Assembly (NCBI GenBank): GCA_001600695.1
Contig: BCKQ01000003.1
Coordinates: 353,849-417,848 of the forward strand
DNA length: 64,000 nt
Direction: 5' to 3'
Source of the DNA: Ascoidea asiatica JCM 7603
Lineage: Eukaryota > Fungi > Ascomycota
Shown: positions 1-64,000 of the stretch, in pieces
How the letters are laid out: each line of letters opens with the position of its first letter
Numbering within the stretch: the stretch's first letter is position 1
Program-made: the position numbers and the translations under genes
The notes under the pieces: model-generated
Seen by the model: the letters and a program-made list of their open reading frames with translations, nothing else
Databases searched by the model: none
Told to the model about the DNA's origin: nothing

Positions 1-14
1 ATAAATAATTGAAA

Positions 15-426
15 ATGGTTAATCATCATAAATATAATAACTACAAATCTCAAGATTCAAATTCAAATTCAAATTCAAATTCAAATACAATAGTTCAGAT
101 TATAATATCTTCTTTAATAAATTTAATATTAATTCTTTTCTCGAATTTTTTTTCAATTTCAAATAATTTAATACAAATTTTAAATTCAAATTATCCAAAT
201 GTTTTACAAAATATAATTTTAATTTTCTCAATTTATCTAATTTATAAGATTTTTAAAAAATTATTTTTCTTAAATTTCAATATAATTAAAAATTTTATAA
301 TAAGTATTATTAAATTTATGATTTTTTTAAATTTTATAATAATTATAATTTGGATATATTTAAGAGGTAATTTAGTAAATTTTTTAAATGATTTAATTAA
401 TATTTTCAAATTTTTTAATAATTTAT

Positions 427-468
<42 letters not shown>

Positions 469-806
469 CCAATAATAATAAGGAACCTCCTACTTCTTCA
501 TATAATTATATCTATTCAAATAATAAATATGATCCTTATGTGGATGATAATTCAAATATAAATAATAAAAACAATAATAATAATGATATGATTTATCAAT
601 ATTTAATAAATTTATTCAATTCAATTGATTTCTCAAGTTTAAATATAAATTTAGATTATAATACTTTAAATCAATTATATTTAAAAGTTAATCCAATATT
701 AAATTTTTTAAAAAATAATTTAAATATAGATTTAAATAATGATATTTTAAATAATTTCTTAATCAATTTCAATAGTCTATTGAATAATTTATTTAATTCT
801 CGTTAA
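15..806 (+). CDS. APQ12: Nuclear envelope/NPC biogenesis membrane protein, Apq12 family
   Basis: Two hydrophobic segments, YPNVLQNIILIFSIYLIYKI...IIIIIWIYLRG, match the Apq12 pattern ending W.YLRG. First ATG is at 15 (track starts at a TTG at 9). GVP36 is nearby, as in S. cerevisiae. Confidence 0.7.
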
Positions 807-1535
807 TTATATATATAAATATAAATATAAATATAAATATGAATATAAATATGAATATATCGTTAAATTGAAATGTTTTTATAAAAGTAAAGTCAAATAG
901 GAATAATAAAAAAAAAATAAAAATGTAAAAAAAAATAAAATTCAAGGAACCTTAGTTTATTGATAATCTAAATAAATAAGTAAAATAAGTAAATAAATGT
1001 AAAAATAGTCAGAAAATAGTTAAAAAAAAATTAAAAAAAGATTAAATTATATTAAATCAAAATTAACGAGAGAAAAATTAAAAATGAATTAAAATCTTTA
1101 ATAAAATAAGAATAAAAAAAATGAATTGAAATAAAAAAAGTATAAAAGTAAAAGTAAAAGTAATAACTTAAAAACGAAAAAACAAATAAACAAATAAACG
1201 ACCGATGTAAACTTAGATAAACATAAATAAATTTAAATAAACTGAAATATTGTAAGAATAATATACTGAGTGACTGTAATTTTAAACTGTTAATGAAGTT
1301 TTTTTTGAAAAAAATTTTAATTTAAATATTCAAATTTGAATTTGAAAATAAAGCAATGTAAAAATTAAATGAAATTTTTAAAATTTTAACAAAAAACAAA
1401 ATTTAAATGGATGAAAATCAAAAGCAAACAACAGATAACAACAGATAACAACAGATAACAACAAAATAAAATAAAAAAAAGTAAGATAAGATAATAAAAA
1501 TTGGTAATAAAATAAAGTAAGATTATAAATTAAAC

Positions 1536-3164
1536 TTATAAACCATCAGGATTTGCAACTTTTAAAACTTTTGGAGCATTATTATAAGAATCATCAGGTG
1601 GTAAACTTCCTATAGAAATTCTACTACTTGAATGATCACTTACACTTAAATTATTTTGATTAACAGGAAAAGCAATATTTGATCTTGGATCTAAAGGTGA
1701 AAAACTATCAGAAAATGGATTTGAATTTGCTCTATTATGATTTGTTGATAATCTATTATTATGACTTAAATTATTTATATCTGAAGATGGACCCATTACA
1801 CCAATTATACTATTATTACTTGTTAAATTATTATTATTATTATTATTATTATTATTTAAATTATTCAAATTATTTGAATTATTCATATTTATATTACTCA
1901 AATTATTTAAACTTATATCATTACCCATATTATTATTATTATTATTATTCATATTCATATTATTATCATTGATTATATTATTATTACCTAAATTATCATT
2001 ATTATTATTTCCTAGGAGGTTATTATTATTATTGTTATTCATATTATTATTCATATCATTATTCATATTATTATTATTTTGCATATGTAAACTACCAATA
2101 TTTGAAGTTGGAGGAGCAGGAGGAGGTAACATCATACCATCGTCATCATCATCATCATCATTATTTTTTTCATTTCTTCTCATAGTTGCAATAATATTTG
2201 CATCAGCATCTAATAAATCTCTATCTTTTCTTCTTTGTCTTCTAATGAAATAAGCTCCACATATTAATAATGCTAAAGCTACAACTCCACCACAAACTCC
2301 ACCAACAATTGGACCAATTAATTTTGTTTTTGAATTACTTGAATCATTATCATCAGAAGCAGTTGTTACAACACTTGTTGTAACTACAGTTCTTGAAGAA
2401 GTTACATATACAGTACCAGTTTCACCACTTGCTTCAGTTTGATATTGAGTTGAAACTTGAATAACAGTTGAAGCTTTTTTTGTAACTTCTTGAGTTTGAG
2501 TTGGAGTTGTATTTGAAGAATCCGAATCATCAGAAGATTCAGCGGTTGAAGTTGAAGTTGAAATAGATTGAGTATTTGAAGTTGAAGAATCAGAATTAGA
2601 ATCAGAAGTTGAATCGGAAGAATCATCAGAAGTATCGGCGCTTGAAGCAGAAGAAGAAGTAGAGGTAGAAGTTGAAGTTGAAGTTGAAGAATCAGATTCA
2701 GAATCAGAAGAAACAGCACTTTCATCACCATAAATTTCATAATAACCACTACCACCACAATTTACAGTATCATAACCAGTACAACCAATATTACAATTTG
2801 AAGAAGAAGAAGTTGAACCTGAAGGAGAACTACTACCACAATAACATTTATTACCATTAGTTAAAGCATAAAAGGGATAAGCAGTACATTCATTTTGACA
2901 ATAACCAGGAGATTGATAAGTATAAACACCTTTTGATATATAAGAAGAAGGTATTGAACTATAACAACCTAAATCAGAATATGAATAAGCTGCATCTGCA
3001 AATTTTATTATATTGTTATTATTGTTATTGTTATTATTAAGTATATTTGAAGATATTGATATTATAAATATTATTTTTATTAATTTATTGATTGAAGAAG
3101 AAGATGATGAAGATGAATTACTTATTCTTATATTATTAGATAACTTTGTAATAAAATTTAACAT
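1536..3164 (-). CDS. WSC-family cell wall integrity sensor (Slg1/Wsc1-like)
   Basis: Cys-rich WSC domain (LGCYS...SPGYCQNEC...CYCG...CNIGCTG...CGG), Ser/Thr-rich stalk, one TM helix (IVGGVCGGVVALALLICGAYFI), C-terminal LKVANPD motif. Confidence 0.9.
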   Translation of the reverse strand: MLNFITKLSNNIRISNSSSSSSSSINKLIKIIFIISISSNILNNNNNNNNNIIKFADAAYSYSDLGCYSSIPSSYISKGVYTYQSPGYCQNECTAYPFYALTNGNKCYCGSSSPSGSTSSSSNCNIGCTGYDTVNCGGSGYYEIYGDESAVSSDSESDSSTSTSTSTSTSSSASSADTSDDSSDSTSDSNSDSSTSNTQSISTSTSTAESSDDSDSSNTTPTQTQEVTKKASTVIQVSTQYQTEASGETGTVYVTSSRTVVTTSVVTTASDDNDSSNSKTKLIGPIVGGVCGGVVALALLICGAYFIRRQRRKDRDLLDADANIIATMRRNEKNNDDDDDDDGMMLPPPAPPTSNIGSLHMQNNNNMNNDMNNNMNNNNNNNLLGNNNNDNLGNNNIINDNNMNMNNNNNNNMGNDISLNNLSNINMNNSNNLNNLNNNNNNNNNNLTSNNSIIGVMGPSSDINNLSHNNRLSTNHNRANSNPFSDSFSPLDPRSNIAFPVNQNNLSVSDHSSSRISIGSLPPDDSYNNAPKVLKVANPDGL

Positions 3165-4443
3165 TTTGAATAATATTATATTATTATATTATTATATTAT
3201 GTTGATATATGATATTTATATGATTATATTACGTTTTTTTTTATTTTTGCAAAAAAAAGAAAAAATAAAAGAAAAAAAAGCAGATAATTAATAAAGAATA
3301 AGAAAAGGAATAGGAATAGAAATAAGAATAGGTATTAAAGAACGAATTAATTAATTAACTGATTGATTGATTGATTGAATATATTATGATATTATATTAT
3401 ATTGTTATATTTTACTTTAGTAGTTTAATATTGTCTTTTAGTATTGTATTTTAATATTATATTATATTATTGTATGATAACAATAATAATAGAATAGAAT
3501 AGAAAACGATAATCTTTGGACTCAAGATGAGATTTTGTATGGTATAATAAATAAGGGTACAATTCACTGCTTGTTAACAATTTTTAGTAACGTTTTAAAT
3601 GAAAAAGAAGATTTTATTATTTAATATTCAAGAAAAAGTGAAAGGTGATGAATATTATATGATATTTATTATATAAAATTTATTATATTTACTATTTTTA
3701 TATTATTTATTGGATAAATATTGTAAAATGAGAGAAGTTATTTAATTATTCGATTATTTGATTAATTTATGAATTTATCAAATATTATCAAATATTGTTG
3801 TTAAATGATTGAAATATTAAAGATGAAAGATGAAAGATGAACGAGAGATGAAATGTGAAATATGAAATATAATAAAAGATATTTGTATTACTTTTATTAC
3901 TATTCTTTATGATATTATATTATGATATGATATGATATTCTATGTTATTTAATCTATGTTTATTTTATTTTATTTTATTTTATTTTATTTATTATTTCAT
4001 TATGTTTTATTGAAGAGAAACAGATTTACAAATAAATCATTTAAGTTACTTACTGACTGAGTGAGTGTAAGTTATTAATTATTTCACAGTAGAAATTATG
4101 ATTTATTAAAAGATTTGAAAGAAAAAAAGCAAAGAAAGCCAAAAAAGCCAAAAAAGCCAAAAAAGCAAAGAAATTTGCATAATTTTGATAAAACAAGATT
4201 TTATTGCACGTTAAGCAAAATCATCAGCAGCATCAACGTCGCCGTTACCGAATGGGAAAGAAAAAAGAGAAGCAAACAAAGAGGGTGGTCTCACTCAGCG
4301 AGGCACGCCCAAAGTCCCGTTTCAGCAGGTGACACAGACTGCCCGAAAGTCTCAGCCGGTCTCGTGCGGGTCCCGTGAGTGTGTTCAGTGGGTCTGGTTT
4401 GAGACCTCGAAGGGGGGTTTTTGTTTGGCTTAGTACTGTGTAC

Positions 4444-4510
4444 AGTACTAAGAAGAGTACTAAGAAGAGTACTAAGAAGAGTACTAAGAAGAGTACTGAG
4501 AAGAGTACTG
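4444..4510. repeat. 12-bp tandem repeat (AGTACTAAGAAG) x~5.5
   Basis: Read directly; lies in the GC-rich island upstream of the WSC gene. Confidence 0.9.
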
Positions 4511-5056
4511 ATACTTATTTGCAGGTTTGAAGTAAAGCCCCGTTTTCGAGTGATTGTGACCAAGGCCAAAAGCGTGGTTCATTTGTAAGGGGTGCGCAAC
4601 TGGAATCAGCCGTTTGCTTTAAGACTCTTTCACTGGAAAGAAATAAAGTAAGACACAAGAATCAGAGTCTTTCTCAGGGAGCATTACTAATACTAATACT
4701 AATACTAGTACTAATACGTGTTCTGGCTCTTTTATTTCTTTTCTTTCTGATTTCTGTTTTATTTCTGTTAGTGCCAGTGCCTTTTCTTAAATCAATGTTT
4801 GGGAGAGGAATTGCAGTTCGGAAGGGGGTGGTCCGCTGCTTCCGGCGCTTGGTTCTTCCGCCTCTCGGAAAACAAATCCAGAAAAGATAAAAAAGAAGAG
4901 CCGTGAACGTGGATCTTGTAAAGTAACGTGACTTGCAGTTTCACGTGTTGTTAAATATAGAAAAATATATTTTATCCTTTTTGAGTCCATGAATGTGGAT
5001 CATCTTTATATTTTATTGATATAATGCTATTATTTATTGAATTTGTACCTTATTTC

Positions 5057-5521
5057 TTATGCAAAATCCTTTTCTAATTCTTTTTTGATAAGTTTATTAT
5101 TTTCTTCTTCATTATAATCTCTTTCATTTTTTTCATCATTTGGGTTATATTTATTATTATATTTATTTTTTAAATCTTTTGATTCTTTATAATAACAATG
5201 ATCAACAATAATTTTTTTACCTAAAATTTCAATACCATTAAAATTATCAATTGATAATATACAACTTTTAAATAATTCAAATTTTAAAAAACAAAAACCT
5301 TTAGATTTACCAGTTTTAAAATCTCTAATTAATTTAATATCAATTGGTAAACCAAATTGACTAAATATAATTAAAATATCTCCTTCTGTTAAATTTAAAT
5401 TTAAATTTCCAATATAAATATAATTTGTATCTCGAAATTCATAATGCCATGATCCTTCATATCTTATACCCTTTTGTAATTCAATATCATTTATTTTCCT
5501 AATACTTTCAATTTTATTCAT
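5057..5521 (-). CDS. IST3: RES complex/U2 snRNP RRM protein Ist3/Snu17
   Basis: MNKI..IN..EL, SWH.E..D..YIYIGNL...LTEGDIL.IFSQFG, RD..TGKSKGFCFL, DNFNG, VDH. Confidence 0.93.
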   Translation of the reverse strand: MNKIESIRKINDIELQKGIRYEGSWHYEFRDTNYIYIGNLNLNLTEGDILIIFSQFGLPIDIKLIRDFKTGKSKGFCFLKFELFKSCILSIDNFNGIEILGKKIIVDHCYYKESKDLKNKYNNKYNPNDEKNERDYNEEENNKLIKKELEKDFA

Positions 5522-5576
5522 ATCTATTATTCATATCTATTATTCATCTCTATTCATTGATATTTATTATTAATAT

Positions 5577-5635
<59 letters not shown>

Positions 5636-5680
5636 TTCTTTTTTTCTTTAATACAGGTTATAACATACAAAACACACAGT

Positions 5681-5687
5681 CGGGTAA
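5681..5687 (-). promoter_or_regulatory. Reb1-type site (TTACCCG) upstream of IST3
   Basis: CGGGTAA on + strand, about 160 bp upstream of the IST3 ATG. Confidence 0.45.
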
Positions 5688-5730
5688 CATATTTTTACTT
5701 AACTATGGCATGAGACCAATTCCATGGATC

Positions 5731-6582
5731 CTATAACATTAAATCACTATCACTATCATAATTAATAATATTATCATAATTAAACAATTTTCTTTTTTTA
5801 ATGTTTTCACCATCAGTTTCAATTGATGAAATATTACGTTTTTTGTTGATTGCTTGAATATTTCCATTATTGTTATTATTATTATTATTACAGTTATTAA
5901 TACTGTTATCAATTTCATTATCAATTTCAAATAAATCTTCAATTGAAGAAAAAATTAATATTAAAATTTCTTCAACAGTTTTATTTGAATTCCATGAAAT
6001 TTCAATTAAATCATTAATTAATAAATTATTTTTATAAAAAATTTTATTAAAATTTAAATTATTTTTTAATGATAAAAATTTAAAAATTGGTGGAAATTTT
6101 GGAAAATTATTTGAAAAAAAAATAATTAAATTAAAATTATTACCACCAAAATATTTTGATTTTTTTTTATTATTTATAAAAAAATTAATTTTCCATTGAA
6201 ATAAATTCTTATTTTCAATTAAATTAATTTTATAAAATGAATTTAATCTTTTTGAATTTTTTAAAATTCTTAATTCTTCAAATAATTTCTTTGAAACTAT
6301 TTCAATTAAAGCTGAATTTGTATTTGAATTTGAATTTGAATTTGAATTTGAATTTGAATTTGAATTTGAATTTAACTTTGAGCTCAAATTTGAATCACAA
6401 TAATAATCATAATCATAATCATTTTCATATTCATAATCATAATCATAATCAGAATCAGAATCTTTATCTGAATAATTATCTAAATCACAATCACTATCTA
6501 AAGAAAGATCTGGACATAAGATTGGAACTGAATGAGGAGATACTGGATTTGAATTACAATTACCAAAATTACTTGAATCCAT
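5731..6582 (-). CDS. Ubiquitin-conjugating (UBC) fold protein, Cdc34-like, lacking the catalytic Cys (E2 variant)
   Basis: NLFQW...YFGG.F...F..NFP.FPP.FKF and SW...TVEEIL..I.S..ED align with Cdc34; HPN and active-site Cys are absent. Confidence 0.7.
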   Translation of the reverse strand: MDSSNFGNCNSNPVSPHSVPILCPDLSLDSDCDLDNYSDKDSDSDYDYDYEYENDYDYDYYCDSNLSSKLNSNSNSNSNSNSNSNSNTNSALIEIVSKKLFEELRILKNSKRLNSFYKINLIENKNLFQWKINFFINNKKKSKYFGGNNFNLIIFFSNNFPKFPPIFKFLSLKNNLNFNKIFYKNNLLINDLIEISWNSNKTVEEILILIFSSIEDLFEIDNEIDNSINNCNNNNNNNNGNIQAINKKRNISSIETDGENIKKRKLFNYDNIINYDSDSDLML

Positions 6583-7478
6583 TTCTATTTTCTTTTTCTT
6601 ATTTACTTTTTTATTTATATTTTGTAATATGAATTCTTATAAAATGTTAGTAAATTTCATTAAATGACAATTAAATTTTATTCCTATCATTGCTAAAAAA
6701 AAAAAAAAAAAAACTTCTGATATCAAATTGAATAAATTTCAAGATATTATTTATCATATATATTCTTTAATTGGTATAACTAACTAATAATCCTATTTGA
6801 TTATATTATATATATTGAATGGATTAATGAATGTAATAAAAGTATTATAATTCAAATTATTCTATTCTTCATTCACCTTTTTCTTCTATTATCTTTATAT
6901 TCACTATCAATATTCACTCTATCAATAACCACAAAAGATAAGAACAGATCCGCAGTCTTCTTATCAAATCCGTGGTATAAATATCCGGAAAATCAAAACC
7001 TCGGATCGGAAGGCTGGTAAAACGTGGCTAAGGAAAAGTGGCTAATTAGATTAGTAATAATTAACTAATTATTACGTAACACGGAAAACATGCGGATTAC
7101 ATCATTTATTACCTCATCCACTACCGGCAGCAACGTGGTCCCGTGACCTGCTTGTTTTGCCTGGCTCCTTGTGTGTGGTGGGTGTGTGCTGGCCGCGGTG
7201 CCAAACGCCATCAGCAGGAATTCTAACTTAATTGGCATTCATTCACTTCACTGCCACTGCTCCGCTGGAGATATCTTTTTTAAACGTTTATTTATTTATT
7301 ATTTATCTATTATTTTATTATTTTATTATTTTATATATATTTATATATTCATATATTTATTTATTAATCAATTACTTCTTCTTTTTTTTTAATAGATTCA
7401 TAAATCAAATTTCAATTCATCTTATATATTCTTATATCATATTATTATCATATTATTATCATATTATCTTATCTTAAA

Positions 7479-8576
7479 ATGAATACTGGAGGTTTTAATT
7501 TTAATAGTGTTACTAAATCTTTACAAGATATTGGTAATCAAGTTCAAGGAATTTCTTCTCAATTTGTACCAAATATTAAAAGAACTCAAAGATTAATTGA
7601 AGAAAAATTATCAAATGTTCAAGATGTTAGTCAATTACCTCATGATTATTTAATTTTAGAAAATAAAGTTGATTCAATTAAAATTATTTATGAAAAATTA
7701 TCAAATATTACAAATATTTATAATAATGAAAGTTATGATTATCCTCCAAATTTAAAAGAAAATGTTGTAGAATTTATTAATAATAATATGGTTGATAAAG
7801 TTAAAGAATTATCAAAAGCTTCAAATACAAGAGATATTCAAAATGTTCTTATTAATGGTTCAAATAATAATTCAACTTCTAATAATAATAATAATAATAA
7901 TAACAGTAGTAATAGTAATAGTAACAATCATTTACCAAAAACTTTAAATCATGCTTTAGGTAGAACTGCAATTCAAAGTTCTGAAGAAGTTAAAAAAATC
8001 TCAATTTCAAATAGAAATAATTCATATTCTGATTCTTTAGGTAATGCTTTAATTAAATTTGGTAATACTCAAATTAAAATTGGTGAATTAAGATTAAATC
8101 AAGATAATCAAATTCAATCTGGTTTTAATTTACCTTTAAATAGAACTTTAAGAACTTCATTAAAAAAATCTTCAAAAGCAAGATCAAAAGTTGAACAAAA
8201 ACGTCTTTCATATGATTTTTCAAGATCAATTCTTAAAAATTGTAATCCTTCAAAAGAACAACAATTAACAAATGAAATGCTTCAAGCTGAAGAAGAATTA
8301 GGTTTAGCTGTTGAAGAAGCTGTTTCAATCATGAAAAATGTCTTACAAGATTCAAAACCTTTTGATGAATTAATTGATTTAGTTAATGCTCAATTATTAT
8401 TTCATCAAAATGCTGCAAGAGCTTTATCTGATTTAGTACCTGAAATTCAATCAATAAAAGATGATTATAATGAAGATGATTCTGAAGATTTCGATTATAA
8501 TGAAGATGATTCAACTAATAATAATAATATTACTAATAAAAATAAAACCAAAAATCATGATGATTTAGATATTTAA
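7479..8576 (+). CDS. GVP36: BAR-domain protein Gvp36
   Basis: RTQRLIEEKL..V.DVSQLP.DY..LE.KVD, Y.NESYDYPPNL, PKTLNHAL.R, R.KVEQKRL.YD. Confidence 0.9.
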   Translation: MNTGGFNFNSVTKSLQDIGNQVQGISSQFVPNIKRTQRLIEEKLSNVQDVSQLPHDYLILENKVDSIKIIYEKLSNITNIYNNESYDYPPNLKENVVEFINNNMVDKVKELSKASNTRDIQNVLINGSNNNSTSNNNNNNNNSSNSNSNNHLPKTLNHALGRTAIQSSEEVKKISISNRNNSYSDSLGNALIKFGNTQIKIGELRLNQDNQIQSGFNLPLNRTLRTSLKKSSKARSKVEQKRLSYDFSRSILKNCNPSKEQQLTNEMLQAEEELGLAVEEAVSIMKNVLQDSKPFDELIDLVNAQLLFHQNAARALSDLVPEIQSIKDDYNEDDSEDFDYNEDDSTNNNNITNKNKTKNHDDLDI

Positions 8577-9412
8577 TTATTTAATTATTTACATATTTAT
8601 ATATTTAAATACCTTTTATTTATTTATTGATTGATTACTTTTTTTTGTTCATTTATTTACTAATTTATATATTTAGTTTTATTATTACAATGCCTATTTT
8701 TAAGTATTCATTTATTTTTTTTTTAAGATTTAATCTATAATTGTTTATTTGTTTACTTATACTCTATATTTCTACATTCAATATAATTGTAGATATATAT
8801 TATATACATCATATTTTATAACAAAACTTCTTCGTATATTTTTTATTTTGAAAAAAAGAAAAAAACTTAATAAAAAACTTAAAATGCAAATATGATTAAA
8901 AAATTAAACAAAAAGTAAGTAAAGTTTAAACAACAACTAACAAATAAACATTAAACAATAAATAATAAATAATAAACGAAAAATTATAAAGAATAAAGAA
9001 TAAAGAAAATAAAATAAAATAGTTTGGAAGAGAAAAAAGAATTGAATTTATAAGAAAATTAGTTAATAATTAATGATATATTGAATAATAGATAACCAAT
9101 ACTATTTAATAAATATAGATAATAAATAATAAAGAAGAAAAATAATTATAATAAATTAGGAAATTTTGGAATAAGAAGAAATAAAATAAGTATAAAATAA
9201 ATCAGCAGCAAAAAGAAAAATGGTAAAAAAAACAATGAAAAATAATAATGATGACGATGATGATGATAATGATGATGATAGTATTTATGATTATGATTAT
9301 GATTATGACTATAATGATAAAAAATATAATATTGGATGACTCTAGGATATATTAAAAAAAAAATGTGATTAGAATTAAGAGAAAAAGTAAGTAAAAAAAA
9401 AAGATAAAAGAA

Positions 9413-12300
9413 TTATGGTCTTGGCGACTTTGTAAGCGAATTGGTTAATACAACATGTCCAAGATTAGAAACCGTTGGTGTTATACTGGACATATTTGTT
9501 AGATTAGATGAATTTGATAAACTTAATAAATTCGAATTAGACATAGGAGTACTTATTGATTCTGAAGGATTTCCATGATCATCGGATATTGAATTTGTTA
9601 ATGCTCCTCCATTAAAAGTAAAATGAGATGGGGTTGATATGGAATTTTCTCTTTCCCTTTCTTGTTTCTGTTTAGCAAGTTTTATTGAATCTGATGATCT
9701 TTTCATCAATGAAACAATATCTTTAGAAATTTTCGTCAAACTAGAAAGATGAATTTTGATTTCTTTTGTTTCTGGTAAATCTTTAGATAAAATAGATGAT
9801 ATTTGAACTGCTTTACTAACTTCAATGATTTTAAAAAGAAAGTTATTTAATTCCTCTGCAAATACTTTACTATATCTTTCTTGTTGCTTTTCTTGGGAAG
9901 CAACATTTGTTCTATAGTTGAAATAATCATTTGATTCTTTACTCACATTAGTATTAATTAATCTTTCAATATTCCCAGAAGAAGTAACAAATGGTAAAGC
10001 GACTTTAAGCTTTTCAATCATGTTTTGTAATGATTGACATGCCACATTTAATAATTCAAATTTTTTGGAATTAATGTTATGCAAAAATTCTTCAGTTTTC
10101 ACATACTCAAAGACTTGTTTAATGAAATTTTCAGCAATAGAAACTGCTCTTTGAGTTGTTTTGAAAATTTCTTCATGAATTTCATTATCAATCAATGAAT
10201 TTATACCTATAGTTGAAGATAAAGCAGAAGGTAAAGCAGAAGCCAAACTAGGAGAATTCATTGCACCAGGATGACCTTTCTGACCAATTCTACCGCTTAA
10301 ATTAGGAGGAACTATTGATAATGGTATTGCAGAAGTGGCCAGTTGATTAAGGCTGCTTAAATTAGCACTAGAAACATTATTACTATGAATGTTTTGTTGC
10401 ATATATGAAGGAAAAACAGGATTTGAATTCTGTCTGGGGTTTGTAAAAAATTGAGGATTACTAATGTTGTTATTCAAAATAGTAGGATTATTGAATTGAT
10501 GTTGTTCAATTGTATTACCTTCAATACCTGATTTAATTCCAGGTATAGATTGAACTTCACCTGGAAATAAAATTAACCAAGCATTAAATAATTCACTATA
10601 AGACCCGTATATTGATAATAATAACATTCTTATAAAACTTTTATCTGTCTTTTCAGTAAAGATTCTAATATTATCAAAGAAAAGGGAATGAATTTTAACA
10701 AAGAGATTTAATAAATTAATTGCACATTGCAAAAGTTCAAGAATTAAATTTTTCATTTCCGGAGTATTATATTGACTATTGTCAGAATCCTTTTCCCTAT
10801 CATTTCCATTGCTAAAATCTTCAATTTTTTCTAGTACTTCAACAACCGAATCTAATTGAATTTTACCAGCTCTTAAATATTGTTGCATTTTCAGATGAAG
10901 TTTTTTGTGAGTTATTGAAACATTTGAAATAAATATAAATCTTCTAACTGATAAATGAATTTCACTTATTGCAAATAAAAGTTTTCTATTAGCTTCTAAA
11001 ATTTTGAATTTTCTATCTACATCATCATCACCAGTTGGTAAATCAAAATGAGTTAAAGTAGAAGCTGTAGATGGTTCAGTATTTGAATGAGCTGAAATTG
11101 GAGGTGCTGAAACTTGTTGACCAATTATATTAGAGTTAGATGATAATTGTGTAACAGTTGAAGTGGAACCTGAATACATGGAATTGGATAAATTTGAAGT
11201 TGAAGGAGTGATATTTGAAAAATTTGTTGAAGAATTTTCTTTACTATGATTTGTATAGGAAACTAAATTATTATTATTATTCAAAAAGTGAGCCATTGAA
11301 TTTGAGTTTGAATTTAAGCTTGGATTAGAATTTGGATTTGAATTAATTGAGGAAAGATTTAGATTTGAACCGGTTCTTTTTATATTATCAGTATTATTAA
11401 TATTATTTCCATTATTATTACTATTATTATTATTACTATTATTGTTGACATTATACGCAGAAGGATTTAATACTAAAGATTTTTGCTTAGGAAAAGGAAG
11501 AGTGGACAATCTTTTGAAATATACTGCAGATTTTACATTTGAATCATTTTGATCTAAAGTTTCAACTTCATTAAAGTTTGTTTGATCTGAAGTCACATTC
11601 CCCAATGTATTGGTATTAGAATTATTGATGGAATTAGAAGTATTTTGATTATTGGAATTTGCATTAAATGGTGGCCAATTTGGTAAAGGATGATTTTTAG
11701 GAGTTAAATTTAATGCAGGTGAAGATCTTAAACCTATTGTATTTGATCTTGAACGAGATCTTTTACTTATTGATGCTGAAAATGAATCCATTACTGGTGA
11801 TGAAGGTATAGGAGGTGGAGCTTTATTTGGTTGAGGTGAAATATATGAATTTTCTTTTTGTAAAACACTTAAGCTTAAATTTGAAACATTTTTTGTTAAA
11901 GAATTTGTTTGTTGATCATTATGATAATTTTGTTGCTGCTGTTGTTGTAATTGTAAGATATGTTGCTGTTGCTGTTGTTGTTGAGCAATGGATTGAGATC
12001 TTGATCTTGTACGTAAACTTTCTTGAATTTGAGTAATTGGTAAATCAAATGGAATTGGGTGATTTGATTTAATTGAAGATTCATTATGTTTTTTATTTTT
12101 TAAAGATGATAAAGATAAATCTTGAACATTTGAGTTTGAGTTTGGTAAAGTATTAAAATGATCAAGATTATTAGTATGATTATGATTTGAATCATGATTT
12201 AAATTATGATTATGAATATGATTATGATTATGATTATTTTCAATTATATTAGGTAGACTACTGTTATTATTATTATTTGAGGTGACTTGTGATGTATTAC

Positions 12301-12337
<37 letters not shown>

Positions 12338-13465
12338 ATTATTACTATTATTACTAATATTATTTAACGGTATTTGAGAAGGATTATTATTTGACACAAC
12401 AGTATTTTCAGATAAATTTCTTTTAATTATGAAACCCATTCTTTTTGCAGATTTTTGAGTTACAAAATTATCTGAAACAGATTTTGATCTATCTAAATCA
12501 GGAGCAGTATTTAAAACATTATCTAAACTTTTCATATTTGCAGAAGAACTTGACGTTACAGTTATTGGAGTTATTGGAGGTAAATTTGATAAATGTTGTT
12601 TTTGTTGATTTGGTAAGGTTAAAGTTGTTGTTTTTATATTTCCATTAGTAATAGGAATTGAAAAATTATTAATATGAATTGGATCAGGTATATTATTTAC
12701 ATTATTTATATTATTTATATTGGTTGGAGTATTATTTGATGATAAAAATCTTTTAATCTGACTTATATAAAAAATTTTATAATCTTCTTCTTTAAAATTT
12801 AAATCATGTAAAGCATAAGTATTATTTAATTGCAGAGAATCTTTATTATCAGTTAAAATAGTATTATTGTTTATATTATTAATATTATTATTATTATTAT
12901 TATTATTTGAATTTAAATTTTGAGAAGGTAATGATCTTAAAGGAATTTTATCATTAATACCTAAAGATTTATTTTTATTATCATTAATTAATTTATTTAT
13001 ATTTGTTACAATATTTGCATGAGATTTAATTAAAGGATTACCATCAATATTAAAAATAGATAAATCATTCATTGATAAAATTTGATTTGGTATAAAATTA
13101 AAACTATTATTTGAAATTAATAAAACTTTTAAATTTTTTAAAAAACCAATATTTTTTGGTAAATCAGATAAAAAATTATTATTAATTTCTAAGATTTTTA
13201 AATTTTTACAATTTATTAAAATTTCAGGAAATTTTTCAAAATTATTATAATTTAAATCAAGATATTTTAAATTATTTAAGAAATTGAAATAAATTGGTAA
13301 ATTTGATAAAAAATTAGATCTTAAAGATAAAGATTCACAATTTTCTTTAATTAATTCAATTAATTCAATTGGAATTGAAGTTAATTTTAAATCAATTAAT
13401 TTTATACCATTTGAATTTTTAATTAATTGATCTTTTGTTAATTGAATTAATTTTAATTTATCCAT
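9413..13465 (-). CDS. SOG2: RAM-network leucine-rich-repeat protein Sog2
   Basis: N-terminal LRRs; KSAKRMGFI; YFKRLSTLP; EANRKLLFAISEIH..VRRF; FIRMLLLSIYGSYSELFNAW. Confidence 0.88.
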
Positions 13466-14131
13466 TTTTATTAATATTTATTTTGTTATTTAATTGTTTT
13501 ATTTCTTTTTTCAAAAATAAAAAAGTAAAAAAAAAAAAAAAAATAAAACTAAAGTAACTAAATAAGGATGAAATTATAATTGAATGAATCAATTTCAATA
13601 TACTAAAGTATTTTATAAAGTATATTTATTATTGATTTGATAAAATTTGGTAATTGAAATGATAATATTCAAAGTAATCAAGTTATTAATCTTTAATTTA
13701 TTGATTAATTGATTAATTGATTAATTGATTACTCCTTAGTATTTTGATTATTGATTATCCTTTAATGTTTAATGTTTATTGTATTGATTTATATTTTATT
13801 TTGGCAGTTTAGATAAAAATGATATTTTTTAGGTGTTTTGATTCAAAATTTGAATATTTATAAAATAAAATCCGGCTTATGAAGTAGCAGCAGAAGCAGT
13901 TGCAGAGTTGCAGAGTTGCAGAGTTGCAGAGTGGAAAGGAGTGGAAAAGTTTGCCGTGCAGCGTTGCGGTTGCTGGTTTAGGAAGGTGGAGAGGGCCTTG
14001 GAGTGAGGTACCAGAGAGGAGGGTCTAATGTAGTGTAAGGTAAGTGTACGTGACCCGTGTTCCTGGTTTTCAGTTTTTTTATTGATTACGTAATACGTTA
14101 TATAAGCGATATTTAATTATTTATTTATTTA

Positions 14132-14774
14132 TTATTTTGATATATCAATTTGATAATCTAAGACTAATTTTTCAATATTTTCAGCAAATTCTCTAAATAA
14201 AGGATCATTCAATTTATCTTTTATAGTTTTAATCATTAATAAATCATTTCCAATAAAATATTTATTTTTATTATTTGAATTCAATTTATCTAATTCATTA
14301 ATTTTCTCTGATTTTTCATATTTTTCAGAATCAATTTCAAATATATTCGAATCATTCAATTGAGATTGAATATGAAGTTGAGATTGAATTTGAGAATGAA
14401 TTTGAGAATGAATTTGAGAATGTAAAAGATTTTGATTTAATTGTGGTTGAGAATAGAATTGTAAATTATTATTTGAGTTAATATTTAAATCTTTAACATT
14501 TAAATTATGTAGAATGAATAAATTTTTAATTTTAATTAAATGATTTAAATTTAATAAATTTATTTGAAATTTTTTTAAAACAATATTAAAATTTGAATCA
14601 AATAATAAATATTTAAAACCAATAATTAAATCTTTAATTAAAATTAAAATTGGAGGTTCTGAATTTAATTTAATAAAATTATTAAATTTATAATATAATT
14701 GAAATATATCAATTTCTTCCTAAATTTATTATTTAATTTTTGTTAATATATAAATTCTAATTTAATTCAAAGTT

Positions 14775-14808
<34 letters not shown>

Positions 14809-14899
14809 AATATATATATAAATATGGTAAAATTATACTAAAATTTGAGATTTCCAAAGAATTTTTAATTTAATTAAAGGAAAATTATATTCATTATTA

Positions 14900-14945
<46 letters not shown>

Positions 14946-15144
14946 TTTCTTTATTATTATTAAAAGTAGGTATTAAATCTAAAGATAAATCAGTTCTATA
15001 AGGATAATGAATAAGCGCTGAAGAATTAGAATTGGAATTACAATTAGAATTATAATTAGAATTTAATAAACCTGAAGGAGAAGGAGTTAAATTTGAAGAA
15101 TATGAATATTTTCTTATTGGAATACTTGTACTTTTATTATTCAT
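14132..15144 (-). CDS. REC114: Meiotic recombination protein Rec114, two exons: 15144-14839 and 14719-14132 (~297 aa)
   Basis: Exon 1 IPIRKYSYS...PSG resembles the Rec114 PH-like N-terminus (IKKYS). The splice joins in frame to EEIDI...IIGFKYL...LKKFQINL (cf. IISCKY...LRRFQMNL) and the C-terminal IKDKLNDPLFREFAENIEKL Rec114 motif. Exon 2 is 588 nt and open. Confidence 0.82.
14720..14838 (-). other. Spliceosomal intron of REC114 (119 nt)
   Basis: 5' GTATAA, branch-like TATTAAC about 20-27 nt before a TTAG 3' site, internal (TA)n tract; phase-0 removal restores one ORF. Confidence 0.78.
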
Positions 15145-17785
15145 TTTGAAATGATTAAGTGATTGAATTATCAATTGAAATAATAAAAAAGAATATAAAG
15201 ATATAAAGATATAAAGATATAAAGAAATAGATGAATAATAGAAATAGAGTAAGTAAATATATAATTAAATTTAATTGAGATTATATTACAACCAACATTG
15301 GATACAGATTGAGACCAATACTGTGGATGGTCAGGGTAAGAGGTATAAAATTAAATGGCGCTGACATTAATTTTAATTTTACTTGAAGATCCGAAAAGGA
15401 ATAATTCAGATTCGTAGCAGCAGCAGAAGCAGAGAAAAGAGCAAATTATTTATCCGCAAGCTGTTCCCTCAAATGAAAAAGCAAATAAAAAAATCAACGG
15501 TCTTTGAAGAAGAAGATCAAAAGTCGGGTGGAAAAGCGGGTCAGGGAAACTTAAGCAGGAAATGTTAAACTTTACCCGCAGCGGGAGATCGGGCCAGTAC
15601 CGGTCTCGGAGCATCCCCTGCAGCATCGGGAAACAACACTCACAATCGGAACTGGGCAAAAGTAATCCTGGAACTAGCCGTAGAACTGGAGCCCGAAGTA
15701 AAGCAGGAATCATCCCCTCTTAAGTGGATGAGTTCTTATCTAAAGTAACGTTAACAAAGTGTTTTGGGTGCCCCTAATGATGACAGATTATTTAGTAGAT
15801 AAAAATGAATTATTAAAATTGAAATTTCAATGTCAGATTATTTTATAATTAAAATTAATTAGGTATATAAATCAAAACTACATACAGTAGTAATAAAATT
15901 AGACTAATACATCACAATTCAAATCTCAGATTCATATCTCATATTCGTAAAGTTTTCTAAAATTGATTGGATATTTTGATATCGAATTAAATTCAATTGA
16001 TAAGAAATTAAAAATAAATTCTTTTTTAATTTAAGAAAAAGTAAGTTAAAGAAAATTCTTTACTTATTTGAAATCTGGGCTATGAGAAAAAAAGTACAAA
16101 AAAAAAAAAAACATTGGCAATTTTCAAATAAAATTAAATGAAATGAAATGAAATGAAACTAAAGATATGAATATGAATCTAAAGAATCTAGAAATAAATG
16201 TTTACCAAAGATAATAATAATAATTATTTAGGCGATGATTTATTAGAGTAATTATATACTGTAGTTTTGAAACATGTGCTTGAAATTTCGTAAATGAAAA
16301 AACAACATGGCCTAATTATTCCAATGAATTCTATGAAATTGAAGTAAGCCTAGAATTGTTTAAAACAAACAAAAGTAAGAGAATTAGCATAAAATACTAA
16401 AAATTGCACTAAAGATTGTATAATTTCTCCACTACGGTATCGTGCTTTGGAAATACAGCTCGCTTTTTCTTTGCCAGTCACGATACCAGCGAGAAAGAAG
16501 CGAGAAAACACCACGATAACACTGCGATAAGAAAACACTCGTTTCAAGCTCGGCAGAATTGCAAAATTGCAGAGTGGCTTCACTTAGCACAGGTCTGACC
16601 CTGCCCCCAACGACTCCTGCTAGCGAGGGTGGGGGGTTGAGTCCGGTCTCGCAAGTCAACTCTCAACTCCGCTCCTCACACACACCCGCAAGGGAAACAG
16701 ACCCACGGGACACTGGACACGGGACACACCCCCTGCCAACTGCAACAAATGGTGCAACGAGTGCCAAAGACAACCCGCTGCCAATAGGGGGTATCCGGGC
16801 CTGGTATGCTGTTACCCTCGAGGTGCCCGCATTAGTGCATGGCGTGAGACCCGCGAAGAGTGAAACCAGGCGAGCCCTGTGACCAACGCAAACATTTGAC
16901 TTTACTCTACTTGCTTGTGTTACGCTCTTTGCGTGTTTGTTCACTTGCGTTTTTTCTGCGTTTTTTCTGCGTTTTTGCAGTGTTTCTGTCTCTGGGTGAG
17001 TCGAGAACTGGAACTGGAACTGGAACTGGAACAGAACTGGAACTTTAAACTGCCCACGCAAACCCACCACCCCTGAACCGTTACCCTCCCGCCGTGCTCA
17101 ATTTTCCAAACAGGCATAATTTGGAAACAAAAAAATAAATTCTCTTACGAATCTATTTTCTATTGACTAAAGACTGAAGACTCTTAATCAATTATTGTTT
17201 TAGCACATTTATGCCATAAATAATTATCCAAGAATATTAAATATTAAATATTAAATATTAAATATTAAATATTATTAAATAATCATTATCAATGTATTTT
17301 TTTATTCTTTTACTGGAATTACTTTATTTTATTTTATTTTATTTTATTTCACTTCATTTGATTTAATTTAATTTAATTCTTTCTCTTTTCACAACTTCTG
17401 TTTAAAAGTTCTTTTCAACTTCTTTAATTTCTTCTATTTATACTCTTTTAACCCCAATGTTTTTATTTACAACCCCAATTTTATTCATCAATATAAATAT
17501 CAATATAAATATAAATATAAATATTACTTCTATATTACAATAATATACACTAATACAACAATATACAAAAATATATATAAATACTATTACTTTTCCATTT
17601 ATTTATTTACTTATTTACTTATTAATCTCATTTCATTTCATTTCAATAAAAATTACTTCTCTCTATCTCACTCACTCACTCACTCACACTCTCTCTCTCT
17701 CTCTCTCTATATCAATCGATCAATATCTCATCATTCACTTAATTCAATATATTATATAATAACTTAATAATAATTCATATTTAAA

Positions 17786-19186
17786 ATGTTAAATGGTTGT
17801 TATTTAGGTAATAATTTACAATTTATTAAAAAAATTGGTTCTGGTGCTTATGGAATTGTTTATTTAGTTCAAGATATTTTTACAAATAAAGAATATGCTT
17901 TAAAAATTGTATTTAAAAAACAACCTTCTTCTTCAACAACTTCAAATAACATAGTTGATAATAATAATAATAACAACAACAATAACAATAACAAAAATGA
18001 AAAAATTTCAATAAAAATTGAAAAATCTTTAGAAAATTATATAAAATTTCAAAATAATGGTCATTTAAATTCAAATAAAATTAATAATTTAGATTTAAAT
18101 ATTATTAAAAAATTTGGTTCAAATTGTAATTTATTAAAAGAAATCTCAATTCATTTAAAAGTTAATAATCATCCAAATATTCTTAAAATTTTTAAAGTTT
18201 TTGAATCAAATAATTTTTTATTTACTTTATTAGATTATTATAAAGAAGGTGATTTATTTTTAAATATTGTTGATAAAAAAATTTTTATACAAAATCCATT
18301 AAAAATTAAAAAAATTTTTATTCAATTAATTAATGCCATTTCTTATTGTCATTCAAAAGGTATTTATCATTGTGATATAAAACCAGAAAATATTTTAGTT
18401 TCGAATAATGGTAATAAAGTTGCTTTAGCTGATTTTGGTTTAGCAATTCAAAATGATTATGTTTCTGATAATTTATGTTGTGGTTCTTCATATTATATGG
18501 CCCCAGAAAGATTAATATCTCATGATAATCAATTTATAAATAAATTAATTAATTCAACAATTAATTCAAATCATAATAATTTAGATACTATTAATAATAA
18601 TAATTATAATAATAATAATTATAATCATAATAATCATTTATATGTTAAAAAAAATGGTAATCATTATTATCCAACTGCAGCTGGTGATATTTGGTCATTA
18701 GGTATAATTTTAATAAATTTAATTTGTATAAGAAATCCATGGATGAAAGCATCTTTAAAAGATGATACATTTAGAATTTTTTTAAAAAATAATTATATTT
18801 TATATAAAATTTTACCAATTTCAACTGAATTAAATGATTTATTAATTCATCATTTTTTTATCTTAGATCCTTTTAAAAGATGTTTAAATAATAATTCAAT
18901 TGAATCTTTAAATATTATTAAAAATAAAATTATTAATTTAAGATCTTTAAGTAAAAATGGTCCATTATCAATTTGTGATATATATTATGATAATGATTTT
19001 ATAATCAATAATAATACTAATAATAATAATAATTTCAATTCAATAACTATTGATAACAATAATAATAATTATAATAATGATAATAAAGAAAATGAAATTA
19101 TTTATTGTAATGATAATAATTTAATTGATCCAAAAGATAAAAATACATATACATTTGTTAAACATTTTTTCCATCAGAAATATGCC

Positions 19187-19229
<43 letters not shown>

Positions 19230-19693
19230 GTATAAGTAAGAAAAGTCTTTATAATAATAATCATTTATATCATAAAACATCACCAAGAAATTCAGTTACA
19301 AGTTTAAAAAATTTAAATACAATAACTTTATTAAATTATATTAATTCAAATAAAAATATTAATATAAGTGGTAATAGTAATATTACAAATAGTAATAGTT
19401 ATGGATCATCATCAAATTCTTCTATAAATTCATCAATTAATTCATCAATTAATTCATCATTAAATAATTCACCAATATCATCAATTGTATCATCAAGAAC
19501 ATCATCAGAATCAGAATCAGGTTCTTCACCATCTTCTACGTCATCATCATCATCATGTTCTTCATCATCAATATTTCAAGAAGATAATTTTAATGAAAAT
19601 TATTTAGAGAAAAAAATATCACCATTATCAGAAGAATTTAAATCAACAAATGATAAATTATTAGATTATTTATCAAATAAAGTAAATATTAAT

Positions 19694-19742
<49 letters not shown>

Positions 19743-20029
19743 TGAATAATGTTGGTAATGGATGTCCATTTGTATTTTATAATGGTACAGAATATAATAA
19801 TCATACATATAAAATAAATGATGAATATAATAATAGTAATGTTAATAACGTCAATAATAACAATACATTCAATAATACATTGAATAATAATGAACAATAT
19901 CAATATCAAAATCAAACTTCTAATTCTAATACTAATACTAATACTAATACTAATACTAATACTAATACTAATACTAATCCAAATAATAACAATAATTCAA
20001 ATCAAATAAACTTCATTGGTTGTTTATGA
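17786..20029 (+). CDS. SKS1: Ran1-family Ser/Thr kinase (Sks1/Vhs1 ortholog)
   Basis: IGSGAYGIVY, HCDIKPENI, DFGLA, GSSYYMAPER, AGDIWSLGIILINLICIRNPW.KA; long N/S-rich tail. Confidence 0.85.
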
Positions 20030-20221
20030 ACGAACCAATATATAATAATCTAATTTAATCCTTTTATTTTTTTCATCTTTTTTTATATCTAATTATTCAC
20101 TTCTTTAAATATATATTACTACTGGCTATATTATAATTTAATTATTTAATTATTTAATTATTTAATTATTCATATATTTTTTGCATTTCCTTTTTTAATT
20201 TTTTTTTTTAAATATTTATTA

Positions 20222-20254
<33 letters not shown>

Positions 20255-20742
20255 AACATTGTGTTTTATGAATCTTTATGAAATTAATTTTATGTAATAT
20301 TTGATTCTGGGTTATATTATTATTATTTTCAAATTTATTTTACTTTTTATTTATTATTTTTCAATATATATTTATACAATTATAAATTTAATAAACATAA
20401 ATCATTTCATTTGCATTCTTTATTAATTGAATTAAATTAAATATATTAATATTCTATGTATAAATTAGATACACTTTTAATAAATTTTAAGAAATATTCA
20501 AAATCACGTGGTGTTACCTAATCAACATAATTTCCAATTTTTTGGATTGATTTTTTGAATTTGAATGTTTTTTTTTTCTTGAATTTTCTTTTTTATTGTG
20601 TTGTTTTTTAGGGGGAAATTTGGAGAATGAAAATTGGAGAATTAAATTTGAATTTGATTTTGCTCCTCTTTCACCTTTTCAGTTTCAACGAACTGAGATA
20701 TCATCCCCATTCAAAGTGCAGTGCTAGTGTTGCAAAGGAAAC

Positions 20743-20922
20743 GGACCCACTGCCCTGGACCCACTGCCCTGGACCCAGCCTGCTGCTCTGCTTCTTTCTC
20801 TGCTTTTTTCTCTGTTTACGCTCGTTCTCCTCTTTTCCCGCTTCAGCTCCCACTCCCCAACAATCGACAATTAGCAGTCAACACAGCCACTCGGTGCACA
20901 GCCACTCGGTGCACAGCCACTC
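20743..20922. repeat. Two GC-rich short tandem repeats: (GGACCCACTGCCCT)x2.5 and (CACAGCCACTCGGTG)x2.7
   Basis: Read directly at 20743-20777 and 20882-20922. Confidence 0.85.
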
Positions 20923-23381
20923 TCTTCCTTCCCCCGAGTCAGCTCCAGGTCGTGTCTCAGAGTCAAAATGTCATGGATTGAATCTAATTGAATCCACAGA
21001 TCTGGGGTTGGGTTTTCGGGGAATGAAAATTATTTCAAATTGAGAAGTCCCTTAAAAATGGTCTCGATTCAATTTTAATTTATTTATAACTGAATTCAAT
21101 GATTAATTATTTGAATCATTGAATACATATTAAGAATCTTAAGAATATTAATAAAATAATTAGGAATAATAAGAATATATTTCTTAATATATTCGTTAAT
21201 AGAATCTTGAATAATCTTCAATAATGCTTAATAACCTTTAATATTAATGGGGTTATGGAGGTATGGAGGTATGGAGTTATGGAATTTAAAATGTTTAAAT
21301 AATGCAATAATGCAATAAAGTAATAAGGTAATTAAAAATGTAATAAAGTGAATATTAAAATCTTAAGATAATGATATTGATAATGATATTGATAATGATA
21401 TTGATAATGATAATGATAAAGAATAATATTTTTTTAAATAAATTCCTCAATATATTTATTATTAATTAATTTATATTAAATTATTAGTCGAGAAATAAAT
21501 TGGTTGGTTATTATTATTCAACTACGGTAGTTAAATTCCATATAATAATATTCTATTCATATACTATATTAAATTATTCAATAATATTCTTCCGTAATTT
21601 AACTGTAATTACTGTATTAATAGTTTTATCTTAAATCAATAAATCCAAAATAATGATTAACTAATGATAACTAATGATAACTAATGATATAAATAATGAT
21701 ATGAATAATGATTAAAATTTATGCATTTAATTTTTTTTTTATAAATTATTCTTTTAAATGAATAATTATTAATATTATATTACAATACAATACAATACAA
21801 TAAAATACAATAAAATACAATACAATCGGACCCGTGATCTAAGTCAAATTGAAATTAAAATAATTTAATCCTTTTTTTTAAAAAAAATTCTAAATTACAT
21901 TTTTTTAATATTAAATGACCCGATAATTAAAAAACCCAAAAAACCCAAAAAACCCGTTACCCATTACCCACGAACATGATATTGAATGCACCGTGGAAAG
22001 GTGCCGGAATTTTTATTCCGGTACAACTGTGCAACTTTGGTTTATTGCTGTAGACCTCTTCTATCGGGATGACAACATATCCGTGATTAAATTATAAGTC
22101 AATTTCAATTCAATTTTACCGGTTGACTCAAAACTTAAATAATGAAAAAGTGTATTTAGTAATATTTTTACTATTCACCACTCCTTTGTTTTATTTTTTA
22201 TTTTTTAAATATTTTATCCCACCAATAAATTCCAAATTAAATTACTAATAAATGTATTTTTAATCATGATCTACTAATAAACTAATAAAATGAAAAATTT
22301 GAAAAATTTGAAAAATTTCACTTGATGACTATTGAATTAATTGAAAGCCTAATAGGATCCTATTAAGTTTATGAAATTTTACGTTCCATTTAATTATTAA
22401 ATAACCGATATCGATAATTGATTTAAATTTATTAATTTGTAATGAAAAAAGAAGCAAAAGAAGAAGCAAGAAGAAGAAAAATGATAAAAAATGATAATTT
22501 TCAATTTCAATTGTAATTCACACCCAGTGATACTGATAAATTATTATCATAGAAATGGATAAATTAATTTTATATCCACTGTGAAAAAACGTGATTTTCA
22601 ATTGAATCAAATTTTTCATTCTTTATTCTTTAAAATCATTTTTTAAAATTATTTTTATTTTGGCCCCGTTTCGGACTTTTTCTGAACCCGTTTTTGCTTC
22701 TGTGGGTCACACCAAATAAATCCCTTCTTGAAACCAAATTTAATCAATAATAATCAATAATAATCAATTACTTAAACAAATTGAGTAAATTACAGATTTA
22801 TTTCAATCAAAAAGAGTCCCACAGTTTTGGACTCTATTCAGAAAACTAATCGGAATTCAATCCCTTTTCAATAAATCATACTGTTTTATTATTATTATTC
22901 AATCAATCAATCAATTAGTTAATCAATAACTACAATTATATTAAGAAATAATATTTAATGGTATGATATCTCATTTAATGAATAATTAATATAATTAAAT
23001 TTGAATATTATCGGATTCTTTATCTTCATATTATTATTAATATTAATATTAATATTAATAATAAAAAAATGTTTGAATGATTTTTGACCACATAAAAGTT
23101 TAAATAAAATTCTATTTTAAATGGAGATACTAATTCTTTTAAATATTTCTTCTACCAAAAATCATAAGAAAATAAATCTTCAAGAACTTTCAAGAACCTT
23201 ACAAATAGAAATGTAAAGTGACGTTCTTGAAATCTTTGGTTTTAATCACTTGAAATAAAAAAAAAAAAAAAGAATTTAAAAGAGAAAACAAGAATAAATT
23301 CAAATTTAAATCAAAATCTTCTTTTCAAAATCTCAAATGAAAAAAAAAAAAATATTTTAATAGGGCTTTTTTTTAAACCAA

Positions 23382-23460
23382 GATCACATGAAAATCACAT
23401 GACTTAAACTTAGCCACAATCAATTTATTTAGCCACACAATTCACGTGCTCGTCAGCCTC
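23382..23460. promoter_or_regulatory. CAF20 promoter cluster: E-boxes (TCACATG x2, TCACGTG) plus TTAGCCAC x2 and CAGCCTC
   Basis: Motifs read directly 170-250 bp upstream of the ATG; Cbf1-type and Crz1/Met31-type cores. Confidence 0.55.
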
Positions 23461-23631
23461 TTCTTTTTATTTTTTTCTTTCATGAATTTTTTAAAAACCA
23501 TCAAAATTTATTAAAATTCAATGAATTTTATTAAAACTCATCAAATTGTAAAATTTTAGTCTTTTGTCTTTTTACTAATATTAGATTGGATTCAAATAAT
23601 AATAATTTGGGAAAAATATATTTTTAAAGAG

Positions 23632-24273
23632 ATGACAACTAAATATTCTGAAGAAGAACTTATTGAATTAAAATCAAATGGTATCTTAAATGAAATTGAT
23701 AAACCAATTGTTAAAGATTTTAATAATTTAATTAAACATGTTAAAGATTCTTTATTATCAAAAAGAAAACATAATCCAAATTCAATCTCAAATCATAATT
23801 TAAATCATAACTCAAATCATTATTCAAATTCTGGTTCTGCAATTGATGATGAATTCGTTGATGATAATAATCAACAATTTCATGAAATTAATCATCATTC
23901 TTTTCAACGTAGAAAATCAAGTAATAAATTTACTTTTAAAAAAAATCATTATAAAAAAATCCCATTCAATAAAAATATATTAGATCCAAATAATAATAAT
24001 AGTAATAGCAATAGTAGTACAAATAATAATCTTCTAAGTCCAGCTGATGCTGATGGTTGGGTAACCATGAATAATAGAAAAAAATCTTTTAATATGAATA
24101 ATAATGATGATAATAATAATAATAATAATAAAGAAGAATTTAAAGAATTTAAAGAATTTAGAGCTAAAAATAAAAATATAAATAATAATGGTCCTGCTGA
24201 TCAAGTTGTTGCTGAAAAACCTTCTTTAACCTTTAATGCTTTTAGTGCTTTAGGTGATGAAGAAGATATTTAA
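23632..24273 (+). CDS. CAF20: eIF4E-binding protein p20
   Basis: N-terminal YxxxxLphi (KYSEEELIELK), D.DGW.T motif, C-terminal FNAFSAL.DE. Confidence 0.88.
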   Translation: MTTKYSEEELIELKSNGILNEIDKPIVKDFNNLIKHVKDSLLSKRKHNPNSISNHNLNHNSNHYSNSGSAIDDEFVDDNNQQFHEINHHSFQRRKSSNKFTFKKNHYKKIPFNKNILDPNNNNSNSNSSTNNNLLSPADADGWVTMNNRKKSFNMNNNDDNNNNNNKEEFKEFKEFRAKNKNINNNGPADQVVAEKPSLTFNAFSALGDEEDI

Positions 24274-24885
24274 TATTTCAATTTTTTTTTCAATAAAGTA
24301 CTTGAAATTTAAAATAATAATAATAATAATAAAGCTTCTCTTTCTCTTTTCTATTTCTATTTCTATTTCAATTTCAATTTCCATTTCTCTTTATTTTAAT
24401 GTTTTTATGTTTTTTTTTTGATTTTTTTTTTTTTGACAACAACAAATAACAAGTATCAAATAAGTATCAAATAACTAATAAGTTTTATTTAAATCTATTC
24501 AATTCATAATTCAAATTATGAAAGATTTACTATATTATATTTTATTATGATTCTTAAATATAATAAATAATAATAATATATAGTATATTTATTTATTTGC
24601 TTATTTATCTTTACTTATTATTATCATTTTATAATATACAATAATCAATTTTATTATAATATTCCTTATACTAAATTATATTTATAATTAATATGAATCT
24701 ATAAGACTTTATTCTATAAGACTTTATATAAATTTATAAGAGTTTAAATTAAATCAATGCAAACAAAAAAACAAAAAAACAACAAAACAAAACAATACAA
24801 AACACAGCATTTAAATCAAAACAAAAGAAAAGAAAACAAAAACTTATAACAATACTGTCAATTACACTCAAATACAATTCAAAAA

Positions 24886-27800
24886 TTAAATAACTAATCT
24901 ACCATTATTTGTAATTTCAATCTTCAAACTATTTAACAAATTTGAAACTTCTGGAGTCTTACTTATTTTAACATTTCCATTAATATTTCCAATAACAGTC
25001 CCATTCATATTTCCATTTCCATTTCCATTAATATTTCCATTACTTTTAATATAATTTGAGTTTCTAATTGGTGTTGATGAAGATATCATTGCTTGTTTTA
25101 AATCTTTAACTTTTGGTGAATTATATTTACTACTAGAAATTCTTGATGATGGTCTACGCAGCATTGATTTATTAAATGATAATGGAAATGAATTTAAACT
25201 CAGATTTTCCATTAATCCTCCACTTGAAATTGGTGGTAATAATTTTCCATTAGAATATCCACCAAAATTCTCTGATGATGATCCTAATATTGAATTATTT
25301 CCACCAAATCTTGTATTCAAAAATCTGTTACTACTATTATTTCCATTATTATTGTTATTAATACCATTTCCATTTAAATTTCCATTTCCATTAGCTCCTC
25401 TATTATGAAAGAAATTATTTCTTGGATTTTTATAATCTGATAATTCAATTGTTGAATCAATCCATTGTAAAGGAATTTCTGAACTTAAAACTTTTAAATA
25501 ACTATCAAAATCTTTTCTATCATAATTTAAATTTCTTAAATTATCAATATTAATATTTTCAACATCTTCTAAATATTCTCCCATAATTTCAGAATCTAAT
25601 TTAATTGATTGATACCAATAATTATTAACAACTCTATATTTAATTCTAATTAAAATATCTTTTAAAAATGGTGTCATTGGATGTTTTAAATCTCTTAAAT
25701 TTGTACTTGAATTTGAAATATTTGAATTTTTTTCTTTTAATAAATAATTTTGATCATATTTAATTAAATATTTAACACTAAAATATAAAAATAAATATCC
25801 AATAGAATCTTTTAATTTTTCAATTATTGAAGGTTGAACTAAACTTAATGAAATTTTATCATTTTTATCTTGAATATAATCAATAATAAATTGCCATTCA
25901 AAAAAAAATGAAATACCATTTGAAATTGAATTTATACCAAATTTTTCAATAATTAATTTTAAAATTAAAATAATTTTATTAATTAATTTATTTAATTTAA
26001 ATAAAATTTTTTCATTATCAAAAATTTCTGCTAATTTTAATATTGAACCAGTTTCTAATTTAAGTAAATTTTTAAAAAATTTATCAATTGACCAAAAAAA
26101 ATTAATTAAAGGATTATTAACATTTTGAATAAATTGATGATAATTTGGTATTAATAAATCATTATCATTATCATTTAATTCAATTTTAATATAATTTAAA
26201 AATAAATCTGCAAAATTATTTTGAATTAATAAATTATTTTCAAAATTTAATTTATTATTATTATAACTAAAACATGAAAAACAATCATTCCATAATTCAA
26301 TTGAAGTATTTGATCTTTGAATTGAAGATGTTGAATTTTTTGAAGATTTTTTTAAAACTTTTTTAATAATTTTAATTAAATTTAAAATACAATTTTTATT
26401 GAAATTAATTTCTTCAATTGAAAGTTCATTATAAATTAATTCATTATTACTTGAATTTTTTGAAGATATTTGATCTTGATTATGATTATCATGATTTTCA
26501 ATTGAATTATTATTATTATTATTTGGAGATACTGAATTTGATAATGGATGAATATTATTTTGAGTTGTTGGAGTTGAAGATAAATTTAATAAAGAATGAG
26601 TTAAAGATGCTTTACTTACACCTCTATTTCTTGAAGAAATTAAATTATTATTATTGTTATTGTTATTGTTATTATTATTATTAGGAGTATTAAGATTTGA
26701 AGTTGAATTTATTATTATTGGATCTAAATCAAATAAAGATTGATTTGATTTTTTTAAAAGATCAGATAATTTTAATAATAATTCATCAATAATATCAGAA
26801 ATTTGATCATGATAATAAATATGAGTTGATAAACAACTTATACAATTTGTATAATTATTAATTAATTGAATTGCTAATTTATTTTCATCTGAGATTTGAA
26901 TATTTAATTTATTTAAGTTTGATTCAATATCAATATCTGAGTTTATATCATTTTCATTGTCATTATCAGTATCTAGGTTTGAATTTAAATTTGAATTTGA
27001 ATTTAAGTATGAGATTACTGAATCATTATCAGAATCATTTGTATTATTGTTATTGTTATTGTTATTATTTGTAAGATCATTTAAATTTAAATCAATAATA
27101 TTAAAATTATTATTAATATTATTTAAAGATAAATCATTATTAATTTTTAATAAAATTTTCATTTGTAAATTTAATAATTGTTTTAAAACATCAATAACAG
27201 ATAAACCAATCATATTAACAGAAGAAGATAATAAACCAGAAATTGAATAAGATAAATAAATTTGATAAGTATATTGATTAATTAGATTTGATTTTGAATT
27301 TGAATTTGAATTTGAATTTGAATTTGAATCGAAAGTTAAATCATTTTTTAATTCATTCATTAGAATATTTAAGATTATGAATCTTAATTGAACAGGAACC
27401 CAATAAGTTATAATTTCAATAAGATATTTAAACCAAATTTTATTTATTTTCGTATTTAAATTTTTGTTATTATTATTATTATCGAGTAGATTGTTTTTTA
27501 AGAATTGACAAATAACTTTTGTACAAGAAGATATATTAAAATTGATTGAAGTATTAAAATAAGATTTCAAAGCATTTTTAGCATTTTCTTGTTCTTTGAT
27601 TAAAGATAAATCATTATCATTCATATCATGAATTGAGATAGAATTCTTTAAGTTATTATTATTATTATTATTATTGTTGTTGTTGTTGTTGTTGTTGTTA
27701 TTGTTATTGTTATTGTTATCATTAATATTATCATTATTTTTTTCATTATTATTATCTATATCCTTGATATTATGAATTGAAGATTGATTTGTTTTTGATT

Positions 27801-28578
27801 GAGATATGATACTTTTTCTTTTATTTTTATTTAAGATTAATTGTTGTTGTTGTTGTTGATCTAATTGATTAAAATTTGAAAATAATAAATTTTTTAAATC
27901 TTTAATTTTATAAGTTTTTAATAAAGAAGATAAAATTAAATTAAATGAATTTTTAATTATAATTTCACCAAATGAATTATTATAACCAACTATATTACTT
28001 AAATATTCAGTTGAATTAAGAGATATTATTTGCCAATTTATATTATTGTTATTATTATTATTGTTGTTATTGTTGTTATTGTTTGTTGTAGTATTGGCGG
28101 TTGAATTTTTTTTATTGACATTTAAAAAAAGTTCAGTTAAATTTAAAAAATTTTTAAGAAAATCTCTATCACCATTAAATAAATCATTATTTAAATTTAA
28201 ACAAAATTTTTTAAATAGAGATAAAGACATTAAATTTAAATTTAAATCATTATTAATATAATTATTATTTAAAATAATTTTTAAAATATTTATAATATTA
28301 TTTGAAAAAATATTTAAATTATCATTACATTTATCAATTAAGAAATTTAAAATTATTAAAGAAACTTGTAAATTACCAATTCTTTGATGATAAGAATCTT
28401 TTTCAACTTTTTTTTCAATAAAATTACCAATTTTAACTAATTTAATTCTTCTTGTTGAAGAATAATATAATAAATAACTTAATTCAGATGAATTTGGTTT
28501 TTTATCAATATTACGACCAGGTGGATAACATTGTAATATTAATTTTTGATGTTTTGGTACAAATAAATGTTTTGACAT
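24886..28578 (-). CDS. EFR3: Stt4 PI4-kinase complex scaffold Efr3
   Basis: PKHQKLILQCYP...KPNSSELSYLLYY.STRR.KL.K.G; W.PVQLRF; VNMIGLSVIDVL; L.THIYY.DQ..D. Confidence 0.95.
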   Translation of the reverse strand: MSKHLFVPKHQKLILQCYPPGRNIDKKPNSSELSYLLYYSSTRRIKLVKIGNFIEKKVEKDSYHQRIGNLQVSLIILNFLIDKCNDNLNIFSNNIINILKIILNNNYINNDLNLNLMSLSLFKKFCLNLNNDLFNGDRDFLKNFLNLTELFLNVNKKNSTANTTTNNNNNNNNNNNNNNINWQIISLNSTEYLSNIVGYNNSFGEIIIKNSFNLILSSLLKTYKIKDLKNLLFSNFNQLDQQQQQQLILNKNKRKSIISQSKTNQSSIHNIKDIDNNNEKNNDNINDNNNNNNNNNNNNNNNNNNNNNNLKNSISIHDMNDNDLSLIKEQENAKNALKSYFNTSINFNISSCTKVICQFLKNNLLDNNNNNKNLNTKINKIWFKYLIEIITYWVPVQLRFIILNILMNELKNDLTFDSNSNSNSNSNSKSNLINQYTYQIYLSYSISGLLSSSVNMIGLSVIDVLKQLLNLQMKILLKINNDLSLNNINNNFNIIDLNLNDLTNNNNNNNNNTNDSDNDSVISYLNSNSNLNSNLDTDNDNENDINSDIDIESNLNKLNIQISDENKLAIQLINNYTNCISCLSTHIYYHDQISDIIDELLLKLSDLLKKSNQSLFDLDPIIINSTSNLNTPNNNNNNNNNNNNNLISSRNRGVSKASLTHSLLNLSSTPTTQNNIHPLSNSVSPNNNNNNSIENHDNHNQDQISSKNSSNNELIYNELSIEEINFNKNCILNLIKIIKKVLKKSSKNSTSSIQRSNTSIELWNDCFSCFSYNNNKLNFENNLLIQNNFADLFLNYIKIELNDNDNDLLIPNYHQFIQNVNNPLINFFWSIDKFFKNLLKLETGSILKLAEIFDNEKILFKLNKLINKIILILKLIIEKFGINSISNGISFFFEWQFIIDYIQDKNDKISLSLVQPSIIEKLKDSIGYLFLYFSVKYLIKYDQNYLLKEKNSNISNSSTNLRDLKHPMTPFLKDILIRIKYRVVNNYWYQSIKLDSEIMGEYLEDVENINIDNLRNLNYDRKDFDSYLKVLSSEIPLQWIDSTIELSDYKNPRNNFFHNRGANGNGNLNGNGINNNNNGNNSSNRFLNTRFGGNNSILGSSSENFGGYSNGKLLPPISSGGLMENLSLNSFPLSFNKSMLRRPSSRISSSKYNSPKVKDLKQAMISSSTPIRNSNYIKSNGNINGNGNGNMNGTVIGNINGNVKISKTPEVSNLLNSLKIEITNNGRLVI

Positions 28579-28808
28579 TGGAATTATTATAATTCTTTGA
28601 CCTTTTAATCAATTGATATAATTGATGATTATTTGATTATTTAAATATTTATTCAAATATTGAAGATTTTGTTCATTTTAAAGCCAAATCATGAAATAAA
28701 TGAAATATCAAACATTGCTGATTTTAGAGTCAATTAAAGTTTAAAAGGGCAAATCCGGGCATATCGGAATGTAAATACATTTCCATTCACCGGTTATTAT
28801 AATCCGCA

Positions 28809-28915
28809 GTAATTACCAACTTCACGGATCTACCAACCATTAGGTTCTACCAGTGTAAAGGATCTACCAAGAATTTGGATCTACCAATGGGAAGGATCTA
28901 CCAATTATGGGGATT
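28809..28915 (+). repeat. 17-bp-period array: GGATCTACCAA core plus variable 6-bp spacer
   Basis: Cores start at 28826, 28843 (GGTTCTACCAG), 28860, 28877 and 28894; degenerate copies at 28809 and 28911. Confidence 0.9.
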
Positions 28916-29939
28916 TAATAGTCTTGTGGCTGTGTGGGTGGCAATCAATGTGGCGTTACTTTTCCTAGTATTCCAAAAGAAAAAGAAGATATTTTTGTGT
29001 TGGCGCCAGGAGCTGAGCAGGTGAGCAGCGGAGCGAGCTTTCTCGGCTTTCAGAGAGAGAAGCGACTGCTCACTGGCACTGGCACTGCTCTTACTGCTAT
29101 TACTGCTACTGGCTGGGAACGTTACTGATACAGGCTGTTAATAGCTAACAATCTGACAATATCTGAATATTTAACTACTTAATACTTAATACTTAATACT
29201 TAGTACTTAATACTTAATACTTAATACTTAACACCACTATCAATCACTTAATAATCAATCAATCTTCAATCTTCAATCTTCAATAATCAATCAGTCAGTC
29301 AATAGAAAATCGAGTATCAAATCAAATATACAAAATAATCATATATCAAATTAATATTAAATCAATATTAAATCAATATTAAATCAATATTAAATCAATT
29401 AGATATAATTCAAGAGTATCATTATCATCTATCTGGGATACAAGATATACTAATCATTCCAGACATTCTGGATATATTTCAATCGATTCAGATACTTCTC
29501 ATTCAATTCGAGTTTTGATACTTTACATTCAATTACATCCCTCAATTTATCTTTATAATAATAATTATAATATATCCCCTAATATATTTCACATTTTATT
29601 ATTTCATATCATATAATATTATATTATATTATATTCAATCCATTGCATTCCATTTAAATTCAAATAAGTGTTACAGTTATAATCCCAAGTATAGTTACAG
29701 TTATAGTTATAGATCAAGTTAAATTAGTTCAATTATATTAATCATATTTTCATAAATGATAAATTCAATCAAAAGTTTCAAAAGTTTCAAAAAATATTAA
29801 TTAATATCAGAAATTAAAATAATTTATTACAAAAAATTAAAAAAAAGAAATAAAATTCTATTGAATAAAAGAAAAAAAACATTTAAATTTTTATTATTTA
29901 AAATAATTACTTTGTGTTATTATTCATTACTCTTTAATT

Positions 29940-30242
29940 ATGGGACAGTCTTTAAGTAGAGCTTTATCAAATAATCATTCAACTAATACTGTAACTAATA
30001 ACAATAACAACAATAGCAATATTACTAATACTAATAGTTCTAATAATATTAATAGATCCGTCAAAGGAAATAGAAATAATAGAAATAATAGAAATAGTAA
30101 TTTAATTAATAGAATTAGTAATAATATTTTAAATCTGAATCATAATAGTAATCAAACAAATACAATGAATTCAAGTATGAATTCAAATATAGATTCAAAT
30201 AATTTATCTCATCCTAATAATAATCAATCAATAGATAACAAC

Positions 30243-30283
<41 letters not shown>

Positions 30284-33200
30284 AAGTATTGATAATGATT
30301 CAATTACTTTAACTCCATCTTTAAGAAGAAGAAGACATTCTTCTTTAAATGATATTCCAACTTTAAATAATTCAATTTCTTTAAATGATTCAAATAATCA
30401 ATCAACAAATATTATTAATTCAAATGATACCAATAATAGTAATTCAACTAATTTTGTTTCAACAGTTTCAAGAAGAAGAAATTTAAGAAGAAGATTAACA
30501 AATGTAATAAGTAATTTATCAAATTCAAATACTATCAATAATAATATACCACCTTCAAATTCAACTCAAACTGTAAATTCATTACCTACAACATTATCAA
30601 ATTCAACAAGACAAAAATCATCAAAAAATAATAAATCTAAATCTAAATCTATAAGACCTCCAAGAACTCCTCCAAGACTTAGATCAAGATCAACTCGTTC
30701 AATATCTTCAATAAATCCATTAAATATTATTGCTCAAAATTCTTCAATTCATTCAACTTCTTTAATTCAACCATCTCAATCAAATAATTCAAATAATTCA
30801 AATCAATCACTTTTTGTTCATCCATTTCGTTCAAATCCTTCAAATCCTACAATTAATTCAAGAGCTTCAAGTGTTTTAAATGGTAGAACTTTAAATACAA
30901 ATATTAGATCTAATTTTAATCCATTATTAGCATCAGATTTAAATCTAGTAAATGATAATAATAATGATAATAATAATAGTAATACTAACATTAATAATAA
31001 TAATAATAATAATAATCCATCTACTCATTCAACTCATCTACAATCAATATTAAGAAGTTTAAGAAATAGTCATTCAACAAATCTTTCAAATGAACTTAAT
31101 CAACAAAATTCAAATCTTGCAACTACAAATACAAATAATTCAATAAATTCTATAATTTCAACTAATTCAAATCATTCAAATCATTCAAATAATACAAATA
31201 ATTCAAATAATTCAAATAATTCGGGTTTTAGATTACCTAGATCAAGAAATTCAAATACAAACTTAAATTCTAACTCAGTTCCAGATACTAATACAACAAA
31301 TGATAATAATTTACCACCTTCAACTTCAAATACATCTGTTCCAAGATTACCAAATGATTTACCTGCTTCTGAATCTTTTCAAGCAAGAAATTCAGAATCT
31401 TTTATAAATCAATCAGAAATGTTAAGTAGATTATTAGAAATTGCTGCAACTTCAACTTTATTAACCATGGTTGGTGGTACTTCTATTTTACATGGTACAA
31501 GAATAGATAATAGAAATTTGGTGAATAATAATAATAACAGAATTACACAAACTAATTCTAGAACCAATAATAATTCAAATAATTCTACAAATACTACAAC
31601 AAATAATCAATCAAATAATACTACAAGAAATGTTGATAATTCTCCAATGCGTTTAGTTTCTAATTCAATTTCAAATATAATGAATAATAATATTACATCT
31701 TCAAATGATGCTGATGGAAGTGATTCAACTTTTCAAGAATTTTTAGATGCTTTACATAATGGTTTATTAGCAAATGAATTATTAAATAGTGTTAGAAATT
31801 CTATTATTAGAAGAAATAGACAATCTGATACACCAAATAATACTTCAAATAATACTAATACATCAACCAATAATACATCAACTAATAATACATCAGTTAA
31901 TAATACATCTCAGAATATTGCAAGTAATTCTGATCAAATATTATTAGATGGTAATTCTAATAATAATAATAACACTAATAATAATAATAATATTAATAAT
32001 AATAATAATATTACCAATAATGTGAATACTTCAATTCCCCAGTCTACAGACAATTCTATACCACCTATAACTTTAACAACAGATTCCATTTCAATTGAAT
32101 CTCCACCAAATCAACCAATGTCCTTTTTTAGAGCATTTAGATTTGATTCAAATATAGAACAAAATCAAGCAGAACCTCATTCAGTTCCAGTGATCATTGT
32201 AGGTGTTCGATCTATACCTCCAGGTTCAAGAGAAGATGAAACTAGAACTAATATTACTACTACCACTAATACTACAGCAGGACCTATACATGAACCTTTA
32301 TTAAATAGAAATACTACTAATACTAATATTAATTTAACAAGTGGAACTTCACGAAATGAAAATATGGTTCCTCAAACAGTTTCTATAAGTGCTCAAGAAG
32401 ATTTAAATAGTGGTAGAAGAAGAGGATTACGTTCACTTTATTCTAATAGTAATTCTAATAGGCGTTTTAGTCGAAGACATCTTGGTTCGAGTGATACCAG
32501 TCTGAATGATGATGATGATGATGATGATGACGATGATGACGATGATGATGCTGCCATTTCTAATTTACCTACTTGGGGAAGAAGGACAAGAAGAAGAGCA
32601 ATGAGAATTCCACGTCATACTGGAATACCACATAGACCTTTAAATTTTGCTGCTGAAAGAGACGATAGAATTCATTTAGCAAATTCAAGATCTTCAGATT
32701 CAATTTCTCGTGAACAAGCAAGACAATGGGTTATATTTGTTGTTGGAAATTCATTTCAATCAGATCATCCAATATTGACAGCTCCTTCATTAATGTCAGA
32801 AAATCCAACATATGAAGATTTATTAGCTTTACAAAATTTATTAGGAAATGTTAAACAACCAACTGCTAGTCAATCAGAAGTTGATGAAGCTGGTGGTTTA
32901 GTTAAAATAATGGTTCGAGCTTCAAAAATTCAAAATTCATCAACAAAAAATTCATTAAAAAGTACAGAACTGAATCAAGAACGTCCTGGATTAGATTCTG
33001 AAGTATCTACATCATCAATATCACAAAATGGAAGTATTAATGGTAATGGTAAGAAAAGAATTTCATCATATATTTCTAATAAATTTAAAAAAAATAAAAC
33101 TAATTTAGTTTCATCAGATACTAAAAGAAATTTAAGAAATAAAGAAGGATTAAAAGATGATTTAAATATAAATGGAATTAATAGTAAAAATTTAGAAAAA

Positions 33201-33539
33201 TCAGAAGATTCAGATTTCTCAAAAGTTAAAAAATCAAATGAAACTACTACTATAAAAAATGAAGAAAAATGTACATTTGTTAATAAAACTGAAAAATGTG
33301 CTATATGTTTAACAGAATATGAAACAGGAGATATTGGTAGACGATTAAATCAATGTGATCATTTATTTCATAAGGATTGTATTGATCTTTGGTTAACCAC
33401 AGGTAAAAATTCATGTCCATTATGTAGAACTAAAGGTGTAAATCAAAATCAAGAATCTACAATAGGAAATTCAGGTTCAACAAATAATTTAGTTTCTAGT
33501 ACAACTACAACTACAACTACTACAACTCAACGTTTATGA
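29940..33539 (+). CDS. Large N/S/T-rich protein with C-terminal RING-H2 finger (putative E3 ligase)
   Basis: CAICLTEY...CDHLFHKDCIDLWLTTGKNSCPLCR; ENPTYEDLLAL..LLG.VK block; MGQSLS N-terminus is a possible myristoylation site. Confidence 0.85.
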
Positions 33540-33860
33540 ACATATTTTTAAGAAAAATAAGAAAAATTAGAATCAATAATTTATTTAAATTTTTTTTTTT
33601 TTTTAGCATATTTACAAAGTTTAATCACATTTTTTTTATTAGTTTTTATTTAATTTTTTTTCATTATAAATTTTTAAATTGATCAACACTTTTTTGATAT
33701 ATAATAATGATTTTAAACTTAACTTTGGATATAAATTAGTGCAATGGTTTATTTATATTTTTATATTTTTATATTTTTATATTTTTATATTAATACCCCA
33801 ATAAATGATAATAAGTAATAATAATAAGTAATAATAATAAGTAAAAGTAAATTTATTTAA

Positions 33861-34475
33861 TTAATCTTCTAATAAATCTTTTATATCATCAAGATCTTCA
33901 TCATATTGATTTGAAATTTGATTAATTTTTGCTAAATTTCTTAAAGTTTTAATATTTTTTTTATTTTGTTCTTTTGTTTTTTGACCCCAAGCAAAACCTG
34001 AACTTGAAGAATTTTTAGATTGTTTATCACTTTCATTATCACTATCACTATCACTTTCATTTTCATTTTCACTAGATGAATTTTCATTATTATTATTGAA
34101 TAAAGTATCTATTTCATTTACATAATTTGGATCATTTTTTAATTTTTTAATTTCTTCAGAAGTCATTAAATTTTTTAAATTTTTTAATTTTTTTAATTCT
34201 TTTAAATTTTTTTTATTATTTTTTTTTAAATTTTTAATTTTTTCAGGATTATTACTTACAATACTTAATTTTGCTTTATTTTGTTGAAATTTTAAAAATA
34301 ATCTTCTTAAGAAAATATATGAAGAAATAATTATAATTAATCTAATAAATTTAAAATAATTTAAATTTAAAATTTCTATTGGTAAATAATTTATAATTAA
34401 ATTAAAATAAAAATCAGGTATATAAATTTGAAATTGATATAAGATATCATTTAAATTTGAAGTTGAATTTAACAT
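33861..34475 (-). CDS. PGA2: ER trafficking protein Pga2
   Basis: FIRLIIIISSYIFLR TM segment, GFAWGQKT motif, C-terminal DI.DLLED. Confidence 0.8.
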   Translation of the reverse strand: MLNSTSNLNDILYQFQIYIPDFYFNLIINYLPIEILNLNYFKFIRLIIIISSYIFLRRLFLKFQQNKAKLSIVSNNPEKIKNLKKNNKKNLKELKKLKNLKNLMTSEEIKKLKNDPNYVNEIDTLFNNNNENSSSENENESDSDSDNESDKQSKNSSSSGFAWGQKTKEQNKKNIKTLRNLAKINQISNQYDEDLDDIKDLLED

Positions 34476-34935
34476 TTTTTGATTAAATGATTTATTATAT
34501 TTAAGATATTGTTTATATTTATTTGATGATTATTTTTGATTATGTTTATATATATGATTATATTTCATATTCTATTTCATAATCTATTTCATAATCTATT
34601 ATTTATTGTATTTTAAACGAATTTAATTAAAAAATAATTTTTTTTACCCAATAAAAAAAACCGGGAAGGTTCGAAACAGTTGAAACGAGCGGAAACGGGG
34701 CGGAAGAGAGAAAAGAGCGGGGCCTTAAGAAAATGAAAAGAAATAAAAGAAATATTTTAAGAGATTGAATAATTTATTGAATAGTTTATAGAAGAGTAAT
34801 TATTTATTGGAGACAGATTGAGTATATACAGAATAGTAAATTAATGAAATAGAAATAGAAATATATAGAAGATTAATGATAATGAATAGAGAAAGAAGTA
34901 AGTAAAATGAGTAAAATACATAATGATAATTGTAC

Positions 34936-35265
34936 TTATTTTGTAGCAGAGACTAAGTAAGTGATTAAATCATTTCTATCTTTATCTTTCTTTAAACCAC
35001 CAAAGGCCATTTTAGTACCTGGAATATATTTCTTTGGATTGACGAGATAATCAGACATTGTTTGTTCACTCCATAAGACATTTTTATTGATATTTGCATC
35101 AGTGTATGAAAACCCAGCAGCTTTACCTGAATGTCTGCCAAAGATTCCATGCAAATTGGGACCAACTTTGTGAGGGCCTCCTTCGTTGAGAGTGTGGCAT
35201 TGCAAGCATCTGGTTTTGAAGAGAGTGGCTCCCTTTTTGGCACTTCCTTTTTTGAATTCACCCAT
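34936..35265 (-). CDS. CYC1: Cytochrome c
   Basis: [16 protein letters not shown] (CxxCH), [25 protein letters not shown]. Confidence 0.98.
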
Positions 35266-35922
35266 TTGCAGCAGTAGCAGTAGCAGTTGCAGTAGCAGAA
35301 GCAGATATATTTGAAATACACAAAAAGAATAAATATAACAGAGATAATAAAGAATAGAACAGAGAATAAATGAGAAGTGATGTTCAGCAGTGGCCAGTTC
35401 TCTATCTTCATTTCTTCATTTCTTCATTTCTTCATTCACTGCTTCCTTTGCTGGTTATTTATAACAACCTCGATTTTGTACCACTTCAAACTGCTCAACC
35501 ACTTCAAAGGCCTCCCACAGCCCGCTGACAAAGACAAGCCACGGAAGCAGGCTGCATCGGGACACTGAACACCAAAAGAAGGCCGCGTGGCAGTGCTATG
35601 GTGCGGATGTTGACCTTTCCGGGGCCTGTCATTGGCTGCTGCCACGGAACTGCGCGGATGAGTTTCATTATTTTTGGTTCGTGACTGTGCCACGCCGCCG
35701 GTTACATACTCGCCATGAAGTGGCTCAGTCAGGTCACCAACGCAATATTGAAACGGCGCAATACTGGCACGACGCAATAATGCCACGCAAAACCAGACCC
35801 CGAAGGATTTAAAGTTACCTACAAAAAGAATTAAAATACAAATATAAATATAAATATGAATATAAATATGAATATAAATATGAATATATTACACAAATGT
35901 CATTATTATTATCATTATTATC

Positions 35923-35955
<33 letters not shown>

Positions 35956-35959
35956 GTCA

Positions 35960-37149
35960 TTACCAACCAAATCTTAATTGAGATGCTGTAAAAACTGGTG
36001 GTTTCCAAATTAATTTCTCTGGATCAATATTATGACGATTTTTTTTCTTAAATTTTTCATATTGTTCAATAACTTGAATTGTTAAACAAATAATATGTTG
36101 ACCTTTATAATATCTTAACATATTTAATGATTGTAATGTATGTAAAATATCTGCTGTTGTCATTGAAGTTATTGAACTAATTTCATCAATTGTTATATCT
36201 TTACAATTTTTTTCAAATAATATATTTATAATTCTTTCACTCCAAAATGCTCTATATGATAATAATCCTAAATCTGATAATGGTTTTTCTGGGGATCCAA
36301 CTTTATTTTCTCTTTTACTTAATTCATATGAAAATTCAATTAATAATTTACCAAATCCTAATCTTTGATATTGTGGTAATGTTAAAATACATGCTAAATT
36401 ATAATTTTCTGCACTTTCTTTTTCTTTTGAAAAATATCCAACTAAATGATATCCAAATTTATCTCTTATACACATACAATAAAATAAAAATGGATCAACA
36501 TCATAATATAATGTTTTATGATCTAAAAATAATTTACTTAATAAACAAAGATTTCTACAATATTTTCTTTGTTTTTTACCATCAATTTCAAAAAATGAAA
36601 TTTTTAAATCTCTATAAATTTCATTACCTGGTGGATGTCTTAATGTACATTTATTTCTAAATCTTTCAAATTGTTTTTTTGATCCAAAATAATTTAAACT
36701 ATATTCACAAATAAAAATTTCTTCTTCTTCTGTTAATTCAATTGGATATGGTGAAAAATACCATGGTTCAACTTCATGATTACCAATAATAACTTTATTT
36801 AAATTTCGAATTTTTGAAACTTCTAAATGATTTTGTGCCATTGATCCACCTGATCTTAATTTTTCAATTTCTTCATTTCTTGTTAATCCATTTTTTAAAT
36901 TTAATCCTTGTACATCAATATTATCTAAATCCATAATATCTGTATTACTACCATTAGATTTACTTAAACTTATTGTTGAATCATTAAAATCATTATTAAT
37001 AATATTTAAACTTGTTGAAGATTTTATATCTAAAATTTTAGAATTTTGATTATGTTTTGAATTTGATTTAAAATTTTTTGAATTTAATTTTTTTTTCTTA
37101 GATTTTGATTGATTTTTACTTTTTCTTTTATTTCTACCATTACTTTGAC

Positions 37150-37201
<52 letters not shown>

Positions 37202-37798
37202 TAAAATATCATTTGAATTTATTGTTGGTATATATCTTTTATTCAGATTAATCTTAGATATATTAATCCATTCATCTAATCTTTTATTATAACCTTGATA
37301 ATGAACATAAATTTCAACTTTACCCTTTTTAAAATGTTTTGATAAAATTTCAGTAATAATTTCTTTATTATCTTTAATTACATAATATTTTGAACCAATA
37401 ATAATATCTTCAATTTTTACTGAAGTATCAAGTTTAACTTCTTTTATTTCTTCAATATCATCATTATTATCTTTTTGATTTTCAATATTTTCAATATTTT
37501 CAATATCTTCAATATCTTCAATATCTTCAATATCTTCAATATCTTCAATATCTTTAATTTCTATAATTTCAGGAATACTTTGAATATTTTTAATTTCAAC
37601 TAAATCTAAAGATTTATCATCAGATTCCATATTTATATCTTTCATTATAGTATCTTTAATATCTTCAATTTTTATTTTATCTTCATTTTTTAAATCATCT
37701 TCAATTTTTATATTCATTTTATTATTATTTTTACTAATATTATTGGTATCATTAGAATCATTTGTATTACTAATATTACTTATAGAATTACCTTTCAT
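35960..37798 (-). CDS. ESA1: NuA4 MYST histone acetyltransferase
   Basis: Tudor-knot [14 protein letters not shown]; PWYFSPYP; [18 protein letters not shown]; [11 protein letters not shown]; C-terminal [10 protein letters not shown]. Confidence 0.97.
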
Positions 37799-37970
37799 TA
37801 TAAAAGTACCACTAATTTACTTTAACTTGTTTTAACTTGTTTTAATTTGTTTTAATTTTATTATGATTAAAATAGAATAGAATAGAATAACTAGATAAAT
37901 ATCATTCCACTGCTTTTTTCAAATAACATAACTACTTTATTATTATTCTTTCTTTATCACTTTGTTATTT

Positions 37971-38001
<31 letters not shown>

Positions 38002-38571
38002 TTTAATTCTTTATCGTTTTTTTCGTTTTTGTATTTTATCTCTTTATGAAATTGTTGCTGTTGCTTATTTTTGAATAGAAATTGACGTGGCACGTGACGT
38101 TTGTAAGAGAATTTTAAAAAAAAAGATTGAATTTTAAAAAAGATTGAATTTTTCAATTAACGATAAAAAAAAATGCTTTTAAAGAATAAAAAAAAAGTAA
38201 GAAAAAAGTAAGAAAGTGAATTGATATTCAAAAATGAACCAACAGAAATTTGGAAAAGTTTGAAATAAACGAAAAGGTTCCTTTTTCAATACTGAAATGA
38301 AGTGATTGTTATTTTTATATTTGATTACGTAGTGTAGTTTATAAGTGAAACTGATTTTTTTTCAATTTTGAATAGAATGAATGAATCAAAAACTTTGATA
38401 AATAAATTTGAAAGATAAAGATATAAATAAAGTAATAAATAATTAGTTAAATAAATGTAATGTAATGTAAATAAGTAAGTAAATAAGTAAGTAAATAAGA
38501 AAGTAATATATATTAAATTGTCATACTTTAATTTAGTAGTAAAAATTAATAAGGAAATACTATTATATTAA

Positions 38572-39060
38572 TTAAGGAAATAATTCTTCTTTTAAATCAA
38601 TACCTAAATCTTTTTTAATATCTTTTAATTCATCTAAATAAGCTTCATATTGTTCTTTATTTTCAACTTTTACTTTTAAACCTTCAAATACTCTAACAGC
38701 AGTTGCATAATCATTAACTCTTCTACAAGCTAATAAAGCTTTTTCAATAACAGAAGGAGATGGAACTAAATCATATGAAAAACAATTATTTAAAACTCTT
38801 TGAACTTCAAATAAATCATAAGCTTCTTCAAATTCTTTTTCAAATCTAACAGTAAATTCTTCAAAAGTTTCTTCATCATGAGCATCACTATAATTTCTAA
38901 TACCAAAATTTTTATTTAAATTTAATGAATTTTTAAATAATAAATTATTATTATTTAAATTATTTGAAATAATTGGTGATGATGTATTTCTAATATTATT
39001 TGATAATACAACTCTTTTAATAACAGAATTTTTCAAACATTGTCTTAATGGAGAAAACAT
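38572..39060 (-). CDS. COX6: Cytochrome c oxidase subunit VI (Va homolog)
   Basis: Mitochondrial presequence then HDEETFEEF...AYDLFEVQRVLNNCFSYDLVP...RRVND. Confidence 0.97.
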   Translation of the reverse strand: MFSPLRQCLKNSVIKRVVLSNNIRNTSSPIISNNLNNNNLLFKNSLNLNKNFGIRNYSDAHDEETFEEFTVRFEKEFEEAYDLFEVQRVLNNCFSYDLVPSPSVIEKALLACRRVNDYATAVRVFEGLKVKVENKEQYEAYLDELKDIKKDLGIDLKEELFP

Positions 39061-39549
39061 TTTTGATTATAATTATGACTTTATTATATTATATTATATT
39101 ATAGGATTAACGTAAATTAGATTAACAAAAGAATTTTAACTGAGATCTATTTCATAAATATTTCATAAATTTTTCATAAATATTTTATAACTTTTTATAT
39201 TTTCAATCCTTTCATTCATTCATTCATTCATTCACTCATTCAATCTTTGTTCTCAATGGATAAGAAATAAATAATAAATTCAATATCACTCAATCAATCA
39301 ATAATCCAATACAAAACAATGCAATAAACTCAAAGCGTGTGAAAATCAGGCAAATTATGGCAAAGCTTGGAAAATGGCACTCAGAAAACCAGCTGCATGG
39401 AATAGCGAACAGAGAGCTTTCTTAAAGAACAATTAAGAACAAATAAAGAATAGTTAAAGAACAGTCAATTAGTACCATTGATTAGATTCAAAGCCCTTGT
39501 TATTTGCCCAATTTTGAAATTGGTCGGTAGTTTGTTAGTGACTGAAAAT

Positions 39550-39584
39550 GACCGTTAAGAGGACCGTTAAGAGGACCGTTAAGA
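39550..39584. repeat. 12-bp tandem repeat (GACCGTTAAGAG)x3 in the COX6 upstream island
   Basis: Read directly. ATTGG (CCAAT) boxes nearby at ~39658 and ~39691 fit HAP-complex control. Confidence 0.8.
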
Positions 39585-40354
39585 AGAATCCCTTTGATTT
39601 TCAGCTTTTCACCGTTACAAGCAGGAAAAATAAGATGCTTTTTTTTTGCACGCGCTGATTGGCTGGCTGCGAGGAACTGCGTGCTTCCAGATTGGGAAGT
39701 GGTAAGACCACTTTGTAGAAGCCACTGCAAAGGTACTGCATGCTTACAGCGCAGTACTGGTTTTGCATTGCGCTGTCAGCAGGATATTTGATAACCGGAC
39801 AATGGATGTCATTATCCATTTTGGTATATTATCCATGCTGCGGTGAGAATGGATATCAGAAAAGGGTATACGGATTTAATTTAATTTAATTTATTTAATT
39901 TAATTTAATTTACACAAAAATAAAAATAGCTTTAATTAATTGATTTAATTGAGAAGAAACTGTCAGAAATAACCAAAACAAGACAAACAGAAATATAATG
40001 TAACAACAGAACAGGAAATAGTTAAATTTAACAAAAGATTGATATCAAATAGTAGAATAAAATAAGTGAAAAATGTAATTTAAGAAAATAATTGTAACGA
40101 AAGAATGAAAGAGAAGAAAATAGAACGAATGAGTAAAATAGTTAGATAAATAAATAAATGAGGGAATGATTGATAACTTTTTTAATCAAATTAATAACAC
40201 ATTGAAAAATTAAAACTAAAACTGAACATAAAACTAAAATTGAAATGGTAACTAAAATTTAAAACAAACAGACAAAAAATACAAACAAAAAGCAAACAAA
40301 AATTTAATAAAACAAAACAAAACAAAACAAAGCAAAAATTTAATAAAAATCATT

Positions 40355-42478
40355 TTAATATTCATCTTGATCAAGTAAAAAATCTTCATCTTCATCATCA
40401 ATAACTGCAGCTTCATTTGAATTATATGCATATTCATCTGTATATTCAGTTTCTTCTTCAAAATCAACATTAAAAAAATCATCATCTGATCCAGTGATTT
40501 TTTCAAATAAAACTTTAGCTTCAGTAACAACTCCATCATATGAAATTTCACTTGATGGCATTGAATTAAATATAATATCATTCATAATTTTTTCTTCAAT
40601 CTCACTTCTTTTATCTTTATTATTTGTATTTTGTTTATTATTATCTTTAATAGTGTCTTTATTATCTTTAGGATCCTTTGCATCCTTTGCATCCTTTGCA
40701 TCTTTTGTATCTTTTGTATCTAATTTTTTGGAAATTGTTGATTTTTCAAAATTACTTATCATTATATCTTCATCATCATCTAAACCTAATTGTTTATTAA
40801 TTTTTTCTTCATCAATAATATTATTATTAAAATCATTTGAAAAAAATTTTGGATCAACAGATCCAAATGGTGGTATTGAAGTATTTTGTTGAAAAAAAAA
40901 TTTCATTAAATATGTTAATTTTTTTTCTGGTACAAAATTCATTAAACTTGTACCTAATTTAACACTATTATATGTTAAATTATTATTAATATTATCATTT
41001 TCAATAATTTCATTAATATCAAAATTTGTTTCTCTTAATAAACTTTTTTCTAAACATAATAAAGCAGCTTCTAAATCTATTTTTGCTTTATTACCTTTTT
41101 CAATAGTTGTTAAATACCAAACACTTTGACCTTTTGGTACAATTTCTGAACCTTCATTCATAATTATAACTTGAATTGCAAATTTATTTAAAGTTGATAA
41201 TGAATTTTCTGGAAATACAACTACACAACCATTTTCATTTTTTTCCATCCATTCTTTACAATCATTATTAACAATTGTAATTAATCTTGAAATTTCATAT
41301 TTTAAAATTGGTTTAAATTTTTCTAAAAAATTTGGTATTTGAGTTGGAGAAATTATAATTTTTTCATTAATTTTTATTAATGAATCATCAGATAATTTTG
41401 CTAATTTTTTAATTGGATCATAAGCAATTAAACAAGTATTTAATTTATAAGTTGTATTTGCAACAGCAGCTAATCTACAAAATCCTTGAGAAATTTCTCC
41501 AGGACCACCAAATTTTGAAAATAATATTGGAAAATTTCCATAAATTTCAAATGAAATTATATATCTTTTAATTCTTTTTAAAGCATCTAAAGTATTTAAA
41601 TTTGATGTAAAACATAAACCAATTGAAAAAATAATTTCATTAATCTGAGATAAATTTAATTTAAAAATTTCAATTAAAAAAATTTTTATTGATTTTTTTG
41701 AATAATTTTTCCAAATTTTTATATTAATTAAATTTGTATCAAATTCTATAACAAATTTTAAAAATTTCATTAAATTTCTTTTTGTTTTTAAATCTAAATT
41801 ATTATTTAAAAAAATATCTTTTTTTGAATTAATAATTTTTTCAAAATTATCATTTTCAAAAGTATGAAATTGAGAAATTGATTGAAATTCAAAATATTCA
41901 TTAATTTTTAATTTTAAAATTAAAGATAATAAATCACTTTTACAAAATAATAATTTTGGATTTAAATCAATACCATAATTTTTTGAAATTAAATTATTTG
42001 GTCTTGGTATATATAAATTTGAATTTTTAAAATTTTTATAACCAATTGGATTTGAGGAATTATTTGAATTTTGATTTGAAGATTTATTTACTTTTTTACA
42101 CCAATTTTTAATTTGATCAATTGTTAAAGTTGAAGTTGAATCACCATAATAAGGATTTGAATCTATATGTAAAACAGAATTACCAGCCCAAGCTAAAGAA
42201 GCAGCTAAAATACTTTCAACTAAACCAGTACCAATTATTAAAATATCTACATTTTCTGGAGTTGAATCAGGAGGAGGTAATTCTAAAAAAGCTAATGGAG
42301 GAATTATACTATCAAAATTATTAATATTTGGTTTTTTATTTGAAATATTTGAAGGTCTTCTTTCTGCCATTGATGGTCTTCTTTCAGCCATTGAAGGTCT
42401 TCTATTTGTATTTAAATATTTACTATTTGTATTAGTATTGTTATTGTTTTTAATATTTGAATTTTTAAAAGAAGACAT
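40355..42478 (-). CDS. MRS6: Rab escort protein (Rab GGTase component A)
   Basis: RRPSMAERRPS N-terminus, VDILIIGTGLVESILAA.LAW.G..VLHID, GGPGEISQGFCR, EKITGSDDDFF. Confidence 0.95.
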   Translation of the reverse strand: MSSFKNSNIKNNNNTNTNSKYLNTNRRPSMAERRPSMAERRPSNISNKKPNINNFDSIIPPLAFLELPPPDSTPENVDILIIGTGLVESILAASLAWAGNSVLHIDSNPYYGDSTSTLTIDQIKNWCKKVNKSSNQNSNNSSNPIGYKNFKNSNLYIPRPNNLISKNYGIDLNPKLLFCKSDLLSLILKLKINEYFEFQSISQFHTFENDNFEKIINSKKDIFLNNNLDLKTKRNLMKFLKFVIEFDTNLINIKIWKNYSKKSIKIFLIEIFKLNLSQINEIIFSIGLCFTSNLNTLDALKRIKRYIISFEIYGNFPILFSKFGGPGEISQGFCRLAAVANTTYKLNTCLIAYDPIKKLAKLSDDSLIKINEKIIISPTQIPNFLEKFKPILKYEISRLITIVNNDCKEWMEKNENGCVVVFPENSLSTLNKFAIQVIIMNEGSEIVPKGQSVWYLTTIEKGNKAKIDLEAALLCLEKSLLRETNFDINEIIENDNINNNLTYNSVKLGTSLMNFVPEKKLTYLMKFFFQQNTSIPPFGSVDPKFFSNDFNNNIIDEEKINKQLGLDDDEDIMISNFEKSTISKKLDTKDTKDAKDAKDAKDPKDNKDTIKDNNKQNTNNKDKRSEIEEKIMNDIIFNSMPSSEISYDGVVTEAKVLFEKITGSDDDFFNVDFEEETEYTDEYAYNSNEAAVIDDEDEDFLLDQDEY

Positions 42479-43305
42479 AATTAAAATTATATCTTCTTAT
42501 AAATTAATTAATAAATAAAGAAATTTGAATTTAGTTTATATGAATAATTTATAATAATGATATATAAACATTAATTATATTACTATATTGTATATAATAT
42601 GAATAAATTCGAAATTTGAAATTGAAATTTAGTAATGAAGTGATATAATTTGAAATAAGACAAATTGAATAAATAACTGATTTGATTCGATGTATTATAT
42701 TATATTGTTTTATAATATATTATTTAGATAAGGGATTGAAACTAAATTGGTAATGTGATATAATTGTAATTGTAAGTACTAATAGTACCTATAGGGTTAC
42801 TATTTATATTATTATTAAGTGATAGGAGTAAAAGTGATTAAGCTATTAGAGATGGTTTATATTGATTGAATGGTGTTTGAATAGAATATTATTAGATATA
42901 TTATATTATTACTTCATGTTATAATATATATATTATATTATATTACTTACAGCTTATTGATTATTTCTGACTGATTCAATATTTACTTGAATTTAAACCT
43001 TTATTTTTAACGCTGACCACCAGAAGTAAAGCCACAGAGGTGTGACTGGTTCCAAAAGAGATCAGTACTAGCCTTAATGAGGTAAGTGTAATATTTACAA
43101 GCCATTCACAAGCCATGTGATGATAAATGTGGCTAAGCTGATGGCATGTCACGTGTATATAAATAAAACTACCTTAAATATGGTCTTTACTATATCACAT
43201 GATACATAAGAGACCGTTTATATGGTATTTCTAATTATTATTTTTTATTATATTTCTGTTAACGTTACATAAAGAATATAAGAATATAAGAAGAGAAGCT
43301 ATTTA

Positions 43306-44271
43306 TCACTCAAGAAATGGTTTGAAAGCAGAAATGAAGAATTCTTTTGCATCATTTTCAATAACATTACCATGACAAGGAACAATTTTAATAAAATCCC
43401 AATTTTTTAAAAGTAAATTAATTATAATTTTATTTTCTTTATTATTAATTTCAAAAAATTTATTAATTAAAATTTTAAAAAAAATTGATCTTGGATTTAA
43501 AAATCTAGTTAAATAACTTTTACCAATATTTGGATTAAATTTTAAATTTATATCACTTTTTGTAGAAATTTTATCAAAAATAAAATAATTTTTTTTATCA
43601 TTTTGATATTTTAATTTTAAAAAATTTGATAAATTATATAAATATTGTTCATTATAATTTTCATTTGTATTAATATTTAAAATTGTATCTGCAGTAAATA
43701 AAGTTTTTGAAATTTTATCAAATAATAAAATTTCTTCATTTTTATGATTTTTTAAATAAATTAAACTTATATTACTTGAAATATCTTTATCATAAATTCC
43801 AATTTTATTTAATTCAATTTTATTTAAAATTTTATTACTATCATTTTCAAAATCTAATAATATATCATTTTTAAATTCTTCTTGATTAATAATATTCAAT
43901 TTTTTATATAAATTTTTAGTACTTAAATTTTTAAAAATATTATTATTTAAATTTAATTTCTCTTTTAAATTCATTTTTAAACTTAAATTATGTTCATTAT
44001 TTGGAATAATATTTAAAATAATTTCATTTGAAGGATCTTTAATACCTGCAAGTTCCATGATTTTTTTAAATTCTTTACCATATGGTATACATGACCATAA
44101 TATAAACTTATTTTCAATTTTAATATTAATATCTGTATTTGGAATCTTAATTATTGACATTCTTGATCCAAAATTTAATGCATTAAATGTTTTAAATGGT
44201 GCTGAATGAATTGTAACATTTTCACTTAATCTTCTTGTGATTCCTCCAAGATCCTCTGGATATACTCCCAT
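43306..44271 (-). CDS. DUF4336-like / metallo-beta-lactamase-fold protein, copy 1
   Basis: HSAPF...NFGSRMSII, IIPN.EH, H.NEEILLFD...KTLFTAD, WDF.KIVPCHGNVIE; clear paralog of 61489-62415. Confidence 0.7.
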   Translation of the reverse strand: MGVYPEDLGGITRRLSENVTIHSAPFKTFNALNFGSRMSIIKIPNTDINIKIENKFILWSCIPYGKEFKKIMELAGIKDPSNEIILNIIPNNEHNLSLKMNLKEKLNLNNNIFKNLSTKNLYKKLNIINQEEFKNDILLDFENDSNKILNKIELNKIGIYDKDISSNISLIYLKNHKNEEILLFDKISKTLFTADTILNINTNENYNEQYLYNLSNFLKLKYQNDKKNYFIFDKISTKSDINLKFNPNIGKSYLTRFLNPRSIFFKILINKFFEINNKENKIIINLLLKNWDFIKIVPCHGNVIENDAKEFFISAFKPFLE

Positions 44272-44562
44272 TATGAAACTATATCTCTAATTGTATCTCT
44301 AATACTATCTCTAATACTATGTCTAATATTATCTCTAATACTAGCTTCAATTGATTATCTTCAATTGATTATCTTCAATTGACTGAATCAAATAAACCTA
44401 CTTTAGATAACACTCCTTCTTCTTCTTTTGTTTCTTCTTCTTCTTTTATTGATACTTTTATCATTTCTGTTTCTGACATTTCAAAAGCCGCAAATCTGGT
44501 CTTGTTGAAAACCTTATTTACCCTCGGATTACTCAAATACCCTCGAATATCACAATGTTACC

Positions 44563-44573
44563 GGTTCGATTCC
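44563..44573 (+). promoter_or_regulatory. Isolated Pol III B-box (GGTTCGATTCC), candidate ETC-like TFIIIC site
   Basis: Perfect GGTTCGANYCC match between divergent genes; no tRNA cloverleaf found; T7 run follows. Confidence 0.4.
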
Positions 44574-44937
44574 GCTAAAAGTTTTTTTATCATTTTTTAT
44601 TTTCTTTTCTTTTATTTTCTTTTATTTTATTTTCTTTTGAACAGAGCATCAACAACAAAACGAATACAAATAAAGGCATTAGATTAGATTAGATTAGATT
44701 GTATTGTATTGTATTGTATTATACAGTATATATCATATCAAATTATATATTAGATTATTATATATTAGATTATAATATACCTAGTCATAAAGAAATAAAG
44801 CTATAAAGTGATAAAGATATAAAGAGATAACTCCATAGAATCCAATCCAATTCAATTCAATTCAATACAATACAATACAATTTTATTAGATATTTCCTTA
44901 AATTGATAGAATAAAGAATGACAACAATAATAACAAG

Positions 44938-46857
44938 ATGCTTAAGATAAAATTAAATTCTCAAAATATTATTGAAAGTTTTTTAATAACTTCATTAATA
45001 ATCTCAAGATTATCTTCTGCAATTTATATTTCAATTCAAGATTGTGATGAAGTTTATAATTATTGGGATCCATTAAATTTCTTATTAAGAGGTTTTGGTA
45101 AACAAACTTGGGAATATTCTCCAGAATATTCAATAAGATCTTGGTCTTTTTTATTACCTTTAACTTTAATAAAATACTTAAATTTTATATTAATTAAATA
45201 TAATTTACCTTATTATTTTAATTTTTATTTCATTAGAATCTTCATTTCTATATTCTCAATAATTTCTGAATTAAATTTATATTTCTCACTTAAAAAAAAT
45301 TTTAATCAAAATTTAAAATTCTCAAAATGGTTCTTATTCATAAATTTAATATCTCCAGCATTTTCTCATTCTTCAGTTTCTTTATTACCTTCTTCATTTT
45401 CAATGATTTGTAATAATTTTGCAATATCTTCATTTATAAAATTTATTAAAATTTCAAATATTAATTTTAAAAAAACTTTAAATTCAATTTTAATTGTATT
45501 TTGGTTCTCAATTGGTGGTTTAATTGGTTGGCCATTTTCATTAATTTTATTTTTACCATTTGGATTTTATATAATTTATGATTTTATAAAATTTAATAAT
45601 TTAAATAATTTAATAATTTTCTTTTATTCTTCTTCAATAATTTTTTCATTAATTATATTATTTGTAAAATCAATTGATTCAAAATTTTATTCAAATTTTA
45701 CTTTAGTTCCTATTAATATTCTTTTATATAATGTTTTTAATACTTCAAATGAAACTGGTCCAAATATTTTTGGTGTTGAAAAATTATCTTATTATTTTTT
45801 AAATTTATTCTTAAATTTTAATTCAATTATTATCTTATCTTTTATTTCTTTAATATTATCTCCATTAATAATTTCAAAAAATAAAAAAATTTTAAATTTA
45901 AATTCTATTCAATTTCTTACTTTATTTTCTCCTTTAATTTTATGGTATTTAATTTTTTTCTCTCAACCTCATAAAGAAGAAAGATTTTTATATCCAATTT
46001 ATCCATGGATCTCATTATCTGCTTCAATTTTTATTGATTTAATTTTTCAATTATATGAAAATAATATTATTTATATATTATTAGATCTTTATAATAAAAA
46101 TGAAATTAAAAAAGAAAAAAAAATTCAAAATGAAAAAAAAATTTATGAAATTAATCAAAAAAATAAAAATCATATTGAAAATAATAAAATTATTAATAAA
46201 ATTTTAATTATAAAAAATTTATTAAGAAATTCATTAACTTTAAGTTTATCTATAGTTATAATAATTCCATCAATTTTAAGAATTTTATCTTTATATAATA
46301 ATTATTCTGCACCTATTCAACTTTATTCAAAATTACCTGAAAATACAAAAGGTAATGTTTGTGTTGGTAGAGAATGGTATAGATTTCCTTCAAGTTTTTT
46401 TTTACCAAAAGATACAAGATTAAGATTTGTTGAATCTGGTTTTAGAGGTTTATTACCTGGTGATTTTAATGAAGAATTTACAACAATTGAATCAATTTCT
46501 TTAATACCAAAAAATATGAATAATAAAAATATTTATGATGAAAGTAAAGTTATAGATTTTAAAAATTGTGATTATTTTATTGATATAAATACAAAAGTTG
46601 ATAAAAAAATGGGTGAAAAACAAATGATAAAATATGGTGATAATGAAAATACATTAATTGCAAGAAATGGTTGGAATTTTATAGGATGTTATAATTTCAT
46701 TGATCCAACAAGTAATATTATTACAAGAGTATTTTATTTACCAAAATTTATTGAAAATTTTATTGGTATAAAAACTAAAACCTATCCATATTGTTTATTA
46801 AAAAGAATTGATAAAGAACCTGATTTTGAATATGAAAATGAATTTCCAATAGATTAA
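44938..46857 (+). CDS. ALG9: Alpha-1,2-mannosyltransferase (GT22)
   Basis: IQDCDEVYNYW.PL...GFGKQTWEYSPEYSIRSW; QPHKEERFLYP; NVCVGREWYRFPSSFFLP. Confidence 0.96.
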   Translation: MLKIKLNSQNIIESFLITSLIISRLSSAIYISIQDCDEVYNYWDPLNFLLRGFGKQTWEYSPEYSIRSWSFLLPLTLIKYLNFILIKYNLPYYFNFYFIRIFISIFSIISELNLYFSLKKNFNQNLKFSKWFLFINLISPAFSHSSVSLLPSSFSMICNNFAISSFIKFIKISNINFKKTLNSILIVFWFSIGGLIGWPFSLILFLPFGFYIIYDFIKFNNLNNLIIFFYSSSIIFSLIILFVKSIDSKFYSNFTLVPINILLYNVFNTSNETGPNIFGVEKLSYYFLNLFLNFNSIIILSFISLILSPLIISKNKKILNLNSIQFLTLFSPLILWYLIFFSQPHKEERFLYPIYPWISLSASIFIDLIFQLYENNIIYILLDLYNKNEIKKEKKIQNEKKIYEINQKNKNHIENNKIINKILIIKNLLRNSLTLSLSIVIIIPSILRILSLYNNYSAPIQLYSKLPENTKGNVCVGREWYRFPSSFFLPKDTRLRFVESGFRGLLPGDFNEEFTTIESISLIPKNMNNKNIYDESKVIDFKNCDYFIDINTKVDKKMGEKQMIKYGDNENTLIARNGWNFIGCYNFIDPTSNIITRVFYLPKFIENFIGIKTKTYPYCLLKRIDKEPDFEYENEFPID

Positions 46858-47127
46858 GAATGAATTTATTCAAAATTTATTAAGTTTTTATGTATGTATT
46901 ACTAAATATTTATATATATATATTTATATATAATTAAATAAATAAATGAATAATTAAATAGATAAGTAAATAAAGAAAATATTAAATAAAGGCAATTGTT
47001 GTATATGAGAATAAAAATGAGAGTAAAAAATATATAAAAAATAAAGATAATAAATAATAAGGAATGATATAAAAATATGAAAAAATATTAGAGTTGAAAG
47101 AAAGAAAAAAAAAAACAATTAATTAAA

Positions 47128-47766
47128 TTAACAAGCACAATTATCAGAATTTGAATCAGCATTATTATTTAAATCAATTCTATCATTATTTAAATTATTT
47201 GGATTAATATTTTGTTGATTTAATTGATTTGGATCAGGTATTTTATTACCAATAGCTAAAAATACATCATTTACATTAAGACCAGTTTTTGCACTTGTTT
47301 CAAAAAATAATAAATTTTCTTCATTTGCTAAATTTTTACCTTCATCAATTGAAATTTTTCTTTCATTTTCATTACCATTTAAAGTTAAATCTAATTTATT
47401 TGCAACTAAAGCAATTATAATATTTTTTGAAGCTTGATCATGTAATTCTTTAACCCAATGTCTTGCTTTTATAAAACTTTGTGGTTTTGTAATATCATAA
47501 ACAACTAAAGCACATTGAGCATTTCTATAATACATTGGAGCTAATGATGCAAATCTTTCTTGACCTGCAGTATCCCAAATTTCAAATTTTATTGTTCTAT
47601 CATTTATTTGACATCTTTGAGTTAAAAATGCTGCACCTATAGTTGGTTCTTTATTTTCTTGAAAATCATTTGAAACAAATCTTAAAACTAAAGAAGATTT
47701 ACCAACTGCAGCTTCTCCTAATAAAACTAATTTTACTGAAGTTGTTGAAGTTCTAGGAGTTGCCAT
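47128..47766 (-). CDS. VPS21: Rab5-family GTPase
   Basis: [58 protein letters not shown], CxC C-terminus. Confidence 0.93.
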
Positions 47767-49044
47767 ATTTTATTCTTCTTTACTTTACTTTTTTATGATT
47801 ATTCTTTATATTTTATTAAACAAATTTGATAAATTGATAAAATAAGGTAATTTTTTAATACTATATTATAATAACAAGATAATAACAAGCAAACTGAGAT
47901 TTGATAAGAATATTCGAATAGAAGTAATTTATCTATTATAAGATCTCAATTAAGTTCTAACCAGAGATATATTTCGTTATATGATTCGATATGTCTTAAT
48001 ATACATTCGATATATATTGAATACTTATTGATTTCTTTATTTATTTTGTTTATTATTATTTATTATATTATTTATACATTTGATTATTACAAATGTTTAT
48101 CGTCAGTTCAAAAGTTTCCGGTACGTATCAATGATTCAAATTTAACCTTTTTATCTGTCCACTGCAAACAAACGAAGAAAATAAGAGATAAAGGCTTATG
48201 GAGCAGGCAGGTGACTGGAACGAGACCACTTGTCCGGAACTTTTTTTTTTTATTTTTAGTCAGGTGCCTTTACAAATCCATATTTGTGTCACTTTTAAAT
48301 CATGTGATATTTACAAGACCATTTATCTGGGTGTTTTATTTTGAACAGGTGACATGCGTGAAACCAATTTATTGGATGTAATTATTATGTGACTGGGTTG
48401 AGACCGTGGTAACGGAAGAAACCAGCTTTGTGGTTTTTGTCATTTTACTGTATAAAAATATATTTATTTTCTGTGATATAGAAACTAGACCTAAAAAATA
48501 TACTGAAATCATATGAGTTTAAATTTAAACAATTTTAATATTATTATTATTACTATTATTATTATCTTATTATGTTATTATTATTATGTGTTGAGTAGAA
48601 GATGACAAAAAGAAATCAATAAAAACAATCAGGGGATGAATACTGGAACTACCAAGGAATGTTCATCTAGTTTCTAACAAATATTCCTTTAAAAAAACTC
48701 TGATAAAAAAGTGGTGATTATAATAAAAAGTATTTGACAACAAAAAAAGTAAAAGAAATTATAAAAATATTGATAAAATTAACAATTAAAATATAAATAG
48801 TATTGGTATAATAAAAGAAAATAACAAAAATCGATAATAAAAAAATCTGATATAAAAAACTTAAGAAAACTAACAAACTAACATATGAATCAAACCAAAA
48901 AAGTTACCTTGTAATTGCAAATCTGCTTATTTAAAATAAAAGGATAAGTTAATATAGAAAAACATGTGAGAAAAACTTTGAAAAAAAATGACAATATAAA
49001 GCTGAATATTTGAAAAAAAAAAAAAAAGTAAAAAAGCATATAGA

Positions 49045-50534
49045 TTAAATAAATAAATGTAAAATACTACCATCTTTGATTTTATAATCTGATAAAGTTT
49101 TATGATTTTCTAATGTTTGACCATTGAAACTTAAATTCTGTTTATAAATTGGTATACCTTCTTCATCTTGAATCTTATATTTGAAAAAATAAACTGTTAA
49201 ATGTGTTGTTTCTAAACTAAATGCAATTGATTTTGATAAAATTTTAACTTTAATTATTTTTTCATTACCATCAGATTCTGATTCTGAACTTTCATTTAAA
49301 TTACTATTACTACTTTCACTACTATTAGAAGTATTATTATTACTAATAGAATTATTATTGCTTGAAGAATTTAATGAATCTATTATCTTTTCTTTTGATT
49401 CGATATTTTTTGCTTCTACAGTTTTTGAATCTTTGTTATTCAAAACACTCTCCTTTTTTTCTTCTTTAGTTTCTTTTAAATGTTTTTCATGAATTTTAAG
49501 TGAATCTGTTGAGATTGAGATATTCTTAGGTAATGGAGGTGCATTTTTTAGAATAGTACTATTTTCATGTTCTTTGATTCTAATACTTTTTGCAATTGAA
49601 TATGAAGAATCTGATCTTAATAATTTGGTATTTTGTGGTTCAAAATTAAATGTACCTGAAATTAATTGTTCAAAAACTTTATCTGGATTATATTTAATTG
49701 ATTTTTTCTTATTCAAATTATTTATTCCACTGATTTTTCTACTAGAATTAGAATTAGAATTTGAATTTTTATAAAGATTTCTATTCAATTTATTCAATTT
49801 TTTATTATTATAATAATTATAATAATGTTTTCTATAATCATTGAAATTATGAATTATTTCTTTATCTATATCTATATTATTCTCTTTTTCTTTTTCTTTA
49901 TCCTCTGCAATAGTTCCAATTCTTTTAGAAACATTTATACCTGAAACTGGTGATTCAACTAACGTTGATAAATCTTCTTTCGAAGAAGTATTAGAACTTT
50001 CATTTGAGTTTGCCAAACTCTTATCTTTAATATCATTATTTGCTACTGATTGTGATTGAGATTGGGATTGTAATTGAGATTGAGAAGAAGAAACTTGTTG
50101 ATTAATTGAAGATTCTGTTTCAAATGTAAAATTATTTTGATTCTTAGATTTTGTAATATCTGATTCACTCAAAAATTTTTTATGTTGTTGAATACTATTC
50201 AATTGATTTGTATTGGATAAATTGTCATTTATATCACTATTATCATTTTCAATAGTTTTATCATTTTTAGCATTTCTAGAGATTAAAATTGCATCTAATG
50301 AATTATTAATATTATTAGCATTGATATTAATACTACTATTATTATTATTGTTATTGAATTTATATAATTCAGGATCTGATTTTGAAGATGAAATTGAAAT
50401 ATATAATGATGGGTCCAAAGTTTTTGGTAATGGATTATTTAAATGATCTAATTTATAATTAGTATCATCTTTTGAGATTGTTATTTTTCTTTGTAAACGA
50501 TTATCATCATTATCATCATTGTTTTTATCAATTA

Positions 50535-50612
<78 letters not shown>

Positions 50613-51204
50613 TATTGTCAATTGAAGCAGAGATATTTTTGTTTTGATCTTCTTGGATTGTTAAAGCAGAGACCATAGAAGATTCTCTAAAATGTTTATT
50701 TGATTGTTTATTTGAAGAATTAGATATAACATTTTTCAAAACACTCGAAGCATTTGAGAATCTTCTGATTTTATTATGACCTTGAGGTTGAACTTGAACT
50801 TGAGATTGTGTTTGAATTTGAGATTGTGTTTGAATTTGAGGTTGACTAAAAGAGGAAATTGGTTGATTTGGCATTGATATAGAGGAATTATTAATATTCT
50901 TATTAATATTGGTATTATTAATTGAAGTTGTTGTATTTTTATTAATCATTGAAGAAGTTCTTAGGATTAATTTTGAATCACTAATTGTCAAATCATTATT
51001 GGTATTATTATTTTTATTTTTATTTTTAGTATTTGAAGTTGTAATATTACCATTATTATCTATACTTGAGAGTGTATTATTTGGATTTGTTAATTCGGAT
51101 GGGGGATTAATTACCAGAAATGAATTTCTATTTCTTGATAATCTTGAATCATTTTTTTTTGAAGAAGATAATAATCTTTTTAATTTGTTCATAAAACGAG
51201 ACAT
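49045..51204 (-). CDS. Low-complexity protein with C-terminal ubiquitin-like domain (no Gly-Gly)
   Basis: Last ~72 aa, KYKIQDEEGIP..QNLSFNGQTLE..KTLSDYKI..GSILHLFI, align with ubiquitin/Rub1; the protein stops before RLRGG. Confidence 0.8.
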
Positions 51205-53456
51205 TTTTAAAATAAGAAAAAGTTAATTAATTCTTAGTTTTTTTGTATGTGTTTTAATTGAATTGAAGTTGATAAAATTTTGATTTTTTTGTAATATAGA
51301 TAATTTTTTGGGTAAGATAACAATTGAATAAATATATATGATTAAGATATAAATATAAAAGTAATTAGATAAATAAATAAATAAAGAGGCAGATAGATGA
51401 TCAAATAGAATATGTAAATAATTGAGTAATTTATTGAATAAATAAATAAATAAATAGATAAATAAATAAATAAATAAATTAATTTATTGAATTGAATATT
51501 TGAATATTCAAATATGTTTGACGATGAGGGATAAGAGAAGATAGCGAATGATATTAAAATATAATAAAGAATAAGTTTAAATTGATATTGATATTGATAA
51601 TAATTGATAGAGTAAGTATTAAATTAAGAGTTGATTATTATTAAAAAAATAATAAGGAGAAGTAAAAAAATAAATAAAGAAATAAAGAATTCTTAAGAAA
51701 CAAGGAATAAGAAGTGAATAAATGAAGGAATGAATAAATAAAGGATTAGAATAAGAATAAGAGATATTTTATTTCATGATTAAAGGATTTTGTTTAGAAC
51801 TCCTATTTGGCCAGATCATTTCTTCAAACGAATATTGAATATTGTATTGATAATTGTATTAAATATTGTACTGAATATTGTATTGATATGAATATTGATA
51901 AATTTGTTAGACATTATTTAAAAAAAATGGAATAAATATTATGAATCAGCATTTAATAAGAATCTTTTAAGGAGAATAAAAGAAAAACATGAATACTCGG
52001 AAGTTGAAAAATTGGCATTTGAAGTTAAAAATAACGTTGAAAGTACCAGTAAAGTTGTTTAATTGAAAAAAAACTAAATTTGCAGATCATATTACTATGA
52101 TAATATTGATGGCTTTAAAAACACTAAAGTAACAACTTGAAAGTGATAACATGAAAAGAATAATAATGTGGTTTTGATTGAAGGTTATTTACAGTACTAC
52201 AGCAAAGGAAGTGAGTTAAATGATTAGCATGTCCATACTAATAACAAACAAGAGGAATAAGAATTTAAGGAGTTTTGAATGTAATTTTCTTCAGAATTAA
52301 AGGTATTTTCGAATCTTTGAACTTTTGTAATTTTCTGTTAATTATTGTAACATTAGCATTAAAGGATTCTAAAGTAAAGTGCGGTACAGTAGTAATTGAG
52401 AAGATGTGGAGGTTGTAGTACTAGTAATTGGAGCGGCTGATTTTACTCGAGCAGTCGAGTAAATCTGTGAAAACTGTTGAAAGATCAGGTCTCGAACAAG
52501 CCAGGATTCAAAGAGCTTTATTTTTTTTTATTTTTATTATATTTTTTTTTCTTTTTTTTTCTATATTTGTTTTGTCGTTTGTTCTTTAGAGGCTGACCAG
52601 TTTAAATTGTTTTCTTTTAATACAGACTGGTTATTAATTGGATAAGAAAATTACTATTAATTCATTTATAAAAGCAGCCAGTTATAAATAAATAAATCAA
52701 TTTGAACAAATAAATAATCAATAGAGAAAAAACAAATAAAAACAGCTTTTGTTGAATCAATTTGCATTGAATTAAAGCGTATTGAATTAAATTGCAGTTT
52801 AATTGAAAACTGATTTTTTCTAAATTGTTCTTTTTGCTCCTTTTATTCTCAATTTTTTTTTATTTTTACTTTTATATTTATTTTTAATTTTATTTTCATT
52901 TTAATGATAAAATTGGTAAGTTTATATTCAAAACTAAATTAAATTGAATTAAAAATAAATTAAATTACAATAAAATAAACTGAATTAAATTAAATTAAAT
53001 TAAAATAATTTAAATTAAATTAAATTAAAAATAAATTAATTTAATTAATTTATTTTGTGCGAAGACGTTTGTTAAGAGACGTTGCTTAGGCACAGCGGAG
53101 CGGGTACCGAAAAGCCCCGTGATTGGACAAGACGCCACTCGGCTTGACCGACGCGCTATTGTCTGCTGCCAGCAGAGTGCCGTGACTGTTTCTTACTGCG
53201 AGTTATGCAGAAAGCTAAGTCAAAGTACTGCTGCAATTTAGTGTAACTTTAAGCTTACTTCTGCATGAAATCTTAAGTCACACGACAGCCACGTGCGCAC
53301 AAAAATAACTCACGTGCAATGTCATTTAATTAGAAAAACAGATGATTTTAAACTCCTCACCTGGATTTAAAGAGGATTATTTTAATTTAATTTATTTGTT
53401 TAAATATTTTTTTTATTTTTTTATCTTTTTATTCAATTAGCTACTGGCTTTCCAGT

Positions 53457-54038
53457 TCAAGTCTGTAAATTCATAAATTTATAAATCTCTAGAATGATAT
53501 CTTCGATTGTTTTATTATCACAATTCACAATAACTGAATCTTTTTCAATTTCAGAATTCGGTAATTGAAGAATATCAAATTGTGATTGAACCATATTACT
53601 TTTCATATAATGATTTTTTCTATTTGCTACTCTTTCAGTAACTAAATCAAATGAAACGTATAACATTATAATTTTTAAACTTATATCATTATTACCAATA
53701 GTTTCTCTAATTAAATCTCGATATTTTTTTTTCAAACAAGAACATGAAATTATATTAATTTGATTTTTATCTTTATTATTTTCTTCTTTTAATTTTAATC
53801 CAATTGAAATTAACCAATTTTTTCTGTCTTCATCTGTTAAACTTTCTCCATTTTTCATTTTGTTAATGTTATGAGGAGAATGAAATTCATCTCCTTCAAA
53901 AAATTTCACTGTTTGTGTATTATGTAGTGGTAATGATTCTTTATTTAATATTTCATTACCATTTTGAAGAAAAGCAAGTAACTTGTTTCCAACTGTTGTC
54001 TTTCCAGTTCCACAAGTCCCACCAAGTATTATATTCAT
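53457..54038 (-). CDS. Gluconokinase (GntK/IdnK family; YDR248C-like)
   Basis: P-loop GTCGTGKTT, EGDEFH...N..KM..G..LTDEDR..WL, SCSCLKKKYRD, R.NHYMKSNMVQSQF..L. Confidence 0.92.
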   Translation of the reverse strand: MNIILGGTCGTGKTTVGNKLLAFLQNGNEILNKESLPLHNTQTVKFFEGDEFHSPHNINKMKNGESLTDEDRKNWLISIGLKLKEENNKDKNQINIISCSCLKKKYRDLIRETIGNNDISLKIIMLYVSFDLVTERVANRKNHYMKSNMVQSQFDILQLPNSEIEKDSVIVNCDNKTIEDIILEIYKFMNLQT

Positions 54039-54702
54039 TCTCCAGATATTTATTCCTACTGATATTTATGGATATCTAGAACAAGTTACTATCTAAAGTT
54101 ACTCTGTTTGTAATAAGTTTAGTTGTTTTCTTCAGTCTCTGCTTAAAACCCAACCAAAACAAAATAGCCGGCAGTGCCCCATCACGGGGGCCCACTATAT
54201 ACTGCAAAAAATGCGTGGTCCGGGACCATAGTAATAAGCTAAATCATATGACATATAAAGGTAGTCCCGTTTTTAAGGGTTTAAAAGTGTTTAAAAAAAT
54301 TATTTGGATTATTTTGAGGTTTTTGTGAGGTGGTATATAGCGGTTCACCCATCACGTCCTAATTTATCCATTTCATACCCTAATATTATTAAACAGTTGG
54401 CCCATACATTTTACTGCTTGAGACCATGGTCCCGGGTCTTCATTTTTTTGCATCGCAGCCTACTGTCTGCGCTCATTCAGTAATTTAATTTCATCTCTAA
54501 TTTCTACCAATAAAAAGATAATGACGAATTTATTTTATAAAATATCATTGATCTTTCTTTCCTTTTATATATTTATTCAATTATTTATAATTATCTTATT
54601 ATTAAATATATTTTTTTTATTCGATTTAAAATTCCCTTTTGATTCATGTTGAAATCTTAGTATCTTTTAAATAAGTTATTCATTTCAGTAACAATATTTT
54701 AA

Positions 54703-57336
54703 ATGTATCCGAATTCATCAAATCTAGTAAATAATAATGATATAGATAATGAAATGAACAACAATAATAACAATAATAACAATAACAACATGGACAATAA
54801 TATAGATCAAAATATAGATCACAATATGGATAATGATATGAATAATGGGTTTGATATAATCAATGAATTTGATAATAATGATATAGATAATGATATAGTA
54901 AATGATAATAATAATGATAACTCAAACTCAAATAGAAACTTATTAAATCAGTTTCAACAACATCATCAACAACATCAACAAAGTCAACAATCAAGATTAC
55001 AGTTACAACAAAATTTAATTAATCAAAAAAATATATCAAATATAAATAATTTATCAAATTATAATAATCAAAGTTATAATAATAGTAATAATAATAATAA
55101 TAATCAAAGTGATATTCAAAATTTAAATAATTTAAGAAATGTCAATAACAATATTCAAAATATTCAAAATATTCAAAATTTACAGAATATTCAAAATATA
55201 CAAAATATTCAAAACTTAAATAATTTAAATAATTTGAATAATTTAGGTAATTTAAATTCAATTGGGAATATAAATACATTGCCTAATGTAAATAACATAA
55301 ATGATTATAATATAAGTAATTTAAGTAATATGAATTCAATGAATAATTTAAACAATATAAATAATATTAATAATATAAGTAATATGAACAATATGAGTAA
55401 CATAAGTAACTTAAATAATATGAATATTATAAATAATATAAATAGCTTCAATAATCTCAACAACATTAGTAATTTGAATAATTTAAGTAGTATGAATAAT
55501 ATGAATAATAATCTAAACAGTAGGAATAATTTATCAAATATAAACAATCTTAATTTAAATAATTCTCAAAGCTATAATAATAAAAGTAATAATAATAATA
55601 CTCATAAAAATAATCATAACAATAAAAGTAATGATAATGATAATAATAATACTTTACCTGCACATCCAAGAAATTCAAGAAAAAATTTTGCTTTAAGACA
55701 AAATTTAAATCTTTTATCAAATAATTCAAAAAATATGAATATGAATAACAATTCCACCACAACAGACAATCATAATAATAGTCATAATAATAATAATAAC
55801 AGTAACAATAACAATAATACCAATAATAATTCCATTCGTCATACTTTTAATAGTTCAAACAATCAGCCCACTCAAATGGCTTCAAATAATATTTTAACTT
55901 TAGGAAATTATAAAAAAAGAAAAGATAAACTAAGAAAATCAGTTGTTGAAACTTATGAAATTTTAGGTTATATAGCTTCTGGAACTTATGGTAAAGTTTA
56001 TAAAGCAAAATTAAGATCTCCAATTAAAAATCCTTTATCAAATGATTCAAATAATGATAATGATAGTAACAATAATAGTAATAAAAGTAATAAGAATAAT
56101 GATCTTTTATTTTCAGAAGATAATTCTTATAAACTGGATATGGGTTTTTTCGATAAATACAAATATAATTATAATCATGGTTCAAATCCTAATTCAATCT
56201 CAAGTTCAAATTCAGGTTCTAATAAAAGTAATAAAAATAATAAAAATGAATTTTTTGCAATTAAAAAATTTAAAGGAGATAGTAGAGATGGAGAAATTTT
56301 ACATTATACAGGATTATCTCAAAGTGCATGTCGTGAAATGGCATTATGTAGAGAATTATCTCATAGAAATATTGTTCAATTAGTTGAAATAATTTTAGAA
56401 AAAAAATCAATATTCATAATTTCAGAATTTGCAGAACATGATTTATTACAAATTATTCATTTTCATTCACAATCTGGTTTAAAACCAATACCAGAATTAA
56501 CATTTAAATCAATAATGTGGCAAATTTTAAATGGAGTTTCATATTTACATCAAAATTGGATATTTCATAGAGATTTAAAACCTGCAAATATTATGGTAAC
56601 ATCAAATGGTATAATTAAAATTGGAGATTTAGGTCTTGCAAGAAAATTTGATAATATTTTACAAACTTTATATACAGGAGATAAAGTTGTTGTAACAATT
56701 TGGTATAGAGCACCAGAATTATTATTAGGTGGTAGACATTATACACCTGCAATTGATTTATGGGCAGTTGGATGTATATTAGCAGAATTATTAGCTTTAA
56801 GACCAATTTTTAAAGGTGAAGAAGCTAAAATGGATAATAGAAAATCAATACCATTTCAATCAAATCAAATGTTAAAAATTATTGAAATTTTAGGTACACC
56901 AAATTTAAAAATTTGGCCAAGTTTGAATAAATATCCAGAATTTAATAATTTACAAAAATTAAATAAAATTTATTCATCAAATCTTTTAAATTGGTATAAT
57001 AATATTACTAATAATAATCTTATTAACCTTAATAATATAAGTAATAATAGAAATAATAAAAAATGTTTTAATTTATTACAAAATCTATTAAAATATGATC
57101 CTTCAAAAAGAATAACTGCAAATGATTCATTATTACATAAATATTTTTTAGAAAGTCCAAGAGTTTCAATGAATGCATTTGAAGATTTAAATTTTAAATA
57201 TCCAAGAAGAAAAATATCTTTAGATGATAATGATGTTTTACAACAACAAAGTAAAAATTTCAATAATAAGAGACATAAAACTGATATTCATTTAGATTCT
57301 CATCCACTTCGAAAAAAATCTAAACTTTCAAGATAA
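54703..57336 (+). CDS. SSN3: Mediator kinase Cdk8/Srb10 with long N-rich N-terminus
   Basis: [68 protein letters not shown]. Confidence 0.96.
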
Positions 57337-57984
57337 CAATAACGTCATCATGAGCATTCAATAACAATCCTCAGAAACAAGAATACTCAACTGTCTTTTT
57401 TCTCTTGTACTATATCTCTTTCTATTCTGTTTCTTCTTCTCCTTCTTATAATTATTTCTTCTGCTGTTTTTGCTTCTTCTGCTTCTTTTGTATTTTTAGT
57501 CGCTTTTTGTGCTGTTGCGAAATTTATTTTTATTTCATTTTCATTGCACCCGCAGAGCTGGTTTTTGAACGTGCTGCACCTCAACACGGACCTTGCATGA
57601 CCCACATCGCTGGCTTTCAAATTTCGATTTTTCATTTTTGCTGATTTTTTTGATTTTTTGTTTCCATTTTCAGATGTTGAATAAATGTTTAATCAATTAT
57701 TTAATGGATTGATGAGCTGATTTTGATTGATTTTTGGTCAAATAACTATCATACAGATCTTTTATTCATATATTGATCATTTGGACATTATAACTGAGTC
57801 TGAGTCTTGGTTTGAATTGGAATCTGGGTCTGAGTTTTGAGCCTTCAGTTCTCTTTATTTTCATCTTTTTATACTTTATTTTTCTTCTTAATGATAGATA
57901 TTCAAAAGTTTAGCATTATAATTCATATTATACTTATTTTTATATAAAGTTTATAATAAATTCAAAAAGATTATAAGAAACTAA

Positions 57985-60783
57985 ATGTTATCTTCCAATT
58001 CTATGAGATTTTTGACCAAAAAATCTTGTTTATCTATTGTTAATTTGAAATTTCAATGTTCTTCAAATATAAATCAAATCATAAATAAAAGAAATAGATC
58101 TGCAAGTAGTAAAAAATTTAATCAGAAAAATCATAAGGAAGTAAACAGATATTCAAAAAAATTAAATTCATATGATGTTAATCCATACAATAATTTAAAT
58201 TCTTTAGGTGGTGGAGGTGCTTCAATTAAAGATATTTTAATACTAAAAAGTAATAATTGGATCTCTTCAAATTTAAATATTGATAAAAATATAAAAATTA
58301 AAGATATTTTCAAAAAAGAAAAATTTGATCCTTTTTTACCTTATGATGATAAAAAATTTATTTCATTTTTAATTACTCAGCTAAAAAATTTCTCAAATAA
58401 TGTTTCAAATAATAATTTCTCTTATAATAAACCTTTAATAAATTTAGTTAATTCAGATTATTCAATCATTCAAGACAATATAACAAACTCAAAATTTCAT
58501 TCGTTAATAGTATTAGAAAAAATTATTTTAAATCATTTAAAAAATTTCAAAGATGATAAAAATTATATAACTAATTTAAAAAATCATCAATTATCTTTAG
58601 AAAATTTATTAAATCCAACTAATGATAATTTAATAGAGATTTTATACTCAATTTTCTTAAATAAATTTTCTGATTTTCCAAAATTTCAAGCCTTACCTGA
58701 TAATCAATTGAATTCTCCAACAAATTCTTCTTTACAATCTTCAATACAGTCGTCATCAACAAAAGCTTTAACTAATACAATCATAAAAAAAAATATAACT
58801 CAAAAAATTTTAGAATCAATTTTTTTTAATATTTTACAAAAAAATATCTCAACTCAATTACCTTCAAGAACTCCAATTGCAGATGTTTCAAATCCTGCTG
58901 AATGGTTTCCAGAAGCAAGAAAAATTAAAAGAAAAATTATTATGCATGTTGGTCCAACAAATAGTGGTAAAACTTATAATGCTTTAAAAAAATTAGAAAT
59001 TTCAAAATCTGGTTATTATGCAGGTCCATTAAGATTACTTGCAAGAGAAATTTATGAAAGATTTAATAATACTGGTATAAATTGTAATTTAATAACTGGT
59101 GAAGAAATTATTTTAAATTTAGATAAAAATTCTGGTAATATGGCTGGAATTTCAAGTGGTACAATTGAAATGATATCTTTTGAAAAAGAATTTGATATTG
59201 TTGTTTTGGATGAAATTCAAATGATTTCAGATATTCAAAGAGGTTGGGCATGGACAAATGCATTTCTTGGTGCAAAAGCAAGAGAAATTCATCTTTGTGG
59301 TGAAGAAAGTTCAGTACCATTAATAGAAAAATTAATTGAAATCACTGGTGATGAATTAATTATAAATAAATATAATAGATTAGGACAATTAAGATTAGAA
59401 AAATTTCCATTAAATGATCCTTTATTAGATTTAGAAAAAGGTGATTGTATAGTTGCATTTTCTAAAAATAAAATTTTAAATTTTAAAACAAAAATTGAAA
59501 AAAATACAAATTTTAAATGTGCTGTAATTTATGGTAGTTTACCTCCAGAAACAAGAGCAACTCAAGCCACTGGTTTTAATAATGGTGATTATGATATTTT
59601 AGTTGCATCTGATGCAATTGGTATGGGATTAAATTTAAAAATTAATAGAGTTTTATTCACAGAATCTTCAAAATTTAATGGAAGTGAAATGGAAGATTTA
59701 ACTTCATCACAAGTTAAACAAATTGGTGGTAGAGCAGGTAGATTTAAAGTTGCACCATCATCTGGAGATAAAAAACAAAATAATAATGAAATTATTAAAA
59801 AAAATCCAAATGATGTTGCAGTTGGATATATATCAGCATTTAATAAAAAAGTTTTAAAACATGTTAAATATGGATTATTAGCACCAACAAAATATCTTGA
59901 AAAAGCATGTTTATGGCCATCAGATGAAATTTGGGCTGAATATATTGCTGGATTTCCTGCAAATACAAGTCTTTCAGATATTTTAAGAATTTTTCAAAAA
60001 GAAGTTCATGGTACAAATTTATATTTTATTAGTGATATAAAACCAAGATTGGAAACTTCATTAATTTTTAAAAATATTTCAAATTTACCAATTTTTGATC
60101 AATTAAGATTACTTAATGCACCAGTTAGTATGTCAAAATTATTAATTAAAACAGTTTTTACAGAATTTTGTAAAAATATTGCAATTGGTAAAACAACAAA
60201 TATATTTGATTATTCATATATGATACCATTTGAAGTTTTATTGAATGAAGATGAAAATAGTGAAATTTTAAAATATAAAAAATTATTTAATAATGAAGGA
60301 AATAATAAAAAAAAATTCAATATAGAAGCTTATGAAATTGAAAATGAAAATGAAGATGAAATTTTAAAATATAAACATGTTGTTGAATTAATTAATAATT
60401 TTCGTAGTAAAATTCTTGATACAGATAGGCAATATCAATTTAAAGAAGGTAGTTCAATTGCAGGTTTAAAATTAATAATTTTAGAAGAAATTCATAAAAT
60501 TTTGTTATTATTTAATTGGTTAAGTATAAGATATCCAACATATTTTATAAATAGAGAAGGATCAACAGATTTAAAAAATTTATGTGAAAGATTAATTTCT
60601 CATGAATTACAAAAATTATATTTAGAAACTCAAAAATCAAGAGAATTTATAAAATCTGGTAAAATGTTTGAAGAAAGTAGTTCAATTGAAGATATTAATA
60701 AAGAAGAAGAAATGAAAAAACTTAAAGAAGCAGAGATTTATGAAACCAATAATCAAGAAGAATTTTTCCAGAGTCCTAGATAA
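57985..60783 (+). CDS. SUV3: Mitochondrial degradosome RNA helicase
   Basis: NPAEWFPEARK..R.IIMHVGPTNSGKTY, GPLRLLARE, DEIQM, ASDAIGMGLNL, QIGGRAGRF. Confidence 0.96.
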   Translation: MLSSNSMRFLTKKSCLSIVNLKFQCSSNINQIINKRNRSASSKKFNQKNHKEVNRYSKKLNSYDVNPYNNLNSLGGGGASIKDILILKSNNWISSNLNIDKNIKIKDIFKKEKFDPFLPYDDKKFISFLITQLKNFSNNVSNNNFSYNKPLINLVNSDYSIIQDNITNSKFHSLIVLEKIILNHLKNFKDDKNYITNLKNHQLSLENLLNPTNDNLIEILYSIFLNKFSDFPKFQALPDNQLNSPTNSSLQSSIQSSSTKALTNTIIKKNITQKILESIFFNILQKNISTQLPSRTPIADVSNPAEWFPEARKIKRKIIMHVGPTNSGKTYNALKKLEISKSGYYAGPLRLLAREIYERFNNTGINCNLITGEEIILNLDKNSGNMAGISSGTIEMISFEKEFDIVVLDEIQMISDIQRGWAWTNAFLGAKAREIHLCGEESSVPLIEKLIEITGDELIINKYNRLGQLRLEKFPLNDPLLDLEKGDCIVAFSKNKILNFKTKIEKNTNFKCAVIYGSLPPETRATQATGFNNGDYDILVASDAIGMGLNLKINRVLFTESSKFNGSEMEDLTSSQVKQIGGRAGRFKVAPSSGDKKQNNNEIIKKNPNDVAVGYISAFNKKVLKHVKYGLLAPTKYLEKACLWPSDEIWAEYIAGFPANTSLSDILRIFQKEVHGTNLYFISDIKPRLETSLIFKNISNLPIFDQLRLLNAPVSMSKLLIKTVFTEFCKNIAIGKTTNIFDYSYMIPFEVLLNEDENSEILKYKKLFNNEGNNKKKFNIEAYEIENENEDEILKYKHVVELINNFRSKILDTDRQYQFKEGSSIAGLKLIILEEIHKILLLFNWLSIRYPTYFINREGSTDLKNLCERLISHELQKLYLETQKSREFIKSGKMFEESSSIEDINKEEEMKKLKEAEIYETNNQEEFFQSPR

Positions 60784-61488
60784 TAAAGATAAAAGAGAAA
60801 TGAAAAATTATCGACATTTATCGACATTTTTTGTATATATGTGATTATAATAATTGTTAATAAAGAAATTATAAAATAAAATTGAATCATATAAAGACTC
60901 TGACAAGTTTCGAACCCACAATGTTCAACAAACTTCGGCACGGAAACAACTTTAACCGTAATCTTTTCAACTCCGGCCACTCCAAACATGTCACATGACT
61001 ATTTTTACTTCCGGTTCGGAGTTAAATTTTTTTTCTAGAACCTTAACGGAGCATTGTGGCGCAAAAGCTCTTTTTGCTTAGTTAACTGAGTTAACAGGGT
61101 TTTTTGGTGGTGAATTGAAGATGATTGAAGAAGATTGCTGGAAGTTCTCAGAATTGTAAGCAGGGCAAGATCCAGATTCAATATTTTAGTAAACACCAGA
61201 ATATATTAGTAAATATTTTAGAGAATATTCTTCTAGATTATTAATTGCTAATTGTTTTTTTTTTTATTTGAAGGAATCAACTCAATTGTAAAGCTATTGT
61301 ATTGGAGTTTATATAAATAAAGATTTATTTCTTCTTTTTGTTTTATTTCTGAGTTTCAAATTGATTGTATTATTATTATATTTATAAGCTGTGTATTTTA
61401 TCAATTCTTTCAGTTCTTATCAAAATAACTTTATCAACTTTATCAATTATATCAATTATATCAATTATATCGATTTATTCAATTAAAA

Positions 61489-62415
61489 ATGGGATATCCT
61501 CTTAATATTGGTGGTATAACCAGAAAATTATCAGATAATATAACAATTCATTCTGGACCTTTTACAAGAGGAAGTTTTTTAAATTTTGGTTGTAGAATGG
61601 CAATTATTAAAGTTCCAACAGTTACAAATATTAATAATGATAATAATAATAATAATAATAAATATATTATTTGGTCATCATTACCATGGGGTAAAGAATT
61701 TGAAAAATCAATTGAATTATCTGGTATAAAAGATCCAAGTAAAGAAATTATTGCAATTATTGTACCTGATAATCAACATATTATTGGACTTAGATCAAAT
61801 TTAAAAGAAAAATTGAATAATAATTTTTTACAAATTATTGGTATGAATGATGGTTTAAATGAAAATGATTTAAAATTTATTGATATAAAATTTAATAATA
61901 ATTTATCTAATAAAATTATTAAAGGTAATGATTTAAAAAATTTAGGTATAAAAGATTCTGATTTAATTTCAAATTTTGAATTTATTTATCTTAATGGTCA
62001 TCATAATAAAGAACTTTTAATGTTTGATAAATTTAATAAAACTTTATTTGAAGCTGATTTATTTTTTAATATTAGAAATGAATATAGTGAACATTATTTA
62101 TATAATTTACCTTCAAATTTTAAAAATCCATTAACATCATTTATATTTCCAATTGATTCAAATTCAGATTCATGTATGGGAAAATTTCCAAATTCTGGTA
62201 AAAGTTTTTTTACAAGATATCTTAATAGTGATGCAAAATTATTTAATTCAATTACAAATGGTATTTTTCCAACAAAGGTTAATGATAATAAATTAGCAAT
62301 TCAAGAAATTGTTAAAAATTGGAATTTTGATAAAATTGTTATGTGTCATGGTAATGTTATTGAATCTGATGGTAAAAAAATCTTTGAAAATGCTTTCAAA
62401 AACCATTTGAAATAG
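61489..62415 (+). CDS. DUF4336-like / metallo-beta-lactamase-fold protein, copy 2
   Basis: HSGPFTR..FLNFGCRMAII, IIVPD.QH, GH.NKEL...KTLFEADLFFN, WNFDKIVMCHGNVIE. Confidence 0.75.
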   Translation: MGYPLNIGGITRKLSDNITIHSGPFTRGSFLNFGCRMAIIKVPTVTNINNDNNNNNNKYIIWSSLPWGKEFEKSIELSGIKDPSKEIIAIIVPDNQHIIGLRSNLKEKLNNNFLQIIGMNDGLNENDLKFIDIKFNNNLSNKIIKGNDLKNLGIKDSDLISNFEFIYLNGHHNKELLMFDKFNKTLFEADLFFNIRNEYSEHYLYNLPSNFKNPLTSFIFPIDSNSDSCMGKFPNSGKSFFTRYLNSDAKLFNSITNGIFPTKVNDNKLAIQEIVKNWNFDKIVMCHGNVIESDGKKIFENAFKNHLK

Positions 62416-63158
62416 TTTTTATTCGATATATTACTAAAATCTCTTATGTATGATTACTCTTTTTTTTTTTTTTATTCTTTTGTTTACCTTGTTTATAATT
62501 AATTAATATTATTTTTTACTGTTTAAAGAACTGTAATTGTAAATATATTTTAAGAGGCCCACAAATATGGTCTCGAGTGTCGTATTTTTAAAATTTGGGT
62601 TTCAAATAAGATTTGAACTTAAAGTTCGAATACATCAGCTGTACATTAGAAGGAGTTTTAAACCCAACTTTATTTTACTTTTTATCCTCGGAAATCTGAA
62701 TTCCGACCTTGATACTCCCAAAACAGAAAAACAAAAACAAAAACAAACCTCGGCTTTGAGATTAGAGAAGTTTCAAAAGTTTTAAAGCTAGAAATCGAAG
62801 ACTTTGAAAAGTTTGAAGAAGGACAGAAACTTTTTGTTTTTACAGGAAAAAAAGATTCAAAAACCACAAATACAGATTCTAAATAGCCATGAAGATTATT
62901 ATGTTTATAAGCAGCAACTACAGTAGGATTGGCATTTTATATGTACTGTGAAATTTTAAAGCTCGTTTTTTGAAGTTCGTATTTTAAAGCTCATCTTTTC
63001 TTTTGTAAATGAAAATGAAAATAACAGACAGAAAACTCATAAAAATAAATGAAAGTATTCATTATATTCAAGTGAATAAAAAACATGAGTAAATTAAAAA
63101 GCAAGAAGTGAAAAATTTCAAATCTCCAGTATTAAAATTAAAATATGAATAATTCAGT

Positions 63159-64000
63159 ATGATTCCTCAGTTAATAGTCGAAGTTTTTGAAGGTAAAAAT
63201 ATTCAAATTCCATATGAATTAAATTATAGTGGAATCAAATTAACTAAATTTCCAAAAGAACCTGAGAACCTGAAATTCTTTCATAAAGCTAATACAATCT
63301 TAAATATTAAAAAGAAAGTAGAAAAAAAACCTTTTTATGAAAATTATGATAAAAATCTTAATCCAAGTTGTTGGCTACCTGCTTTAAGCAGATGTATAAT
63401 AGATAAAGAATCTAGTACTCTCATTGATAACCTCGATACTAATAACAACTCTAAAAAATCTTACCCTTATATGATTCGACAATATTTATGTTTTGTTAGT
63501 GTGGCATATAATGGTTCGGTTAATCATATTCGTCCAATAAGAGGTACAATTAAGTCACCAAAATTTATGGGAAGAAATAATATGAATCGAATATATAATA
63601 AGCTTTCTGAACATTTTCAATTAAAAATAACTTATTATGCCTATTTACCAGAATATTTTATATCTCCAAAACAAAAAAAATTTGGAAATTTTGAACTTGG
63701 AAGTATATATTTAAATTTAAATTCTTTAATACTTTCAAAAAAATATTATCCTTTAAAACTAAAAAATAAACAAAATGGTGAATTACTAATAAAATTATCT
63801 TATGATCCTCCAGATTTTAGATTTAACTTTTTATCAGATACTTATTTCAACTTAGCTAATCAACCTGATTCAACTGAGTTTTTAATTGAAGATTTTAAAT
63901 TAATCACAACAATTAAAAATAGTGCTTTTGGAAGTGTTATAATTGTTCAAAAGAAAGATGATAAAAATTTTTTTGCATTAAAAGTAATTAAAAAGAGTAA
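63159..64000 (+). CDS. Divergent Ypk1/Gad8-like AGC kinase, 5' part (runs off the window; not in ORF track)
   Basis: Open frame from ATG 63159 (in-frame stop at 63150) to the window end. MIPQLIVEVFEG...GTIKSPKF...LKITYYAYLP...GELLIKLSYDP resembles the Ypk C2-like region, followed by IEDFKLITTIKNSAFGSVIIVQKKD..FFALKVIKKS. Confidence 0.75.
   Translation, partial: MIPQLIVEVFEGKNIQIPYELNYSGIKLTKFPKEPENLKFFHKANTILNIKKKVEKKPFYENYDKNLNPSCWLPALSRCIIDKESSTLIDNLDTNNNSKKSYPYMIRQYLCFVSVAYNGSVNHIRPIRGTIKSPKFMGRNNMNRIYNKLSEHFQLKITYYAYLPEYFISPKQKKFGNFELGSIYLNLNSLILSKKYYPLKLKNKQNGELLIKLSYDPPDFRFNFLSDTYFNLANQPDSTEFLIEDFKLITTIKNSAFGSVIIVQKKDDKNFFALKVIKKS

Follow-up and report, generated by a model that had tools for sequence, protein, structure and literature searches.

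A 17-bp phased array of CCA-N6-TGG sites in the EFR3/RING-H2 divergent promoter of Ascoidea asiatica: close-packed candidate sites for a putative general regulatory factor

The DNA analysed here is a stretch of 64 kb from the yeast Ascoidea asiatica, hereafter called the window, in which a short tandem array with a period of 17 bp lies between two divergent genes. On the minus strand is the EFR3 gene (24886–28578; PF21072, E = 1.6e-44), with its ATG about 235 bp from the array; on the plus strand is the gene for a RING-H2 protein (29940–33539; PF13639, E = 6e-12), with its ATG at a distance of about 1,025 bp. These flanking genes agree with an earlier note on this DNA, which had placed the array in an EFR3/RING-H2 divergent promoter. 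The window (1–64000) has 22.4% GC overall, and its DNA outside ORFs of at least 150 aa is slightly richer, at 24.6%, because small GC islands occupy promoters. In the EFR3/RING-H2 intergene, which otherwise has 5–25% GC, a GC-rich island of 32–59% GC was found at 28700–29150 in the GC profile. It is presumed to be the regulatory core of the divergent promoter, and the array lies in its left part. Between the island and the RING gene, Tandem Repeats Finder (TRF) detected microsatellites at 29166–29400, namely (AATACTT)9, (TCAATCT)5 and (AATCAATATTA)5-6, which are homogeneous slippage repeats, unlike the array. No ORF of at least 65 aa lies on the array, the longest in the intergene being a 64-aa ORF with a GTG start (28934–29128) just to its right.

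The array itself was re-found in the sequence as it had been described. The element GGATCTACCAA begins at 28826, 28860, 28877 and 28894, a variant, GGTTCTACCAG, begins at 28843, and degenerate units stand at the two ends (GTAATTACCAA at 28809 and GGATTTAATAG at 28911). The spacing from unit to unit is exactly 17 bp throughout, and no two of the six hexamers between them are alike. TRF detected the array with periods of 17 and 34, and matches to the core with at most one mismatch numbered 5 in the window vs 0.49 expected, a count reached in none of 100 shuffles. Across 28813–28914 the core is thus near-invariant, with spacers at random-level identity, apart from a weak 34-bp echo (spacer identity 0.5 and 0.42 at lags 2 and 4, and 0.17 at lags 1 and 3). 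As a separate observation, the whole 7-base centre of the first site of the array (28813–28829), ACTTCAC, recurs in an isolated site at C6:604498-604514, and C8:398507 has ACTTCAT; we put the probability of this by chance at roughly 0.05.

Our scan of the 20.3-Mb genome revealed that this array belongs to a family. The 11-mer core has 16 exact copies in the genome vs 1 for the control, clustered at multiples of 17. The two-unit pattern GGNNNTACC-N8-GGNNNTACC gave 62 matches vs 0, and a relaxed phase pattern, defined by the C/G arm bases only and with no TA, gave 119 vs 7, at about 25 loci. Further copies of the core and of the 17-bp period, which the earlier note had left to a genome scan, were therefore found. 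The arrays consist of 2 to 14 units, always in 17-bp phase, and their cores are GGATCTACC, GGTACTACC or GGTAGTACC.

The repeat can be parsed as a near-palindrome in two ways, either as a core GGTA-S-TACC or as TACCA-N6-TGGTA, which runs across the supposed spacer. Four tests favour the second parsing: the array ends and the counts of the contiguous core, of isolated sites and of CCA-N6-TGG. The ends were compared in 19 arrays genome-wide, against a background dinucleotide frequency of 1.5%. One period before the first full core, the arm position held CC in 18 of 19 arrays and GG in 2; one period after the last full core, GG was found in 17 of 19 and CC in 1. Arrays therefore open with a CCA arm and close with a GG arm, so that n cores make n + 1 bipartite sites. 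In the EFR3/RING-H2 array the left boundary is an orphan 5' arm, TTACCA (28813–28818, + strand), with no GG ahead of it, and the right boundary is an orphan 3' arm, GGAT (28911–28914, + strand), followed by TTAAT in place of CTACCA. With these ends the array at 28813–28914 comprises six abutting sites (28813–28829, 28830–28846, 28847–28863, 28864–28880, 28881–28897 and 28898–28914), each of the form xTACCA-N7-GGWT. Outside arrays, the contiguous GGWWCTACCA occurs in the genome at about the control level (~48 vs 46). Isolated CTACCA-N7-GGAT, in contrast, is about 2.4-fold more frequent than the same arms at gaps 4–6 or 8–10 (21 vs ~9), and CTACCA-N7-GGWW totals 141 vs 44 for the control. Perfect 5+5 palindromes with variable gaps gave a weak genome-wide signal, because coding periodicity dominates. 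The repeating unit is a bipartite quasi-palindrome, (C)TACCA-N6-(T)GGWW, present here in six abutted copies with one junction base per unit. The 11-bp core with a 6-bp spacer, proposed earlier as the unit, is descriptive only; the functional register is shifted, and the palindrome spans the former spacer.

The minimal motif, CCA-N6-TGG, is abundant well beyond the arrays. We counted 3,357 copies in the genome vs 975 for the reversed control and 1,420 at N7 spacing. The window has 19 copies vs 3–9 for other gaps. Although more than half of the window (57%) is covered by ORFs of 150 aa or longer, 17 of these 19 copies are intergenic; 58% of the copies with other gaps are coding. Controls with a CC-to-GG gap of N6, the CArG spacing, gave no enrichment in the window. 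Isolated sites in the window include three that are not in 17-bp phase (48319, 48364 and 48422, within 48319–48433), 550–660 bp upstream of a minus-strand gene at 47128–47766, and four in a long intergene (20534, 20747, 20761 and 20994, within 20534–21005). At 20747–20772 two of the latter stand 14 bp apart and come from a tandem copy of GGACCCACTGCCCT, a second, tighter mode of motif duplication. The 18 other array loci contain 21 isolated CCA-N6-TGG sites. Each of these is at most about 190 bp from its array, and the other 2.6 kb of every locus is free of them; arrays are therefore the cores of larger site clusters. The spacing scan also met a dispersed repeat family with CTACCAA(C/G)CAGTGAGGGAT (C2:2130425, C3:539609, C5:137970, C4:805531, C4:810773, C10:378006 and C1:8048), which gives false matches at gap 9. 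The Cbf1 word TCACGTG, used as a positive control, had 1,346 copies in the genome vs 412, a 3.3-fold enrichment about the same as that of CCA-N6-TGG, and the Reb1 word TTACCCG was not enriched (639 vs 711 in the control). CACGTG was seen directly beside arrays at three loci (L004, L010 and L031).

Array sites and isolated sites differ in their flanks. Before CCA, array sites have TA and isolated sites prefer purines, and the base at the junction between two array sites is C or G in 84%. One explanation is that the arrays are read by a protein other than that of the dispersed CCA-N6-TGG, which would recognise the contiguous junction GG-WW-S-TACCA, as in the earlier parsing, with the 17-bp phase reflecting cooperative polymerisation. 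The junctions within arrays (GGATCTACCA or GGTACTACCA) are indeed much more uniform than the flanks of isolated sites, and the relaxed phase search gave almost no arrays without TACC. However, the contiguous core lacks enrichment outside arrays, the array ends consistently stop at half-cores, and out-of-phase CCA-N6-TGG sites crowd every array. We therefore regard a separate array protein with this contiguous target as unlikely. Since the flank preference differs and the site is only quasi-symmetric, arrays of bipartite sites might represent a particular form with high affinity, or might be the target of a related protein distinct from that of the isolated sites.

The arms and the centre of the sites differ strongly in constraint. 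Among 87 array sites, CC and GG never vary, and the base next to them is A after CC in 86% and T before GG in 66%, although the arrays were collected by their arms, so that the fixed CC and GG partly reflect this collection and the apparent arm conservation is inflated. In the EFR3/RING-H2 array, T precedes GG in only 1 of 6 sites. The six central positions carry 0–0.15 bit each, and spacer identity is 0.34 within arrays vs 0.28 between arrays, which is near random. Some arrays keep identical neighbouring units, for example that at C1:462767. We conclude from these patterns that the arrays grew by tandem duplication and then lost spacer similarity while keeping the arms; this retention of arms beside randomised spacers points to selection on the arms.

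Traces of duplication are also what a neutral, decaying minisatellite would leave, and both the identical units at C1:462767 and the 34-bp echo in the EFR3/RING-H2 array speak for recent duplication of units. A neutral minisatellite, however, should diverge evenly and be free in its location. Here the centre is at 0–0.15 bit vs biased arms, spacers are randomised with the arms retained, arrays lie strictly in promoter-bearing intergenes, and the motif is enriched as single sites as well. A remnant of a dispersed mobile element, the other form of this explanation, should bring homologous flanks. All-against-all blastn of the masked flanks of different array loci found low-complexity matches only, with one exception: L045:535-1473 and L048:1586-2620 (C10:~681 kb and C36:~15 kb) have about 960 bp of flank in common, in opposite orientation and reaching the array, with 85% identity over 669 bp and 76% over 291 bp. 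This common flank, which could be a segmental duplication or an array-carrying repeat element, speaks for a mobile remnant. Since the flanks are unrelated apart from this pair, the arrays are not borne by a common mobile element. With some 25 independent loci sharing the same phase and motif, we consider decaying minisatellites or mobile remnants highly improbable.

The location of the arrays is likewise constrained. None of 19 lies within a credible gene, and of the 13 that could be classified within 3-kb loci, 10 occupy divergent promoters, 3 precede a gene in tandem intergenes and 0 lie in convergent intergenes. Their distances to ATGs are 230–900 bp, and they occur in both orientations relative to the neighbouring genes. 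By Pfam, the neighbours are functionally unrelated: EFR3, RING-H2, TFIIS, VPS13, indoleamine dioxygenase, an Hrd1-like ligase and a kinase, and likewise a Mnn10-type transferase, a ThiF-type enzyme, an acyl-CoA thioesterase and others.

The short distance to the EFR3 ATG makes transcription through the array possible, and the repeats might then act in RNA, as a protein-binding or structural motif repeated in a long 5' UTR or a non-coding transcript. Against such a role, searches found no tRNA and no Rfam family on the array, and single-strand folding of the array was no better than that of shuffles (z = -0.89). The motif is moreover palindromic, and the occurrence of arrays in both orientations fits a role of the DNA rather than of RNA, so that we give action at the RNA level hardly any weight.

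The motif could also mark replication origins, as a site for ORC or another origin factor in a genome too AT-rich for an AT-rich consensus, with the arrays as strong, iteron-like origins. The sites are GC-containing words in GC-poor intergenes, some yeasts put origins at promoter-associated GC-rich motifs, and a few thousand clustered sites is not an absurd number for origins. A dimer-type palindrome with a free centre is, however, unlike known ORC sites, and the placement of the arrays is skewed to divergent promoters (10 of 13), with none in convergent intergenes. An origin mark thus appears very unlikely. The analogies to CRISPR and to iterons or replication elements drawn in the earlier note were left without support by the eukaryotic promoter context and the preference for divergent promoters. 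The arrays do resemble plasmid iterons and CRISPR in their constant repeats, fixed period and variable sequence between, but they lie in eukaryotic chromosomal promoters with no cas genes or origin context, and the variable part is the centre of a binding site, not an acquired spacer. CRISPR arrays occur in prokaryotes, together with a leader and cas genes, and have repeats of about 23–50 bp with spacers about as long; here a repeat of 11 bp and a spacer of 6 bp stand in a eukaryotic genome with EFR3 and RING genes.

Comparison with other DNA gave no further arrays of this kind. The nearest named EFR3 homologue is from Saccharomycopsis (37% identity), and no motif was found in 1.25 kb upstream of the nearest reachable EFR3 homologue (40% protein identity). 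For Saccharomycopsis crataegensis, a 22-kb sample gave three intergenic N6 sites, a hint that was gone in a 33-kb sample, where the N6 count equals that of other spacings. In this species (BTFZ01000001.1:13204-46517) the genes around EFR3 differ from those of the window, with no synteny, and EFR3 translated under the standard code does not give the database protein, as expected for a CUG-Ser yeast. A metagenome scan for phased arrays returned only single matches due to chance and three 17-bp satellites of the ordinary, homogeneous kind, in which the spacers do not vary. On this thin basis of one distant EFR3 promoter, a 33-kb sample and a metagenome scan, the motif looks lineage-restricted.

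Among known systems, the sites of general regulatory factors (GRFs) offer the closest likeness in distribution. The sites of Reb1, Abf1, Rap1, Cbf1, Mcm1 and Tbf1 in the nucleosome-depleted promoters of budding yeasts also number in the thousands, are nearly confined to promoter intergenes, and stand beside unrelated genes, often in divergent promoters. The present motif shows what marks such sites, namely over-representation at a fixed geometry in the promoter regions of functionally unrelated genes. It differs in that it matches none of the six factors and in that close-packed phased arrays of 3–14 sites are not usual for GRFs. Reb1 in particular was rejected, since its motif differs and its word TTACCCG is not over-represented. 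The MADS-type sites of Mcm1 and SRF, CC(A/T)6GG and often TTACC...GGTAA, have similar palindromic CC...GG arms, TA-type flanks and dimer-type geometry, but a CArG site was rejected because 8 bp rather than 6 separate CC from GG here and the centre shows no A/T constraint. Zinc-cluster (Gal4-type) sites likewise have short triplet arms, a fixed free spacer and several sites per promoter, and the Gal4 site itself is 17 bp long (CGG-N11-CCG, UAS-GAL). The arms here are CCA/TGG in everted orientation, however, not CGG/CCG, and the distribution is general rather than that of one pathway. Homotypic clusters of transcription-factor sites grown by tandem duplication share the traces of unit duplication, the selection on the site, the free sequence between and the promoter location; the present arrays depart from the usual clusters in their extreme packing, with sites abutting and one junction base, and in the same 17-bp phase at about 25 independent loci. 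To our knowledge, the spacing or register fits none of the TTF-I Sal-box core, the tRNA B-box or the NF-I, E2 and CTCF sites. A literature search by motif strings, which was not exhaustive, returned only primers and BstXI sites and nothing relevant. In these comparisons the motif matches no known factor.

From the anatomy of the sequence, the genome-wide distribution and the contrast between arms and spacers, which were computed, we infer the binding of a protein, its dimer geometry and a role in chromatin. With a probability of about 0.65, the six close-packed sites of the array form a homotypic cluster for one putative, abundant, sequence-specific double-stranded-DNA-binding protein of the general-regulatory-factor type, probably a dimer. 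The earlier proposal of a binding-protein array in the EFR3/RING-H2 divergent promoter is strengthened by the phased copies elsewhere, by conserved arms with random spacers and by the restriction to promoter-bearing intergenes, but it has to give up its contiguous 11-bp core. Each site consists of two arms, W-W-C-C-A and T-G-G-W-W (mostly CTACCA and GGAT or GGTA in the arrays), with six unconstrained bases between. About one helical turn separates the centres of the arms, the classic arrangement for a dimer, which would contact consecutive major grooves on the same face of the DNA. The 17-bp period arises because a single base lies between the end of one site and the start of the next; 17 bp may simply be the closest packing of a site of 16–18 bp. 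Successive dimers at this spacing would be rotated by about 220 degrees, so that six dimers could coat about 100 bp without clash.

Single or loosely clustered, the motif is present in a large share of the promoters of the genome, beside functionally unrelated genes, and these unrelated neighbours suggest a factor acting like a general regulatory factor and not like a pathway regulator. The array would keep the GC-rich core of the EFR3/RING-H2 promoter nucleosome-free, or would insulate its two sides. Such nucleosome exclusion or insulation would most likely be its job, by analogy with known GRFs, with a strong upstream activating element as a close alternative; the GRF-like distribution, the enrichment at the level of the Cbf1 word and the lack of enrichment of the Reb1 word favour the nucleosome-excluding or insulating role. 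A tentative extension, which we hold to be possible rather than probable, is that this lineage uses a pioneer-type CCA-N6-TGG factor in place of promoter opening of the Reb1/Abf1 type, with about 25 promoters amplified to 17-bp arrays on which dimers would form a continuous spiral coat, a nucleosome barrier or insulator between divergent genes.

Nucleosome-free promoters are established by general regulatory factors, which are known to be replaced between yeast lineages. A motif with a few thousand sites, enriched like the Cbf1 word and with no described match, suggests that this has happened in a yeast that is extremely AT-rich and has been little studied. The arrays, with 6 to 14 sites, would be natural multimerised baits for purifying the putative factor, and they may serve as a natural test of how densely dimers can tile DNA and of the effect of such tiling on chromatin and divergent transcription.
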